DNA of 62,768 nt, the filler included, from Globobulimina sp. (Eukaryota): the NCBI GenBank assembly GCA_003354225.1. It is 22 parts of 22 records of this genome, joined end to end, with 100 filler letters (N's around TTAATTAATTAA, not from the genome) between each part and the next. Parts side by side here need not be neighbours in the genome. Positions count along the whole stretch, not along the records: positions 14,296 to 17,054 come from PIVH01005022.1; 21 more parts are not named here. One strand, given 5' to 3'. Below, one piece after another: positions 1 to 62,768 of the stretch. The notes beneath the pieces were generated by a model. That model saw nothing but the letters and a program-made list of their open reading frames with translations. It had not been told where the DNA came from and did no database searches. The stretch's first letter is position 1, and each line of letters starts with the position of its first letter. The position numbers were made by a program, and so were the translations under genes.

Positions 1-67
1 CTTTTTTACAGGCGTTGTTTGGAATAAAAAATAAAAACAATTGCAATTGAATTAAATTCAATTCTTG

Positions 68-1069
68 CTACGTTGCTGTTGAATTTACACTACGTTTTTT
101 GAAATTAAATTCAATTCTTGCTACGTTGTAATAATGTAATGAATTAATTGTGGATGGACCAAATTGAGAGGAAAGAATTGAATCAAAATCCTTACTGCAT
201 TTTCCTTTTCCTTTTCCTTTTCTTCTTCTTTTTCTTTTTTTTCTACGTTTCTTTTTGCGTTCTTGTATCCTTTGCATTAAACGGGACACTTTCTCGTCTT
301 CATTCCGTATCGCCCGGACACTACAATATATTCCCGATGAGCGGATTAATACAATTGAATATATTGATGATAAGATCGTCACCATAGCGAGGAATGAAGC
401 AATACACAATAATATCACAAAGGCATTGTTATGTAATTGCAATTCGGATTTACTTCTCATTGTTGCCGAGCATTTATCATCATCTTTATGATCAAAATAA
501 CATTCACCGGTAACATTAGTCAGAGTGTGACAGGCTGCCATTTCGTGCATTTTATTGCCACATTTTGTTGTGAATGGATGGCCGTCCACAGTTTTATATT
601 CATAATGGCACAAATTCGTATTATTTCCATTATTGGCAACTGTATGATTGCTAATTGTACACTGCACATGCTTTGAACCAGCACAATGAGTTAATTTCCA
701 ATCATCCATTAATTCGCTGGACAATGCCGTTAATAATAATGTTGTTGTTAATGTTAATGAGCCGCAACTAAATATGCTACAAAATGTTGATTTTCTTTTA
801 TTTTTAACATGCTTTTTTAAATTAACAAAAGACTCAGAATATAGTACATCTTCGTCTTTGTCATGATCAGTCTCAGAATTTACGTGAGTCAGCTCCAGAT
901 CAAATATGTAACTATTCTTATTGTTTGCAATCGATACTTGCGTTTCTTGCGTAAATTCGACATCTGAAAGGTTCGCCGATGGGCAAATGTCGAGTGCGAT
1001 TGTTTGCATGTCTTGGTCATCGCATGTGGGTAATGGTGGGGGTGTGGCCATTTGCAAAGGGTTTTTCAT
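68..1069 (-). CDS. Hypothetical membrane protein: two hydrophobic segments around a Cys-rich loop, then a basic tail
   Basis: Long ORF with TM-like stretches (CSIFSCGSLTLTTTLLLTAL; AFVILLCIASFLAMVTILSSIYSIVLI) and a K/R run. Start taken at MKNPLQ (1069). Confidence 0.6.
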   Translation of the reverse strand: MKNPLQMATPPPLPTCDDQDMQTIALDICPSANLSDVEFTQETQVSIANNKNSYIFDLELTHVNSETDHDKDEDVLYSESFVNLKKHVKNKRKSTFCSIFSCGSLTLTTTLLLTALSSELMDDWKLTHCAGSKHVQCTISNHTVANNGNNTNLCHYEYKTVDGHPFTTKCGNKMHEMAACHTLTNVTGECYFDHKDDDKCSATMRSKSELQLHNNAFVILLCIASFLAMVTILSSIYSIVLIRSSGIYCSVRAIRNEDEKVSRLMQRIQERKKKRRKKRKRRRKGKGKGKCSKDFDSILSSQFGPSTINSLHYYNVARIEFNFKKRSVNSTAT

Positions 1070-1185
1070 CACCCTTGAAGGCAAATAGGCAATGGGTAAT
1101 GGGTAATATATGTGGATTACTTTTGTGCCGTTTCGAGTGAAAAAATAACTGCAAAAAACAGTTACTCCTAAATATACAGTATACA

Positions 1186-2565
1186 ATGGGTAATTTACTA
1201 GCGAAAAAAGTCGTGTGTTCTAACGTAGCACTTACACAGCATATCAGTAATGTGCGTGAATTGGATGATTTATTGACAGAAAAGATCAAGAAAAGTAAAT
1301 ACCCCATACCTGGATTGTCATTGTCATATATTAGCAAAGATCAAGGCTGTTATTATTATAATTTCGGTGTACAAGACATTGAAACCAATCAAGCAATAAC
1401 AGCGAAATCAATTTATCATTTATTTGATGGAACTCATTTATTCACAGCAACTGCCATCATGCAATTGTTTGAAAATAATCGATTAAATTTGACAGATCCC
1501 ATTGCTAATTATTTGACACAAGATTACTTTGTAAATTTTACCAAAACCCTTAAAACCAGAGACTTTTTGTTAAATGATATTAGTATTCAAAATTTATTGA
1601 CACATTCAACACTTTTACCGGATAATAAGACTGGATACAATGCATTGCATTTGCCACAATCTAAGGAATTATATGCGGATCATACTGATATTGATATTGA
1701 TATCGATAATAATGATGATATCGACTGGACATTTAATACATTGAATGCATTAAAAAAATACGGAAAATTTGAAATTAGGAAAGTGCGAAAAAATCTATAT
1801 TGCAAATATAATAATTTTGGCTATGCAATGTTAGGAGAAATAATACATAATGCAAATGAAAAGGATTTGGACTATCAACAATATATAAAAGAAAGTATTT
1901 TTTCTCCCTTAAATATGAAAACAACTGATTTTGGTTATAATAAATATGAAAATGCGAATTATGCGCAGGCAAATGGTAATATTTCGTGTGGATATATTCA
2001 TAGATTTGGTTTATTTGTACCAACATTGCGATATTATTGTGGCAAAAATAAATATAAACAATTGATTAGACACAAACAAAAGCGATTAATTGGATTGAAT
2101 GAGTTTGAAATGGATTCGCTATCAAATAATGGCATTATTGGCAACATTGAGGAATTTTCGTCATTTTTGTTGTCTCATTTACATGGAAATGTTTTGAATG
2201 AGACAAGTTTGTCAATGATGCAAGACAACCAATTATACGGTGGAATTGGTGTTGAATCAAAATATGCGCAGGGATATGGCTGGAAAATTGGAATAATGAA
2301 TGAAAATAACGATGACAATGTAATAAGATTCCTAAATAACGAAGGTTATGGACCTGGATTTACAACGGAAATGCGAATATATCCAGATGATGATTGTGCA
2401 ATTATTGTATGTTGTAATTACGCACCATCCACAAAAAAGGGCATTTTTAAATTTATGCACCAATTAATTCATACGGTATTTAAATGTATGGATGTGATCG
2501 AATTAGAACTCGAAACAAGAAATGTTTCATCCAAAGTTAAATGTGACAATAACAAAATAGAGTGA
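1186..2565 (+). CDS. Beta-lactamase/serine hydrolase-fold protein, probably lacking the canonical catalytic Ser
   Basis: Family motifs IPGLS, FTATAIMQL..L.LTDPI..YL, LLTHS, YNNFGYAMLGEII, IFSPLNMKTT, GYGW, G.GPGFTT. The SxxK position reads DGTH. MG start suggests myristoylation. Confidence 0.85.
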   Translation: MGNLLAKKVVCSNVALTQHISNVRELDDLLTEKIKKSKYPIPGLSLSYISKDQGCYYYNFGVQDIETNQAITAKSIYHLFDGTHLFTATAIMQLFENNRLNLTDPIANYLTQDYFVNFTKTLKTRDFLLNDISIQNLLTHSTLLPDNKTGYNALHLPQSKELYADHTDIDIDIDNNDDIDWTFNTLNALKKYGKFEIRKVRKNLYCKYNNFGYAMLGEIIHNANEKDLDYQQYIKESIFSPLNMKTTDFGYNKYENANYAQANGNISCGYIHRFGLFVPTLRYYCGKNKYKQLIRHKQKRLIGLNEFEMDSLSNNGIIGNIEEFSSFLLSHLHGNVLNETSLSMMQDNQLYGGIGVESKYAQGYGWKIGIMNENNDDNVIRFLNNEGYGPGFTTEMRIYPDDDCAIIVCCNYAPSTKKGIFKFMHQLIHTVFKCMDVIELELETRNVSSKVKCDNNKIE

Positions 2566-2859
2566 AAAAAATGTTTACGACTTTAATATGAGCCTAGCTT
2601 CACAGACAGAAACAACAAGGATCGACAAGGTCATGTAACTCATATTCTAATTTATCAAACACATTTAGTACCACAATCCCACAAATACATCTTTTGCCTA
2701 AAAGAAAGTTTTTTCATCAACAATCTACTTTAACTTTAACTAAACAAAAACACTCTTCCNNNNNNNNNNNNNNNNNNNNNNNNNNNNNNNNNNNNNNNNN
2801 NNNTTAATTAATTAANNNNNNNNNNNNNNNNNNNNNNNNNNNNNNNNNNNNNNNNNNNN

Positions 2860-5462
2860 AGTGCAACAACGCATATTATCGCGTATTGGTGGATATGAGT
2901 TTTTGCGTGGTTTGGGCTTTCGTGAGCTGACCAAACGTAAATTGATTTGTGACTATCCAGATTTTGATGTCGTCGCAACTGCGATCACTGCCATCAATGC
3001 TAAGTTAGTTATCATTGAGCGGCATAGGAGCACACCGCCACCGATTATACCCGATGCATTGCACAATGATGGTGCCGATGTCGTGGATGTAGACCAAGAA
3101 GAAAAACAACAACCTGTCGACGCTGACAATGCTGACAATGAACAGGATATTGATCAGTATTTGAAAAATAAAAATAATGTAAATAACGTATGTTAACTGA
3201 TACATTTTACAGATTCAAACTGAAATTTTGAGTCCGATTTTGATACAAAAATCTAGTTTGAATCTGATATCAATAATTAATATATTTCAGGAAGAAAAGT
3301 CAGAGAAGAAAGAGGAAGTAATTACCGAAGAAGGCTCAGAAGCAAAAGGACCCAAAGTGGTCATTGTCGAGTTGCAGTTGGACCAAATTGTATCAGATGC
3401 AGTAAAATCAGATGGTCCCCAACCAGCGCTATCGTCCTATAATAATGACGATGATGAAAAAAAATCTATGGTTAACGAGGAAAATGTACATAAAAAGGAA
3501 CCAAATGTGGAAGGCTCAGGGCATGAAATTGAGATTGAAATTGCCCCAAACAATGAGAATGACAATGATATGGATGTACGAGAAAGAAAAGAATCGCAAG
3601 TCACCTCAGCATATTACAGCGAGGAAGAAGATGAGAAATTAGGCATTGTAATAAAACAAGACAAGAATGAAGAAACTGATGCCGGTCCTATTCAAACTGA
3701 AGAATATTTCGCCAAACAAAGAGAGAAAATACAAACAAACAGAAAACGATCATTATCGTGGAGCAAAAACCAAAATAAAAATGCAGAAAAAACCGTTTTT
3801 AAAATACAAACAAAACGTGAGAAAAAAATACGTTTTCAAAATGCAGAATTTAGCCCACGAAGCAACCCAAATAGCGGGCATCGACACACTTTGCCGCCAA
3901 AGAATTTAGTCAAACATGAGCAATATGTCCAAGTCCCAAACACAAAATATGTGATACGCAAGAAAAAAAATAGCAACAAGGTATGGCGACATGATCTCTT
4001 ACTAAAAAAACTTTTTTTTTTTGAGTCAACTTCAAAATGTTGACGATCTTCAGAAATGTTTTTTTCTCAAACGCAAAAAAAAATGTATACACAGAAACGT
4101 GGACGAAGACCAAAAGCGCATACCACGGTTCACATAGACAAACAGCGATCGTCTTCATTGAGTTCGCCGCGGCAAAAAAAGAAAATGTCGCTGGACGCAA
4201 TCGACGACATTGAGGACGAAATCGAGCGCGCTTTTATCGATTCTGAGCGTAGATTGACTTCGAATGAGTTGCGATTGAACGACGAAGAAGATGTCGAGTC
4301 ACTTTTTAATGAGGATATGGATTATCGGCAAGATAAATATAATCATAATATCCAATACGATGACATTGCTAAACCGCACGACGACTTTTATATAAATCAT
4401 AACTCCCAGAAATTGGCCAGAACGCAAAATAATTTTGAACAGAGTCAGGACGATTTTGTGCCAAACCATCCACGCAACACATTGAGCGACGGGCATTTGG
4501 CCAAAATCCATATGGACGATTTGGACGAAGTCGATATCAGTCCGAGAATACCCACTTCGCCAAAGGGCAAACTGCGCAAAAAACCGACGTATAAACATCG
4601 AAAACCGCGAAGTAACAGTTTTGACAATAAAGTAAAGCCATTGCCACAGCAACCAATCAGTATTTTGTTGCCTTATGAAAAGAAGAAAATTGCCAAAAAA
4701 ATTGGGAAGAAAAAATTGAAAAAAAGAGGCATTCGCAAATCTGTGGGTGCGTTTTTTAGCAATTTTACCGGTCGAAAAAATCCGAAGTATACCATTGAAG
4801 ATTTGACGTCGATTAAAAAGGAAAGGAATGAGTATCGGGCACAGAATCCGTCCGATTATTATGCGTATTATGGAGATCCGCAAAAACAAAACAGTCCACG
4901 GAAACATGTGAAGGCTGAAAAGTTTATGGCAAACAATCAAAAAAATGAAAAGTTTGTGGCTGCGGCCGGCGATTATTTGCATATTGCAAACAATCAAAAA
5001 AATAATAATTCGCAGAATTTGGCTGGAACGCAATTTGTGAATAAAAAAAATAATAATATGTCTGGAACGCAATTTGCAAACAATCAAAAATATGCGCATA
5101 ATCCACCGAATTTGTTAAATAATGCATCACCGAAATCAATGGCAATGTATCCGGCTCGCGATCGGCAGATACCGTTGCAAAAAATGGTGGTGATGTTCGA
5201 GGATGAAACGGTTGTTTCAATGGAGGTGAATGCCAATATTTGCAGTGTGAATGTGATATCGTTGGCGTTGGAAAAACGTGGATGGAGCTCATCAATGACT
5301 CATTTGTTTAATTTATGCATAAAAGACAATGATCCATTGTCTGATTCGACGAGTATTACTATTTTGGAGGATGATAGAAAACCAATTCCATCTCTTCCTC
5401 AAATTGTACAGCATTTGAAACTTGTAAATCCGCAATTTATTATAACTTATAAACAGCAATAA
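2860..5462 (+). CDS. 5'-partial three-exon gene: PUB-like end, low-complexity linker, C-terminal ubiquitin-like (RA/FERM-F1-type) domain
   Basis: QQRILSRIGGYEFLRGLGF resembles the PUB C-terminus. Phase-0 GT-AG introns 3188-3290 and 3981-4094 join three ORFs in frame. C-terminal KMVVMFEDETVVSMEV...LFNLCI fits a beta-grasp pattern. Confidence 0.65.
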
Positions 5463-5718
5463 TATCGATTATTTTTTATTTTTTTCGTTACTTTTTTTTT
5501 TCTTTGAAATATTTTTTGTGTTTGATGATGTTTTTATAGTTTTGGGGATGTATTTTTTTTATAGTCTTGATATGATTTGCAATGTATTTTTTTTCTTCTC
5601 GAGATATTTTTGAAAATANNNNNNNNNNNNNNNNNNNNNNNNNNNNNNNNNNNNNNNNNNNNTTAATTAATTAANNNNNNNNNNNNNNNNNNNNNNNNNN
5701 NNNNNNNNNNNNNNNNNN

Positions 5719-6702
5719 AAAGGAAAACCAAAAATTGATTTATCATTGCCAACAATCTCCAAAACACCACCACAAAAAGAGCTACTCCAAATTAGCCCAT
5801 CAACCCCAACAAATCCAGCAGAACCAAATAAAAAAGAAAAAGCAAAACCAAAATCCAAATCTAAATCTAAATCTAAAGGCAAACGACATCAAGAAATCCA
5901 TCCAATTTCCAAAGCATTAACCACAACCTCAATATTTTGTGCAATGCTGTATCTTTGGTGCACCTTAGCCATTGTTATATTATCCACCAATGAGAAACAC
6001 CCCAAATGTTACTGGATATCCTTAAATTTTGAGATTGTATACACGCAGCGATATTGTTTGTATATGTATTATTTATTTCGCGCGCATTTAACATTTGAAA
6101 AATCTTCGCATGAAATATCAAGAAAGAAGATGCTTTACATCGTATCGACTATAACTGTGCTATGGGTATTTGGCGAAACATTTTATATTATTTGGAATTC
6201 GGTGGTGAATAATTGTACGGAGGGATCGAATATAATTTCCATAGTTCCTTTAGGTGTAACTGAGACTTGCACCTCGTCGTTTTGTGTATGGTTATTTTAT
6301 TCAAAGTTAAAACGGGTTTACTCTCCAAAAAAGAGGAAAAGTGCACAAAACTCGACAGCGGTTAATTATAAATTACAATATTTATTTTCAAAGTTAATGA
6401 TTTTAGCTGGAGCTGCTATTGGGACTACATTTTGCGTGTTGAGTTTTTGGCCATTTTCGTTTGCGTTTGGTTTGATGGCTATCGATACTCCAATCAATGT
6501 CGTATGTTGTTTGTGAAACACTTTTTTGTGCAGTACACGTGTTTATATATACAAATATATATAGAGTTGCATGGTATTATCATTTTCGTTTTATGATAAA
6601 TATTACAGAATATTTTGTGCTCCGTGCAGGCGATGTTTTGAGCCACCAGAACCACCACCAATTGATCTTAAAGCTGATGCTGTTGAAGTGTGTGAAGTGT
6701 GA
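5719..6702 (+). CDS. Divergent 7TM GPCR-like membrane protein (5'-partial)
   Basis: Several TM helices. Intron 6502-6564 gives last exon SCMVLSFSFYDKYYRIFCAPC..., matching the D..IN..C..L.F....Y...C pattern of the 34645-35841 protein. Confidence 0.7.
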
Positions 6703-6841
6703 ATGCATTACTTTGGCCGTACATTGGTTTACAGGGTTTACTTTTGTGTGAGGATAATCTAAAAGATAATCCCTCTAAACCCAAGTACGGGGAAAGTAAT
6801 TATTAAAGTAATAATTAATATTAATTAATATTCGTCTCGCT

Positions 6842-7026
6842 ATGTTTCGTTGTTCACTTTTAAATACTTTAGACATATACGTTTGAAACTGTATTCGTTG
6901 TTCACTTTTAGACATGTTTCGTTGTTCACTTTTAAATAATTTAGACATGTTTCGTTGTATACTTTAGACATGTTTCGTTGTTCACTTTTAAATAATTTGA
7001 AACAGGAATACGTTTGAAACTGTATA
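6842..7026. repeat. Imperfect tandem minisatellite (core TTTAGACATGTTTCGTTGTTCACTTTTA), about 5 copies
   Basis: TTCGTTGTTCACTTTTA, TTTAGACAT and ATACGTTTGAAACTGTAT recur back to back with no unique spacers. Confidence 0.85.
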
Positions 7027-7151
7027 CATTCAGATCCGCAATTATCTGAATGTGCAATTGCACAATCTGTATTCTGTGGGTGTCTCTTAGTAGAAAATGA
7101 AATCATAAAAAAAGTCAAGCTGTGGACTGTGGTTCATTTTTCTACTAAAAC

Positions 7152-8477
7152 ATGGGAGTATGTAACGCTACAGCAAACGATATAAATACCAAAGAAATAG
7201 ATTCACAATTAAAGAAAGAACAAGCATATGAACAAAAATATAAAAAGCTCTTGTTTCTAGGTCCAGGCGGTTCGGGCAAATCGACGATTTTTAAAGTTAA
7301 ATTACTAAAGATTCCGTTTTGTGGTTTAACACTAATATATATAATTATATATAGCAATTACAATGGTCGCACGGAGGTGGATATAGCCAGGAATACGCCA
7401 TCTTATCTAAAAATCCTATACACTGCCACATAATATCGCAGATGAAGAGCGCAATAACGCATTATTTATCTGACAATGATCTGAAAACAACGGAAAACAA
7501 AACGAATGAAATAGCATTGCAAACAGACGCACATATTGATAGGGTATGTCGCTATGACCACCGTCTTGTATTAACACAAGAAATTGCTGAATCAATCTCA
7601 TTTATTTGGAAAAATGATCAGCGATTAAAGGATATATTTACACTCCATCCTAGCAAGAAAATATTGGATGAAACAACGCCATATTTTTGGAATTCATTAC
7701 AGAGAATATCAGCCAGTGACTATGTACCCAACAGAATGGATATTATCAACACTAGAAACGCGACCATAGGTACCTCTATCTTCACATTTGTTGCATGTAC
7801 ATATTGATTGTATATTTTGTAATGTTTATATAAAAGGAATCACACAAAATAGATTTATGATTGACGATGTTAAATTTCATATATTTGATGTTGGAGGTAT
7901 GTAATATGTATTTTACAATGTTTTTGTTAGAATGTTTGCGATATTATGTATAAATTATAAAAGGGCAAAAATCCGAACGAAAGAAATGGATAAACGTATT
8001 TGATGAAGTGGATGGAATTGCTTTTGTTACATCGTTGTCATGTTACAATGAGGTAATGTTTGAAGATGAAAATACAAATTGTATGGTTGATGCTATTCAA
8101 CTGTTTGACAGCATTATTAATCACAAACTTTTTGTGGAAACGGCGATTATTTTATTTTTGAATAAAAAGGATTTGTTTCAGCAGAAAATTCAAAATTTGG
8201 CCATTACGGTTTGTCCAGCATTTACGGATTTTGATAGAAACGAAGATCCGAAGGATTTCATACAAACGACAGAATATATTAAAAAAAAATTTCAAGATGT
8301 TAATGACCAGAACCGCCAGATTTATATCCATATAACATACGCATTGGATAACGTAAATATTAAAGACGTTTTTGACGAAATTGAAATAATGGTTGTCACC
8401 GACAACATGCAGGAAGTAAGCGGACAGGAAAAACTGGTTCCGGGAAAAGCGACAGTACTTGGTCCTGTAAAAGTCAT
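7152..8477 (+). CDS. Heterotrimeric G-protein alpha subunit (4 exons; 3' end uncertain)
   Basis: MGxC N-terminus, P-loop GPGGSGKST, switch I RNATIG, DVGGQKSERKKW, FLNKKD, HITYALD. Introns 7296-7354, 7770-7836 and 7897-7963 keep the frame. Confidence 0.95.
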
Positions 8478-8577
8478 NNNNNNNNNNNNNNNNNNNNNNN
8501 NNNNNNNNNNNNNNNNNNNNNTTAATTAATTAANNNNNNNNNNNNNNNNNNNNNNNNNNNNNNNNNNNNNNNNNNNN

Positions 8578-9688
8578 TACTACATAATACATACTATGTA
8601 CTGACTATATACCTTAACACAGCCCAAGAGGCGCCACAATATCTCGTGTCATTCTCCACGATGCATTCCACAAAATGTTTGCATTTATGACACGACTGCA
8701 ACGCATACGATATATCGTTATCAAAATGATTCAATTTATCAATACGTTTCTCTTTGTTTTCGTGCAAAACATGGATCATAGACTCCTGCCGTGCGGCTAA
8801 TAGATGCTTTAATAAATTGAATTCTTTTCGTATTATATTCTCGCATTCAGAGGCACCGCTATCCAACGCCTCGCAGCGCCGCCGGATGAGATTCCGAGTG
8901 ATATGTAACTGCGATATGATGCTATCCATTCGAGCCAAGGCTTCCTGCTCTTTGTCACTCATTACGAGGATATGTTTGATTTCATTGTCTCGCTCGCGCA
9001 GTTTGTCAATGTCATTCATGTCATGTTGTTGGTTATAGCTATAATTATCGCCCTCTTTGTTGCCCGATATATTATATCGATTATAATAGTCCGGATCGCT
9101 GGGCCCAGGGACGAAGAATCCCAATGGTAAATGATGTAAATTATCCCTTAATTGTGGATGAAATGGGTGCTGTTCTCGCAATTTGTGGCTGGTATACTCA
9201 TGTTTTGTATTGATACCACTCATCGGGTCATGTATGGCATTGATAAACTTGCGCCGTTGGATGATATTTAGATGGGCACCGTCTGCGATTTGGATCAAAT
9301 CTGGCCATTCTTTGAGTAGTTTTAATTCAGTGCTGGGATGTGTGATTCCTGCCGCTTCGATTAAAACTGTCATTAATCCATTGCCTATGCTGTCGCTGAA
9401 CCATACGTTGTGAGATTGCAACCAGGCACATATTCTGTATTGAGCTGAGTCTTCGGCAAATCCGGCGTTAATAGGTTTGTTATAATTAGTGGGTGCTGTT
9501 AACGTTGGCGTTGCTGCAATTGGTATATGATTTGTGTGGTTTTGCTGTGCTTCTGTTTCATGGCGGAGGCTATTTTGTAAATGGATATTAGTGATTTGAG
9601 TTGTTGGGTTTGGTGTTGTTAATATTGTTAGATCCTGGGTTGCGTCTGGATGGATTGGGTCGTCTTTTCTTCTGAATTTATTGAACAT
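8578..9688 (-). CDS. 3'-partial protein with a SAM-like helical domain and a TRIM/BBC-like coiled coil
   Basis: ICAWLQSH...LNIIQRRKFINAI is SAM-like; IRKEFNLLKHLLAARQESMIHVL is BBC-like. Ends at a GT donor near the contig edge. Confidence 0.55.
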
Positions 9689-9962
9689 TGCGAGAGTCAC
9701 GTTGACATGCTAAAAATACATTTCATGTGCAAGTTTTTAAAAGATCTTATTTTTAAATTCTGAATAATGTCAAAACGGTTTGCTTCTGACGCTGAAAAAT
9801 AAAAATCTGACGCTGAAAAGTGAAAACCTGATGCTTTTAAATGATTATTAAACAGAAAATAAAAAAAATATTAATTCTTCGATTGAAAATATTGAAATCG
9901 TTGATTGAAAACTTGATGTTGTTTGGATCGATTTGACGATTTCGGATTTCATTTTATTACTT

Positions 9963-10421
9963 TCAAACTTCATCGTTTTGAACTGTATTAATATTGGAAT
10001 TGGGAGCGCCTCTGGCTGCACGTTGTACGGTTTTAAAGCAGCAATACCAAACCAAACCAAATAAACAGCAGCACCCACAGATGGCAACGATGGCAATAAT
10101 AATGATGACAGCAATGCCCATCCCAGCCACAGCATCAATTGTTGTGGTATTTATATTTAATGTTGGCGACGGCGATGGCGATGAACACATATCATCTAAG
10201 AAACACACATGCCATCCTGAACCATCTTGTGTAGTATCAGATCCATATTGACACCAACAGGACCCATATGCAGTAGAGCCGAATGATGGATCAACTCCAA
10301 TATTCGCGATATCACATCCATTGTTACATGCTTGCTCCACACATTCGTCCACTGAATAATATCCGATATAATATTCTCCTGCCAAATTCTGATTGCTTTC
10401 TATCCAGTTACAACCCGACAT
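9963..10421 (-). CDS. Small single-pass membrane protein with Cys-rich ectodomain and a juxtamembrane Cys cluster
   Basis: Cys-rich N-region (SVDECVEQAC...CWCQ), SP-rich stalk, TM GIAVIIIIAIVAICGCCC. May be 5'-truncated. Confidence 0.65.
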   Translation of the reverse strand: MSGCNWIESNQNLAGEYYIGYYSVDECVEQACNNGCDIANIGVDPSFGSTAYGSCWCQYGSDTTQDGSGWHVCFLDDMCSSPSPSPTLNINTTTIDAVAGMGIAVIIIIAIVAICGCCCLFGLVWYCCFKTVQRAARGAPNSNINTVQNDEV

Positions 10422-10789
10422 TCTATCCAGTTGTGTAGTATTGTGTACTTAAAATTTAATTTAGTTTAATTGTTATCGATGTTGAGATTGGCATGACGGC
10501 TGATTACGCCATTGACATAAATATCATATCCATTTTAGCTGTATTTGTTTTATCTTTTGAATGTCTACAACCGCAAATGATGTTTTACAACAATGTTTTT
10601 AAATTGTCCGATGTGATCTTGTCCGAGGTAATATTAAATTTTTGTAACATTTTTGTAATAAATGTTTTCTCCAACAAAGTCACAGCAGTAATGCAAGCAC
10701 TGCCACAGCATAATTCTTATATTAATTGCTACCACACAACATTCACAACAAAGTTTCAAAGTATATACAGCTAAAATTGCCATGCAAAA

Positions 10790-11131
10790 CCTACCTGTAA
10801 TGGACCCTTTTTTTAATATACTAAACAATGATACAAAAAACCATACAATTAATATAATGACGCTTGGTTTAATGATTTGTGATTCCGTTTCAATGAAAGA
10901 TTTGCATAACTCCACTTTATCTGCGCTTAACTGCGATGGCATTATGCCGCAACCATCCGCCATTGACATTATTTCGTCGTTATAGTGTATATTATTGTCA
11001 TTGCCATTGCTGCTGCCAGAGGCTACGGTGTCTGCTGAAACCTCTTCTGATGAGTGGTTTGCGACTATGTCATGTTTATCAGCATCTAACATCAAGCCAT
11101 CTTTGCTCGTCCCCGGCTTCGTATGGGTCAT
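10790..11131 (-). CDS. Internal fragment of a multipass transporter-like gene (possibly TauE/SafE family)
   Basis: Hydrophilic loop then IETESQ...IILIVWFFVSLFSILKKG followed by a GT donor. Family call is by weak resemblance only. Confidence 0.3.
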
Positions 11132-11336
11132 CTTCTCCCCGATTGTCTTTTTCCTAGGCCTGAAGATGAGGACCAGGAGAGATTATCCGTCCTGAAAATC
11201 AAAGTAGACAAAGGGCAGGCCACCGATTCTGAAAAAAAAGAATGGTTCGATTACAAGAAGAAAAAGATGGAATTAGTGCTTAATGCTCCTGCGGATTCCT
11301 TCATGCAAATTAATTTTGTCGATCCTGAAGTCCCGC
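11123..11336 (+). CDS. Possible prokaryotic FmdE-family fragment at the contig end
   Basis: KVDKGQATDSEKKEWF...ELVLNAPADSFMQI..V.P resembles the FmdE C-terminal half. It lies opposite and adjacent to a eukaryotic fragment, so it may be chimeric. Confidence 0.3.
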
Positions 11337-11436
11337 NNNNNNNNNNNNNNNNNNNNNNNNNNNNNNNNNNNNNNNNNNNNTTAATTAATTAANNNNNNNN
11401 NNNNNNNNNNNNNNNNNNNNNNNNNNNNNNNNNNNN

Positions 11437-12210
11437 ATAATCTAAAAGTATTTTAAGTGTAAAAAAATAAATAGAAATAGAAATGATGTGTAATCTTATT
11501 ATCTTAACTTGATTTGAAGGGATTGGCAGCAATGCATCATTTATATCATTAATAACAATCATTTGTGGTTTTGTTAAATGTGCTTTTAGTGAATAAAAAT
11601 GTATTTTATCCGAATATGTAATAAATCCAATTTGAATCCGTTCGTCGCTGAATGTATTTTCATCATTCATCATTTGTTTGATTGTATTACAAATATCATT
11701 CAATATGTTTGATTTAATTAATTGTTTATTGACATTGATAATAAATAAATACGAGGGAAATTGTGGTGGACGAACACAATATTCGTCCGGTGCCACAATC
11801 TCAATAGATGCAAATTGTAGTTCCTTGCATAAACCAGATAAGTAATTTTGATAATATATGTTATTAATTTCATTACTTTTTCCACATAAATTGCAGATCC
11901 AATGAGTATGCATTCCATTTGATACCCATTCAATATACGGATTAATATAAGCCCGACAGGCACGACATCGAATCACCGAACCTTGCGCAAAATTTACTAA
12001 ATGCATTCCGCTGTCTACGTCTGTATCGGGCTGTAATGGTTGGCATATCACTCCAAAATCTAAATTGCTATTCCTGCTCATTGTGGATGTGGATGGAAAA
12101 TAATATATTGAACTGTCCATAAATGATATTGGACATTCTTCAATTCCTGTTTTAGTATCATGAGTGTCATCATATTGAGTAGTGTTTGTATTGGCATAAT
12201 CTGCTGCCAT
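11437..12210 (-). CDS. SEC24: COPII coat subunit Sec24 family (zinc finger and start of trunk domain), 3'-partial
   Basis: VIRCRACRAYINPY, WICNLCGKSN, ELQFASIEIVAPDEYCVRPP, IGFITY..KIHFY.L, PQMIVIND. Confidence 0.93.
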
Positions 12211-12255
12211 ACTCAAATCAGTACAAGCTTCAGTTAAATCTTTTTTTCTTTGTTG

Positions 12256-14195
12256 ATGAATAATAAATCAAACAGATCATTATCAATCACCGACATTCAA
12301 CAAATTGCTAATAATCTTAATATTGATCGTATTCAATTAATCAATCGTTTGAAACTTTGCAGTTTGAAGTTGGGTAAAAATATATATTGCGTTCGAATTC
12401 CATGCATACACAATTGCAATAAATAAATAATGAATAATACAGCTCATTTACGGTAAGTCAATTAAAAGAACTTATTAAGTGGTTCCGGCAAAATAAGAAC
12501 AGTAATAATTTACAGTTAAAACATACAGGTGAGGTATTTGTTTATTTTTTATTTTTTATGCATTATTTTTTATTCGTCTGATTTTTTGTTGCTGTCGGCT
12601 TTTGCCTCTGTATCAAATAAAAAATTTATTTGTACCTCTGCGTTTTTGCGGATTAAAAGGTCGAAAATCTGAATTGATTCAAACTGTCAAACGTGTCATT
12701 CAATTGTTTGATTTTTCAATGTATAATAATAATAATCAAACGCAACAATATACACATCCTACAATTTCTTACCAACAACAACAACAACAGCAACAACAAC
12801 AATATTATCAACAACAACAACGGCAACAACAATTATATGCACAAACACCTTCAAATACGTTATTTAATGCAACAAAGTTACGTTTTGTTTGTTTTTGTGA
12901 TGTTTTGATTGTATACATAATATAATACATTATGTTTTTTGTTTAGTGGTACTGGTACTGCTTCAAACTATGCTTGGAATGGTTCGTACCAAAATAATCC
13001 ACAACAACAACAGCAACAAATTGCATTCCAACAGCAACAACAACAACAAATATCGCAACAGACCCAATATAATGTGACAACGCAACATTATTCGCAATTG
13101 GTGCAACATCCAAATTTTACAAATAATCGTTCACCATTTTTTCAAGTTGAAAAGCGATGCTGCGTAATGCCCGTATTTAGTCAAAAAAGAATCCAATTTC
13201 GAATATCATTGCATAGCGACGATGTCAGCAATTTGCGCCGAAACAGCAAAGGAAGCAAAGGAACCGAAGCAACCAAAGGATCGATAGGCAGTGTGGACGA
13301 AGGACTGCATTTGCGATTATTTAATTTTGTGACGCATCAACATCAGGAATGGAACACGTCGCAATGTGATGTCTCTATCAATAATCGCAAAATAATAATT
13401 GATAAGAGATCGACCCGTAGCGGTGTAAAAAAAAAAGGATATCCTATCGTATCACCGTTAGATATCACCAAAGAGGCCTGCATTACAATGGATTTTGAGA
13501 TAACATCGAATGGACCCTTTGGTGGTGTGGCTGTAATAGAAATTGTGCGCATTTTTAGTGTGGAAAGTATAGCGTCGCGCATCACATTACGTTGTCGACC
13601 GATTGATTTCAAGAAGGACAAGAAATGCGCGATCTGCAATAAGAAGAACGACTTATTGCGGTGCAGTCGATGCAAATGTGTGTGGTATTGCGGCACCAAA
13701 CACCAAGCAAAGGATTGGCCCGCACACCAAACCCTGTGTTCCCCCAACGAGTCCAAAGGCAAATTGAAGTCGATCTCCTTTAAGCAGTCCGACGACGACG
13801 ACGTAGTCTGCGGACAAACAAAAGTGTCGTTGCGTTGTCCATTATCAATTTGCAGAATCAATGAACCGATTCGTGGCACAGAATGCACCCATCCACAATG
13901 CATCGATTTGAAAACATTTCTATCCTTTTCACACAAAACGGGCACATGGCAATGTCCGGTGTGCCTAAAACCGCTTAAATTCGATGAGATTGTGATTGAT
14001 AATGAGATGAAAGAGATTCTGTCTCAAACGGATGAGGACATTGATTTGGTTCGTCTGTATCCGAATGGCTCCTTTAAAGCCATTACTTTGCAGGAACAGC
14101 TGCAAGAGGAACGCATGCAAAATACAAAAAGAAAACGGAAGAGGAAAAAGGATGATATGGAAGATAATATTTTACAGGTAGGTCTGGATGAGCGA
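12256..14195 (+). CDS. SIZ/PIAS-type SUMO E3 ligase: SAP-like, Q-rich, PINIT-like, MYND finger, SP-RING; 3'-partial
   Basis: Introns 12369-12442, 12529-12659 and 12877-12946 give TVSQLKELIK...LKHTGRKSELIQ (SAP-like). MYND: CAIC...RCSRCKCVWYCGTKHQAKDWPAHQTLC. SP-RING: VSLRCPLS..RI..PIRG..CTHPQCID...WQCPVC. Confidence 0.88.
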
Positions 14196-14308
14196 NNNNN
14201 NNNNNNNNNNNNNNNNNNNNNNNNNNNNNNNNNNNNNNNTTAATTAATTAANNNNNNNNNNNNNNNNNNNNNNNNNNNNNNNNNNNNNNNNNNNNGTAAA
14301 AATCATAC

Positions 14309-14429
14309 CAACGCATAACGGCCCGTCTACAATTAATCTTCTTTTCTCGTTAATTGGAAATGATTCTGGCAGTTTGAGTTGTTTCTTCCAATTGGTTTTG
14401 GATTTGGCAGTTTGAGTCATCGACATCAT
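14309..14429 (-). CDS. First exon of a paralogue of the PH-ankyrin-FYVE gene at 37924
   Basis: KQLKLPESFPINEKRRLIVDGPLCV aligns with KLQKLPKHWPENENRVLIREGVLFI (37924 gene), with a phase-1 GT donor at the same position. Confidence 0.7.
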
Positions 14430-14716
14430 CGAGATATCCGCAGTTGTAACTAAAGATAAAGTATACACAAGAAATACGTTTTAAATCTCCATTTTAAAGT
14501 CTACGTACTTTTTTTAGTCAAACAATATCGGATTTAATACACAAACCGTTTGGGTTTTAATTTAAAAGAAATTGGTGGGTTTTTTTTATGTAATGGATGA
14601 GTGAACTACACGTAGAAGACGCCACAAAACGATAAAATCAATCAAAAAATGGGGGAATCAATTCAACCCCAACTGTATAATAAAATATATATATATATTT
14701 AAACAAATATTTTTAT

Positions 14717-16850
14717 TTATTTTTTCTTTGAAAATGTTGTAACCATTTTATGATAATGTTCAGCTTGTCTTTTATTCATATTATATATCTCAATTTCACC
14801 ATTTTTAAAATATATTTTAAATCCTCTTTTTCGCTCAGTATGAATAGCAGATACTTTCTTAATTTGCTCTCTATTTACAACAAACCAGTCCTCCCATTTA
14901 TGTCCATTTAACTTCGTAAAAATAATTGTTTTGCAAATCTTTATTCTTCCGACCATATCGTTCTTATCTCCTTTTAAATGCATTGTCAACTTATCAGTGC
15001 CAGCCCGTGTATTCCGTGACGATATGTTACTATTTTTAGCAAATACTAACTTATCCATTTTAGGATCACCTTCTTTCCACGCAATTTGTTTATTGTTACT
15101 CATATCTTTTAAATCCTGACCAATGTTAATGGCAACATCTGTTAATGTCAACGTGTTATTTTTATTGTTATCTCTAAACTGATCAATTAAACATTGACTG
15201 AAAAAGCCGCCATCTTTGCTTTCTGACACCTCAATCCCTGGACAATTACCATAGAGACTGCAAACAAGATCCATTTTATGTCGACCTAAGGCGTTGCCTC
15301 GATCACGATCCGTATTCACAACGGAGTCATCCCTGCAACAGTCGAATATGAATAAGCGTGGAATCTTAGCAATGGATCGTCTCCATCCACTGTCTACCTT
15401 TGCGTGCAACTCTTTTATTTGCACACTTTTTGCGTTTTTATCTGCGTCGTAATCACTGGGATATATAACCCCATTGCCGCCATGTCCGGAGATAACAACA
15501 ATTAATGATTCATAAATAATTTGACTTTTGTTATATTTACTGCTTAATAACAGTCTGCCTTCTTCCATAAATTTAATTAAATCTTCGTCAGTCCATCGTT
15601 TTTTGCCATACCATTGTTTATCATTTGCTGATGGATATACATCATATTCATATTCGTCATTCCTGTAATTATAAATAAAATAAGTACGTGATCATGATAC
15701 GGCAAAAATTGTCAGAGTCATATATGGTTTGCCAAAAACGTTTCTGTCTAAGTTTGTCAATCATATTCAAGTAATTGATACAAAATATATGACTCTGGAG
15801 ATTTTTGCCATATTTGTATAGATACCATAATTGTCTGTAATTTCTAATGTCATGTGGTACACCCGGCAAATTTTGAAGTTTATCATATTTTGATATGCCA
15901 ATTAGTAATACCAATACATTTGAAACAGAGTTAGCATCGCTATCACATAGATCATATACAGCTGAATATTATATATATATTAATATGATACAATCAATGC
16001 AATGTACACAGACATACCATCATCATCATCAGCTTTGGTATCATCATCATCAGCTTTGGTACGATTATCAACAAAGTTTTGACATACATCAGCATCATAT
16101 GATCCTTTTTCCGCTGTTCCCATTACAATTTTTCTATAATATTCATTTGGAATGCTTTTATTAAAACATTTATCACACGAACGCTTCGACGAACTCTTAA
16201 ATTTTAATTTTCGAGACGAACATTTTTGACAAATTAAATAACCGCATTTTCGACAATGATGTCTTCTCCGCCAGAAAGTAAATGAAATGCCACATTGTAG
16301 GCATAAATCGGATGTTTTATCATCGATCCATAATTTATTTGATTTATCAATGGCAACATCAGGCTGTAACCCACAATTTATTTTTTTAGTTGCTTTGAAT
16401 AATGCAATATATTCATTTAAATCTTTATGCCATATATTTTTACATATTTTATCTGTTATATCCAATCGTGCACCGTAAGCAACTAACCATCGAGCTATAT
16501 TTATCTATATACACATAAGTATTAAGTATTTGATATATAATATACGTAAATATATGCAAATATAACCTGTTCTTTGTGGGTAATAAGGTGTAATGGTCTT
16601 TTTTTATTATAGCCTTCCGTATTTGGAGAGGCACCATTTTGTAACAATAACATTACACATTGTTCATCACTATTTTTGCAAGCAATGTGCAGCGCTGTTT
16701 CGCCATCGTTACTTTTCGAATCCATATTAAATGTTTCTTCTTTTTCTTCTCCTTTAATATAATTTACATCAATTTTATGCAGACATAATTTGACCATATC
16801 GGCTTGTTTTCTGTCACAGGCAATATGTAATACATTCCGTCCATTATCAC
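14717..16850 (-). CDS. Ankyrin repeats + FYVE finger + peptidase C14 (caspase-like) domain + C-terminal PH-like domain; 5'-partial
   Basis: Introns 16505-16566, 15962-16017 and 15663-15825 join four ORFs in frame. ANK: GETALHIAC. FYVE: WIDD..C..C..F.FWRRRHHCRKCG..C..C...CDKC. C14: VLLIGISKY...LPGV..D, ISGHG, PRLFIFDCCR, GGFF. Confidence 0.85.
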
Positions 16851-16952
16851 GATAGTTATGGCCATAATTTATTACATATTGCAGCTTTTGTTAACAACAC
16901 AGCGTTTATTGAAGATTATGGCTCGCAATTTAATATAAGTGATTCTGATGAT
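16851..16952 (+). other. Inverted ankyrin-repeat fragment from the same gene family (probable amplification inversion chimera)
   Basis: Plus strand reads DSYGHNLLHIAAFVNNTAFIEDYGSQFNI, matching GGHNLLHLACAVNNVDFIEDYGNKFDI in the 37924 gene, while the adjacent gene is on the minus strand. Confidence 0.85.
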
Positions 16953-17292
16953 CGTATAGCCACGCATAGTACCCAAGCAGGAGTTAACAGCGAACGGTAG
17001 TGATCTGCACTGACCAACGCCTTGGCCGTTCGAGTATAAGCCAGAGTACGTCATNNNNNNNNNNNNNNNNNNNNNNNNNNNNNNNNNNNNNNNNNNNNTT
17101 AATTAATTAANNNNNNNNNNNNNNNNNNNNNNNNNNNNNNNNNNNNNNNNNNNNAAATACGATTTTTATAGACTCATACACGAAGAGCGCATCTGTTCAG
17201 AATACTATTTATTGTTAAGAATATTTTAGTTCAATATGGCTTTAATGCAGAACATAACATAACAGTTTATAAAGTGGCAAAAATAAAAATAT

Positions 17293-17667
17293 TTAAACAA
17301 AAAAGATTCCGCCATTTACATATTCCCGCCATTCTACCAAGTTAATATGCGTTGTACTAAATTCTTGATGGATTTGGTTGGCCTTTTCGTTGTAGTATGC
17401 CAAGTCCTCATTATTGGGTTCATATTCCTCCAGAAAATCGGATAATGATGGGCACCCGTGGCTAACTATATTATTTTCTAGATCCATCAGAAGATAGCGG
17501 TAGGCGTGTAAAGCCTGAAGGGTGACGCCGTTTAAAATGTAATCCCATCTGATGGTTACAATACGTCCTGGCTGGAATCCATAGTACGCTTCCACTCTTT
17601 TCCATCTATTATCATCCTGAATGAATTCAATCGGTGGATCTTCATCGATTTGGGCAAATCCTGCCAT
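17293..17667 (-). CDS. Hypothetical protein
   Basis: 124-codon ORF from MAGFAQ with protein-like composition; no motif recognised. Confidence 0.5.
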   Translation of the reverse strand: MAGFAQIDEDPPIEFIQDDNRWKRVEAYYGFQPGRIVTIRWDYILNGVTLQALHAYRYLLMDLENNIVSHGCPSLSDFLEEYEPNNEDLAYYNEKANQIHQEFSTTHINLVEWREYVNGGIFFV

Positions 17668-18239
17668 TTCCCTTTTTTGCGAGTATCCTATGGGCCAAAT
17701 GAAAACACCTATCAATAATGCAGGGCAGTATCGCTCTTATATATTATTTTAACCAGGATGTTCATTATTTTTCCAGTACATTTATTTTTAATGTTACATT
17801 TGGAATAAAACTTTTTCATTTCAGCGCGAAAAAACTTTACTATTTTAGTTTTTTTTGTACGACAACAGATCCGTTTCTTCTGATACACCCAATTTACTCA
17901 TCTACTATACAGGCCCGAAATGTTGAAATAGGATGTTGAATATGTCATACTATTTAACCTCTCCCATAGAAGACTGTCCATTTCCAACCCTCTCGGAACT
18001 TTCGATTACTTTGCTCGAAAACATTATTACACCATGTCGGACACTTCTTTTAGTAAAGTTGCAAACGTTCTAGCATTTTCATAAAAAAATGTGTGAACCA
18101 GAATCGTGTACTAGGCAGGATCAGCGAAAGTTGATATGACTCAAAATGACACGATCAAGCAAGTATTGCGTGACTCGATCAAAGGTAAATCCTGTGATCT
18201 ATATAAGACAATATTTACGCATGTAAAATCATTTTAAAA

Positions 18240-19007
18240 ATGTCTAAGGACAAAACGCTAAATTGTTATGAAAACGAGCTTTTTGGATGGACTTCCGTGT
18301 TTGCCGGCACTGCATATGTCCACATGAAGAGCTTGCAATGCAGGCTTACTAAAGGTAAATAGATGGTACACTTTCTTTGCAGATATCTAATAATAAATTT
18401 TAACAGACAAAAACAAAATTTCGGTCAGTGCCAGAGGTCTACAGAAGCTCGACGAATGTGTAGTGGACGCGGTCAAAAAACTCGATGATGCAGACGAAAC
18501 GTGGACCATTGAAGAAAAGGGTCTACTGAAAACAGTGCTATCGATGTCGAGAGGATTACTCAGTCTAGAAATTGTGTTAAAAAAGTTTCAGTAAGAGTAA
18601 ATTAAAATCAATTATTGGGCAAATAGTTGCATTTTAGAGTGGCGAAAATTGAAATAAAAGATCCAAACTCATTTAAAGAGTTTGTCCAATACCTAAACAA
18701 AGACTCTTTCTTCAAGTTGAATCAAAAGGGCCTCCCGACTCACGGTGTTCCAACAATGCTTATTGCTGTGAATTGTCAAAATCAAATAAAGTCAGAAACG
18801 GGAATTGTCCAAAAACCGGCTCATATCAATGACAATGATTACGATTTGTGTAAAATTTGTCTAGAAAATGATTTAGACACATTGGTAATGCCATGTAAAC
18901 ATCTGTGTTTATGCTATGTGTGCGGTGAAAAAGTTGAAAATAGCGGGAAAAAATGTCCAATGTGTCGAAGTTCTATTACCGAGTTAATTAAAGTATACAA
19001 ATGTTAA
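18240..19007 (+). CDS. Protein with a C-terminal C3HC4 RING finger (IAP/MGRN-like), probable E3 ligase
   Basis: Introns 18355-18406 and 18591-18637 keep the frame; CKICLENDLDTLVMPCKHLCLCYVC...CPMCRSSI. Confidence 0.85.
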
Positions 19008-19198
19008 ATTGATGTTTGCAAGAATAAAACTTTAAAAAAAACCAGTCGGAGACATGATATCCTCTTTGCGCAATGATACGAAAAACAAAACAAGAATTTA
19101 AAAATGCGGCAGGCATGTTTCACAAAACATTGACGTGACTCCGGCCCGAAACATAAACCAGACGAAAACAAGACAAACTGTTTTAATTCAATCGAAGT

Positions 19199-19886
19199 AT
19201 GGCCGACCCATCATCAAATGATGTTACAGTATGTCATTATCTATTGAACTATAATAGAATCGAAATATATACTTTAAGGTGTTGAGTGCTTGGCTGGATA
19301 GCTTCAATGACGACCTCCAAACGCATATTACGAGAGAAAATTCTGTTAGTAACAATGAAATCGTATGACGAAATGTAATTTTCTGAAATTATAGGATCCC
19401 ATGTTGACGGCTGCCTCTACAAATTCTGATTGGCCCGATGTCGAGGATATGATCCGATCCGAATATGTAAGAATTTTGTTTTGCCTACTCATATCTATCA
19501 AAAAATCATTATTCCAGCCTCAAATGTACACGAACGAAGGAAGGGCAGAAAGCCAGGCATTTTGGGAACAGCACGAGGTACGTATATGTAATTTCGGCTC
19601 TGTTCTCTCTTTATGTGGCCGTGTTTCTAGATGGAAACTTCTGAAATTGACCAAATGGTGAACGCAGTAAGTTTGGCTCTTGCAGGAATACCTACTTATT
19701 ATGAGCCATTGCTTTAGATCGAAAGTAACGTATTGGGAATTCAGCAAATGGATTTGACACCCGAAACTGAAAATGTAAAAAATTATTTTTTTGGAAATAG
19801 CGTGCATAAAATATGTGTTTTTCTTTAGGATGAAGAATTTGGGGTTGTGGATCAATCGGCAGGCCCAACTGGATGCTCAAGAAATG
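19199..19886 (+). CDS. 3'-partial gene made of seven short exons encoding an acidic, probably disordered protein
   Basis: Exons 19199-19228, 19279-19344, 19395-19466, 19518-19577, 19631-19666, 19718-19774 and 19829-19886 splice at GT-AG introns of 50-54 nt into a stop-free frame (MADPSSNDVTVLSAWLDSF...). Confidence 0.8.
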
Positions 19887-20142
19887 GTCAATTTATACTC
19901 CCTCCTAATGCANNNNNNNNNNNNNNNNNNNNNNNNNNNNNNNNNNNNNNNNNNNNTTAATTAATTAANNNNNNNNNNNNNNNNNNNNNNNNNNNNNNNN
20001 NNNNNNNNNNNNTTAGAAGAAACAGAATTTGCACAAATCATCAAAATAATAGTACCAAACCAAAAATATCGAGTAAAATTTTTCGTTCCATATTCTCATA
20101 CGCGGATTGTTTTAATTGAAAATATGAAAGTTGTTATTCCAT

Positions 20143-21612
20143 TTAGATGAAAGTTGTTATTCCATTATTCTTTTCATTCTCATTTATTGAATTATAAATA
20201 TTTAATGCATTGTTAATATCACAATTATTACCATAAAAATCAATTAATTCTGCTTTACAATGTTGAGTTTTTAAATTATTAATATATATTTCATTTACTT
20301 TATTCACATTATTTAAATTATAATAGGCCTTCATCGCTAATAAATGACATTTTGTATCAATCTCTATCTTATCCTCATTAATAATATTATTATATATTTC
20401 TAATACTTTATTATTATGCTTATTATTTAAATATATTTGCATTAACAACGTAAACGTAATAATATCTTTATCATTCTCCATAATATCGTTAAATACAGCA
20501 ATGCCATTTTCTAAATCATTAAATGTTGAATAAAAATCAATTATGCTATTTTTTAAACTAATATTTATATTATTTAATTGACATTGCAATTGAGAATGAA
20601 TTGACTTTCCTTTTTCATAATTTTTAAGATTTCTGCATGCTTTTAATGCAATCGCATGAGAAATATCATTCCTTTCAAATCCATCATCATCATATAATAG
20701 CAATGCTTGTTTATTACAATTGTTATCCACAAACGCTTTCATCATAGCACAAATAATAAAAACATCTTTATCTTTCTTATTGATTTTATTAAACAGGTTT
20801 TGTGCATTCTCAATATCGCCACATTTGCCATACAGTTCAAGCACAACAGTTTTCAATTGAATATTGTTGTTATTATTATTATTATGATTTTGATAAATAT
20901 CATACAATTTTAGTGCTTGTTTATATTGATTGTGATTTGTAAATGCTTTGATCATTGTTGTGATACAAACTGTATCTTTCTCACAATCACTAATTGAATT
21001 AAATACATTTAATGCCAACTCCATTTTATTGAGTTTATTAGCATATATATTAATGAATGCAGTTTTAATGTATACATTGTTATTTGTGATAAATCCTTTA
21101 TCAATTAATCTGTGAATAAATTTCATTTGTTTTATGTTATCAGCACATTTTATTATTAATTTTAGAATTAATTTGTCATGAATATGTAACGTGTATTTGT
21201 TTGATGATTCCATCCATCGCAGCACCTCTAAACTTTTACAAATGTTATTCGAATCTAAACAACACTTTATTACCAATGAATATTCCAATTTCGTTTTGTT
21301 TAAAAGCTTAATATCATTCCATAGATATTCAATTTTTGTCGAATGTCCCAAATGTAAATATAATCTCAATAATTTATGAACAACGTCACTACTTTTTTTA
21401 TTGTCAATTTGTTTATAAATTGATGTGGCGTTATCAATAATTTTTCTTCTTTGTTTTTTATCCAATTTTTCTGAATCTTTATCAGGATATAACGATTGCA
21501 ATAATTTAGCAGCTTGGAAATTATTTATTGTTTTGGTAGTACTTAACCATCTGTTTTGTTTAAATTTATGTCGATAAATTACCCCTAAATTCAGATTAGG
21601 CGTTGTTCTCAT
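20143..21612 (-). CDS. Pentatricopeptide repeat (PPR) protein, probably 3'-truncated
   Basis: Repeats such as KTVVLELYGKCGDIENAQNLFNKI, CAMMKAFVDN...ALLLY and IDFYG...DINNALNIYNSI. The basic N-terminus resembles a targeting peptide. Confidence 0.92.
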   Translation of the reverse strand: MRTTPNLNLGVIYRHKFKQNRWLSTTKTINNFQAAKLLQSLYPDKDSEKLDKKQRRKIIDNATSIYKQIDNKKSSDVVHKLLRLYLHLGHSTKIEYLWNDIKLLNKTKLEYSLVIKCCLDSNNICKSLEVLRWMESSNKYTLHIHDKLILKLIIKCADNIKQMKFIHRLIDKGFITNNNVYIKTAFINIYANKLNKMELALNVFNSISDCEKDTVCITTMIKAFTNHNQYKQALKLYDIYQNHNNNNNNNIQLKTVVLELYGKCGDIENAQNLFNKINKKDKDVFIICAMMKAFVDNNCNKQALLLYDDDGFERNDISHAIALKACRNLKNYEKGKSIHSQLQCQLNNINISLKNSIIDFYSTFNDLENGIAVFNDIMENDKDIITFTLLMQIYLNNKHNNKVLEIYNNIINEDKIEIDTKCHLLAMKAYYNLNNVNKVNEIYINNLKTQHCKAELIDFYGNNCDINNALNIYNSINENEKNNGITTFI

Positions 21613-21760
21613 ATTAAAATAACATTCAATACATGCTATCACTGTTGTACTTGTCTGTTGAATCAAGTAATGACGTACACTTCACTGTACTTGAGTACTT
21701 GTCTCAAAATTAATAATATTACACTCACATTACAAAAACATAACAATTTACTGAATTACA

Positions 21761-22770
21761 TTAATCAAAATCATCCGAGCGTATACGACTTCGGCTACTC
21801 ATACCATCCTCACTTTTTGTATCTCCTCCTCCTTTTTTCACTCCATTATCAAAGTCTGATGAGTTTGGTGCCAGTAATTGTTGATTAGATTGACCCCAAA
21901 AATCAACATAATGACCTCCTTGATCGAAATACTATATAATTTATTATTATTTTTATTATTATTGCATGGAATGGAATGGATTATATAACTTTTCGTAATC
22001 CTTTATCAAAATTTGCCATAACCTTCCATACCCAAAACATAGTTAATCCCCTTACAATCAAAACCAATGTGCTTAGTACAAAAAATTGAGTCTGAGATGT
22101 ACGCTCAGAATATTGTCTATCCGCTGCAGTCCAGTAACAAATCACAATAACATATACAATAACAAATATGGTGCATGCCATGAATGTTTGTGTCAACAAT
22201 CTATGCTCTGTTCGAACCTTATATATAAATAGAAATAGAAATAGAAATAGAAATCATGCAAATGAGTGCAAGGATGAAGAGTAACTGATGCAATTCCAAA
22301 AACAACCCAGAATATTTCAAATACAATACATGCAATATTCCCAACATAACCAGCAATATAAGTATGCTGTAATTCAAATGTAACCAACAAACCGAGCATT
22401 ATACAAACTTCAGCATCCATCAATATCATTGCTTGAAATTTTTGATACACATAATATATTTCTGCTATGTTCCTATCTGTTGTTTGTGATTTATTATATC
22501 TGTACCATCCAAATTTTTTAATAACACATGGTGCAATTACTAGATATAAAACACAGAAACCTGTCGATCCAAATACTAATACAGCAACAAATGGCTGTGG
22601 ATGATGGATATCAATAAAAAAGAACCATACTAAATACATTGTAACTAACATTGCCGACAAAATTGAACATATTAATTGAACTGCATTCTCTTTTAAAACT
22701 CCCTGCAACACAAACCACAAAAAACATATGGCTACAAAAATAGATAGTGCTCCATAAATATTTGGTACTT
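21761..22770 (-). CDS. Multipass membrane protein resembling the fungal UPF0658-like Golgi family; 5'-partial, 3 exons
   Basis: VLKENAVQL, FGWYRY...YYVYQKF..M...D and W.V..NFDKGLR motifs. The last exon reads YFDQGGHY...DDFD*. Confidence 0.65.
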
Positions 22771-22872
22771 NNNNNNNNNNNNNNNNNNNNNNNNNNNNNN
22801 NNNNNNNNNNNNNNTTAATTAATTAANNNNNNNNNNNNNNNNNNNNNNNNNNNNNNNNNNNNNNNNNNNNAC

Positions 22873-24482
22873 AATTGCGAAGCAAAATTTTCATCCCGCC
22901 AAAAAATTGTCCATTTAATCAAAGCGTGGCTGTCCAGTAAAATCAGAGTCGACGAATTCAATAACAAAGAACAAGCGTTTGTTATAACCGCCTGGATCAA
23001 TGTATTTTGGAAGATCGAAGATAACGACGAATCTAAATTCAACGTACTTCATTCACCAACCATCGCGCGACACAAATCTGGCCCCAAATTGTTGTTTCGC
23101 TTTCGAAAGTTTGCGGACACTGTCGAAGTACCACCGGCCTCGCCCGGCTGTGCACCACTAACACCGCTAAAAATAAAAACAAGTGAAAACCATACACGTA
23201 TCGCCAATGCAAAGACCATCTGTTACACCAACAATTTGGGCCATAAAATCATTAAAATATTAGATTTGCGGGAATCTTCATTATCATATTTTTTACCAAT
23301 TGATGCCACAAAGATTTTCTTTGAAACGTCGCTGCAATTCATACACCACAATGACCCGCCATGTCTGTATTACAACCAAAAGACAAAATTATTGCATACG
23401 CAGTATCATATAAAGGCAAAGTTGTTTGAACATTTAGAACTTCACGATTTTCCATTTGATAGGTTTGCTTTGTTTTCGTTTTTCTTTTCTTTGGTTTTTC
23501 CGATGTTGTATATGTATATTAAACATATATCGCCAGACAATTTTTGAATATTAAACTGCGATGGAATACCATGTATTATCATTTACTAAATTGGTCCAAT
23601 GAGAGCGAGAGAATGCTGCCAATAGTCCGTCGATGGTGGGATGACGATAAGAATACGATATTGAGTGAGAAACGGAAAACTTTATATCATACACATCCAT
23701 TAACCATACATTTGTCAGAGGCACTGCGATCGGAGATATTTTTGTTAGAGCCATGGATTGATTTCCGCTGTAAACAAATTGAAAAAAACAAATGTAATGA
23801 AAATGATATTGATTTGGCAAGATTTGCATTGATACGATTAAGAATCAAACGAAACCCAACCAATTTTGTGTTGAATGTGTTAGTGCCGTTTTTTATTATT
23901 GTTTCGAGCTGTTTTAGTGTGTTCGCAATGGAATGGACAGATATTGGAGAACGATTAAGTGTGTCCATAATTATATTATTGACATTTACTGCGTTTCGGG
24001 ATATGGTGAATGAGGAATTGCCCAAAACCTCGGAAACTGAGTTAATTGATAAATATATATTGATGGCGTACTGTATTCAGGGATTGGTAATCTTTGCAGT
24101 TACGATGATCCCAACCTTTATTGCAGAGTCTGTGGATCCATATACATTGGACATGATCCATAAAACATGTCCCATTATTCCAGCTTCGATATGGGTCATT
24201 TTTTCATTATATTATATTTCAAAAATAAGACATATTAAATTATATAATCATGGTGATGGCTCACAAAATGAATATGATTTTATATTATGGCAAAAAAGAG
24301 CTAAACAAGAGATGGAAAGTTGGATGCACACAGATACAGTGACTACAAGTTTTTATAATTTAGACGGTGTTGAGGAACATCGTCAGAATAACAATGACGA
24401 GTTGTCAAAAAAACAAACCCCGAGAACATCAATCTATCAAAATAATGTTGGATATGGAGCTACGGGATGGATGTCATTTTGA
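22873..24482 (+). CDS. Pentameric ligand-gated ion channel subunit (Pro-loop, no Cys-loop cysteines); 5'-partial
   Basis: LHDFPFDRQ across intron 23463-23536; RIKRNP.NFVLNVLVP (M1), ERLSVSIIILLT (M2), LPKTS....IDKY (M2-M3). Confidence 0.9.
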
Positions 24483-24597
24483 TCTATCTTTTCAATCATA
24501 TTATAATAATCATTTATTTAATAATTTTAATTGCTTTTTTTCAATGGTGTTGCATCATTAACTACTCAGCAAAAACTTCCTATTTTAAAAAGTGATC

Positions 24598-25628
24598 ATG
24601 AGCAACACAAAAAACTGGGGCAGCAGAACACACACAAAAAAATGGGGCCACGCAAACAAATGGAACAACAAAAAGAAAACACAACATGTTCCAACAATGA
24701 AAAGCTTAAAACAGAAACCAAAACCAAAAAGAACTAAATCAATAATCCCATCATCAAATCGAATTATACAAAACCAAAATGAATTCATTAAATTCCAAGG
24801 TTCTGCACTATTCCGTTGGAGACTGTTATTGGCCGCATTGACTCATAAATCAATCTGTATCGATAACATTCGCAGTTATGCGGAAAATCCAGGATTACAA
24901 GATTATGAATTATCGTTTCTCAAAATGTTGGACAAATTAACCAATGGCTCCTTAATTGAAATCAATGAATCCGGCACCAAAATACGTTACAAACCGGGAT
25001 CATTGATTGGTGCCTCATCCATTTTATATTTTGACTGTTGCACTTCGCGAAGTATTGTGTATTGGATACAGCCATTATTAATTTTATTATTATTCTCCAA
25101 AGAAAAGCAAAGTTCAGTCACCTTTTATGGAGCAACCTACAATGCGTTGGATGTATCCATTGATGTGATCCGCAGTGTATTGATTCCAATGTTAAATCGA
25201 CAATTTGGTGCCAATGAAATTAAAATAGATTTAAAAAGACGTGCGTTATCACCGAGTGGTGGAGGCGAAGTAAGGTTAACTGTGCCAAATTTAAAAAATT
25301 TGAAAACTATAAACATGACCGACGTAGGAATGATTAAAAAAATCCGTGGTTTATGCTATACCATCGCGATGGCGCCGACTATTGCAAATCGAGTACGTAC
25401 CGCATGCAATGAGGTTATGTACCACTACATCGCCGATGTTTGGATATTTAACCACAATACGTCTCGGAGTGAGTTAGTTAAAAATTATAAGAATACAGAG
25501 ATGAACAAAGAGGATATCTCGGCGGGATATGGTTTGACAGTAATTGCTGAATCAACAAATGGTGTCTTATTATCTGTTCACAAATTGAATGCAAAGATAA
25601 ATGGAAATGAAGAACAGAAAATAAATGC
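24598..25628 (+). CDS. RCL1: RNA 3'-terminal phosphate cyclase-like protein, 3'-partial
   Basis: FQGSALFRWRLLLA.L..K.I.I.NIR....PGLQDYELSFL..LDKLTNGS.IEINESGT..RYKPG; GYGL..IAEST.G. Confidence 0.95.
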
Positions 25629-25728
25629 NNNNNNNNNNNNNNNNNNNNNNNNNNNNNNNNNNNNNNNNNNNNTTAATTAATTAANNNNNNNNNNNNNNNN
25701 NNNNNNNNNNNNNNNNNNNNNNNNNNNN

Positions 25729-27024
25729 ATAACGACCTGCACAAACGATTTTACGATTTTTCATGATATATACGGTAAACCTTCCGATTGCGGTATTAGA
25801 GATGATTTTACTACTAACAAATCCTATCCCCAAGAAAAACTTTATTACACCGATTCAAAAGGTGAAGAAATACAAATAACCGAGTGTCAGGATTCCGAAG
25901 TTTCATACAACCATTTTTCAACGGAAATGACCTGTACCCCGGATGTTGATTTTGCCAATGATAAAGTAACACCTTTCAAAAGAACAGCTTATTATCTTCC
26001 AAATGGAGAAATAGAGTATGCCAGCGAATGTAGGGCGGCAGATGATGGCAGCTATCCAATTCTGGAAGATTTTTGTACTCCAAAATATGAGCATAATTTT
26101 ACAACAGGCCAAAGTTATTACAGAACAAGAGATTATTATATAAAAGATGCGACACCTATATATCTAAGCGAATGTTTACTCTCAACCGCCACGTCTTTCG
26201 CTCATGTCTATAATAGCACCAGTTGTGGCGTGGTTAATGACGATACAAAATTACAATCCACACAAAATACTTCAACGAGAATCGAAACCCCGGATGGTAT
26301 TGTTGTAATAAGCCCCTGCGAAGACAAAGGTATTACAGTACCATATGTCTATAGAGGTTTTGAAAATCGGGAAAAAGTGCTTACAAGCTCAAGCTCCTGG
26401 ACGGTGCCAACGGGTGTTTCAAGCGTCACGGTGTTTGCTGTTGCCGGTGGAAATTATGGGGGTAATGGGTCTGAGACTAGCAGCGGAGGGGATGGTGGTG
26501 GAAGAAATGGAGGGAAAGGCGATCCATATATCCATAATTCTGGCTATGTTTATCATGGTGCGGGTGGTGGCGGTGGTGCGGGTGAACAAACCACAAAAAC
26601 CGTGTCTGTTACCTCTGGACAAAACATAAGTATAACAATTGGTAATTCGAATCAAAATACTTCCTTTGGAAACCTCGTCGTTGCAAGGTATGACTTTGGC
26701 GAAGAATTGGGGTTTGCGGTTGGTGGGGATGCTAGAAGCTTAATATTTGGAGGACATGGAGGCCGCGGCTATGGTGATGTGCAACTTGCGGCAAGTACCG
26801 CTTGTGTACGACCAAATTCAGGTAATTTTACAGGGGCATGTACTCCCGGTATAGGGGGGAAAGGGTACGGTGCCGGTGGCGGTGGTGGAATGGGGGGGTA
26901 TTCTGGTGGACACACGGGTTACTATCCTACGGCTGGGGGCAAAGGTGCTTCCGGCTATATGAAAATTAACTGGGTAGCTCAAAAATACCGTCGTGCCGAT
27001 GGTACGATTTATATTCAGGATTAA
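25729..27024 (+). CDS. Bacterial Cys-repeat protein with a C-terminal glycine-rich domain (putative adhesin); 5'-partial
   Basis: Open frame from the contig start; ~48-aa repeats C....DF....S......YY....G.....EC; then SWTVPTGVSSVTVFAVAGG...GGGGG.G...VTSGQ.I.ITIG...GGKGASG..KI.W. Confidence 0.85.
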   Translation: MTTCTNDFTIFHDIYGKPSDCGIRDDFTTNKSYPQEKLYYTDSKGEEIQITECQDSEVSYNHFSTEMTCTPDVDFANDKVTPFKRTAYYLPNGEIEYASECRAADDGSYPILEDFCTPKYEHNFTTGQSYYRTRDYYIKDATPIYLSECLLSTATSFAHVYNSTSCGVVNDDTKLQSTQNTSTRIETPDGIVVISPCEDKGITVPYVYRGFENREKVLTSSSSWTVPTGVSSVTVFAVAGGNYGGNGSETSSGGDGGGRNGGKGDPYIHNSGYVYHGAGGGGGAGEQTTKTVSVTSGQNISITIGNSNQNTSFGNLVVARYDFGEELGFAVGGDARSLIFGGHGGRGYGDVQLAASTACVRPNSGNFTGACTPGIGGKGYGAGGGGGMGGYSGGHTGYYPTAGGKGASGYMKINWVAQKYRRADGTIYIQD

Positions 27025-27030
27025 TTGATT

Positions 27031-27927
27031 ATGAGCGCTCTATTAAAACAGCATATAAAGCCCCTTGAAAAGTATTTTAAAATCAAAGGGATTGTTGAAA
27101 TTTGTATCAATGAACCGGGTAAGATTTGGATAGAAACCCTGGACGGTTGGCAAGAAAAAACAGACAAAGAACTGACCTTGCAAAAGCTTAATCATTTTGC
27201 GTCTGTTCTTGCCACGGCCAAAGGCCAAAAATTTGATGAATATACCCCGTTTTTGGCTACTGCCCTGCCTGAGTACGGTTATCGTATTCAGGTGGTAGGC
27301 GGGGGGCTTGCGGATTCCGGTATATCTATTTCTATTCGGATTGCTCAAGGCCAACGGTTTAAGCTGGACGATTATATGTCTAAAGAGGATGCCAAAGAAT
27401 TAAAAAAAGCCATCAAAGCCGGTAAAACGGTTTTGGTGGCCGGTGGTACGAGTTCAGGGAAGACCACGTTTTTAAATTCAGGTATTAGGTATATCCCTAA
27501 AGATACCCGCCTTGTTGTGATTGAAGACACAAAAGAGTTAATTGTAGATCAACCTAATGCGGTCCGGTGGCTGAAAAGCAAGACCGGGACGGACGTTTCT
27601 CAAATCACATATATGGATATTATAAACTCAGCTATGAGGTTACGGCCTGATCGTATCCTCATGGGTGAGCTTGATATTCAAAACACGGTCCCTTTTTTAC
27701 GGCTTTTAAACGCCGGCCATGGGGGCAGTATGGCAACGGTCCATGCAGATGGGACAAAGGAAGCCATAGACGCAATAGTTTTAAATTCTCAGTTGTCCGG
27801 ACTGCAAGGTGGCCCGGAACTGATCACACAATATGCAAAAAAAGCCCTTGATATCGTTGTTTTCATTAAAAGAGAAAACAGACGGAAATTTAAAGCGGTT
27901 GCCGAATACATAAAGGATGTCGCATGA
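27031..27927 (+). CDS. virB11: Type IV secretion ATPase VirB11
   Basis: EICINEPG.IWIE, Walker A GGTSSGKTT, IEDT.EL, MRLRPDRILMGEL, His box GHGGSMATVHA; no introns. Confidence 0.96.
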   Translation: MSALLKQHIKPLEKYFKIKGIVEICINEPGKIWIETLDGWQEKTDKELTLQKLNHFASVLATAKGQKFDEYTPFLATALPEYGYRIQVVGGGLADSGISISIRIAQGQRFKLDDYMSKEDAKELKKAIKAGKTVLVAGGTSSGKTTFLNSGIRYIPKDTRLVVIEDTKELIVDQPNAVRWLKSKTGTDVSQITYMDIINSAMRLRPDRILMGELDIQNTVPFLRLLNAGHGGSMATVHADGTKEAIDAIVLNSQLSGLQGGPELITQYAKKALDIVVFIKRENRRKFKAVAEYIKDVA

Positions 27928-28486
27928 AAAAAGTAATTTGTCATTTAATGGATCTTTCCACGATCCTTGTTTTTTACCTGATTTTTTGGGCCTGTGTTGT
28001 GTTCTTTGCGAAATTATCATTATCTTTAGATAATTTGTATATAAACGCCCCTTTTTTGGCCTTAAAAAAATTAAGTTTTCCATACCCTAATTGGTTTCAA
28101 TATTCTTTTTTGGGTGCTTTGGGTGTAGCAGTATTTGTGCCGGTCTTAAACCCTTTCAGAACAAAAAGCGGTGAATATGGAAGCGCTCACTTTGCCGATG
28201 AAAAAGAAATAAAAAAGATGGGCTTAAGAGACGATCAAGGGATAATTCTTGCTGTTAAAGGCAGAAAGTATATCAGAACCAACAAACCGTTATCTGTTAA
28301 CGTATATGCGCCTCCTAGTACGGGTAAAACCGCCGCTATTATAATACCCACTTTGATATCTTGTTCCAATTCAATGATTGTGCATGATCCAAAAGGGGAA
28401 TTGTACGCTAAAACGCATAAACGGCGGTCTGAATTTTCAAGGGTAATAAAATTTTCCCCTGGTGAAAAAGGATCTTTTAAATGGAA
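27924..28486 (+). CDS. virD4: Type IV coupling protein VirD4/TraG, 3'-partial
   Basis: Two N-terminal TMs, YGSAHFA, Walker A APPSTGKT, IVHDPKGELY; ATGA overlap with virB11. Confidence 0.93.
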
Positions 28487-28588
28487 NNNNNNNNNNNNNN
28501 NNNNNNNNNNNNNNNNNNNNNNNNNNNNNNTTAATTAATTAANNNNNNNNNNNNNNNNNNNNNNNNNNNNNNNNNNNNNNNNNNNNCT

Positions 28589-28807
28589 CCAACGACCACA
28601 TCAATTCCTGTTGGTATCATTGCAAATGAAGCCGTGAACACTCCCTTCATTCCCACCTTCACCCCGAGTTCAACGCCTGTAACAGAATCAGCTACCGGGC
28701 AACCTTCTCCGAGTATTGTTATAACCCCGGGGAGTGATTTATCAGAAGGACACCCTCCTCTCGATTTTGAAGGGCAGCCCTGTGAAGATTGCCATTCTAT
28801 CCGTTAG
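28589..28807 (+). CDS. C-terminal fragment of a c-type cytochrome-like protein (P/T-rich linker, terminal CxxCH)
   Basis: Frame reads PTTTSIP...PTFTPSSTPV...IVITPGSDLSEGHPPLDFEGQPCEDCHSIR*. Not in the supplied ORF track. Confidence 0.6.
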   Translation, partial: PTTTSIPVGIIANEAVNTPFIPTFTPSSTPVTESATGQPSPSIVITPGSDLSEGHPPLDFEGQPCEDCHSIR

Positions 28808-28808
28808 A

Positions 28809-29362
28809 TGTAAAATCATGTGCAATCGGTAAATTTCGGAAAATAATTTAGAGGTTGTGAATGTTTTCAAATTGCCTCAAAGATGGATTCCGCGCCTCCT
28901 GCAGTCCTGCGCCTCTAACTTACACAAATATTGTTTAACTTTGCCTTTTCTCCGCCCCTTTTGGTCACGTGATCAAGCTAAGAACTAACACATTTGATAT
29001 ACTATTGATTGATTGCTTTTCTGTTTTGTTTTGAATAATTGTTTTAGGCCCAAAAAGGGCTAGTTTGTGCTTAGGACAGGACAAGAGAAGGTTGAATAAA
29101 AAGGAAAAGAATTAATTTATTGGTTTTGTGAGAAATAAGTCAGAATATTGTCCTCAAGTGTTTACAAGAAACACCGTGAAATCCAACGATTATTCACCAG
29201 TATTGTTGTGCCATTTCTTCACAAGGATCAAGTCAATTTTGTACTGTTTTATTGGTCAATTCCTGGACTTTGGAAATCCTGAGTGTCCAGAAGTTACAAA
29301 CTTTCTGTATTTGTATCTGTATGGCTGAATAGGAAGAAAAGTGCCGTACATTTTGGAGGTTC
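28809..29362 (+). mobile_element. Candidate 5' LTR (28809-29350) and primer-binding site (29354-29362)
   Basis: TGTA...TACA ends, internal AATAAA (29095), then TTT-TGGAGGTTC, matching the first 9 nt of a tRNA-Gln-type PBS; a long intronless ORF follows. Confidence 0.45.
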
Positions 29363-29489
29363 AAACCAGTGCTTTACATCATCTTTTTGTTGCCAAGGGT
29401 GTCAACCAACTCAAAAGGGGGAGGAAGACATAACAAAACACAGAAACTCCTGGTTGTGGATAGTTGAATTGTACAAAATCGAAAGAGGT

Positions 29490-31344
29490 ATGGATGCTAG
29501 AAAAGAAAAAGGCCCAATGGATGGATTGGATGGAAATGGAAACAATGGTGAGCAGTCTTTTGATTCTGGATTCTCAGATCCTGAGCAAATAACCAACTTA
29601 CACCAAACTATGGCTAAAACTTTGGAACAAATTCATAGATTAGAAGAGGAGAATTGTGTTCTCAAGGAAATGGTGCAAAATCATCAAGTTGAAGGTTTGC
29701 AGAGGGGAGGAGATGAGCCAATCAGACAAATTGAAGCCTTACGGCTTACTCAGAAAAGACAACAAAATACTCATCAGGAACCAACCAATCTTGAAGTCCC
29801 AAGTCAATCTAGCATAGCCATAAAGAGACCTCGTGGTTTGGTACCAGGGGATGCCCTGCCGAGGATGGAATCAACCGAACAAAGCAACAGAGGAAGGGAG
29901 CGAACAGACAGTTTTGCCTTGGACAAAAGGACTGTAGAGCATGAACACGGATCGACTGGAGACAAGCTTAGTGTCCTAAGAAGTGCTGAAGAAAGAAGTG
30001 ATGATGGTACAAATGCAAGAATGCGAGCACAAATGAACAAAATGCTTCAAATAATGCAAACTCAAAAACAATGTATTCAACAACTTGAACTAACACAAAG
30101 TATTCAACCAAAAAGGCCAAGAAGTGCCCCTGATCAGCAACAAACCCTGGTTCAAAAGAAGACATCTCAGAACCGGAAACTCCTGGTCAAGGACAGTTGT
30201 TTGTACGAAACCAAATTAGAGGTACGGGTATTAGAAAGGAAAACGATTATGGACAGAAAGAATCAAAACGGAGAAAAGAAAAACGAGTCTTACGACTCCG
30301 ACAGAAACGATCCTCAAGAAAATGACGGAAACGAGAATGAACAACCAAATGGAAACGGAAACGAATTGGAAAACCCAAACGAGTCTTACGACTCTGAAAG
30401 AAATGCCCAAGATGAAAACGAATTAGAACAACAATTACTCAACGCCGAAGAGGTGACGGAAATGAATCAATATATCGCCTCATGTGAAGCTGAAAAGAAC
30501 AGCCAAACCGAAACGCCGAACGGAAACGCGTCAAATCAACAGCTAGATACGGCCGAAAAGAAAAGCTGTACAGAAACACCGAACGAATCAAATCGACCAG
30601 AAACCCCTCAAGTAAGTGGTTCTGAAGCTCAAGAAGCCAAAGGTAAGGAAAAATTGAGTGTCGCCGAAATGATTCAAAAGTTGGATGAATTTGGACAACG
30701 AGTTCGAGCAATCAATTCAGATCTCAGTCAAACCATCAGTCAACCTCAACAAACTTGTAGTATTGAAGACATGACGGATATTGACCCAAGAGATTTAAGT
30801 CCCCAACAAAATCGACAACTCAGATGTGAAGTGGAAATGTTGCGTAGAGATGAAGCCTTACGGCTGCAAAATGAAGAACGACTCTCCGTGCTACGTAAAC
30901 GAAAAGCCGAAGGGAAAAGCACAACCAGTTCGACTGAAGATGAACCAAGTGCAGGCAGCGTCAGACCTAGACGATTATTCACTGAACCTGACGAATCAGA
31001 ACAATCTACATCTACTCCAGACGAACACGTGTCGCCCAATGGAGAATCGTTGGAACAACCCCCAGAGGAACCAATCGAAGATGATGAATTTCCGCCGGAA
31101 CTTCGGTCAACAGTTGAACTAATCGATGACACCTGGGACGATGACGTAAGTGATCAATCACGGATTTTTAAACAGGTCAGAGAACCGGATGAAGTACAGT
31201 CACCAGATTATCGAAATGTTCCCGAAACGACCAGTCCAGTCTCTTCGCCTGATTATCATCAACCAGCAGCATTCGGACTAGGGGTACGAACCCCCCTTCG
31301 ACGACTTATGTCTCGATTCATTCCCCAGCCCCCAGATGTGTTGA
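29490..31344 (+). CDS. Long intronless coiled-coil/low-complexity ORF, possibly the N-terminal part of a Gag-like ORF; 3'-partial
   Basis: More than 600 open codons, GC higher than host contigs, internal repeat NESYDS(D/E)RN, located after the candidate LTR/PBS. No capsid motif is visible. Confidence 0.5.
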
Positions 31345-31444
31345 NNNNNNNNNNNNNNNNNNNNNNNNNNNNNNNNNNNNNNNNNNNNTTAATTAATTAA
31401 NNNNNNNNNNNNNNNNNNNNNNNNNNNNNNNNNNNNNNNNNNNN

Positions 31445-31601
31445 GTTTGAATATTTTTTTGGGTTCGAAGAAGCGTAAGGAGCGAACGGTGTCTGTTTGT
31501 TTGGTCCATTTCATTAATTGAGACACGTTTTGGGGTTTTGCCAGGTTTTCTAGCTTATATTGGTCCCATATTGACAAATCGCGGTCTTCTGGTTGTGACA
31601 T
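31445..31601 (-). CDS. N-terminal fragment of a hypothetical protein
   Basis: ATG-initiated frame open to the contig edge, divergent from the kinase. Confidence 0.4.
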
Positions 31602-31674
31602 TGTTATACTGAAGTTTGGGTTTTTTCGAATTATTTTTTTTTGCAGTTTTGTTTAACTTTAACATTCGTTTGCC

Positions 31675-33222
31675 ATGTCATCTTTGACAAATACCGCTAT
31701 AAATGGTTATGCAACAGCATCAGAATCGACTATTCGCGATCGGAGCAATATTTCATTGAGAAATATCAAACACAAAATTCATGATGCAACAAACAGAAGA
31801 CTTGCTACCAACAACTCCAAAAAAGCAACTGCTGGTTGGTGTTGCCTAAAAGTTGCAAGATCTCCGGAAATATCGCACAATCCATGTAAAGCATCGACGA
31901 AATTCGCGTTTCCCAAAACAACCGAGCATACAAACATTACTCTGAAATTACATCAAAAACAACATGAGTTATCTCCGCCACATTCGACAAACATATTATT
32001 ATCTCCTACTACCCCAAAATCAGTATGTTATTATTATTTTTTGTTAATGTTATTTTCACTTATTTGACATATACAGCTTACCCGCAAAAAAACAGATGTA
32101 TTATCGTCTCGCGGCTACATTAAGAAACACAAAATTGCGGCAACTCTTCAGGGCGAAGTATTTGTTGCTGCGTCAATTAGAAATTCATTACTAATTTCAG
32201 GCTTTATTAGAAATATTACGCGAGATATAAACGGAGTATATCAAGTTATTTGTAATATTTGCGGCGTATATTTCAATCAAGAAACAGATGACAAACTAGT
32301 TATAAAAACAGCAGATAAGTTATTACATGGACAAAGTATTGCAATTTTGGAGAATGGCACCCGTTTAAAAGTGAAAGAAAACATCATTAAAGAAGCAAGA
32401 CTTATGTCCTTGTTTATGTCCCACAATCCACCTCAAACATTAATAAAATACTATGATTTTTTCGAAGATGGGGAATATTATTATTTGGTTATGGAGAAAG
32501 GTGGACAGTGTTTGTTTGATTTTACTGTGAAATGTCATAAATTAATCAAGGCACAAAAGCTTTCAGTACAAGAATGGAGAAAAAGTGTCAGATTTATATT
32601 AGCCCAAATGGCGGGATTTATTGGTTGGATGCATAATGTTATGAACTGTTGCAATTTGGATATTTCATTAGAAAATGTAGTGTTGGACGAAAATGCGCAT
32701 TTTGATGAAATAAGTGGAACATTGAAGAATTTAGATATAAAATTTATTGATTTTGGTCTGACTGAATTATTTAAAAAGAATTTCCGTTGTGATAAATTTG
32801 TGGGGAAAACGGGTTATAAATCGCCGCAAGTTTATAAAAAAGAAACGTTTCTGGCGAATAAAGCGGATGTTTGGTCATTGGGAGTTTGTCTTTTTATGAT
32901 GAGTGTGGGTTCACCACCATATAGGAGACCACTTGTAAGTGAAAGTGACAAAACATTTGAATTTGTAAAATCAGGTAAAATTATTGAATTGTTGCAGAAT
33001 TGGAATAGTTTGCATTACGTCGGAAAGAAACAATGTGATTTAATGATGAAAATGTTATGTTTTAATGAAAGAGATAGATTATCAATTTTTGAAGTTATGA
33101 ATCATATTTGGATGAAACCATATTTTAAATGTATACCACGGCCAGCAGCAACACCATTGATTGAATCAAATACATTTGAATGCAGAAATAATAATTATTG
33201 TGTTATTGATAATAATTATTAA
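31675..33222 (+). CDS. Ser/Thr protein kinase (CAMK-like) with an N-lobe insertion
   Basis: One intron 32023-32076; IAATLQGEVF, LVIK, ENIIKE, YYLVME, NLDISLEN, IDFG, FVGKTGYKSP, KADVWSLG. Confidence 0.93.
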
Positions 33223-33684
33223 ATCGATATTAACTTTCTTACAATTTAATTTATTTTTTTTTAAATTATTTTTGAAAGTGTGTTGAAGTGAAACTATATA
33301 GTTTACATATCATGTGTGACAAATAAACATTTATCGTTGCATTGTCACTTACAGGTTGGGGATAGGATCCTATTCATATCCTATCCTATACAATGATAAA
33401 AATTAATATTTATTGATTGCTTGGTATGTTTGAATTCATTTGAATTAAAATTAAATTTCATGTACGCTTGGCTATTATTTTAGTCAACGATGATATCGGT
33501 TCACGTTTGTTGATTTCTTAGAGTTTTGAAGAAGAGAAATATTCGGTATACAGGGGGTGTTTCTATTTGAATATATCGCTTAGTGGAATCAGCTGAGTTG
33601 AGTTTTATCATACCACAGTAACCACATTATCTTTAAATACAATAACGCTTACATTAATTACATACGAATACATACTCGCGAATA

Positions 33685-34202
33685 ATGTCAAAGAAAAGGC
33701 CACTTGATATTTCCGAAAATGTATCTACAAAGAGGCAAAAATTGAATGAGTCAAAAGACGGAAAAAATCTAAACAGAATAATGGGTTTAGAGGAAAATGA
33801 AAACAAGAATGATAATAAAGCAATACAACGTAACGTAGAGCCTATAATATTAAATGTTGGCGGAATTAAGTATTCCATATCAATGGACACATTATTATCT
33901 TATTCGAATAGTGTTTTATGCAAAATGTTCGAAGGCAAATTTTCGATAAAACCGTCAAAAGACGGCTCATATTTTATTGATAGGTATGGCGAACATTTCA
34001 AATACATTTTACATTATTTACAAAATAAAAAACTTAATCTCCCGCAAGATAACATTAATTATTTAATACATCATTTATTACTGGACGCTAAATATTATCA
34101 TTTGCAGTCATTAGAACTTTCCTTATATTCGTTACTTGTTTGCAAATTAAGCTCAAACATATTATCGGAAAAAGATATGAAACTTGTTTGTGAATGTTTA
34201 GA
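33685..34202 (+). CDS. KCTD-type BTB/POZ domain protein, 3'-partial
   Basis: IILNVGGIKY.....TL....S.L..MF.G.......DGSYFIDR....F..IL.YL...A.YY.L..L. Confidence 0.93.
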
Positions 34203-34644
34203 NNNNNNNNNNNNNNNNNNNNNNNNNNNNNNNNNNNNNNNNNNNNTTAATTAATTAANNNNNNNNNNNNNNNNNNNNNNNNNNNNNNNNNNNNNNNNNN
34301 NNATGAGGTTGGGTTTGCTGGTTTAGGTTTAGGTTTAGGTTTAGATTTATGTTCTGGTTCGGGTTTAGGTTTCATTTGATTTGAATGGCGTTGTGAGCTG
34401 GTTTCAGTTAATTCTGTGTTTATGGCAGCGATGAGTTGGTCGACTAACTGAAGTGAATGAGACATTCAAAAAACGTGAACTTAAAGTTTTGAAGATTTGA
34501 CGTTGGGAAAAACGATCGAAAAACAGCGGGAAAATTATATAATACTTGGTTATGACAAAGGCCATATTTGAAACCATTGTCATGCTTCACGTTTGTTGGA
34601 AACGCAAGGGAAATATTCAAAAACGATCAATATATTAAAAAACG

Positions 34645-35841
34645 TTAAACAAGAATTAAAGCGCTATTAACAGCGGATAAATATTTTTGATCCATCGTGC
34701 ATTGTTGCGAATATAATGTAACGATAGAAATAACTCCTTTTGATGGAAGTCGAATATCTCCAAATTCATCAAATTGCCAACATTCATTTATAAATCCATT
34801 AACAACTAAGTCAAGTCCAATTGTTGAATCTTGTACCAATTCATTCCATTTTTCTTCATGATCATGTTCCCCTTTTCTACTGATTTGTAATTCCTGTATT
34901 TCAATATCACTGCCTTCTACCTTCTGTTCTGCAGTAGTATCATAATACAAATTACATAAATACTCACATTTCAACCATTTAGTTTTGCACATCTTATCAT
35001 AATATCTTCCACAATATTGAAATTTTAGCAATAAACAGACCATATTAACCACTGAATCTAATGAGAGCATCACCACCATAGCATCTGTAAAAATAATGCC
35101 TTCTAAATATAATATCATCATTATTGTAAGAATTAGCAAGGAGGCGATGACCCACATTACCAACGAGCTGTGTTTTACCATTAAAGCAAAAAGCAATGGA
35201 TTTACAACTGATATATTGGCATGTTTTGGCTCTTGATCATGAGATATGTCCTCATTATTTGCATCAGTTTGACGGAGCAATTCACAAATTGCATGGTCAC
35301 AAACCTTAGCATTACGCATTTTAAATTGTGTGGCACGTAATGTTTCTGAAACAATTACTTTGCGAATATGTGTATTAAAGCGCCATTGTAAAAAACAAAA
35401 TAATATGATATAAACAATGTTGGTGGCAACAAAAATGTCATTATAAAAAGTATTCCATACGACCCCAAATAGGTTAAATAAAGGTAAAACTATAATAAGT
35501 ATCTTCAAATATCGATAGAATTTGTAATTTATTGCAAATAAATTTGATCGAAATGAGGTGGTAAGATATGCTGCGAGTATCAACAGAAATAATGTCTTAC
35601 TCAAATACCAGAGGATGACTTGAATAGTGTTTGATATTTGCTGCTTTTTGTTGTGTTTTAATGGGCTAAAATATAGTGTTGCTGATACACATGACACACA
35701 ATTAAATAAATTGCATATTATACTCGCATAATGAAAGAATTTTAAATATGTTTGGCGTTTATAAAATATACATGCTTTTGCTGTTCCAAATGTAAATAAA
35801 CATAATGCAAATAGCAAGATAATGATAGAAAAGGAGAACAT
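34645..35841 (-). CDS. Divergent 7TM GPCR-like membrane protein
   Basis: Seven hydrophobic segments, long third loop, LDSVVNMVCLLLKFQY...YY...C tail shared with the 5719 gene. Confidence 0.75.
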   Translation of the reverse strand: MFSFSIIILLFALCLFTFGTAKACIFYKRQTYLKFFHYASIICNLFNCVSCVSATLYFSPLKHNKKQQISNTIQVILWYLSKTLFLLILAAYLTTSFRSNLFAINYKFYRYLKILIIVLPLFNLFGVVWNTFYNDIFVATNIVYIILFCFLQWRFNTHIRKVIVSETLRATQFKMRNAKVCDHAICELLRQTDANNEDISHDQEPKHANISVVNPLLFALMVKHSSLVMWVIASLLILTIMMILYLEGIIFTDAMVVMLSLDSVVNMVCLLLKFQYCGRYYDKMCKTKWLKCEYLCNLYYDTTAEQKVEGSDIEIQELQISRKGEHDHEEKWNELVQDSTIGLDLVVNGFINECWQFDEFGDIRLPSKGVISIVTLYSQQCTMDQKYLSAVNSALILV

Positions 35842-36092
35842 TATTAAGCCTTTCCGTAGAAAACTTGAAAGCTAAATTTGTATGTAAAATTGACAAGAAA
35901 TATTAATATTATGGCTAAAATAAATTGATAACATATAACACTAAAATCTAAAAATATGAAAGATGAAAAAAAAATAAGTGTATAAAAGAAAAACACAACA
36001 AATAAAAGTAAATTCGTCAAACAAAACTAAAGAAAAAAAAAGAAAGTGAAACTACAAAATATGAAAAAAAAACAAAAAAAATATAAAATATA

Positions 36093-37060
36093 TCATTTCT
36101 TCGAAGATTTGGGTATTTTAAATCCTTTCAAAGCGGATCTATTCAACTCTAAATTGCTTAAATTCTCTTTATTAAATATTCCAACACATAAAATCGCATA
36201 TTTTTGATCATACGAAATCCCACAATCATAAATTTTAAATTTATTATTATCATTTTTACCATCATCAATTTGATAGGTTTTCACCACTTTATTCGTATTT
36301 AAATTGAATACCTTCACATAATTTATCCCCGTCCTTTGTACCACCATTAAATTCGCACTTTTTTTTAAATTACAAATATGATCCAAATCTTTGGTATTTA
36401 ACCCACATTTCGCTACAAAATATTTATTATTTTTACCGGTATCCTTCTTTTCGTCATCATCATCATTGTTCATTTTAAACATACTACATTTCCGCGACCC
36501 AAATATCAATTCATTCGACTTCCGATTAAACTCAATCGATTTCAACGGATATTTCGAATCATCCATAAATAATTTCGTACTAAACACATAATCCACACTT
36601 TTATCATTATTCACCTCTTTAAATTTCGTATCAAACCCCGCGATATCTACATACATCAAACACTGATCGTGCGACACTGAAAACAGCCATTTGTTATCCA
36701 CAATGCATAAATCATACACAATATCACTATGTCCATTAATTACACACACGGGAAACGACATGAATTCCGACGATAAGTTCCAACACAAAATCATCCCCGT
36801 TGTATCCCCACAAAATACCAAATAATTCATACCATTCTTGTTCTTCTTCTTCTTTTTCTGTTTATTGCCTTTTTTCTTATATCTCCTCGTCACATTCTTC
36901 TCGTTTTTCTCCTGTTTCTCCCCTTCGAACTCCATAAATTTCACACAATGCACTTTGCCAAAACGCAACAACGTTCTACTCCGCAAATTGCATAATACAT
37001 TGCCATTATCTTTCATCTTATAAATAATGACATATCCATTCACCGTATTCTTTAACGAGG
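36093..37060 (-). CDS. WD40-repeat protein, 5'-partial
   Basis: VFCGDTTGMILCWNL; GHSDIVYDL....WLFSVSHDQ. Confidence 0.8.
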
Positions 37061-37160
37061 NNNNNNNNNNNNNNNNNNNNNNNNNNNNNNNNNNNNNNNN
37101 NNNNTTAATTAATTAANNNNNNNNNNNNNNNNNNNNNNNNNNNNNNNNNNNNNNNNNNNN

Positions 37161-37754
37161 TTTAAAGTCTTATTGTCATCACTGACCTATGATAATATGA
37201 AGGCAGTATTTGGTGATGATTATAAACGTATATTAGGAGAGATAAATGATATACTTATAACATCAATATTTACTGCAGCACCAATATACACATTATGTGC
37301 ATTAATATCATTATTAAAAGAATGCGATCCAAGCAATTATTCACTCTCTGCCCTAAAATATACGGATGCATGTTGTAAATTGGTATATAAAGTAATTAAA
37401 ACCTATGATCGTTTTATTTGTCAAAATAGTGATCGTGTACAACAGATTTATATTGAAATTGTGGAATTTTTTAGTGCAATTTCACTTGAAACATGGCAAA
37501 GGACAGAAGCACAAAGAAGATTTCCAATAAAAGTTATACAATTAGTTATTGCCAGATTGGTATGGTTTTGCGGTACTAACTCTAGAGCGCATTTAAATGC
37601 TGCGATTGGAAAATTACAAAATAAACAGCAATTAGTTAAAAATGAAAGATTAATTATGGATTTTATTGATGTCTGTGAAAATAATAAACTACATAATACC
37701 AACCATGGTGGTAATAATAAAATTGATTTAGATTTGGCGCTTTTTGTTGATTGA
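37161..37754 (+). CDS. C-terminal helical region resembling XMAP215/ch-TOG/MOR1; 5'-partial
   Basis: LISLL...KYTDACCKLVYKVIK and PIKVIQLVIARLV resemble the conserved ch-TOG C-terminal helices. Confidence 0.55.
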   Translation, partial: FKVLLSSLTYDNMKAVFGDDYKRILGEINDILITSIFTAAPIYTLCALISLLKECDPSNYSLSALKYTDACCKLVYKVIKTYDRFICQNSDRVQQIYIEIVEFFSAISLETWQRTEAQRRFPIKVIQLVIARLVWFCGTNSRAHLNAAIGKLQNKQQLVKNERLIMDFIDVCENNKLHNTNHGGNNKIDLDLALFVD

Positions 37755-37923
37755 CTGGGCGAAATATATTTTATTATTTATTTTTTCTGGTTGCTATTGT
37801 TTAGTAGATAAGCAATCCTTAATTTGCACGTTCTATAATTATCTCCCTCATTCCGCACTAATTTTAAAGCACTAACATTAGTGTTTTTTATGTAAAAATA
37901 ACAAAAACTTTATCACACGCGTC

Positions 37924-39918
37924 ATGTCAAAAGCCAAAGCGCTGGAACTCAAACCAAAACTGCAAAAGTTACCCAAACATTGGCCAGAAAATGAGAATCG
38001 AGTGTTAATTCGAGAAGGCGTATTATTCATTGGTTAAGCACCCCATATTTGTCTCACCCAAAAAAGCAAACTCAAAAATATTTTGCATTTAGAAGAAGAA
38101 AGTAAAGTGAAGCCTCGCTGGTGCTTTTTATTCAATGATTGTTTCTTAGAATGTAAGCCGGCTTGCGATTTTGCGGAGAATAATACCCGTTTACAAGACC
38201 CCAGCACGCCATTTCGCTTTAAAAATTACATGTTGCTCAACACCTGCTACCTCGACGAAAACCCCTCCACCATAAAAAAGCAAGTGCACAAACTCGAGCA
38301 GCACAAAACCTCTCCCTTTGTACTGATTGGGCATAATTTAGAGGAGAAAATCAGAAATAAAAAGAGCGAAATAAGTTTAATATATTCCTCCTCCGACATC
38401 AATGACCTTACCTTATGGTGCAGCGACATCCATAGTAGCATCTGCAACAGATATCTCTCCATCAACAACGACTTAATGAATTATGGCTGGCAGAACCAAT
38501 ACAGAAAAGGCACCGTTTTCCATGCCGTCTACACTTTACACAACGAGTTAGTGAAACAAATCGGCGTTGACGCCGACATCAAAGACATTGGCGGCCATAA
38601 TTTATTGCACTTAGCGTGTGCCGTAAACAACGTTGACTTCATTGAAGATTATGGCAACAAATTTGACATCGACGCTGTAGATTGCAATGGTTGGAGCGGT
38701 CTACGCATCGCTTCCGACAACGATAACATAGAAAGTGTGCGCGTTTTATGTGACACTTTGTATCCCAATTTAGATGAATATTACCCAGCGGATAAGTCCA
38801 TCAATCCCTACACTCACAAACAGAACGAACACGACACGAACAGATACGAGTTGGATGACCGTACCATATTACATGAATTGTGCAGTCGTGGACAGTCCGA
38901 GTTAGTCTCCATAGTATTAGACACCCAATCCATTAATATGGAAGCTTTGGATGTCAATGGGGCCACACCGTTGCACATCGCAGCGAAAAAAAACGAGGAA
39001 GCTTGCATTCTATTATTATTACAGAATGGCGCACCTCCGAATTTAGCTGATTTTAAAGGCAATCGCACATTGCATAACACGACGAAAGAAATGTGTGCGC
39101 GTTGGTTGATTGCGTACGGTGCGCGCTTGGAATTGTGCAATAAATGGAAGAAATCGTGTGCTGATGCGTGGGGCAATAAGTTGGATAAATATGTGCCTTT
39201 GCTGCAGCATGTGACTGCCACGGATTGTCGCATTCAGGATAACATCGCGGAGAATACTGCTTGGTTTGATGATAAGTTGTCCAATGCGTGTTTGTTGTGT
39301 GGCAATTTGTTTACTATTTGGAGCAGACGGCATCATTGCCGCGCTTGTGGCTTACTGATATGTCAATCGTGCAGTTTGCGGAAGTTGCAGTTTAACAAAG
39401 ATGGGAAACCAACGTTGGAGCGAGCGTGCGATAAATGCTTCAATAAGAACCATAGCAAGTTATTGCGGGAAAAGAAGTATGTGTTTCGAGGCAAATTGTA
39501 TCATATGAAAGCAAGGGATTTTTATAAAATGTGTGTGATGGAGACCAGTATGAAGGGCTCGTATCATATATGGATCAAATCGTTGGAGGAGAAGGAGGAG
39601 AATAATGATTTGTTGATGGTTGGTCTGGATGGAGATGATGAGAAAAAGGAGAATGTAAATGCTGCGTTGCTGAATAGTAAAAGTAAAAGTAGCCCGGGTG
39701 GGGAGGGTGAGGCTGTGGATAAGAAAGGACATCATCAGTTTAGTGCGTCTGTGGGGATCCCGAGTCTGTTTAATCGGAATAAGAAGAAAGATGAAGAGAG
39801 GTATATAAAGCATCAAAGTGCGCAGTCGCAAGCCATGAATCAGACGCAGGAGGCATTGAATAAAGTGCATGAAAGGGCGCAGAAATTGTCTCAGTTGGCG
39901 GATAAATCCGATCAAATG
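37924..39918 (+). CDS. PH + ankyrin repeats + FYVE + C-terminal R-SNARE (tomosyn/synaptobrevin-like) motif; 3'-partial
   Basis: Intron 38033-38092; RVLIREG...RWCFLFND (PH); GATPLHIAA (ANK); WFDD..C..C..F....RRHHCRACG (FYVE); MNQTQEALNKVHERAQKLSQLADKSDQM (R-SNARE). Confidence 0.88.
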
Positions 39919-40018
39919 NNNNNNNNNNNNNNNNNNNNNNNNNNNNNNNNNNNNNNNNNNNNTTAATTAATTAANNNNNNNNNNNNNNNNNNNNNNNNNN
40001 NNNNNNNNNNNNNNNNNN

Positions 40019-40189
40019 TATCATTCCTTCATAGCCACCACATTTGTCATTATTGGGATTCCAATTTCCTCCAATTTCATCAAAATACTCAAATAAGGTA
40101 ACATCATTAACACCGACTTCTTTTAATTCTTTTAAAGGGCCTAACCCTGCAATACCACCACCAATTATTGCTATTTTGCAGTTGTTCAT
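40019..40189 (-). CDS. Flavin-containing monooxygenase, N-terminal fragment
   Basis: KIAIIGGGIAGL...VTLFE...IGGNW FAD-binding motif. Confidence 0.85.
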
Positions 40190-40517
40190 CAAAACTTAGC
40201 CTGGAAAGCAGTGCGCGCACAAAAAAAAAAGCGAAAACTTCAAATTCTGAACCATGTCTTTCATCATTATTATGCTTCCGAGTTATGCTTGACACAGAGG
40301 GTCAATTTATTTAATTACAACGCAAAACATAAAAACATATAATTTTAATAAAGAAAAGAACAATATTTAACAAAAAAGACACCAAAAAACACTTTTAAAC
40401 AACACAAAAAAAACAATTATTAAAAAATAATAACAAAACCAAAAGAAATAAGAAATTATTACATAAAACAATAAAATAAAGAAATTATGACAATATCACA
40501 TAATTCATATTCAGCAT

Positions 40518-42775
40518 TTATCTAAATCCGGGCCACCTTGATTTCTTTTTTTTTGGTGTACCGGTTCTATTTTTATTCCTTCCACTTTGCGACGAAGCTT
40601 TTCTACGGTTTTCAACTGCCGATAACTTAATGTCCGTAATCACAGATTCCGTAATTTGAATATTTGGACTTACATTTTCATCATCAAAAACTTCATCTAA
40701 TTGTGGTGGCGGTGGCGGCAATCCATTCATTGTGAAATGTGGCGATGAAGGCGATGATGCAGGATTTGGTGAGCTGGAATTTGAAAATCCTTTGGGCGAA
40801 ATTGGGCTTTTTCGCGGCGATTTTGCTTTCCGTTTATTCCGTGATTGCCTCCGTTGTGCATAGGACTGTGAACCTGCTCTGTTTGTTTTGTTATTGTTTC
40901 TTTGTCGATTCATAATGGCAGCAAACTGTGGGTCAATTGCGGGGGATCCATTTTTTTTGACTGACGCACGTTTTTTATTTAAATTTTTTTTCGAACATAA
41001 TTGATTTGCCTGGTTCGACGACGTTCGTCTGTGATGACCTTTGCTTTTCAAATTCGGCGATTTCGTACCATTTGAATGGGAATTCGCGTTTAATTCTCTT
41101 TTTTTATTTAATCTTTCTTGTCGTTTGGCTTTCATTTGTATACTTTTTAATTGCTTGGCTTCTCTGGCTCGTTTTTTCTCGATTTCAAGCCCAATTCTTT
41201 GGAACGATTGACTGAATGCATACAAATCTTTAAAAAACTCGAATTTTATATCATTTCTACAGTTAAAAAATTCTGCTAATTTGGTACAATCACTTTTTGC
41301 GGAATCGTGACCTTTTTTCAATTTGTTATAATGCGGCTCAGCTTCGGCTAAAAATAAACTCATTTTCTTGTCAAAAAAATCGAGTTTGGAGGAGGGTGAT
41401 AACACCGCTCGCGGCGACTTTTGATCTTTTTTATTATAATCGGCCAATTTCTTGCGTATTTTATTGATACTCCCACCAATTTTACTCACTTCTGCACTTA
41501 ACTGCGATATATCTAATCGCGAACCGTCTGCTAAAACCTCGAAATCCTTCACAAACTGCAACGCGCTTTTATCTTTTTTGTCAATTTCCAGATATAACTA
41601 ATGCAACAAAGTCATCTTATTATCCACAGATTTGGCAGAAACAATCTGCCGCAACGAATTCAATTTAAATCCAAATGCCTGTCCTTTCGCGGTACCGCCA
41701 TTCATATAATTGCCAAATGCCAAAATATATTGCAATACAATCTTGAATGACTCGCTATTTTTAACATTATCATGCGATTTCCTGTGCAAATTAACAGCAT
41801 TTATACATCACAAAAATAGAAACAATCGTTTTCAAATCGATTCAGTTTACAGAAACCAAAATAAATGCAATGCACAGTATACCTCAAAGTGTCAATTCTA
41901 TCCTGTTGCAGCACCACCAACTCCTTAAATTGCAATTTAAATTCAAACAATTCCATTCTTAACATTAGATCCGGCACATTACACAGCGCCAAAAAGAACC
42001 GCTCCGTATGCGCCAACAAAGTGACATCGCCATCGAAATTGCGCAACAATTCCTGCTCATTTCCATCGGGGATAAAGTTGCGAAGTTTGATTATTTTTTC
42101 TAAGTTCAACACTTTTTCATCCAATTTCAATATCGCTTCTTTAATTTGTTGATGGCTCAATTTAAAGCGACTCAGTCCAATGTCGACGTTATATGACCGC
42201 TTACTATCAACCAAATGTATCTCTTCGTTTTGCTTCTTTTCCTCTTTCTTATTCGCCGCCACTCCATTTGCATGTTTATCCGCTTTTTGCTGCACCACTT
42301 TCCGCTGAAACAGCGACTCAAAAGCTGTCACATCGATATCTATCGCAGAGTCATCCAATCCGTCCCAGATTGTGTTCTTTATCTCTTTCGGCCGCACCGT
42401 GCTCCAATGCAATGCTCTCATTTTCTTATTTGGATTGATTTTCTGTTTCTGCTTCATTCCTTTTATATATTTTTATGAATCAATATCAGAAAACAATAAA
42501 AAATACAAAACCAACCTGGTGGTAACGCATTGGGATCCGGTTTTTTTTTCTTTTTCTTGACAACTTTTTTGGTGGATTTGGATTTTGCACTCGAAGCACC
42601 ACCGCCATTTACCCAATTTTCGAGCATTGCTATTTTATCCGCATCGCCATTTTGTTTCATTTTATTCCTGATCACAGCCATTGGTATTTTCATCTTAGCC
42701 ATTCGTAGATATCTGGCGAGCTCTGGCGGCGGCTCTTTTGGTGCGGGTTTTGTCTCCGCAGTGGCTGAGCTTAGC
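40518..42775 (-). CDS. Formin (FH2 domain), 5'-partial, with one in-frame TAG at 41598-41600
   Basis: KMRALHW, TIW, LVDSKRSYNVDIGL, ILAFGNYMNGG..KGQAFGFKLNSL, TLLH*L; introns 42460-42515 and 41782-41882. Confidence 0.93.
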
Positions 42776-42875
42776 NNNNNNNNNNNNNNNNNNNNNNNNN
42801 NNNNNNNNNNNNNNNNNNNTTAATTAATTAANNNNNNNNNNNNNNNNNNNNNNNNNNNNNNNNNNNNNNNNNNNN

Positions 42876-45632
42876 GAGGATATCTATGGTTTTAGACGGA
42901 GAAATAATTAAATTATTTACCATACTTAATGCGAATGCAAACATTGATAAGCAAACAATCAAAAGAAATTTCCATAAGAATCTGCAAGGTGTATTATCGC
43001 GTCATATGAAAACAAAAATAATTAGAATCGCGAGCAATGGGAACATTAAAAAAGCATTAATGATGATTGACAGTTCGGGCGTAGCAGATATGAACGACCC
43101 GAATAAACATAAATTATTGTTATCAAAGTATCCGCGACGTAAACCATGTAACATCGTAACGAAATTGCCAACCAATCAACAACATATGACTATAATTATA
43201 AATTCTGATATTTTAGACTCTGCAGCATTGAGTTTAAACGAATCATCGGCCCCGGGCGTATCTGGTATTTCCAACAAACATTTTATCAAAATGTGGAAGA
43301 ACAGACAAGGAACAAAATTAGAACCGGAGATCAAACAAATTATATTATTATTTATCAATGGCCAAATTAACGAAGAAGTAGTGCAATACGTCAACGGTGG
43401 CAGAGTAATACCAGCAAATAAAAAACGTACTGATATCAGGCCCATTACTATTAGCAATCTATTGCCGTCATTGGCAATTGCAACCAGTAAGAAAGTCCAT
43501 TTTGAACAGATTGTACGTGCGAGAGATCCAACTCAAATTAGTGAAGAAAAGAGCGGCGGAGAAGCAATGGTATTAGCATTTGAAATGGCCGTTCATTTTA
43601 TAAAAATGGATCCAAATTATTGCATTTTGCAGACTGATTGGTATAACTGCTTCGGTGAGATATTGCGTGAACGTTTATTACGTCAAATTCATACTGATAT
43701 GCCATCGCAATATCTATTAAATTATCAATTGTATGGCAAGAATAACAAATTAGTACTACCCAACGGCGCTCAATTTGAAGCAGAAGAAGGTCTCTATCAA
43801 GGCCAAGCGGGAAGTAATGGTAATTGCGGTTTATCGCAAAAGCATTTTATGCGTAAAGTTTATGAGCGTGCGAGACAACAAAAGCCCGATTTTAATACGA
43901 AAGCAAAGGCATCGTTTGTCGATGATAATTTTTCATTGATGTTGTTAATCGATGCAAATCTCTATATTTCTGTGATAAACGAGTTAGGGCCCAACGAAGG
44001 TTATTTTTTAAACAACAAAAAGAGTGTTATCACGCTTGGCTGTGCGTGGAACGAAATATCTCATTTAGTCAGCGAGTCATTAGCATTATTTAAGCGATTT
44101 GAATTTGGACAAAGTGAATGTCTGAACATACCAATTGGCTCTCAGGAATACGTCAGCAATTATATGGTAGCAAAGGTTGAATTTTTCCAAAAATCATTAG
44201 AACGTATTAATACCATCGATAATGCCCAGTTTATGTACAAAATATTAAAGGATTATAATAATCTCTCCCAAATGGTATATTGGCTAAGACGTATACCGCC
44301 GAAATTGGCCATCGCCATAGCCAGGAAATTCGATATGATGCTTAAAGAGCAAATTAATAATTTATGTGGCTTTAATTTGGATTATTTACAATGGCTACAA
44401 TGCACTTTATCGATAAACAAAGGCGGTTTAGGCATTAGAACGGCGACAGATAAGTTATACGCGATTTATTTACCAGCAATGAAGTCAGCAATGGAAATTG
44501 TACCACGTTTAGTTGATCCGGAAATAATTAAGTTATTTGATAAGGAGATTGAGCTCCGCACAGATCGATGTATATCAAATTATAATGCATCCGTTGCAGA
44601 TAGGCATAAAATTACGACATTTGATCGCAAGGTCCATACTACCAAATGGATGACAAAAAATATACAAAGCAAACAATTGAATACATTGATGCATTGCAAA
44701 TCAGGTAAAAACAAAGCAGCATTATTGGCACAAATGAACAAGAATTCGGGAGCATTTTTTAATATTGCAATGCGCAGTGGTTATGGCCAAATATATACCA
44801 ATTCGGAGTTTAGAATTTTAATCAAAAAACGATTGCGAGTGGCGATGATTGCCGACGACGAACAATGTCTTTGTTGTTATGAGATCTTAGATGAATATGG
44901 GGATCATGCAGCGGTGTGCAAATTTGGCAGAGGGATCATATTTAGACATGACCTCATTGTCAAAGCATTTTCGACTTTGTTGAATCAGGCAAAAATAGCA
45001 CATTCCATTGAATTACGTCATTTATTTGACGACAAATTGTTAAAGCCGGCAGACATTTTTATTAAAAATTGGGGTTTAAATTGCGAAGAATATGCATTTG
45101 ATATCGGTATTACATCCGTATGCGCTGAAAGTAATTATGTCGAGGCAGGCAAACATTTATTAGTAACTGCAAATTCATTTTATAATCATAAATTAAATAA
45201 ATATAAGAAATATGTCATTGATAAAAAGATTAATACGAGACAGTTGGTTTATGTTCCGTTAATTATTGAAGATTACGGTGGTTTACATCGTGAAACCGTT
45301 AAATTTGTTAAGCAAATCGCAAAACGTAGGTCGGCGAACATGAACATTGAAGTTCCCGATTCCATCGGCTATTGTTTTCAATATATCAGTTCTTGTCTGA
45401 TGAAAGCTAATGCCATTGCTACCTTAAACCATTATGACATTTATCGCACATAATCCAATTAAATCTATTCAATTCTTAATCCATTCGTTGAACCAATCAC
45501 ATAACTAAATTTATTTATTGATTGTTTGCATTATTTATTTGTTATTTGTTCCCAATTTATTCTGAGATCATTGTTTTGTTTATAGTTTGGATTTGTTTCT
45601 TTTTGCAAAATTACTATAACAATTTTATTCCT
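42876..45632 (+). mobile_element. Non-LTR retrotransposon with RT and restriction-like endonuclease (CRE/SLACS-type); ORF 42886-45453, 5'-partial
   Basis: SAPGVSG, DIRPI, D..N.F, GLYQG, FVDD, GGLGIR, CxC-x8-H-x3-C knuckle, RHD, KPADI, AFDI, K..KY, PLIIE.YGG. Confidence 0.93.
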
Positions 45633-45787
45633 NNNNNNNNNNNNNNNNNNNNNNNNNNNNNNNNNNNNNNNNNNNNTTAATTAATTAANNNNNNNNNNNN
45701 NNNNNNNNNNNNNNNNNNNNNNNNNNNNNNNNGAGTAAATCAATCGATAACAATTTGAAGAATATCCATATTCATTCAATTGCCATC

Positions 45788-47116
45788 ATGTACAAAATCA
45801 AAATTAATAACATTAACAATCAAAATAATAACAACAACAACAATAAAAATCAAAACAATGACAAATCAGCAAATATTACACATGTAATCGATCGAATCCG
45901 TAATACAAAATTAAAGCGTTCACGTCGCGAATTTGCTGAATCATCATTTGAAAACAAACAAAACTCGCAAAATAGTCAACAAATTGCAATCCCACTTAGT
46001 CCAAACTCAAAATTGCATGTAAAAATTGAAAAAAACACGGCTATCATCGAGAAATTTCAAGATTTTTTAACCAAAAACGAAGAGAAACCCAATAAATTAA
46101 TCGACATTCGACTCCATCCATATTTACAAATCGCCATGAAATTCGTTTCAAAGATCCAAAGCAAACGAATATCTGCAATTAATTACGTAGATAAGATAAC
46201 AAATGCAATTCATTCACATTCTGAAGAGTTAGCATTAAAAGGCAAATATGACAAATTTCCGTATTGGATCGGTTACAAAAATAACAGATTCCAATTAAGC
46301 CATCCTTTGATCCAAGAAAAATTGGATAAAAAATTGGCAAAATTAAATTTCAAACACAACAAAGAGATTTTAGAAGAAGTTGAGTCGCATTTATTGGAAA
46401 TTAATAATGTTTATATGAGTGATTTAAAAGTGATAATCGATCACTCTTTGGATGAGCATCGAAAATGGTGTTGGATACAAAGCGAGTTTTTAACTCAAAA
46501 AAAGTCACATAAATATACATTAAATCTAGATTTAGAGCATGAAGACCAACAAATAATTGACAAGCAAATAAAATTAGAATATGGTCGAGAATATCAATTA
46601 GATCAAAAGCGTTTATTTTTGCAAAACATTAGCAAAAATATACAATTTCATATGCAAAAAAACAGCCAAATTTATCTAAAACCATCGATAGATCCAATTT
46701 ATATGAACGCCGCCAAAGAATTAGTTGATAAAAACAAGAAATTAAACAAAATGCCTCCAAAATCTACAAACTTTGCCCACAACAACAAAAACCATAGAAA
46801 CAAGAATGCCAAACATAGCAAATTTGGAAAGAATAAAAACAAAAAATCTTTCTATACCAAATCCTTCCAAAATAAATTGGGCAAAAACAAAAACAACAAA
46901 AACAATAAAAACAATAAAAACGATAAAAACAGAAAGAAAAAACACAAAAAACATTACAGCGATTTGACGGATCAGCAAAAATTCGGAAATATTAACAAAA
47001 ATATTCTGGATTTGGCGCCATCATTGAAACCATTGCAAATTCGGTTGGATAGCAACGCGCAAAATATTATAAATGACGCGATGTCCGACGACGAAGCAAT
47101 GGATAATCATTTATGA
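45788..47116 (+). CDS. ORF1 of a Penelope-like element (helical/coiled-coil, Lys/Asn-rich basic C-terminus)
   Basis: Intronless ORF directly upstream of the RT and in frame with it. Confidence 0.7.
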   Translation: MYKIKINNINNQNNNNNNNKNQNNDKSANITHVIDRIRNTKLKRSRREFAESSFENKQNSQNSQQIAIPLSPNSKLHVKIEKNTAIIEKFQDFLTKNEEKPNKLIDIRLHPYLQIAMKFVSKIQSKRISAINYVDKITNAIHSHSEELALKGKYDKFPYWIGYKNNRFQLSHPLIQEKLDKKLAKLNFKHNKEILEEVESHLLEINNVYMSDLKVIIDHSLDEHRKWCWIQSEFLTQKKSHKYTLNLDLEHEDQQIIDKQIKLEYGREYQLDQKRLFLQNISKNIQFHMQKNSQIYLKPSIDPIYMNAAKELVDKNKKLNKMPPKSTNFAHNNKNHRNKNAKHSKFGKNKNKKSFYTKSFQNKLGKNKNNKNNKNNKNDKNRKKKHKKHYSDLTDQQKFGNINKNILDLAPSLKPLQIRLDSNAQNIINDAMSDDEAMDNHL

Positions 47117-47134
47117 CATTCAAATCATGAAAGA

Positions 47135-48489
47135 ATGCGCGTTTCAGGCCGTTACCGCTCAAAAACTCCGCCACCTCAATCTTCCATTAAATACAAGGAA
47201 TATAGAACGAAGAAACGCGTTTTCCCCAAATCTATATTCAACAAAACTGATTTAAAAATATTACCAACCATTGTACGCATAATCGGCCATAAAGGGCGAA
47301 ATTTTACATTGGATAATCCATCGATTGACGTTTGGTCAAAAAACTTGAAGCGCTCAAAAACCGCTTTCAAGAAAAGACTGACTTCGCATTTTAACATTTT
47401 ATACAAAGAAGAAAAGCGAAGCTCGGAGTTAGAACTTCAAAATGCATACGATTTCCTGGACAGAAATATTAAGCAACATATTAATAATAAGAAATACAAA
47501 TCTTTTTTCGATAAAAACTATTATGTTTCAAGGCAAAATACAACGAAAGCTGTTCGTGGAATTTTGCAAGAAATTAAAAAGAATAAGTATACGATAATCG
47601 AATCAGATAAAAAGATGGGAAGCGTATACATTGATGTTTGTGTATTGGATGCCGAAGTTTGTAAGTTTTTAAATGGAAATCAATTCGAAACAGTCTATGC
47701 CTCCGACATTTCGGTGGCCCTCAAAGTCGCAAATTTGGTACGAAATATCACATACAAACACATCAATTATTTCCGCAATACGTGGCAAAATATGCCGATA
47801 TTTAGAGATTGGCAAAAAATCGACAGTGAAGCTAAGATTTTGCCGCTCCCGAAAGTCAGACCGATGATGAAATTGCACAAAGTTGGCTGGCGATTTATAT
47901 TCAATCCCGGCAACTTTTATACATTATTTGTCTCAGTGTATACCGGAAACATTTTAGATGAAATGTTGATGCTTTATACAGTGAAAAATCAGCAATTCAT
48001 TGTATTAAACAATTCATTTGAGATTATTAGCAAATATAAAATCATTAACAATGCAAATCAACCATTTATAAATACAGATAGATATAGTTTCGATTCAGAC
48101 GTAGTGTCATTGTACGACTCTATGATTTTGGATCAATGCATTGAGATTTTGCAATATATCCAAGATGATCTATGTTATAATCATTACAAATATCATTTTT
48201 TAATTGATTCCCTGCATTTTTTCCGTGATAACACGTATATAAAATATAAAGAATGGACGCGTCGAATGATAATTGGCATTGGAACAGGTACATCGCATTC
48301 CGGTCCATTAGCAAATTTAGTATTATATGGCTACGAAATTAAAAATCTGAACATCTTTTTACATTCAATTCAAATCAACATTAAATGCGATATTCCATTA
48401 AGGAAACGGTACATTGACGATCTTAAAACGATTATCGATGTCAATAATGACCATTTTAATGATGAAATTGAAAAATTAGGATATTTAGA
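47135..48489 (+). mobile_element. Penelope-like reverse transcriptase, 3'-partial
   Basis: IIESDKKMG, P......KLHK...RFI, SDVVSLY, GIGTGT..SGPLANL, KRYIDDL: the PLE-type RT motif series. Confidence 0.88.
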
Positions 48490-48736
48490 NNNNNNNNNNN
48501 NNNNNNNNNNNNNNNNNNNNNNNNNNNNNNNNNTTAATTAATTAANNNNNNNNNNNNNNNNNNNNNNNNNNNNNNNNNNNNNNNNNNNNTGGTACAATTT
48601 CACCCCAAATCAGCTTGTGTTTGCAAGCTGTTGTACCGAATCAATTGATAAAATAAAGGAAGCAAAATCCTAATTTAAAACTATCGTTTCTCAGTCAATA
48701 AAACAAAGCATAACAAATCACGCATTATTAGAGGTT

Positions 48737-49168
48737 ATGTCTAAACCATCCATTTCCTATCAAAACCATACCATCACAGAACCAATAATGGAAATTATAA
48801 CTTATATCATAGTTACATTTCAATCCAATAATAAATCAGATTCATTACAGTCTGCTTTGTATCAATTATGGATAAACTCAGCCAAAACAAATATAATTCA
48901 ACAAATTACGACTATTGCAAGAATTTATACAAACAAACAGCATATTGTTATACAATGGGAGCATCCGGAATTTATGCATCCAATTCAAAAAACATTAAAA
49001 ACTCATAACAAAACTATCAACTCTACAATCGATGCATATACAATCAATGATGAAATCCGAATGGAATCTTCAACTCAATATTTTACCATCAACTCACCAG
49101 TTATGCTTGCCAGTATATTTAGCATTGCTGCCTTAATAATGAGCATTTTCTTCTTGATTCCAAAATAA
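48737..49168 (+). CDS. Small C-terminally anchored membrane protein
   Basis: Ends ASIFSIAALIMSIFFLIPK*, similar to the tail of the next gene. Confidence 0.55.
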   Translation: MSKPSISYQNHTITEPIMEIITYIIVTFQSNNKSDSLQSALYQLWINSAKTNIIQQITTIARIYTNKQHIVIQWEHPEFMHPIQKTLKTHNKTINSTIDAYTINDEIRMESSTQYFTINSPVMLASIFSIAALIMSIFFLIPK

Positions 49169-49224
49169 ATGGTGACGTTGATTGGATGTCATAATTGCTA
49201 TGAACACTAATACATCGATTTAAA

Positions 49225-51198
49225 ATGTTTTCTATTAAAAAGATTGTCATTAGTTTTCTGATTGGTTGCATTGTTTGTATATTCATTGTATTTTACGTAT
49301 CAAATCCGGATTTTCAAAATGAATACGAATTTCTCAACGACCAAACAAATCGCCATATTTTGTCTGATGATCAACAATTTAATACGGATAACCAGCACAA
49401 TCCAAACCATATCGCACAAGTAACAGTCAGTGCAGATAAATCCGAGGAATCTGCAAAACCAACAAAAACCAGTGATGTCACTGCCACACAGCGTTGGTTT
49501 CCATTTGAAGACAATCAAATTGTATTTTTAATTTGCTGTCCTCGCGATACCGAAATAATTGAAACATTATCCAAAGAGTTTATCGATTTACTTGAAAATA
49601 CAGCAATTCAGTCATTACAAAAAGCCACAACAAATACACCATTGACACCCAACACAAATAAGTATGATCCAAAACATACAAAATATACAGCGTTATCCAC
49701 AAGATTTTCTACAGATGATATTGATGTAAAATTTCAACACAAAAATCTCAATGTTGGGATACCATCGTTTATGATGATTTTTACGCTGAATGGAGACAAA
49801 GTATTTATAAACAATTTTATAAGACAACTAGATTTACAGTCAACTCGATTGGAAATTGGAATTACAACAACTATTGAATCAAAACTATACAATACCAATA
49901 TTAATAAAAAGGGATCTTTAAGAGTCAGATGGATATGGCCACTCATTAAGAAACCAAAGTTTTCAGTGGATCAACAATATTTAAATAGTTTAATGAAACA
50001 AGCAAATCATATAACAAATATGCAATCAAATATGGACAATGGATTGAATAAAAATGAATTATTATTAAAACGAGAGGAAAGAAAGAAAGAGAGGTTACAA
50101 GCGGCCAAAGAATCTCTTGAAACTGTTTTACAATTTGCGAAATCTGAAACTGTGCCATATTTACGCGTATCACAGAAAAAAATTCAGCGCTCAATCAATC
50201 ATTTAAGATCTAAAGCCATTTCTCTTCAACGTAAACTTGACGGAATCCAACATCAACAGAGCTCCATTGACTCAATGATTGGTAACACCAAACATCAAAT
50301 GGATATTTATCAGAATACATTTCGTTTAAATGAAGACGTTGTGGGACAATTAAATCATAAGTTATTAGCATTACATAAACAAAGAATAACTGCTCGTAAT
50401 GATCTACAGCGAATGGTGGAGAGCTATGAGGTGACAGCACGGGTTGTCACAATGTATCAACTTTATTTAAGAGAAAAACAAAAACACGAGATTTTTAAAG
50501 ATAAGCTACAGAATGCGACAGCAAAACGATTTGCAACAATTGATAATGATAATACAAGCTGGATATGTAATAATTATATGTCTGAGTTTATGTGCAATGA
50601 GCGGGCGATATTATGCCAAAGTGATGAGGATATATTTAAATATGACGATGCGTCAATTATTGTTGATATACATTTCAGAAATCCAACTGTATTCAAACAT
50701 AATTATGAGATTCTGGTGTTATCAAATAAAGAATGTGAGAATGAGTATATTGATAATAATGTACAGATTAACCCGCCCATTGTGCATAAATGTAATTTTA
50801 ATGATAAAGATTGTATATTACAGTCAAAAAGTGCATATAATACGTTTGGTGAAACGGAGGAATTAAAAGATCTTTGTATATTTATTAGATGTAATGCAAC
50901 GGATACATTTGATATTGAAGCTATTGTTACTGTCGACGTCAAAACTGGTCGAAAAAACACAAAGCAGAAAGCATCTGTATTAAAGGGACAACATTCAGAT
51001 ATTACAATTCATCAAACTATTACAAAAGATCATAAAACTACTGATTCTGCGCAAATGACCGAGCGTCAAGCAACAAAAGAAGAAGAAGAACAAAGCGGAG
51101 CATCGTCAACATCCCAAACTATGATAGCAATTATTGCAGGAATTGTGTGTACAATCGGTGCAATGATAATGAGTATTTTTTTTATCCCAAAATTGTAA
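49225..51198 (+). CDS. Hypothetical protein with N- and C-terminal TM segments, long coiled coil and a Cys-containing domain
   Basis: 657-codon ORF with hydrophobic ends and a heptad-rich centre. Confidence 0.8.
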   Translation: MFSIKKIVISFLIGCIVCIFIVFYVSNPDFQNEYEFLNDQTNRHILSDDQQFNTDNQHNPNHIAQVTVSADKSEESAKPTKTSDVTATQRWFPFEDNQIVFLICCPRDTEIIETLSKEFIDLLENTAIQSLQKATTNTPLTPNTNKYDPKHTKYTALSTRFSTDDIDVKFQHKNLNVGIPSFMMIFTLNGDKVFINNFIRQLDLQSTRLEIGITTTIESKLYNTNINKKGSLRVRWIWPLIKKPKFSVDQQYLNSLMKQANHITNMQSNMDNGLNKNELLLKREERKKERLQAAKESLETVLQFAKSETVPYLRVSQKKIQRSINHLRSKAISLQRKLDGIQHQQSSIDSMIGNTKHQMDIYQNTFRLNEDVVGQLNHKLLALHKQRITARNDLQRMVESYEVTARVVTMYQLYLREKQKHEIFKDKLQNATAKRFATIDNDNTSWICNNYMSEFMCNERAILCQSDEDIFKYDDASIIVDIHFRNPTVFKHNYEILVLSNKECENEYIDNNVQINPPIVHKCNFNDKDCILQSKSAYNTFGETEELKDLCIFIRCNATDTFDIEAIVTVDVKTGRKNTKQKASVLKGQHSDITIHQTITKDHKTTDSAQMTERQATKEEEEQSGASSTSQTMIAIIAGIVCTIGAMIMSIFFIPKL

Positions 51199-51490
51199 AA
51201 ATTATTTAAATTAAATAAATATATTAAAATCACATAACTCGATAAATATAAATTTAAATTATTTAAATTAAACGGCATAACTCGAAAAAGTATTTCTTTA
51301 TTTAGGTTGCCAAATTTGCTCAAGAAAAAAAAGCTGAGTTGCATGNNNNNNNNNNNNNNNNNNNNNNNNNNNNNNNNNNNNNNNNNNNNTTAATTAATTA
51401 ANNNNNNNNNNNNNNNNNNNNNNNNNNNNNNNNNNNNNNNNNNNNATAATAAAATTATATTCGAAAAAAGAAGACATTTTCCAACAGAAA

Positions 51491-51853
51491 TTGAAAAAAC
51501 ATTTTGGTTTTAATGGAGAATGTATGATAATAAAACTTAAGAGTTTCTATGGTAAATATGAGATTGTGCTCGATGAGGATACACATAATCAAACTAATTT
51601 TGATGATTTTGATGGTTTATTAAAGATATTGATGACAGAGAAAGGATTAAATTACCATAAAATGAGTGATAAACGTAAATTTGTAGCTAATTCATTAAAT
51701 AATGGAGCTGGGGAATTCGCGATCGAACAAATGGTAAATAATAATGAATCGGAAGGTGTCGCGATCGAATTACAATTAATAAAACATGATGATGTAATTA
51801 ATAAAACGGACGAGTCAGAGTCTCAATCATCAGATTTGGCGTTTCATGTTTAA
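51491..51853 (+). CDS. C-terminal fragment of a hypothetical protein
   Basis: Protein-like ORF near the contig start, followed by a UTR-like T-rich tract. Confidence 0.45.
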   Translation: MKKHFGFNGECMIIKLKSFYGKYEIVLDEDTHNQTNFDDFDGLLKILMTEKGLNYHKMSDKRKFVANSLNNGAGEFAIEQMVNNNESEGVAIELQLIKHDDVINKTDESESQSSDLAFHV

Positions 51854-52371
51854 AATATTAATAATTATTTATTATAAACTACTGTCTGTATATGTATCGA
51901 GTTTGATGTGTTTGTTTTTTGTTTTTTGTTGTTAATGCACGTTATTTTTTATTTTGTGTTAACGTTTGTTTTTATGGCAGTCAATGCATTGTTAAATGCA
52001 CGCCATTCCTTAAAATATGTTTGAATGAAAATGAGAATTCGAAATATTGATTTATGTAAACAAAACATCTATGTGTTAAACCATGGATTTGTACATTTTG
52101 TTAACATGTACAAAGCTGATCCGCTGCTCGTTGACGATTTTGACCAAAGTTATTGGCGCAAACAACAATTTTCAGACACATTGGTTCATAAAAATGACGT
52201 AATTTGATTTCAAACAAAAAACACAAACAACAAATAACTTGGATATGTATATGTATCCTTGCACTGTTACAATATATTAAATGCAAACTACAAATGATGC
52301 AGTAAAAAAATTGACGTACATTGAATTTAAACAACTAACACAAATACACAAAATTACTTATAATTGTTTGA

Positions 52372-54042
52372 TCATCGATGAATGGCATATTTGAACACAC
52401 CATACACCCCAACACTAATAATACCCAATAAAAGCAATGTAAATATCCACCAACGCATTTCATACAAAATAGCAATAAGTAAAGTAATAAATTTCCAACA
52501 TAAATAAACTAATATTAATAGAATAAATATTAAATAAATAGCTGTAGTAATCATTAAACCAAATATAACATTTTTATCGCTAAGAAATACATAAAAACAA
52601 CCACTAAAAATAATTACCCATATTGGCAATCCCCATATTGTCCAAAATAAGAAATCAAACACAGAAACTTTCCGACAACATTGACAAATACAATATGTAC
52701 ATTGACAGCATTGATATCGTATTAATGTAAATGTAATATATAAATAAATAAATGTACCGCACATAAATGGTAATAATATTATAATATTTTTAAAATATAT
52801 CATATTATGATCAACACCAAAAAAAATTAACAAACACATCATTATAAAATTGATATAAATCGTTGATATAATATTTAATGAATGGATTATTGTTAATAAT
52901 ATCATTGTATATATTTTTATATTAATCAATAATATAATGATTAACCACGGTGCAAATATCCAAATAACACTAAAAAAAAATATTATAAATTCAATCAAAT
53001 ATGTAATATATACAAAAAAAAATAATGGCACTTACCTGAAAAATATAATATATTTTTGTCCAAATAACATCAGAATAGAACCAAAACAAGAAATTACAAT
53101 GAAAGTTGGTATAATAATTAATAACTGACCTAAAAATTGATAAAATTTATTTTTTTGTTCATTTATCCATTTTTTGATTTTGGATACTTTTTCATTTAAA
53201 AATTTTTTCTTTTGTTGATCGAATTTTTTATTCCATAATTTTTGTAAACGCGATAAATATGTGAATGGGATCAAAATGCCTGTTTTGACTGTCATAGTTA
53301 AGGAAAATATTAACATCCAAAAAGTCTGCAATTCGGTTACTTTAAAATAAAAATCATTTTGCCAATTATTCCAATCATAATCTGAATATTTATGATAATC
53401 TACGATATATATTGATGGGTATTTTACTGTTACAATATAAGGCATAGTATACCAAAATTTGTATAATACAGCAATTAGACATATGTGATATTTTAATAAA
53501 TCATAAAAAAATGTATAATGATTTAATAAATATTTTTTACGACAAATAACATTATTTATTATATCAAATATGAAAAATAATAGTTTAGTAATAAAGAAAA
53601 CTAATTGTATATAAAATATGTTTGTTTGTTTCGAGTAATTTGTGTAAAATGTAAAATAATATATAAATACAAATGAATTCATCGTATCTGAGATAGCTGA
53701 AAATATATTATATGCGGATTTAAGGTACATATCTTTGATATTTATTTGTTTGATTGTTTCATCCATCATATGTTGATTGACATCGATGTTATGATCTAGA
53801 TCTCGATCAGAATTGCCATCATTATAACTGTCTTTCAGTGGAATGTACGCGTGTTTGGGCGCTTTACTATCACAGCAACATTTCTTACACCATTTGGAAT
53901 ATACAAATACTGATAAACACCATATGGAGTACAATATCAATAATGAAATATAACCAATATACTTCTCAATCAATGAAGGTTGGCCGTTATTATCAGTTAG
54001 AACTTTGTGATAAAGGCTTGAAAGGAGAGAACTGAGCGACAT
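52372..54042 (-). CDS. Polytopic membrane protein, two exons
   Basis: Two hydrophobic ORFs joined by a 66-nt intron 52970-53035 (AG|GTAAGT...TTTTTAG). Confidence 0.7.
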
Positions 54043-54971
54043 CCTCACTGCGATTGGAAAATAACAAAGTGTAAAAAAAACAGGAAGGAAAATAGGTTAA
54101 TAATGAAATGTTAATGGTTCCCGATGAAACACAACCTTTAACAATTCAATTTTGACTTTCAATGTTTTTATTTTGAATAATCTGTAAAAAACTGTAAATT
54201 CNNNNNNNNNNNNNNNNNNNNNNNNNNNNNNNNNNNNNNNNNNNNTTAATTAATTAANNNNNNNNNNNNNNNNNNNNNNNNNNNNNNNNNNNNNNNNNNN
54301 NTAAACGCAAAACTAAAACGCATAAAAAACAAAAATAAACTGTTACAGATGTGTTCGATAAGATCATGCAAAAAAAAAAACTTTTCAAACAGCGGGAAAT
54401 TTTCAGTACATATCGGAAAGCCCTAATGCAGTATTATACATATAATATTACAAAAACGGGTATGCAAACGATTCTGCGGCATAATAATTCATGGTCTGAT
54501 ATTTGACTGCCTCTGAACAAAAAGCTCGTCTCAACTCAAGCGAATTTTTGCGATAATTTGAATGATGGAATATTGTGATGTGCGACATTTTGATACTAAC
54601 AAGACTTATACTCTGTGAATTAAAATGCCCAAACAAACAAAATAAAAAAAACACAAAAGGCAACAAAAATAAAAAAAAAAAAAATGAAAACGGGGAAATT
54701 GGGGGATTTTTAAATACAAAAAAAAAAGAAAAGAAAATTATTAATAAAGTTGAATACAAAATAAATAAACATACAAAGACATATTAGGTATTTTAAATGC
54801 CAAAAATAATAAAAATAAAACCGTGTAGCATGAATAAAAAATGTATAGGGTGAAATATGAAATAATAGTATTATAGTTATATAGTATAATATGAATATGA
54901 GAGAAAAAGAAAAAAACAAATTCGTTTTTTAGGCTGTCAATTTAATTTAACATTGCAGAAATATACATTAC

Positions 54972-55875
54972 TTAAATATTATTCGAGAGTCTAAATTTTC
55001 GGACAGCCATTCCATTCAACTTCTCGCCGGTATAAGGATGGGTTGCATCTTTCACTAAATACTGATGCGACCACTTACATTTAGAGCCTTTACGACAACC
55101 CACAAACGTATTGAACTCCCAACACACATTCTGGCGATCAAAGGTAGTGCCATACGAACCATAGCCTCCTTTCGCACTCTCCTCCATTTTATCTGGATTC
55201 TTAGTCGTATTCGTATTCGTATTCTTGTTCGTATTCGTATTCATATTCGTATTCGCATTCGCATTGATATTGATATCCGCATTCGCATTTTGCTCAACAT
55301 TCTTCATTTTAATATTTGTATTATTTACTCTTTTTTCCTCTTTGTTATCCTCTTCATGAACGTCAATTTGTTGATTTATGTTTTTCTTTTCTAAATTTTT
55401 TCTAATTTTCTTCTCCATTAACAATTGAAATTTATTCATCAATTCTTGGGCCTCTTGCGTACCGCGGCCGTCTTCTGCGTCTTTGGTATCCTCTTCATTC
55501 TGCGAAGAATCCTTTGTTTTTGTAGCTGTAGCTGTATTATCTGAGGGGTCCGAGGGGTCCGAGGTATCTTCGTCTTTATCGGATGTAGTATGCGATGGTT
55601 TATACGGTGTTGTCTTATCTAATGAGTTCATAATGTACACAGTCGGTACATATTTACCAGTCTCTCGATCTAAATGTAGCCATTGACATTTCTCACCATA
55701 TCGACATTTGCCCTGATTCTCATAAATCCAACATAATACATCACGGTCTGCAGCAGTCTCATATGTTTTTAATTGCGATTCGGATGGTTTGCCGCGTTTG
55801 GCCCGATTCTCTTTCATTTTATTCAACGAAGGCTCATTTTTAAAGGAGGTGCGTCTGCCGCTGCTGCTGCTGCCC

Positions 55876-55911
<36 letters not shown>

Positions 55912-56660
55912 GCTCCTCCCCCTCTTCCTGCTCCTCCATACGATGGTTTCTGCCCAAAATTACTATTCCTCACTCTTCGATTGTTATTGCTATTGAATCC
56001 TCCAAATCTATTATTAGTATTATTATTATTTTGATTGCTATTTTGACTGCTATTTTGATTGTAATATTGCGAGACTGCCGAAGTAACATTATTTTGTACT
56101 CGTCGATCATAAAAATCTCTCGGTTGACCATAACCGCGTTGTTGCGGTCTGGATTGTTGTGGTTGTGGTTGTGGTTGTTGTTGTTGTTGTTGTTGTTGAT
56201 AACTATTTTGTTGATATTGGTTTTGGTTTTGGTTTTGCGTTTGCGTTTGAGTTTGAGTTTGCATTTGATTATAATTATTCCGATTTGATTGTTGTTGCTG
56301 CTGATATGCGTTACGAAGTCCTTGTTGTTGTTGTAATTGTTGTTGTTGTTGTTGTTGTTGCTGTAAATTTGTATAATTATACGGATATGCGTAATTTTGT
56401 AAGGCTGAGGCCGGGATATTTATATTGGAGGCTTGTTGCTGTAATATATTGGGCTGGGTCGGGACCATTCGAAATTGCGGATTTTGTGCTTGTTGTTGGT
56501 TTATGTTCTGACTTATCGCATTACCTCCTCCTCCTTTTACCTTTTGGGCATACGTCAATTGTGCTTGGGTCATTTGTTGTTGCTGTGCTGGTGTTAATTG
56601 ATTCTTATTTTGCGATCCTTGCACTCGATTTTGCAATGTTGGCCATTGTTGTGATGTCAT
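54972..56660 (-). CDS. RNA-binding protein: Q/N-rich prion-like domain, RGG box and two CCCH zinc fingers
   Basis: Poly-Q/N/Y N-terminus; GGRGGGGRGGRGG; CWIYENQGKCRYGEKCQWLH and CWEFNTFVGCRKGSKCKWSH. Confidence 0.88.
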
Positions 56661-57649
56661 TATATACTTTTATAATTTTGATGACAATTTAAATTTTTTG
56701 TGTGTGTGATTCTATTCAACGTATATATTTTCAACAACAAATTGTAAACAATTTGTATTCCTTTTCACTGATTTACGTGTTTCCGTGGCAGTAAATGAAA
56801 ATGTTTTTTTTTTGATTTGATACAAAAAATCTCAAGTAACTCAACATTGCTTGACTTTCCGTAATCACCTTTTTAGTTTGTTTAAACTTCCCACCTGGTT
56901 CCGATATACATTATTATTTGATGAATCTGATGCTGACAAAGACAATGATTTAGATACAATAATGAAAACATTCCAATTCAATCCTCGAATATTATGATTA
57001 AAATGATGCATAATATTATGGAGTGTATACTGTTGTATACAATGGAGTTTTTGTAAANNNNNNNNNNNNNNNNNNNNNNNNNNNNNNNNNNNNNNNNNNN
57101 NTTAATTAATTAANNNNNNNNNNNNNNNNNNNNNNNNNNNNNNNNNNNNNNNNNNNNAATAATTCTGACAACACTTTGACAGTGCAATTCGAATCAAAAT
57201 CTGAATCTGATGCTGGTTTTATGACAAAAAGAGTGGAGATTGAGATTATTGCATCGCATGGACGGCATAGTGGGGATAGCTATGATGAGGGACCAAACCG
57301 ACCAACAAAGGTTTCATCAGTTTCAAAAACAGCAGAAACTATACAATTATAAATGTGAAACTGTTTACAAATTACTAGAATTCCGATTGCAAACTAGTCA
57401 AAATGCTGATTTAATATACAGATATTTTTTCCCTTTTTACGATTTTTTTGTGTTTATTTGAATTCAAATATTTGTGGTTATTATAATATATACTTTTTAT
57501 ATAATAGGGATTGTTCAAAAAACTATCAATATAACGACGTATATAGGATAGAAACTTGTGACTGACATTAAAAACATCCATTTAATAACTTTTTAGACCC
57601 CCTATACAGTTGTTTTTTTCATGCATGGTTTTAGTTAATTAGTGCAGTA

Positions 57650-58339
57650 ATGGATTCAATGCAGACACCTAAATCTGTTGAATATATGATAATGGGATTT
57701 GTGAGAGAAAATGAGAGCAAATACCATGTGCTGGTCCCTAAGTCTTTGAAATTATTAATGCTGCTCTTTTATCCAACAACAATAAAATATAAAGGAAAGT
57801 TTGTAAGTTGTAATGTTGGGCCTGGCATTCAAATAATAAGTGATTATAAATTCACTGGATACAGAGCCGCTAAACTTGACACTCCATTGCCAGTATCAAT
57901 TAATTCTGATATGGTAACAAACATAAAATATGCATGGAGAGCAAAAGTAACTGCATCCGCAGCGGAGAGAGGATTTTTGAATACATACATTTTTGGTGTT
58001 GTTTCAAATCGTTGTAAGAATTTTGGTGAATATCCATATGAAGGGTTGGAGGACGCATTTGGTATATCATTGCTTGTAAATCAAGTATTTTATAATGGGA
58101 AAAAACAGGATATAAAGTATGCAAATGCTATCAGTTTCGGTGAAATTATTGTTATGGAATATGAAATTCATAATGTTAGCGAACCTAAATTGTATTTTTA
58201 TAAACAAATAGATGAGAAAGATGAAAATAATTTGGTGCCAATATATTCAATGAATTTACCACAAATTGAAGAGATTACAAATTGGTTTCCAGTGTTTTCA
58301 AAACCTGGTTATATGAATTCATACATTATTGTCTTGTGA
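57650..58339 (+). CDS. SPRY/B30.2-like beta-sandwich protein with a short N-terminal helical module
   Basis: Y.W..K, IFGVVSN, GEII.M, L.FYK, WFPVFS pattern. Confidence 0.65.
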   Translation: MDSMQTPKSVEYMIMGFVRENESKYHVLVPKSLKLLMLLFYPTTIKYKGKFVSCNVGPGIQIISDYKFTGYRAAKLDTPLPVSINSDMVTNIKYAWRAKVTASAAERGFLNTYIFGVVSNRCKNFGEYPYEGLEDAFGISLLVNQVFYNGKKQDIKYANAISFGEIIVMEYEIHNVSEPKLYFYKQIDEKDENNLVPIYSMNLPQIEEITNWFPVFSKPGYMNSYIIVL

Positions 58340-58479
58340 ACGAAGATGCAAAATCCTTTGATTTGATTTATTAGAGTTTTTGATGAATTTAAAATTTACC
58401 TCCTTTACTTATACGTGCCACTTGTAGCAACACCCTCCATTTCTTAAATTAAGCCATATCATCAGTTATATCATTCAAC

Positions 58480-59546
58480 ATGATGTCATATGCATTCCTT
58501 ATCGCAGCGTTCGTAACCATCAAAGGTATATTTATTCTGATCCCCAATTCCAAATAATGTGCGTCACATAACCCACATCGCAGGGCAACAAATCGTGGAC
58601 ATACCGGTAACATTTTATTTAGAACAATTGGAAAGTGCCCCAATTGATGCAAAAAATGAATTATATTATTCAGTCAATTTATGCAAACAAGGAGTGCGAG
58701 ATATGAGTCAGGCCATATTACACATATCGACTCCAGGAAATGTTGTATGGAACACCACAGCTGAGCCGTTTGTGATGGTTCAAATATCCATTTGTAAAGA
58801 TTCGTTTACAGCGAGTTGTGTGTTGGCACAAAATTATGTGTGGGGCATTTATGTCAAAGCCCAACCGAACATATCATGGGATTTATCAGGCAATGAAAGT
58901 GCATATTATTTTCGCGTAATGGCTGGTTATGAACCATCTGAGTTTTCGATGGAATTATCGTTCGCAAATAATGTGAATACATTCGCCTATCCGTGGACTA
59001 CGAACTTACCATTCAGCGGTACTGTGATGAGCAAAGCAGCAATCCCTTTGGATCAATATTGGAAATCTTCCATCCAATACCAAGTGCCAAACAATGTATA
59101 CGTTTATTTTGTGTTGGCATATTGCGATCAGGGACATAATATTCAAGGCGTCAATGTGGCACTATCTACTCCCGTGTTGACCGGCTATTCATTGGTGCAG
59201 CAATGGGCATGTCCGCAGACCGTGCGATTGGAGGAGTGCACAGCATCAAATAGTCAAAGTGTTGGTTGGTACAATCCTCACGTTGCTAGTTTTAATATAT
59301 TAACAGTTGAGTGTACGTGGATTGATTGTGTATATGTATCTGAATTGGTACACTTTCAGATGTGAATTGCTTAATAATCTAATAATAAATATATAGTGTA
59401 ATAATCGACAGTCAGCAAGTACGACGGATGGGATTTACATTGTAGTGTCGGGTGGTGGTGCAAATATCGATGAAATGAATACATTTATTTTATATGCATC
59501 AATATATACACCTGCTCCTTCTGCTCCTTCTATACAATTAACATAA
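58480..59546 (+). CDS. Secreted protein with two tandem Cys-containing beta domains
   Basis: Signal-peptide exon MMSYAFLIAAFVTIKG, intron 58526-58583, probable last exon ending ...GIYIVVSGGG...PSIQLT*. The second intron boundary is uncertain. Confidence 0.65.
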
Positions 59547-60372
59547 ATATAAACTTGTTTGTAATGTTATTCTCTTTTACTTATTATTATAATTATTAAT
59601 TTTAGTAACTATTATCATGAGTTTCATTCTACTTATCACAACACACACAAGTGTTTTCTGCTCCATGTGAAAACTTTTAGTACCCAACCTCCAGGATTTC
59701 GAGTGATTGTGCGATTATTGCTTTTCATCAACAAAAAAAACAAGCAAAAAAAACAAAGAATACATTTAATATTTATAGTCTTTGAATGGATAATGAATTA
59801 TCACATGGTGTCTTGGTTGAGTTAATCATACTTTTCCATGATTGTTTACTCAAATTCCATCCATATTTATTTACTTTATTATTATTTTCATTTATAAACT
59901 CTAAAATATCTGANNNNNNNNNNNNNNNNNNNNNNNNNNNNNNNNNNNNNNNNNNNNTTAATTAATTAANNNNNNNNNNNNNNNNNNNNNNNNNNNNNNN
60001 NNNNNNNNNNNNNTTATTTTAATTTTTTATATTAATCTACAAACTAAATTGTATACTAAAGAAGTTGTCTAATTACCCGTTTCTTTTGTTTCGCAGCAAC
60101 ATAATTATACACAAACTACACGGATTTGTATGAATTCCGATAGATAACCATGAAGATGCATCACAATAAAAAAGATGTTAATAGTTTTTATGGAATTATA
60201 CATAGTCACTTTAATAATTTTTGTTATACATAGTCACTTTGATCAAACAATATACGAATCTTTTATATTGGAAAATGTGTACGTGAATAACGTGATTGGA
60301 ATTATTAGTCTAACTCGTGAGATCTTAGATATTGAAGTTTTCTTGAAGGCCTAGTCAAATTTTAATAAAATC

Positions 60373-61939
60373 ATGACTCATTACTGTGACAACGGGACCG
60401 CACAAATAGAATTGATCGCAATACACACCGACCAAAGCAATTGCAATACAACCGTAGCAAAATCGGAATGGAAAGATATAGCGTGGCATTTACTTTTGAT
60501 AAGTATTAGCACCTTTGGAAGTAGTTTAGTTGATGGGGGACTTACGATATTAATTCCATTTTATACCAAAGATATTGTAAATGCAAATCAAACGCATATG
60601 CATTCTGCAGTGTTATTTGCTGCTATCTCGTTTGGCAATTTTTTATTACATCCACTGACTGGCATTATGGTTGGCCGTACGAGCTGCGAACTTATAATCA
60701 TCATCGGCTGCGTAATTCATTTTGTTGCACAATTCTTGATGTATACGTCACTTATTTTCGCCAACTACTCTTATTTTGAAACGTATACTGGTTATTATAT
60801 CTGGTGCGTTATGTGCTTTATTGTCGGCGTTACACAGTCATTGACAGGGGTTTCCACCGAAGCTTATATTTCATTGCATATCCCACTGAATAAACGTGGC
60901 CGTTTCATGACATATCAAGTATTGACTAATAGAGTGGCCTACTTATTTGGGGCGTTTTCGAATGGTTTGTTATCGATTACTTATTCAATTGAAGCCACTT
61001 TGTTATTAAATTCAATCATCACTATTATTTTCGGAATAATTATATTTCTGTTATTTATTCCACCAAATTATTATGCTTCCAGCACAGTACAAATCAAAAG
61101 CTTTCGAGATTTTTTTAACATTTGGAATACAATCGGCTATAAAAACAGATTTAAATTCGATAACTGGACATATAAAAGTACTGTAAATCAAAACAAAGAC
61201 AGCAGCAAATCCAGCCATGATCGCAATAGTGTCAGTCTGACGAGGATTTGTCGAAATAACTTTAGTATTTTGTTTAAAGTCAGCTTATTTAATATGTTTT
61301 GGTCAGTTATATACCCGCAAATCCCGTCTATTTATATTGACATTCCAAGCGAATAATATTCATCTGAGAAAGGATAAAATTACTTATGTGAATACATATA
61401 GCTATATTCCTGATATTGCTTTATTTATATTACCCGGCTATTTGATGGATAAATATGGCCGCAAATACAGTCTTATTCCATCATTGATTTGTTTGATTAC
61501 TGCGTCAATGGTTATATCATTTGCGACTAATTATTTCCAATTGTCAATGGTTGCGCTCTTATTTGGATTAGGCGACGGATTTGCAAATGGATCGTTAAAT
61601 ACAATTGCAAGTGATACAGCACCATTGGACTATAGTGGACGTGCTAAATTCATTGGCCTTTTTTATACGATAGCTGCAATTCCAACTATTGTGTCGCCGC
61701 TCATTATTGGAACCTTGGCATCAAACGTATCATTATTTTATGCATCAATGAGTTCAGTCTTTTTTGCAATGTTAGCGCTTGTTTGGACAATATTTATCTT
61801 GCCGGAAACATCAAAATTTCATGCTATGAATGCAATGGAATCACAATTGGCTGAGAATATTCAAAGTAACAACGAAACTTTGCTATTACGAGAAAATGTA
61901 GAACAAACTGAACAGTTTGAAATGACCAAAAAATCATAA
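60373..61939 (+). CDS. MFS transporter interrupted by a 1-nt frameshift near 61312
   Basis: Two 6-TM halves; motif A GYLMDKYGRK, RGRFM, RAKFIG. Removing one base at GTTATATACC joins FWSVI to TRKSRLFILTFQAN. Confidence 0.88.
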
Positions 61940-62768
61940 CTTTAAATTGATCTCCATTAAATTTAAAAAGATTCAAAATACTTGTTATTATAATTGATGG
62001 TCGACATTTGCAAGCATGTCATCCATTATTTGACGGCGTGTTGATCACTGTACATAGCAAAATAGAGTGGCGTTATTTGTTGTGATTGACAGAAATTGCC
62101 AGGGACATATGACAAACCTATGGAGTGGTGTTCAATCACTTAATTTTAGCATTTGATACCATAAACATATGGCTCTTTCCGTAAAAACTCTGTTTGTTTA
62201 CACAAGTACAGTGTATAACAAAAATAATGAAAAATAGGTCAATAGTTGTATTAATAAATGGGACAATGAAATGTGACTATTTGGTCCAACTTTAGATATC
62301 CATAAATTGTCATTTGTATGTGTTTATAATCGATAGAGTGTAGAATTTATACGAAAGCATATTAAACATATACATATGGGAAATGTTTTAACATATATAA
62401 CAATCCTCATTTAACCAAACCAAACATATAATCCTGTTCATGACTTCATGATATCTCTACAACGTGGGACGAAAAAATGGAGAAAGCAGTGAAGTCATAA
62501 ACACTTCTTTTGTGTTTGTCGGTTTATTTATATTTTACCGTTTAGTGTTTCATCTGCGGTCCATTTTTGCAGTGCAAATATTTTGAGAATCTTCTGTAGA
62601 AAACACATAAATAACAATCACACACAGTCAAAAATTAATAAATCATTTCTATAACCATAAGTATCACTTGTTTGTTGAATTGATATTTTAATTTTTGGAT
62701 ATTTAATATTTAATGATGATGAGATTGATGAATATAAATAATATAACCAACTTCGTCTTTCTCTACTC

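Follow-up and report, generated by a model that had tools for sequence, protein, structure and literature searches.

A Globobulimina gene in which an ankyrin-FYVE scaffold is spliced to a caspase-like protease domain, and a paralogue from a family with an R-SNARE motif

The window analysed here, a 62,768-nucleotide stretch from Globobulimina sp. (assembly GCA_003354225.1), consists of 22 unlinked contigs joined by N linkers, and the gene of main interest (gene 1) lies on the minus strand of the 2,759-base contig at 14296-17054. Gene 1 has four exons separated by three GT-AG introns (62, 56 and 163 nt; phases 0, 1 and 2), and its spliced frame of 615 codons, with 0 internal stops, encodes first ankyrin repeats and a canonical FYVE finger and then, after an acidic linker, a Peptidase_C14 domain followed by a C-terminal domain with a predicted PH-like fold. 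The contig does not reach the 5' end of the gene, so neither its start codon nor an N-terminal PH domain, should there be one, is visible. Its features, with the public-run contigs (X1-X4) and related proteins (P numbers) that bear on them, are as follows.

16848..16950, plus strand: inverted upstream ankyrin-repeat coding segment of gene 1 (in public-run contigs, plus strand and then minus strand at 16846)
16567..16846, minus strand: exon A, ankyrin repeats (Pfam Ank, E 3.1e-16; 42% identity to the paralogue; present in X2 record 13)
16505..16566, minus strand: intron 1, 62 nt, GT..AG, phase 0 (joint 16504/16567 in X2 record 13; GC 0.18)
16018..16504, minus strand: exon B, conserved ARWL.AYGARL linker, FYVE (about 16157-16330), KGSY motif and acidic repeat linker (Pfam FYVE; 44% identity to the paralogue)
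15962..16017, minus strand: intron 2, 56 nt, GT..AG, phase 1, at the junction of the FYVE and C14 exons (joint 15961/16018 in X2 record 12, shorter side 137 letters)
15826..15961, minus strand: exon C, end of the linker and, from about 15917, the opening strand and helix of the C14 domain (aligns with the C14 start of P0001 and P0006)
15663..15825, minus strand: intron 3, 163 nt, GT..AG, phase 2 (X2 record 12 and X3 record 15 share joint 15661/15825, cut +1)
15026..15662, minus strand: first part of exon D, remainder of the C14 domain (Pfam Peptidase_C14, caspase-3 alignment, model)
14720..14998, minus strand: last part of exon D, PH-like C-terminal domain, with the stop codon at 14719-14717 (tail-only model, Foldseek, VIA)

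A preliminary description of this DNA had already proposed that three GT-AG introns join these domains in one frame, and the same three joints recur in the public-run contigs aligned to the window (CT..AC ends in plus-strand view). The evidence for splicing consists of assembled contigs, not of single molecules, and we infer from the exact removal of the introns, rather than from run labels, that the intron-less contigs derive from RNA. The preliminary description had also suggested looking for reads over the FYVE-C14 junction: X2 record 12, a contig of 982 nt, is made up of 16329-16018, 15961-15825 and 15661-15129, running from the FYVE exon into the C14 domain and crossing the junction in frame with at least 137 letters on each side. 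Intron 1 is removed in X2 record 13 and intron 3 in X3 record 15, and X1 records 5 and 7 are unspliced across introns 3 and 1. Exon C alone (52 aa) matches 0 Pfam families, and the alignments of P0001 and P0006 to the C14 domain run on across the exon C/D joint. Another X1 joint, 14778/16039 (1,260 skipped, ends TA..GG, shorter side 24 letters), was rejected as spurious because it lacks splice-site ends and has a short side. The inversion artefact noted in the preliminary description was located as well: an opposite-strand joint at 16846/16950 in X1, together with X4 record 23 and its loose end, shows bases 16848-16950 to be inverted in the contig. The translation of this segment matches the ankyrin region of the paralogue, a 25-nt inverted repeat lies at 16820-16844 and 16858-16882, and the public-run contigs reveal a chimeric, high-copy contig end at 16967-17054. 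Overall, we are confident that gene 1 is a real fused gene.

FYVE fingers are defined by eight zinc-binding cysteines and by WxxD, R(R/K)HHCR and RVC motifs. The finger encoded by exon B scores 60.2 bits against a Pfam cut-off of 27.8 (E 2.1e-16) and carries WIDD, RRHHCR and four CxxC pairs, with RSC instead of RVC as the third motif. The ankyrin and FYVE exons are colinear with a second gene in the window at 42-44% identity through the KGSY motif and diverge thereafter (alignment A3); in a tblastn comparison, gene 1 and this paralogue are 40% identical over 253 aa (E 4e-50). The paralogue (37924-39918) is unlinked to gene 1, because the window is a concatenation of separate contigs. In a 12-row tree, the gene 1 scaffold falls with 100/100 support inside the foraminiferal clade of a family with the order PH-ankyrin-FYVE-R-SNARE. 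Relative to this family, gene 1 is missing about 20 residues 3' of the FYVE finger (A3) and has no R-SNARE motif, its chain going on into the C14 domain. Two BTB+Ank+FYVE proteins (P0136 and P0147) are weak matches among the scaffold relatives. The finger's motifs suggest that the gene 1 protein is probably targeted to PI3P membranes.

The Peptidase_C14 match (PF00656) occupies residues 63-206 of exon D and scores 42.5 bits, where the cut-off is 21.4 (E 7.7e-11). An intact catalytic dyad, SGHG and FDCCR, had been read from the DNA; the His is encoded at 15484-15482, the Cys at 15337-15335 and the Asp at 15343-15341. This reading was confirmed by alignment of the two motifs with the SHG and QACRG of caspase-3 and by the columns of family alignment A1, in which, among rows with a residue at the column, Asp107 is kept in all 24 and the His, the catalytic Cys and Arg110 are each kept in 23 of 24. 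The active-site His, Gly, Asp, Cys and Arg are all intact in gene 1, and its C14 domain is in our view likely to be an active protease. In one relative, P0043, Val stands where the catalytic Cys would be (A1), which indicates that the module of C14 and PH-like domains can persist without catalysis.

In both sequence and fold, the C14 domain is closest to animal caspases. Among the PDB sequence matches at E <=1, 50 of 51 are forms of caspase-3 or caspase-2 (best, caspase-3 at E 1.6e-3), and none of the 51 is a metacaspase. An AF2 model of exon D, which excludes the first C14 strand (exon C), exceeds a pLDDT of 90 for most of residues 11-210; in Foldseek, this model finds caspase-3, -8, -7 and CED-3 at about E 1e-8. 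In VIA its Z scores are 17.5-18.2 to the caspase-3, -8 and -9 groups (172-180 residues aligned), 15.2 to MALT1, 14.9 to the protease-like domain of c-FLIP and 8.5-14.4 to metacaspases (AtMC4 14.4, AtMC9 13.8, Yca1 10.5 and TbMCA2 8.5). Assignment of gene 1 as a metacaspase is not favoured, given these higher scores to caspases.

The substrate pocket appears to be of a different kind from that of caspases. Asp107 aligns at loop L4 with the Gln of caspase-3 QACRG, as in MALT1, and loop L5 is acidic in 16 of 23 rows of A1 (Glu147 in 14, Asp in 2), with the register at issue by one position, since HMMER pairs the caspase-3 Arg with Ser146, which adjoins Glu147. Of the basic caspase S1 pocket (Arg in L1, Gln in L4, Arg in L5), gene 1 lacks the L4 and L5 residues, having Asp in L4 and Ser or Glu in L5. 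Paracaspases of MALT1 type carry acidic S1 residues on helix 1, L4 and L5, and a helix-1 Asp was read by eye in exon C. The available part of PMC4357240 gives the S1 residues as Arg87, Gln184 and Arg233 in caspase-7 and as Asp365, Asp462 and Glu500 in MALT1, and places Asp two residues before the catalytic Cys in MALT1 (Asp462) and TbMCA2 (Asp211), where caspase-7 has Gln184. An Asp at this position had been described as typical of Arg/Lys-specific metacaspases and paracaspases: the residue itself agrees with those listed for MALT1 and TbMCA2, and the fold is nearer to caspases than to metacaspases. With Asp at L4 and Glu at L5, the S1 positions resemble those of MALT1, and we therefore propose that the enzyme cleaves after Arg or Lys and not after Asp; by this analogy, a basic P1 specificity is somewhat favoured.

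The last domain belongs, as far as predicted structure goes, to the PH superfold. A tail-only model, built from a 3-row alignment, has a pLDDT of 80-89 over residues 21-113 and shows seven strands followed by a C-terminal helix (96-111); in the whole-exon-D model the tail is poorly modelled (pLDDT 40-62). All top Foldseek rows for the tail are PH or PH-like, and in VIA all 50 of the top 50 rows are PH-superfold domains (Z 9.7-11.8). The tail matches no Pfam family at E <=0.01, save for one sub-threshold match at chance level, and its ESM Atlas feature matches of 0.91-0.93 to PH, GRAM and bPH clusters serve as leads only. It is conserved in P0025 and P0043. The PH-like tail of the preliminary description is thus borne out, at the level of prediction, by the tail model, Foldseek and VIA.

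The other members of the scaffold family in the window are the paralogue and the gene that follows gene 1.

37924..38032, plus strand: paralogue exon 1 (sequence reading; matches the N-termini of P0113 and P0117)
38033-38092, plus strand: paralogue intron, 60 nt, GT..AG
38093..39918, plus strand: paralogue exon 2, PH domain, ankyrin repeats, FYVE (about 39262-39447) and start of the R-SNARE motif (39808-39918) (Pfam, relatives)
14309..14429, minus strand: first exon of the next gene, a scaffold-family member (intron from 14308; contig ends at 14296)

The Synaptobrevin match of the paralogue is weak (12.9 bits, E 0.098), and the contig end cuts it at profile position 43. Relatives at 58-72% identity include some that carry PF00957. 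Among full-length relatives, those at 47-63% identity have a Synaptobrevin domain that scores 31.5-37.2 bits against a cut-off of 26.4, and two more distant ones reach 32.1 bits (P0141) and, against the same cut-off, 26.2 bits (P0121). Members bearing the R-SNARE motif occur in both the foraminiferal clade and a distant clade (P0121 and P0141). The relatives' matches end at profile position 60-62 of 89, and in P0113, P0117, P0121 and P0141 no 19-residue hydrophobic window reaches 1.8. Judged by these sequences, the paralogue belongs to a conserved family with the order PH-ankyrin-FYVE-R-SNARE that lacks a membrane anchor, and this family is apparently undescribed. The proposal of one scaffold with two C-termini, C14 plus PH-like domains in gene 1 and an R-SNARE motif in the paralogue, is upheld by alignment A3, with its colinearity through KGSY and divergence beyond. 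The broader idea of swappable effectors survives insofar as there are two C-terminal variants; wider swapping does not follow, only two being known. A similar outcome applies to the suggested tandem array. The next gene is indeed a family neighbour on the same strand, with an ATG at 14429 (288 nt past the gene 1 stop), 11/22 identities between its exon 1 and that of the paralogue (E 4e-6), and an X2 contig that exits the window at 14308 with loose letters read as entering the family's PH-domain motif. An array is not established by this single neighbouring first exon.

The joined architecture of gene 1 stands alone among the sequences gathered here. Ank and FYVE are absent from all 109 C14 relatives, as PF00656 is from all 71 scaffold relatives. 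The partner domains of the C14 relatives include SAM, Kelch, PB1, SPRY, C-type lectin and others, as well as a transmembrane receptor-like ectodomain; P0006 is a stand-alone relative that starts at the C14 domain, and P0043 has the same module of C14 and PH-like domains after a single strong hydrophobic segment, an arrangement that suggests use of the module at a membrane. All ten of the named C14 relatives are foraminiferal (20 looked up). In a homologue search with exon D, 0 of 1,723 longer candidates passed and 1 of 400 of similar length did so (P0001), and metagenome contigs searched for C14 relatives gave 42 pattern matches with the single protein and 66 with alignment A4, among which there was no relative. 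The literature searched held no ankyrin-FYVE-C14 architecture and, at the level of titles, no fusion of FYVE, R-SNARE and ankyrin and no SNARE with FYVE in Rhizaria; a survey of FYVE and PX domains (PMC2837644, supplements apart) contains 0 occurrences of caspase, synaptobrevin or ankyrin. The earlier statement that no described protein has this architecture therefore agrees with both sets of relatives and with the literature searched. Since no orthologue of the same architecture in other foraminifera appears among the C14 relatives, the fusion could be young or private to its lineage, and of little consequence.

Taken as a whole, the data are probably best explained if the product of the spliced fusion gene brings a caspase-type protease to PI3P membranes. 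On this reading, the SNARE helix would have been lost from a diverged copy of the PH-ankyrin-FYVE-R-SNARE scaffold, and a C14 plus PH-like module, found in other foraminiferal proteins, would have taken the helix's place. The FYVE finger, perhaps with the PH-like tail and an N-terminal PH domain, might bring the protein to PI3P-rich membranes of endosomes or phagosomes, where crowding could pair the protease domains and make them active, in the manner of initiator caspases and of MALT1 on their platforms, and the enzyme would then cut local substrates after Arg or Lys. Activation by proximity is put forward tentatively, and a role in sensing prey or symbionts on the phagosome is speculation.

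Other explanations differ from this one in whether the fusion is real, in what the enzyme cuts and in whether it cuts at all. Two neighbouring genes, one a truncated scaffold gene and the other encoding a caspase-like protein on its own, might have been joined by misassembly or by read-through transcripts, and the contig does contain an assembly error (16846-16950) and a high-copy chimeric end; stand-alone relatives that start at C14 exist (P0006), and the joined form is backed at contig level only. We nevertheless regard an artefact as very improbable: the FYVE-C14 junction is about 900 bases from the misassembled end, the genomic-type run X1 (records 5-7) is colinear over it, and X2 record 12, from another study, removes the 56-nt GT..AG intron exactly and in frame. 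Moreover, there is no stop in exon B, and no in-frame Met precedes the domain in exon C.

If the fusion is accepted, gene 1 might still encode an Asp-specific true caspase that acts in regulated cell death, with the Asp-rich linker as its own maturation site and the FYVE finger serving only to store the zymogen on membranes. The predominance of caspase-3 and caspase-2 forms among the PDB matches (50/51), the best fold matches to caspases and the two DDDD runs directly ahead of exon C, which would suit Asp-specific self-cleavage, all fit such an enzyme, as does the grouping of Reticulomyxa caspase-like proteins with animal caspases (available parts of PMC5982838 and PMC10565124). What makes it improbable is the pocket, in which Asp takes the position of the S1 Gln in 24/24 rows and L5 is mostly acidic, the basic-P1 pattern of MALT1 type (PMC4357240, in part); such a pocket, being acidic, would be expected to repel Asp at P1. 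Alternatively, C14 and the PH-like domain may form a non-catalytic binding or scaffolding unit, comparable to c-FLIP or to the scaffold role of MALT1, to which proteolysis is irrelevant. Here P0043, with the module kept and the catalytic Cys replaced by Val, and the match of the model to the c-FLIP protease-like domain (Z 14.9) are pertinent, yet this explanation also appears quite unlikely for gene 1 itself, in which the active-site His, Gly, Asp, Cys and Arg are intact and are kept in 23 or 24 of 24 rows.

The preferred reading, a protease placed on PI3P membranes, can be extended to the C14 relatives. Caspase-family proteases are controlled by protein platforms. Foraminifera may possess an expanded caspase-type family in which ordinary recruitment modules (FYVE/PI3P, SAM, PB1, Kelch, SPRY, C-type lectin and a transmembrane receptor-like ectodomain) stand in the place of CARD or DED. 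Gene 1 would be its lipid-gated member, an Arg/Lys-cutting enzyme activated by crowding on PI3P phagosomes or endosomes and born when a protease replaced the fusion-blocking R-SNARE helix of an endosomal regulator. We consider this full scenario rather unlikely; were it true, caspase signalling activated on platforms would have been invented independently outside animals, in a form tied to membrane identity. A caspase-family member wired directly to a phosphoinositide reader would couple organelle identity with protease signalling in a cell type that is giant, phagotrophic and often symbiont-bearing, and gene 1 offers a concrete case for the disputed role of caspase-like proteins outside animals. 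The gene pair also exemplifies the exchange of a SNARE regulator for a protease on a conserved endosomal scaffold, and the anchor-less PH-ankyrin-FYVE-R-SNARE family is of interest for the evolution of membrane traffic.

Several known systems resemble gene 1 in part. With the animal caspases (caspase-3, -8, -9 and CED-3; MEROPS C14A) it shares an SHG-type His, a D[CA]CRG motif that parallels QACRG and a GSWF-like small-subunit motif, but it lacks a CARD or DED and instead has N-terminal ankyrin repeats and FYVE, with a PH-like domain after the protease. MALT1 is activated by oligomerisation on a platform. Its likeness to gene 1 lies in the caspase-like fold, in the joining of a protease to non-catalytic recruitment domains, in the acidic residue two before the catalytic Cys and, allowing for the one-position ambiguity of register, in the mostly acidic L5 of the C14 family. 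Gene 1 differs from it in having no death or Ig domains (in its four exons Pfam finds only Ank, FYVE and Peptidase_C14) and in scoring lower to MALT1 than to caspases in fold, and lipid targeting by FYVE is not a MALT1 feature. [quoted passage not shown] The scaffold side has its own counterparts. Rabankyrin-5/ANKFY1 is a BTB-ankyrin-FYVE protein with an endosomal role. As in gene 1, its ankyrin repeats are followed by a FYVE finger on the C-terminal side, whereas gene 1 has no BTB domain, a FYVE finger that is not terminal and a protease attached. Amisyn/STXBP6, said to form non-fusogenic SNARE complexes (PMC10670990, in part), combines a PH domain with a C-terminal R-SNARE-like coiled coil and no anchor, as do the relatives of the paralogue, but the foraminiferal family adds ankyrin repeats and FYVE. 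Compared with that family (P0113, P0117, P0121 and P0141), gene 1 has the R-SNARE helix replaced by C14 and PH-like domains.

Gene 1, the minus-strand ankyrin-FYVE-C14 gene (C14 being the Pfam caspase-type protease domain, PF00656), is real and spliced, with the following parts:

16846-16567, minus strand: exon A, Pfam Ank (E 3.1e-16)
16504-16018, minus strand: exon B, Pfam FYVE (E 2.1e-16, 60.2 bits)
15961-15826, minus strand: exon C, 52 residues, no family matched when scanned alone against Pfam
15662-14720, minus strand: exon D, Pfam Peptidase_C14 (E 7.7e-11, 42.5 bits against a cut-off of 21.4)
14719-14717, minus strand: stop codon, read from the sequence

The introns (62, 56 and 163 nt; phases 0, 1 and 2) are all GT..AG and AT-rich, with a GC content of 0.18-0.29 versus 0.31-0.34 in the exons. 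The spliced frame is open throughout its 615 codons and, as the preliminary description had proposed, three introns thus join ankyrin, FYVE, C14 and the C-terminal tail. Two relatives from protein searches in which the domain is uninterrupted, P0001 and P0006, align continuously over the exon C/D joint and so provide independent support for that splice. The FYVE signature is intact (WIDD, RRHHCR, RSC and four CxxC). In the linker that precedes the protease, a seven-residue acidic repeat occurs in tandem (16021-16060, minus strand; two copies, each ending in four Asp); it directly adjoins the exon B donor site and could be a processing site or simply a flexible spacer.

Five public sequencing runs partly cover the contig, four of which (X1-X4) were aligned to it as assembled contigs; the kind of library is unrecorded for all five. 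The X1 pieces are colinear and unspliced (record 5 spans 15137-15889, record 7 spans 16039-16618). X2 comes from another study and is labelled as a different organism, and its pieces are without exactly the predicted introns: record 12 (982 nt) joins 16329-16018 to 15961-15825 and 15661-15129, with two other letters per piece, and record 13 (485 nt) joins 16846-16567 to 16504-16308. Intron 3 is also absent from X3 record 15, and all three exon joints have CT..AC ends on the plus strand. A processed DNA copy is formally possible as the source of the intron-less contigs, but the simplest reading is that they derive from RNA, and hence that the FYVE and protease exons are joined in transcripts; the joined form is known from assembled contigs, not single molecules. 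The FYVE-C14 junction, for which spanning sequence had been proposed as the check, is crossed at the level of an assembled contig by record 12, which runs from one exon into the other without the intron.

The inversion artefact suspected in this contig is borne out by an opposite-strand joint at 16846/16950 in X1 and by X4 record 23, which follows 16848-16950 on the plus strand and then the minus strand from 16846. Read in the X4 order, 16848-16950 adds one more ankyrin repeat to the frame of exon A and matches the ankyrin region of the paralogue at 37924-39918 (plus strand); the contig as it stands places the two homologous repeat segments in opposite orientation, forming an inverted repeat of 25 nt. 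Over the final 88 bases (16967-17054), word depth in four runs ranges from 72 to about 2,660, and the matches are to long contigs of high copy number, such as a 1,617-nt record with a depth of about 1,050. These 88 bases are probably repeat or organelle-like sequence attached by misassembly. Strand joint and high-copy end together imply misassembly at the contig's right end and the absence of the true 5′ part of gene 1. The FYVE-C14 junction, about 900 bases away, is untouched.

The window itself comprises 22 pieces of about 2.76 kb (2,756-2,759 bases), apparently ordered by length and spaced by 42 runs of 44 N, paired around a spacer as N44-TTAATTAATTAA-N44. As these are separate contigs, adjacency carries no meaning, and no statement is possible on the linkage of gene 1 (piece 14296-17054, 2,759 bases) and the paralogue (piece 37161-39918). 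For both genes, the relatives with a species name come from foraminifera (Bolivina argentea, Nonionella stella, Elphidium margaritaceum). Elsewhere in the window, 25729-28486 has a GC content of 0.44 versus about 0.32 and long frames without introns, one of which matches T2SSE, a type II/IV secretion ATPase family (E 6e-24); this piece of the assembly is probably bacterial. The contig neighbouring gene 1 carries a 425-aa frame (12921-14195, plus strand) with a MYND finger (E 4.4e-10) and a MIZ/SP-RING finger (E 4.2e-18), a predicted PIAS-like SUMO-ligase core with an extra MYND finger, and a 474-aa frame at 1141-2562 (plus strand) falls in Beta-lactamase, a Pfam family of serine hydrolases (E 3e-34).

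Gene 1 and the paralogue are, as first described, colinear up to KGSY and divergent thereafter, being 42% identical in the ankyrin exon and 44% in the FYVE exon. The paralogue begins with:

37924-38032, plus strand: paralogue exon 1, followed by a 60-nt intron

and continues as one long exon that runs off the contig end. The R-SNARE end ascribed to it is found in some of its relatives, but its own Synaptobrevin (PF00957) match is weak (12.9 bits, E 0.098) and cut by the contig at profile position 43. PF00957 was found in 8 of 71 scaffold relatives, and at a cut-off of 26.4 bits four proteins pass (P0113 37.2, P0117 31.5, P0116 35.1, P0141 32.1), with P0121 at 26.2. These five represent a conserved PH-ankyrin-FYVE-R-SNARE family in foraminifera and, at 23-29% identity, more distant organisms; our literature search found no description of it. 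The PF00957 matches end at profile position 60-62 of 89, only a few residues before the proteins finish, and a search for a hydrophobic segment found none; the family is therefore without a membrane anchor. Another member, P0120 (606 aa, from a 2,759-base Logan contig), has a SNARE-like end with Asn for the central Arg of the others; it holds an AT-rich stretch resembling a translated intron and is not encoded in the window. A maximum-likelihood tree places the gene 1 scaffold within the foraminiferal clade (100/100 support over 12 rows), on a long branch whose exact place is unsettled. Since R-SNARE-bearing members occur in both the foraminiferal and the distant clade, parsimony on this unrooted tree suggests that the SNARE form came first and that gene 1 is derived.

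The tandem array envisaged downstream of gene 1 is so far a single neighbour. An ATG at 14429, 288 nt 3′ of the gene 1 stop and on the same strand, opens an exon identical to the first exon of the paralogue at 11 of 22 residues (E 4e-6), and an X2 contig exits the window at 14308, where GT begins, its loose letters reading as the family's conserved PH-domain motif. This homology and continuation point to a second family member, head-to-tail and also spliced.

Known components make up a new domain architecture in gene 1, which comes from a little-studied phylum. A HMMER search of 1.84 billion representatives returned 109 exon D relatives at E ≤1e-3, the best 45% identical; a Pfam scan covering all of them (35 at E ≤1e-3, 74 at E ≤1e-5) found Ank or FYVE in none, and PF00656 was found in none of the 71 scaffold relatives. 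Partners of C14 in these relatives are instead SAM with or without C2H2, Kelch propellers, SPRY, astacin, PB1, CH plus MORN, and C-type lectin. The earlier statement that no described protein with this architecture was known agrees with our literature search, confined to paper texts, in which no description of it was found. Caspase-like proteins of the foraminiferan Reticulomyxa, grouped with animal caspases, are noted in the portions consulted of two papers (PMC5982838, PMC10565124).

Pfam has no family for the last ~93 residues of gene 1, a tail that is also conserved in P0025 and P0043 (32-33% identity). Folded alone, it is predicted to form seven strands and a C-terminal helix (pLDDT 80-89). 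All top Foldseek rows are PH or PH-like (E 2e-3 to 1.4e-2, TM 0.47-0.66), and all 50 rows listed by a wide structural search are PH-superfold domains (PH, PTB, FERM-F3 and myotubularin PH-GRAM; Z 9.7-11.8), so the 'PH-like tail' first proposed holds as a predicted fold. Feature neighbours in the ESM Atlas, a lead only, include PH, GRAM and bacterial-PH clusters (0.91-0.93). P0043 (Bolivina argentea, 1,139 aa) is receptor-like, with a signal-like N-terminus, a long Cys-rich repeat ectodomain and one strong hydrophobic segment (~732-755), after which comes the same module of C14, its catalytic Cys replaced by Val, plus PH-like domain.

The catalytic motifs of gene 1 are intact, as had been claimed. 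Sequence alignment to PDB entries pairs SGHG with SHG, FDCCRD with QACRG and GGFFSQ with GSWFIQ. Among family rows with a residue at the column, the His, the catalytic Cys and the next Arg are each conserved in 23 of 24, and Asp stands two residues before the Cys in 24 of 24; the family motif, DCCRG or DACRG, is thus the caspase QACRG with Gln replaced by Asp. An acidic L5-loop residue is present in 16 of 23 rows, in a register ambiguous by one residue.

By analogy with FYVE fingers, the gene 1 protein would be drawn to PI3P membranes, where its protease halves, as in initiator caspases and MALT1, would pair and become active and local substrates would then be cut after basic residues. Such a membrane-proximal site of action fits the position of the C14 and PH-like module in P0043, after a transmembrane segment. 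Candidate maturation sites are the Asp-rich linker before C14 and a low-confidence loop between the two halves that contains Arg/Lys and Asp. We consider this mechanism plausible; a phagosome or symbiont-sensing role is possible but speculative. The observation in the preliminary description stands with corrections, and its interpretation is supported in part.

Comparison with known systems sets two affinities side by side. In fold and nearest sequence, the C14 domain resembles caspases: of 51 PDB sequence matches at E ≤1 (best E 1.6e-3), caspase-3 accounts for 45 and caspase-2 forms for five, with a single unrelated entry. A model from a 25-row alignment (pLDDT >90 over most of the domain) has caspase-3, -8, -7 and CED-3 as top Foldseek rows (E about 1e-8). 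In an all-against-all structural search it scores Z 17.5-18.2 to caspase entries, 15.3 to caspase-4, 15.2 to MALT1, 14.9 to c-FLIP and CED-3, and 14.4, 13.8, 10.5 and 8.5 to four metacaspases. At those specificity positions that can be aligned (L1/helix-1 read by eye only), the domain instead resembles paracaspases. The sections consulted of one review describe P1 Asp in caspase-7 as bound via Arg87, Gln184 and Arg233 on L1, L4 and L5, and give Asp365, Asp462 and Glu500 of MALT1 in similar places and Asp211 for TbMCA2 (McLuskey and Mottram, PMC4357240). From these paracaspase-like positions we infer that the gene 1 protease would prefer Arg or Lys at P1. The scaffold family, in turn, resembles amisyn, described in the part consulted of PMC10670990 as restraining fusion and as combining a PH domain with a SNARE coiled coil that has no anchor; the scaffold family may be an endosomal, amisyn-like brake on fusion.
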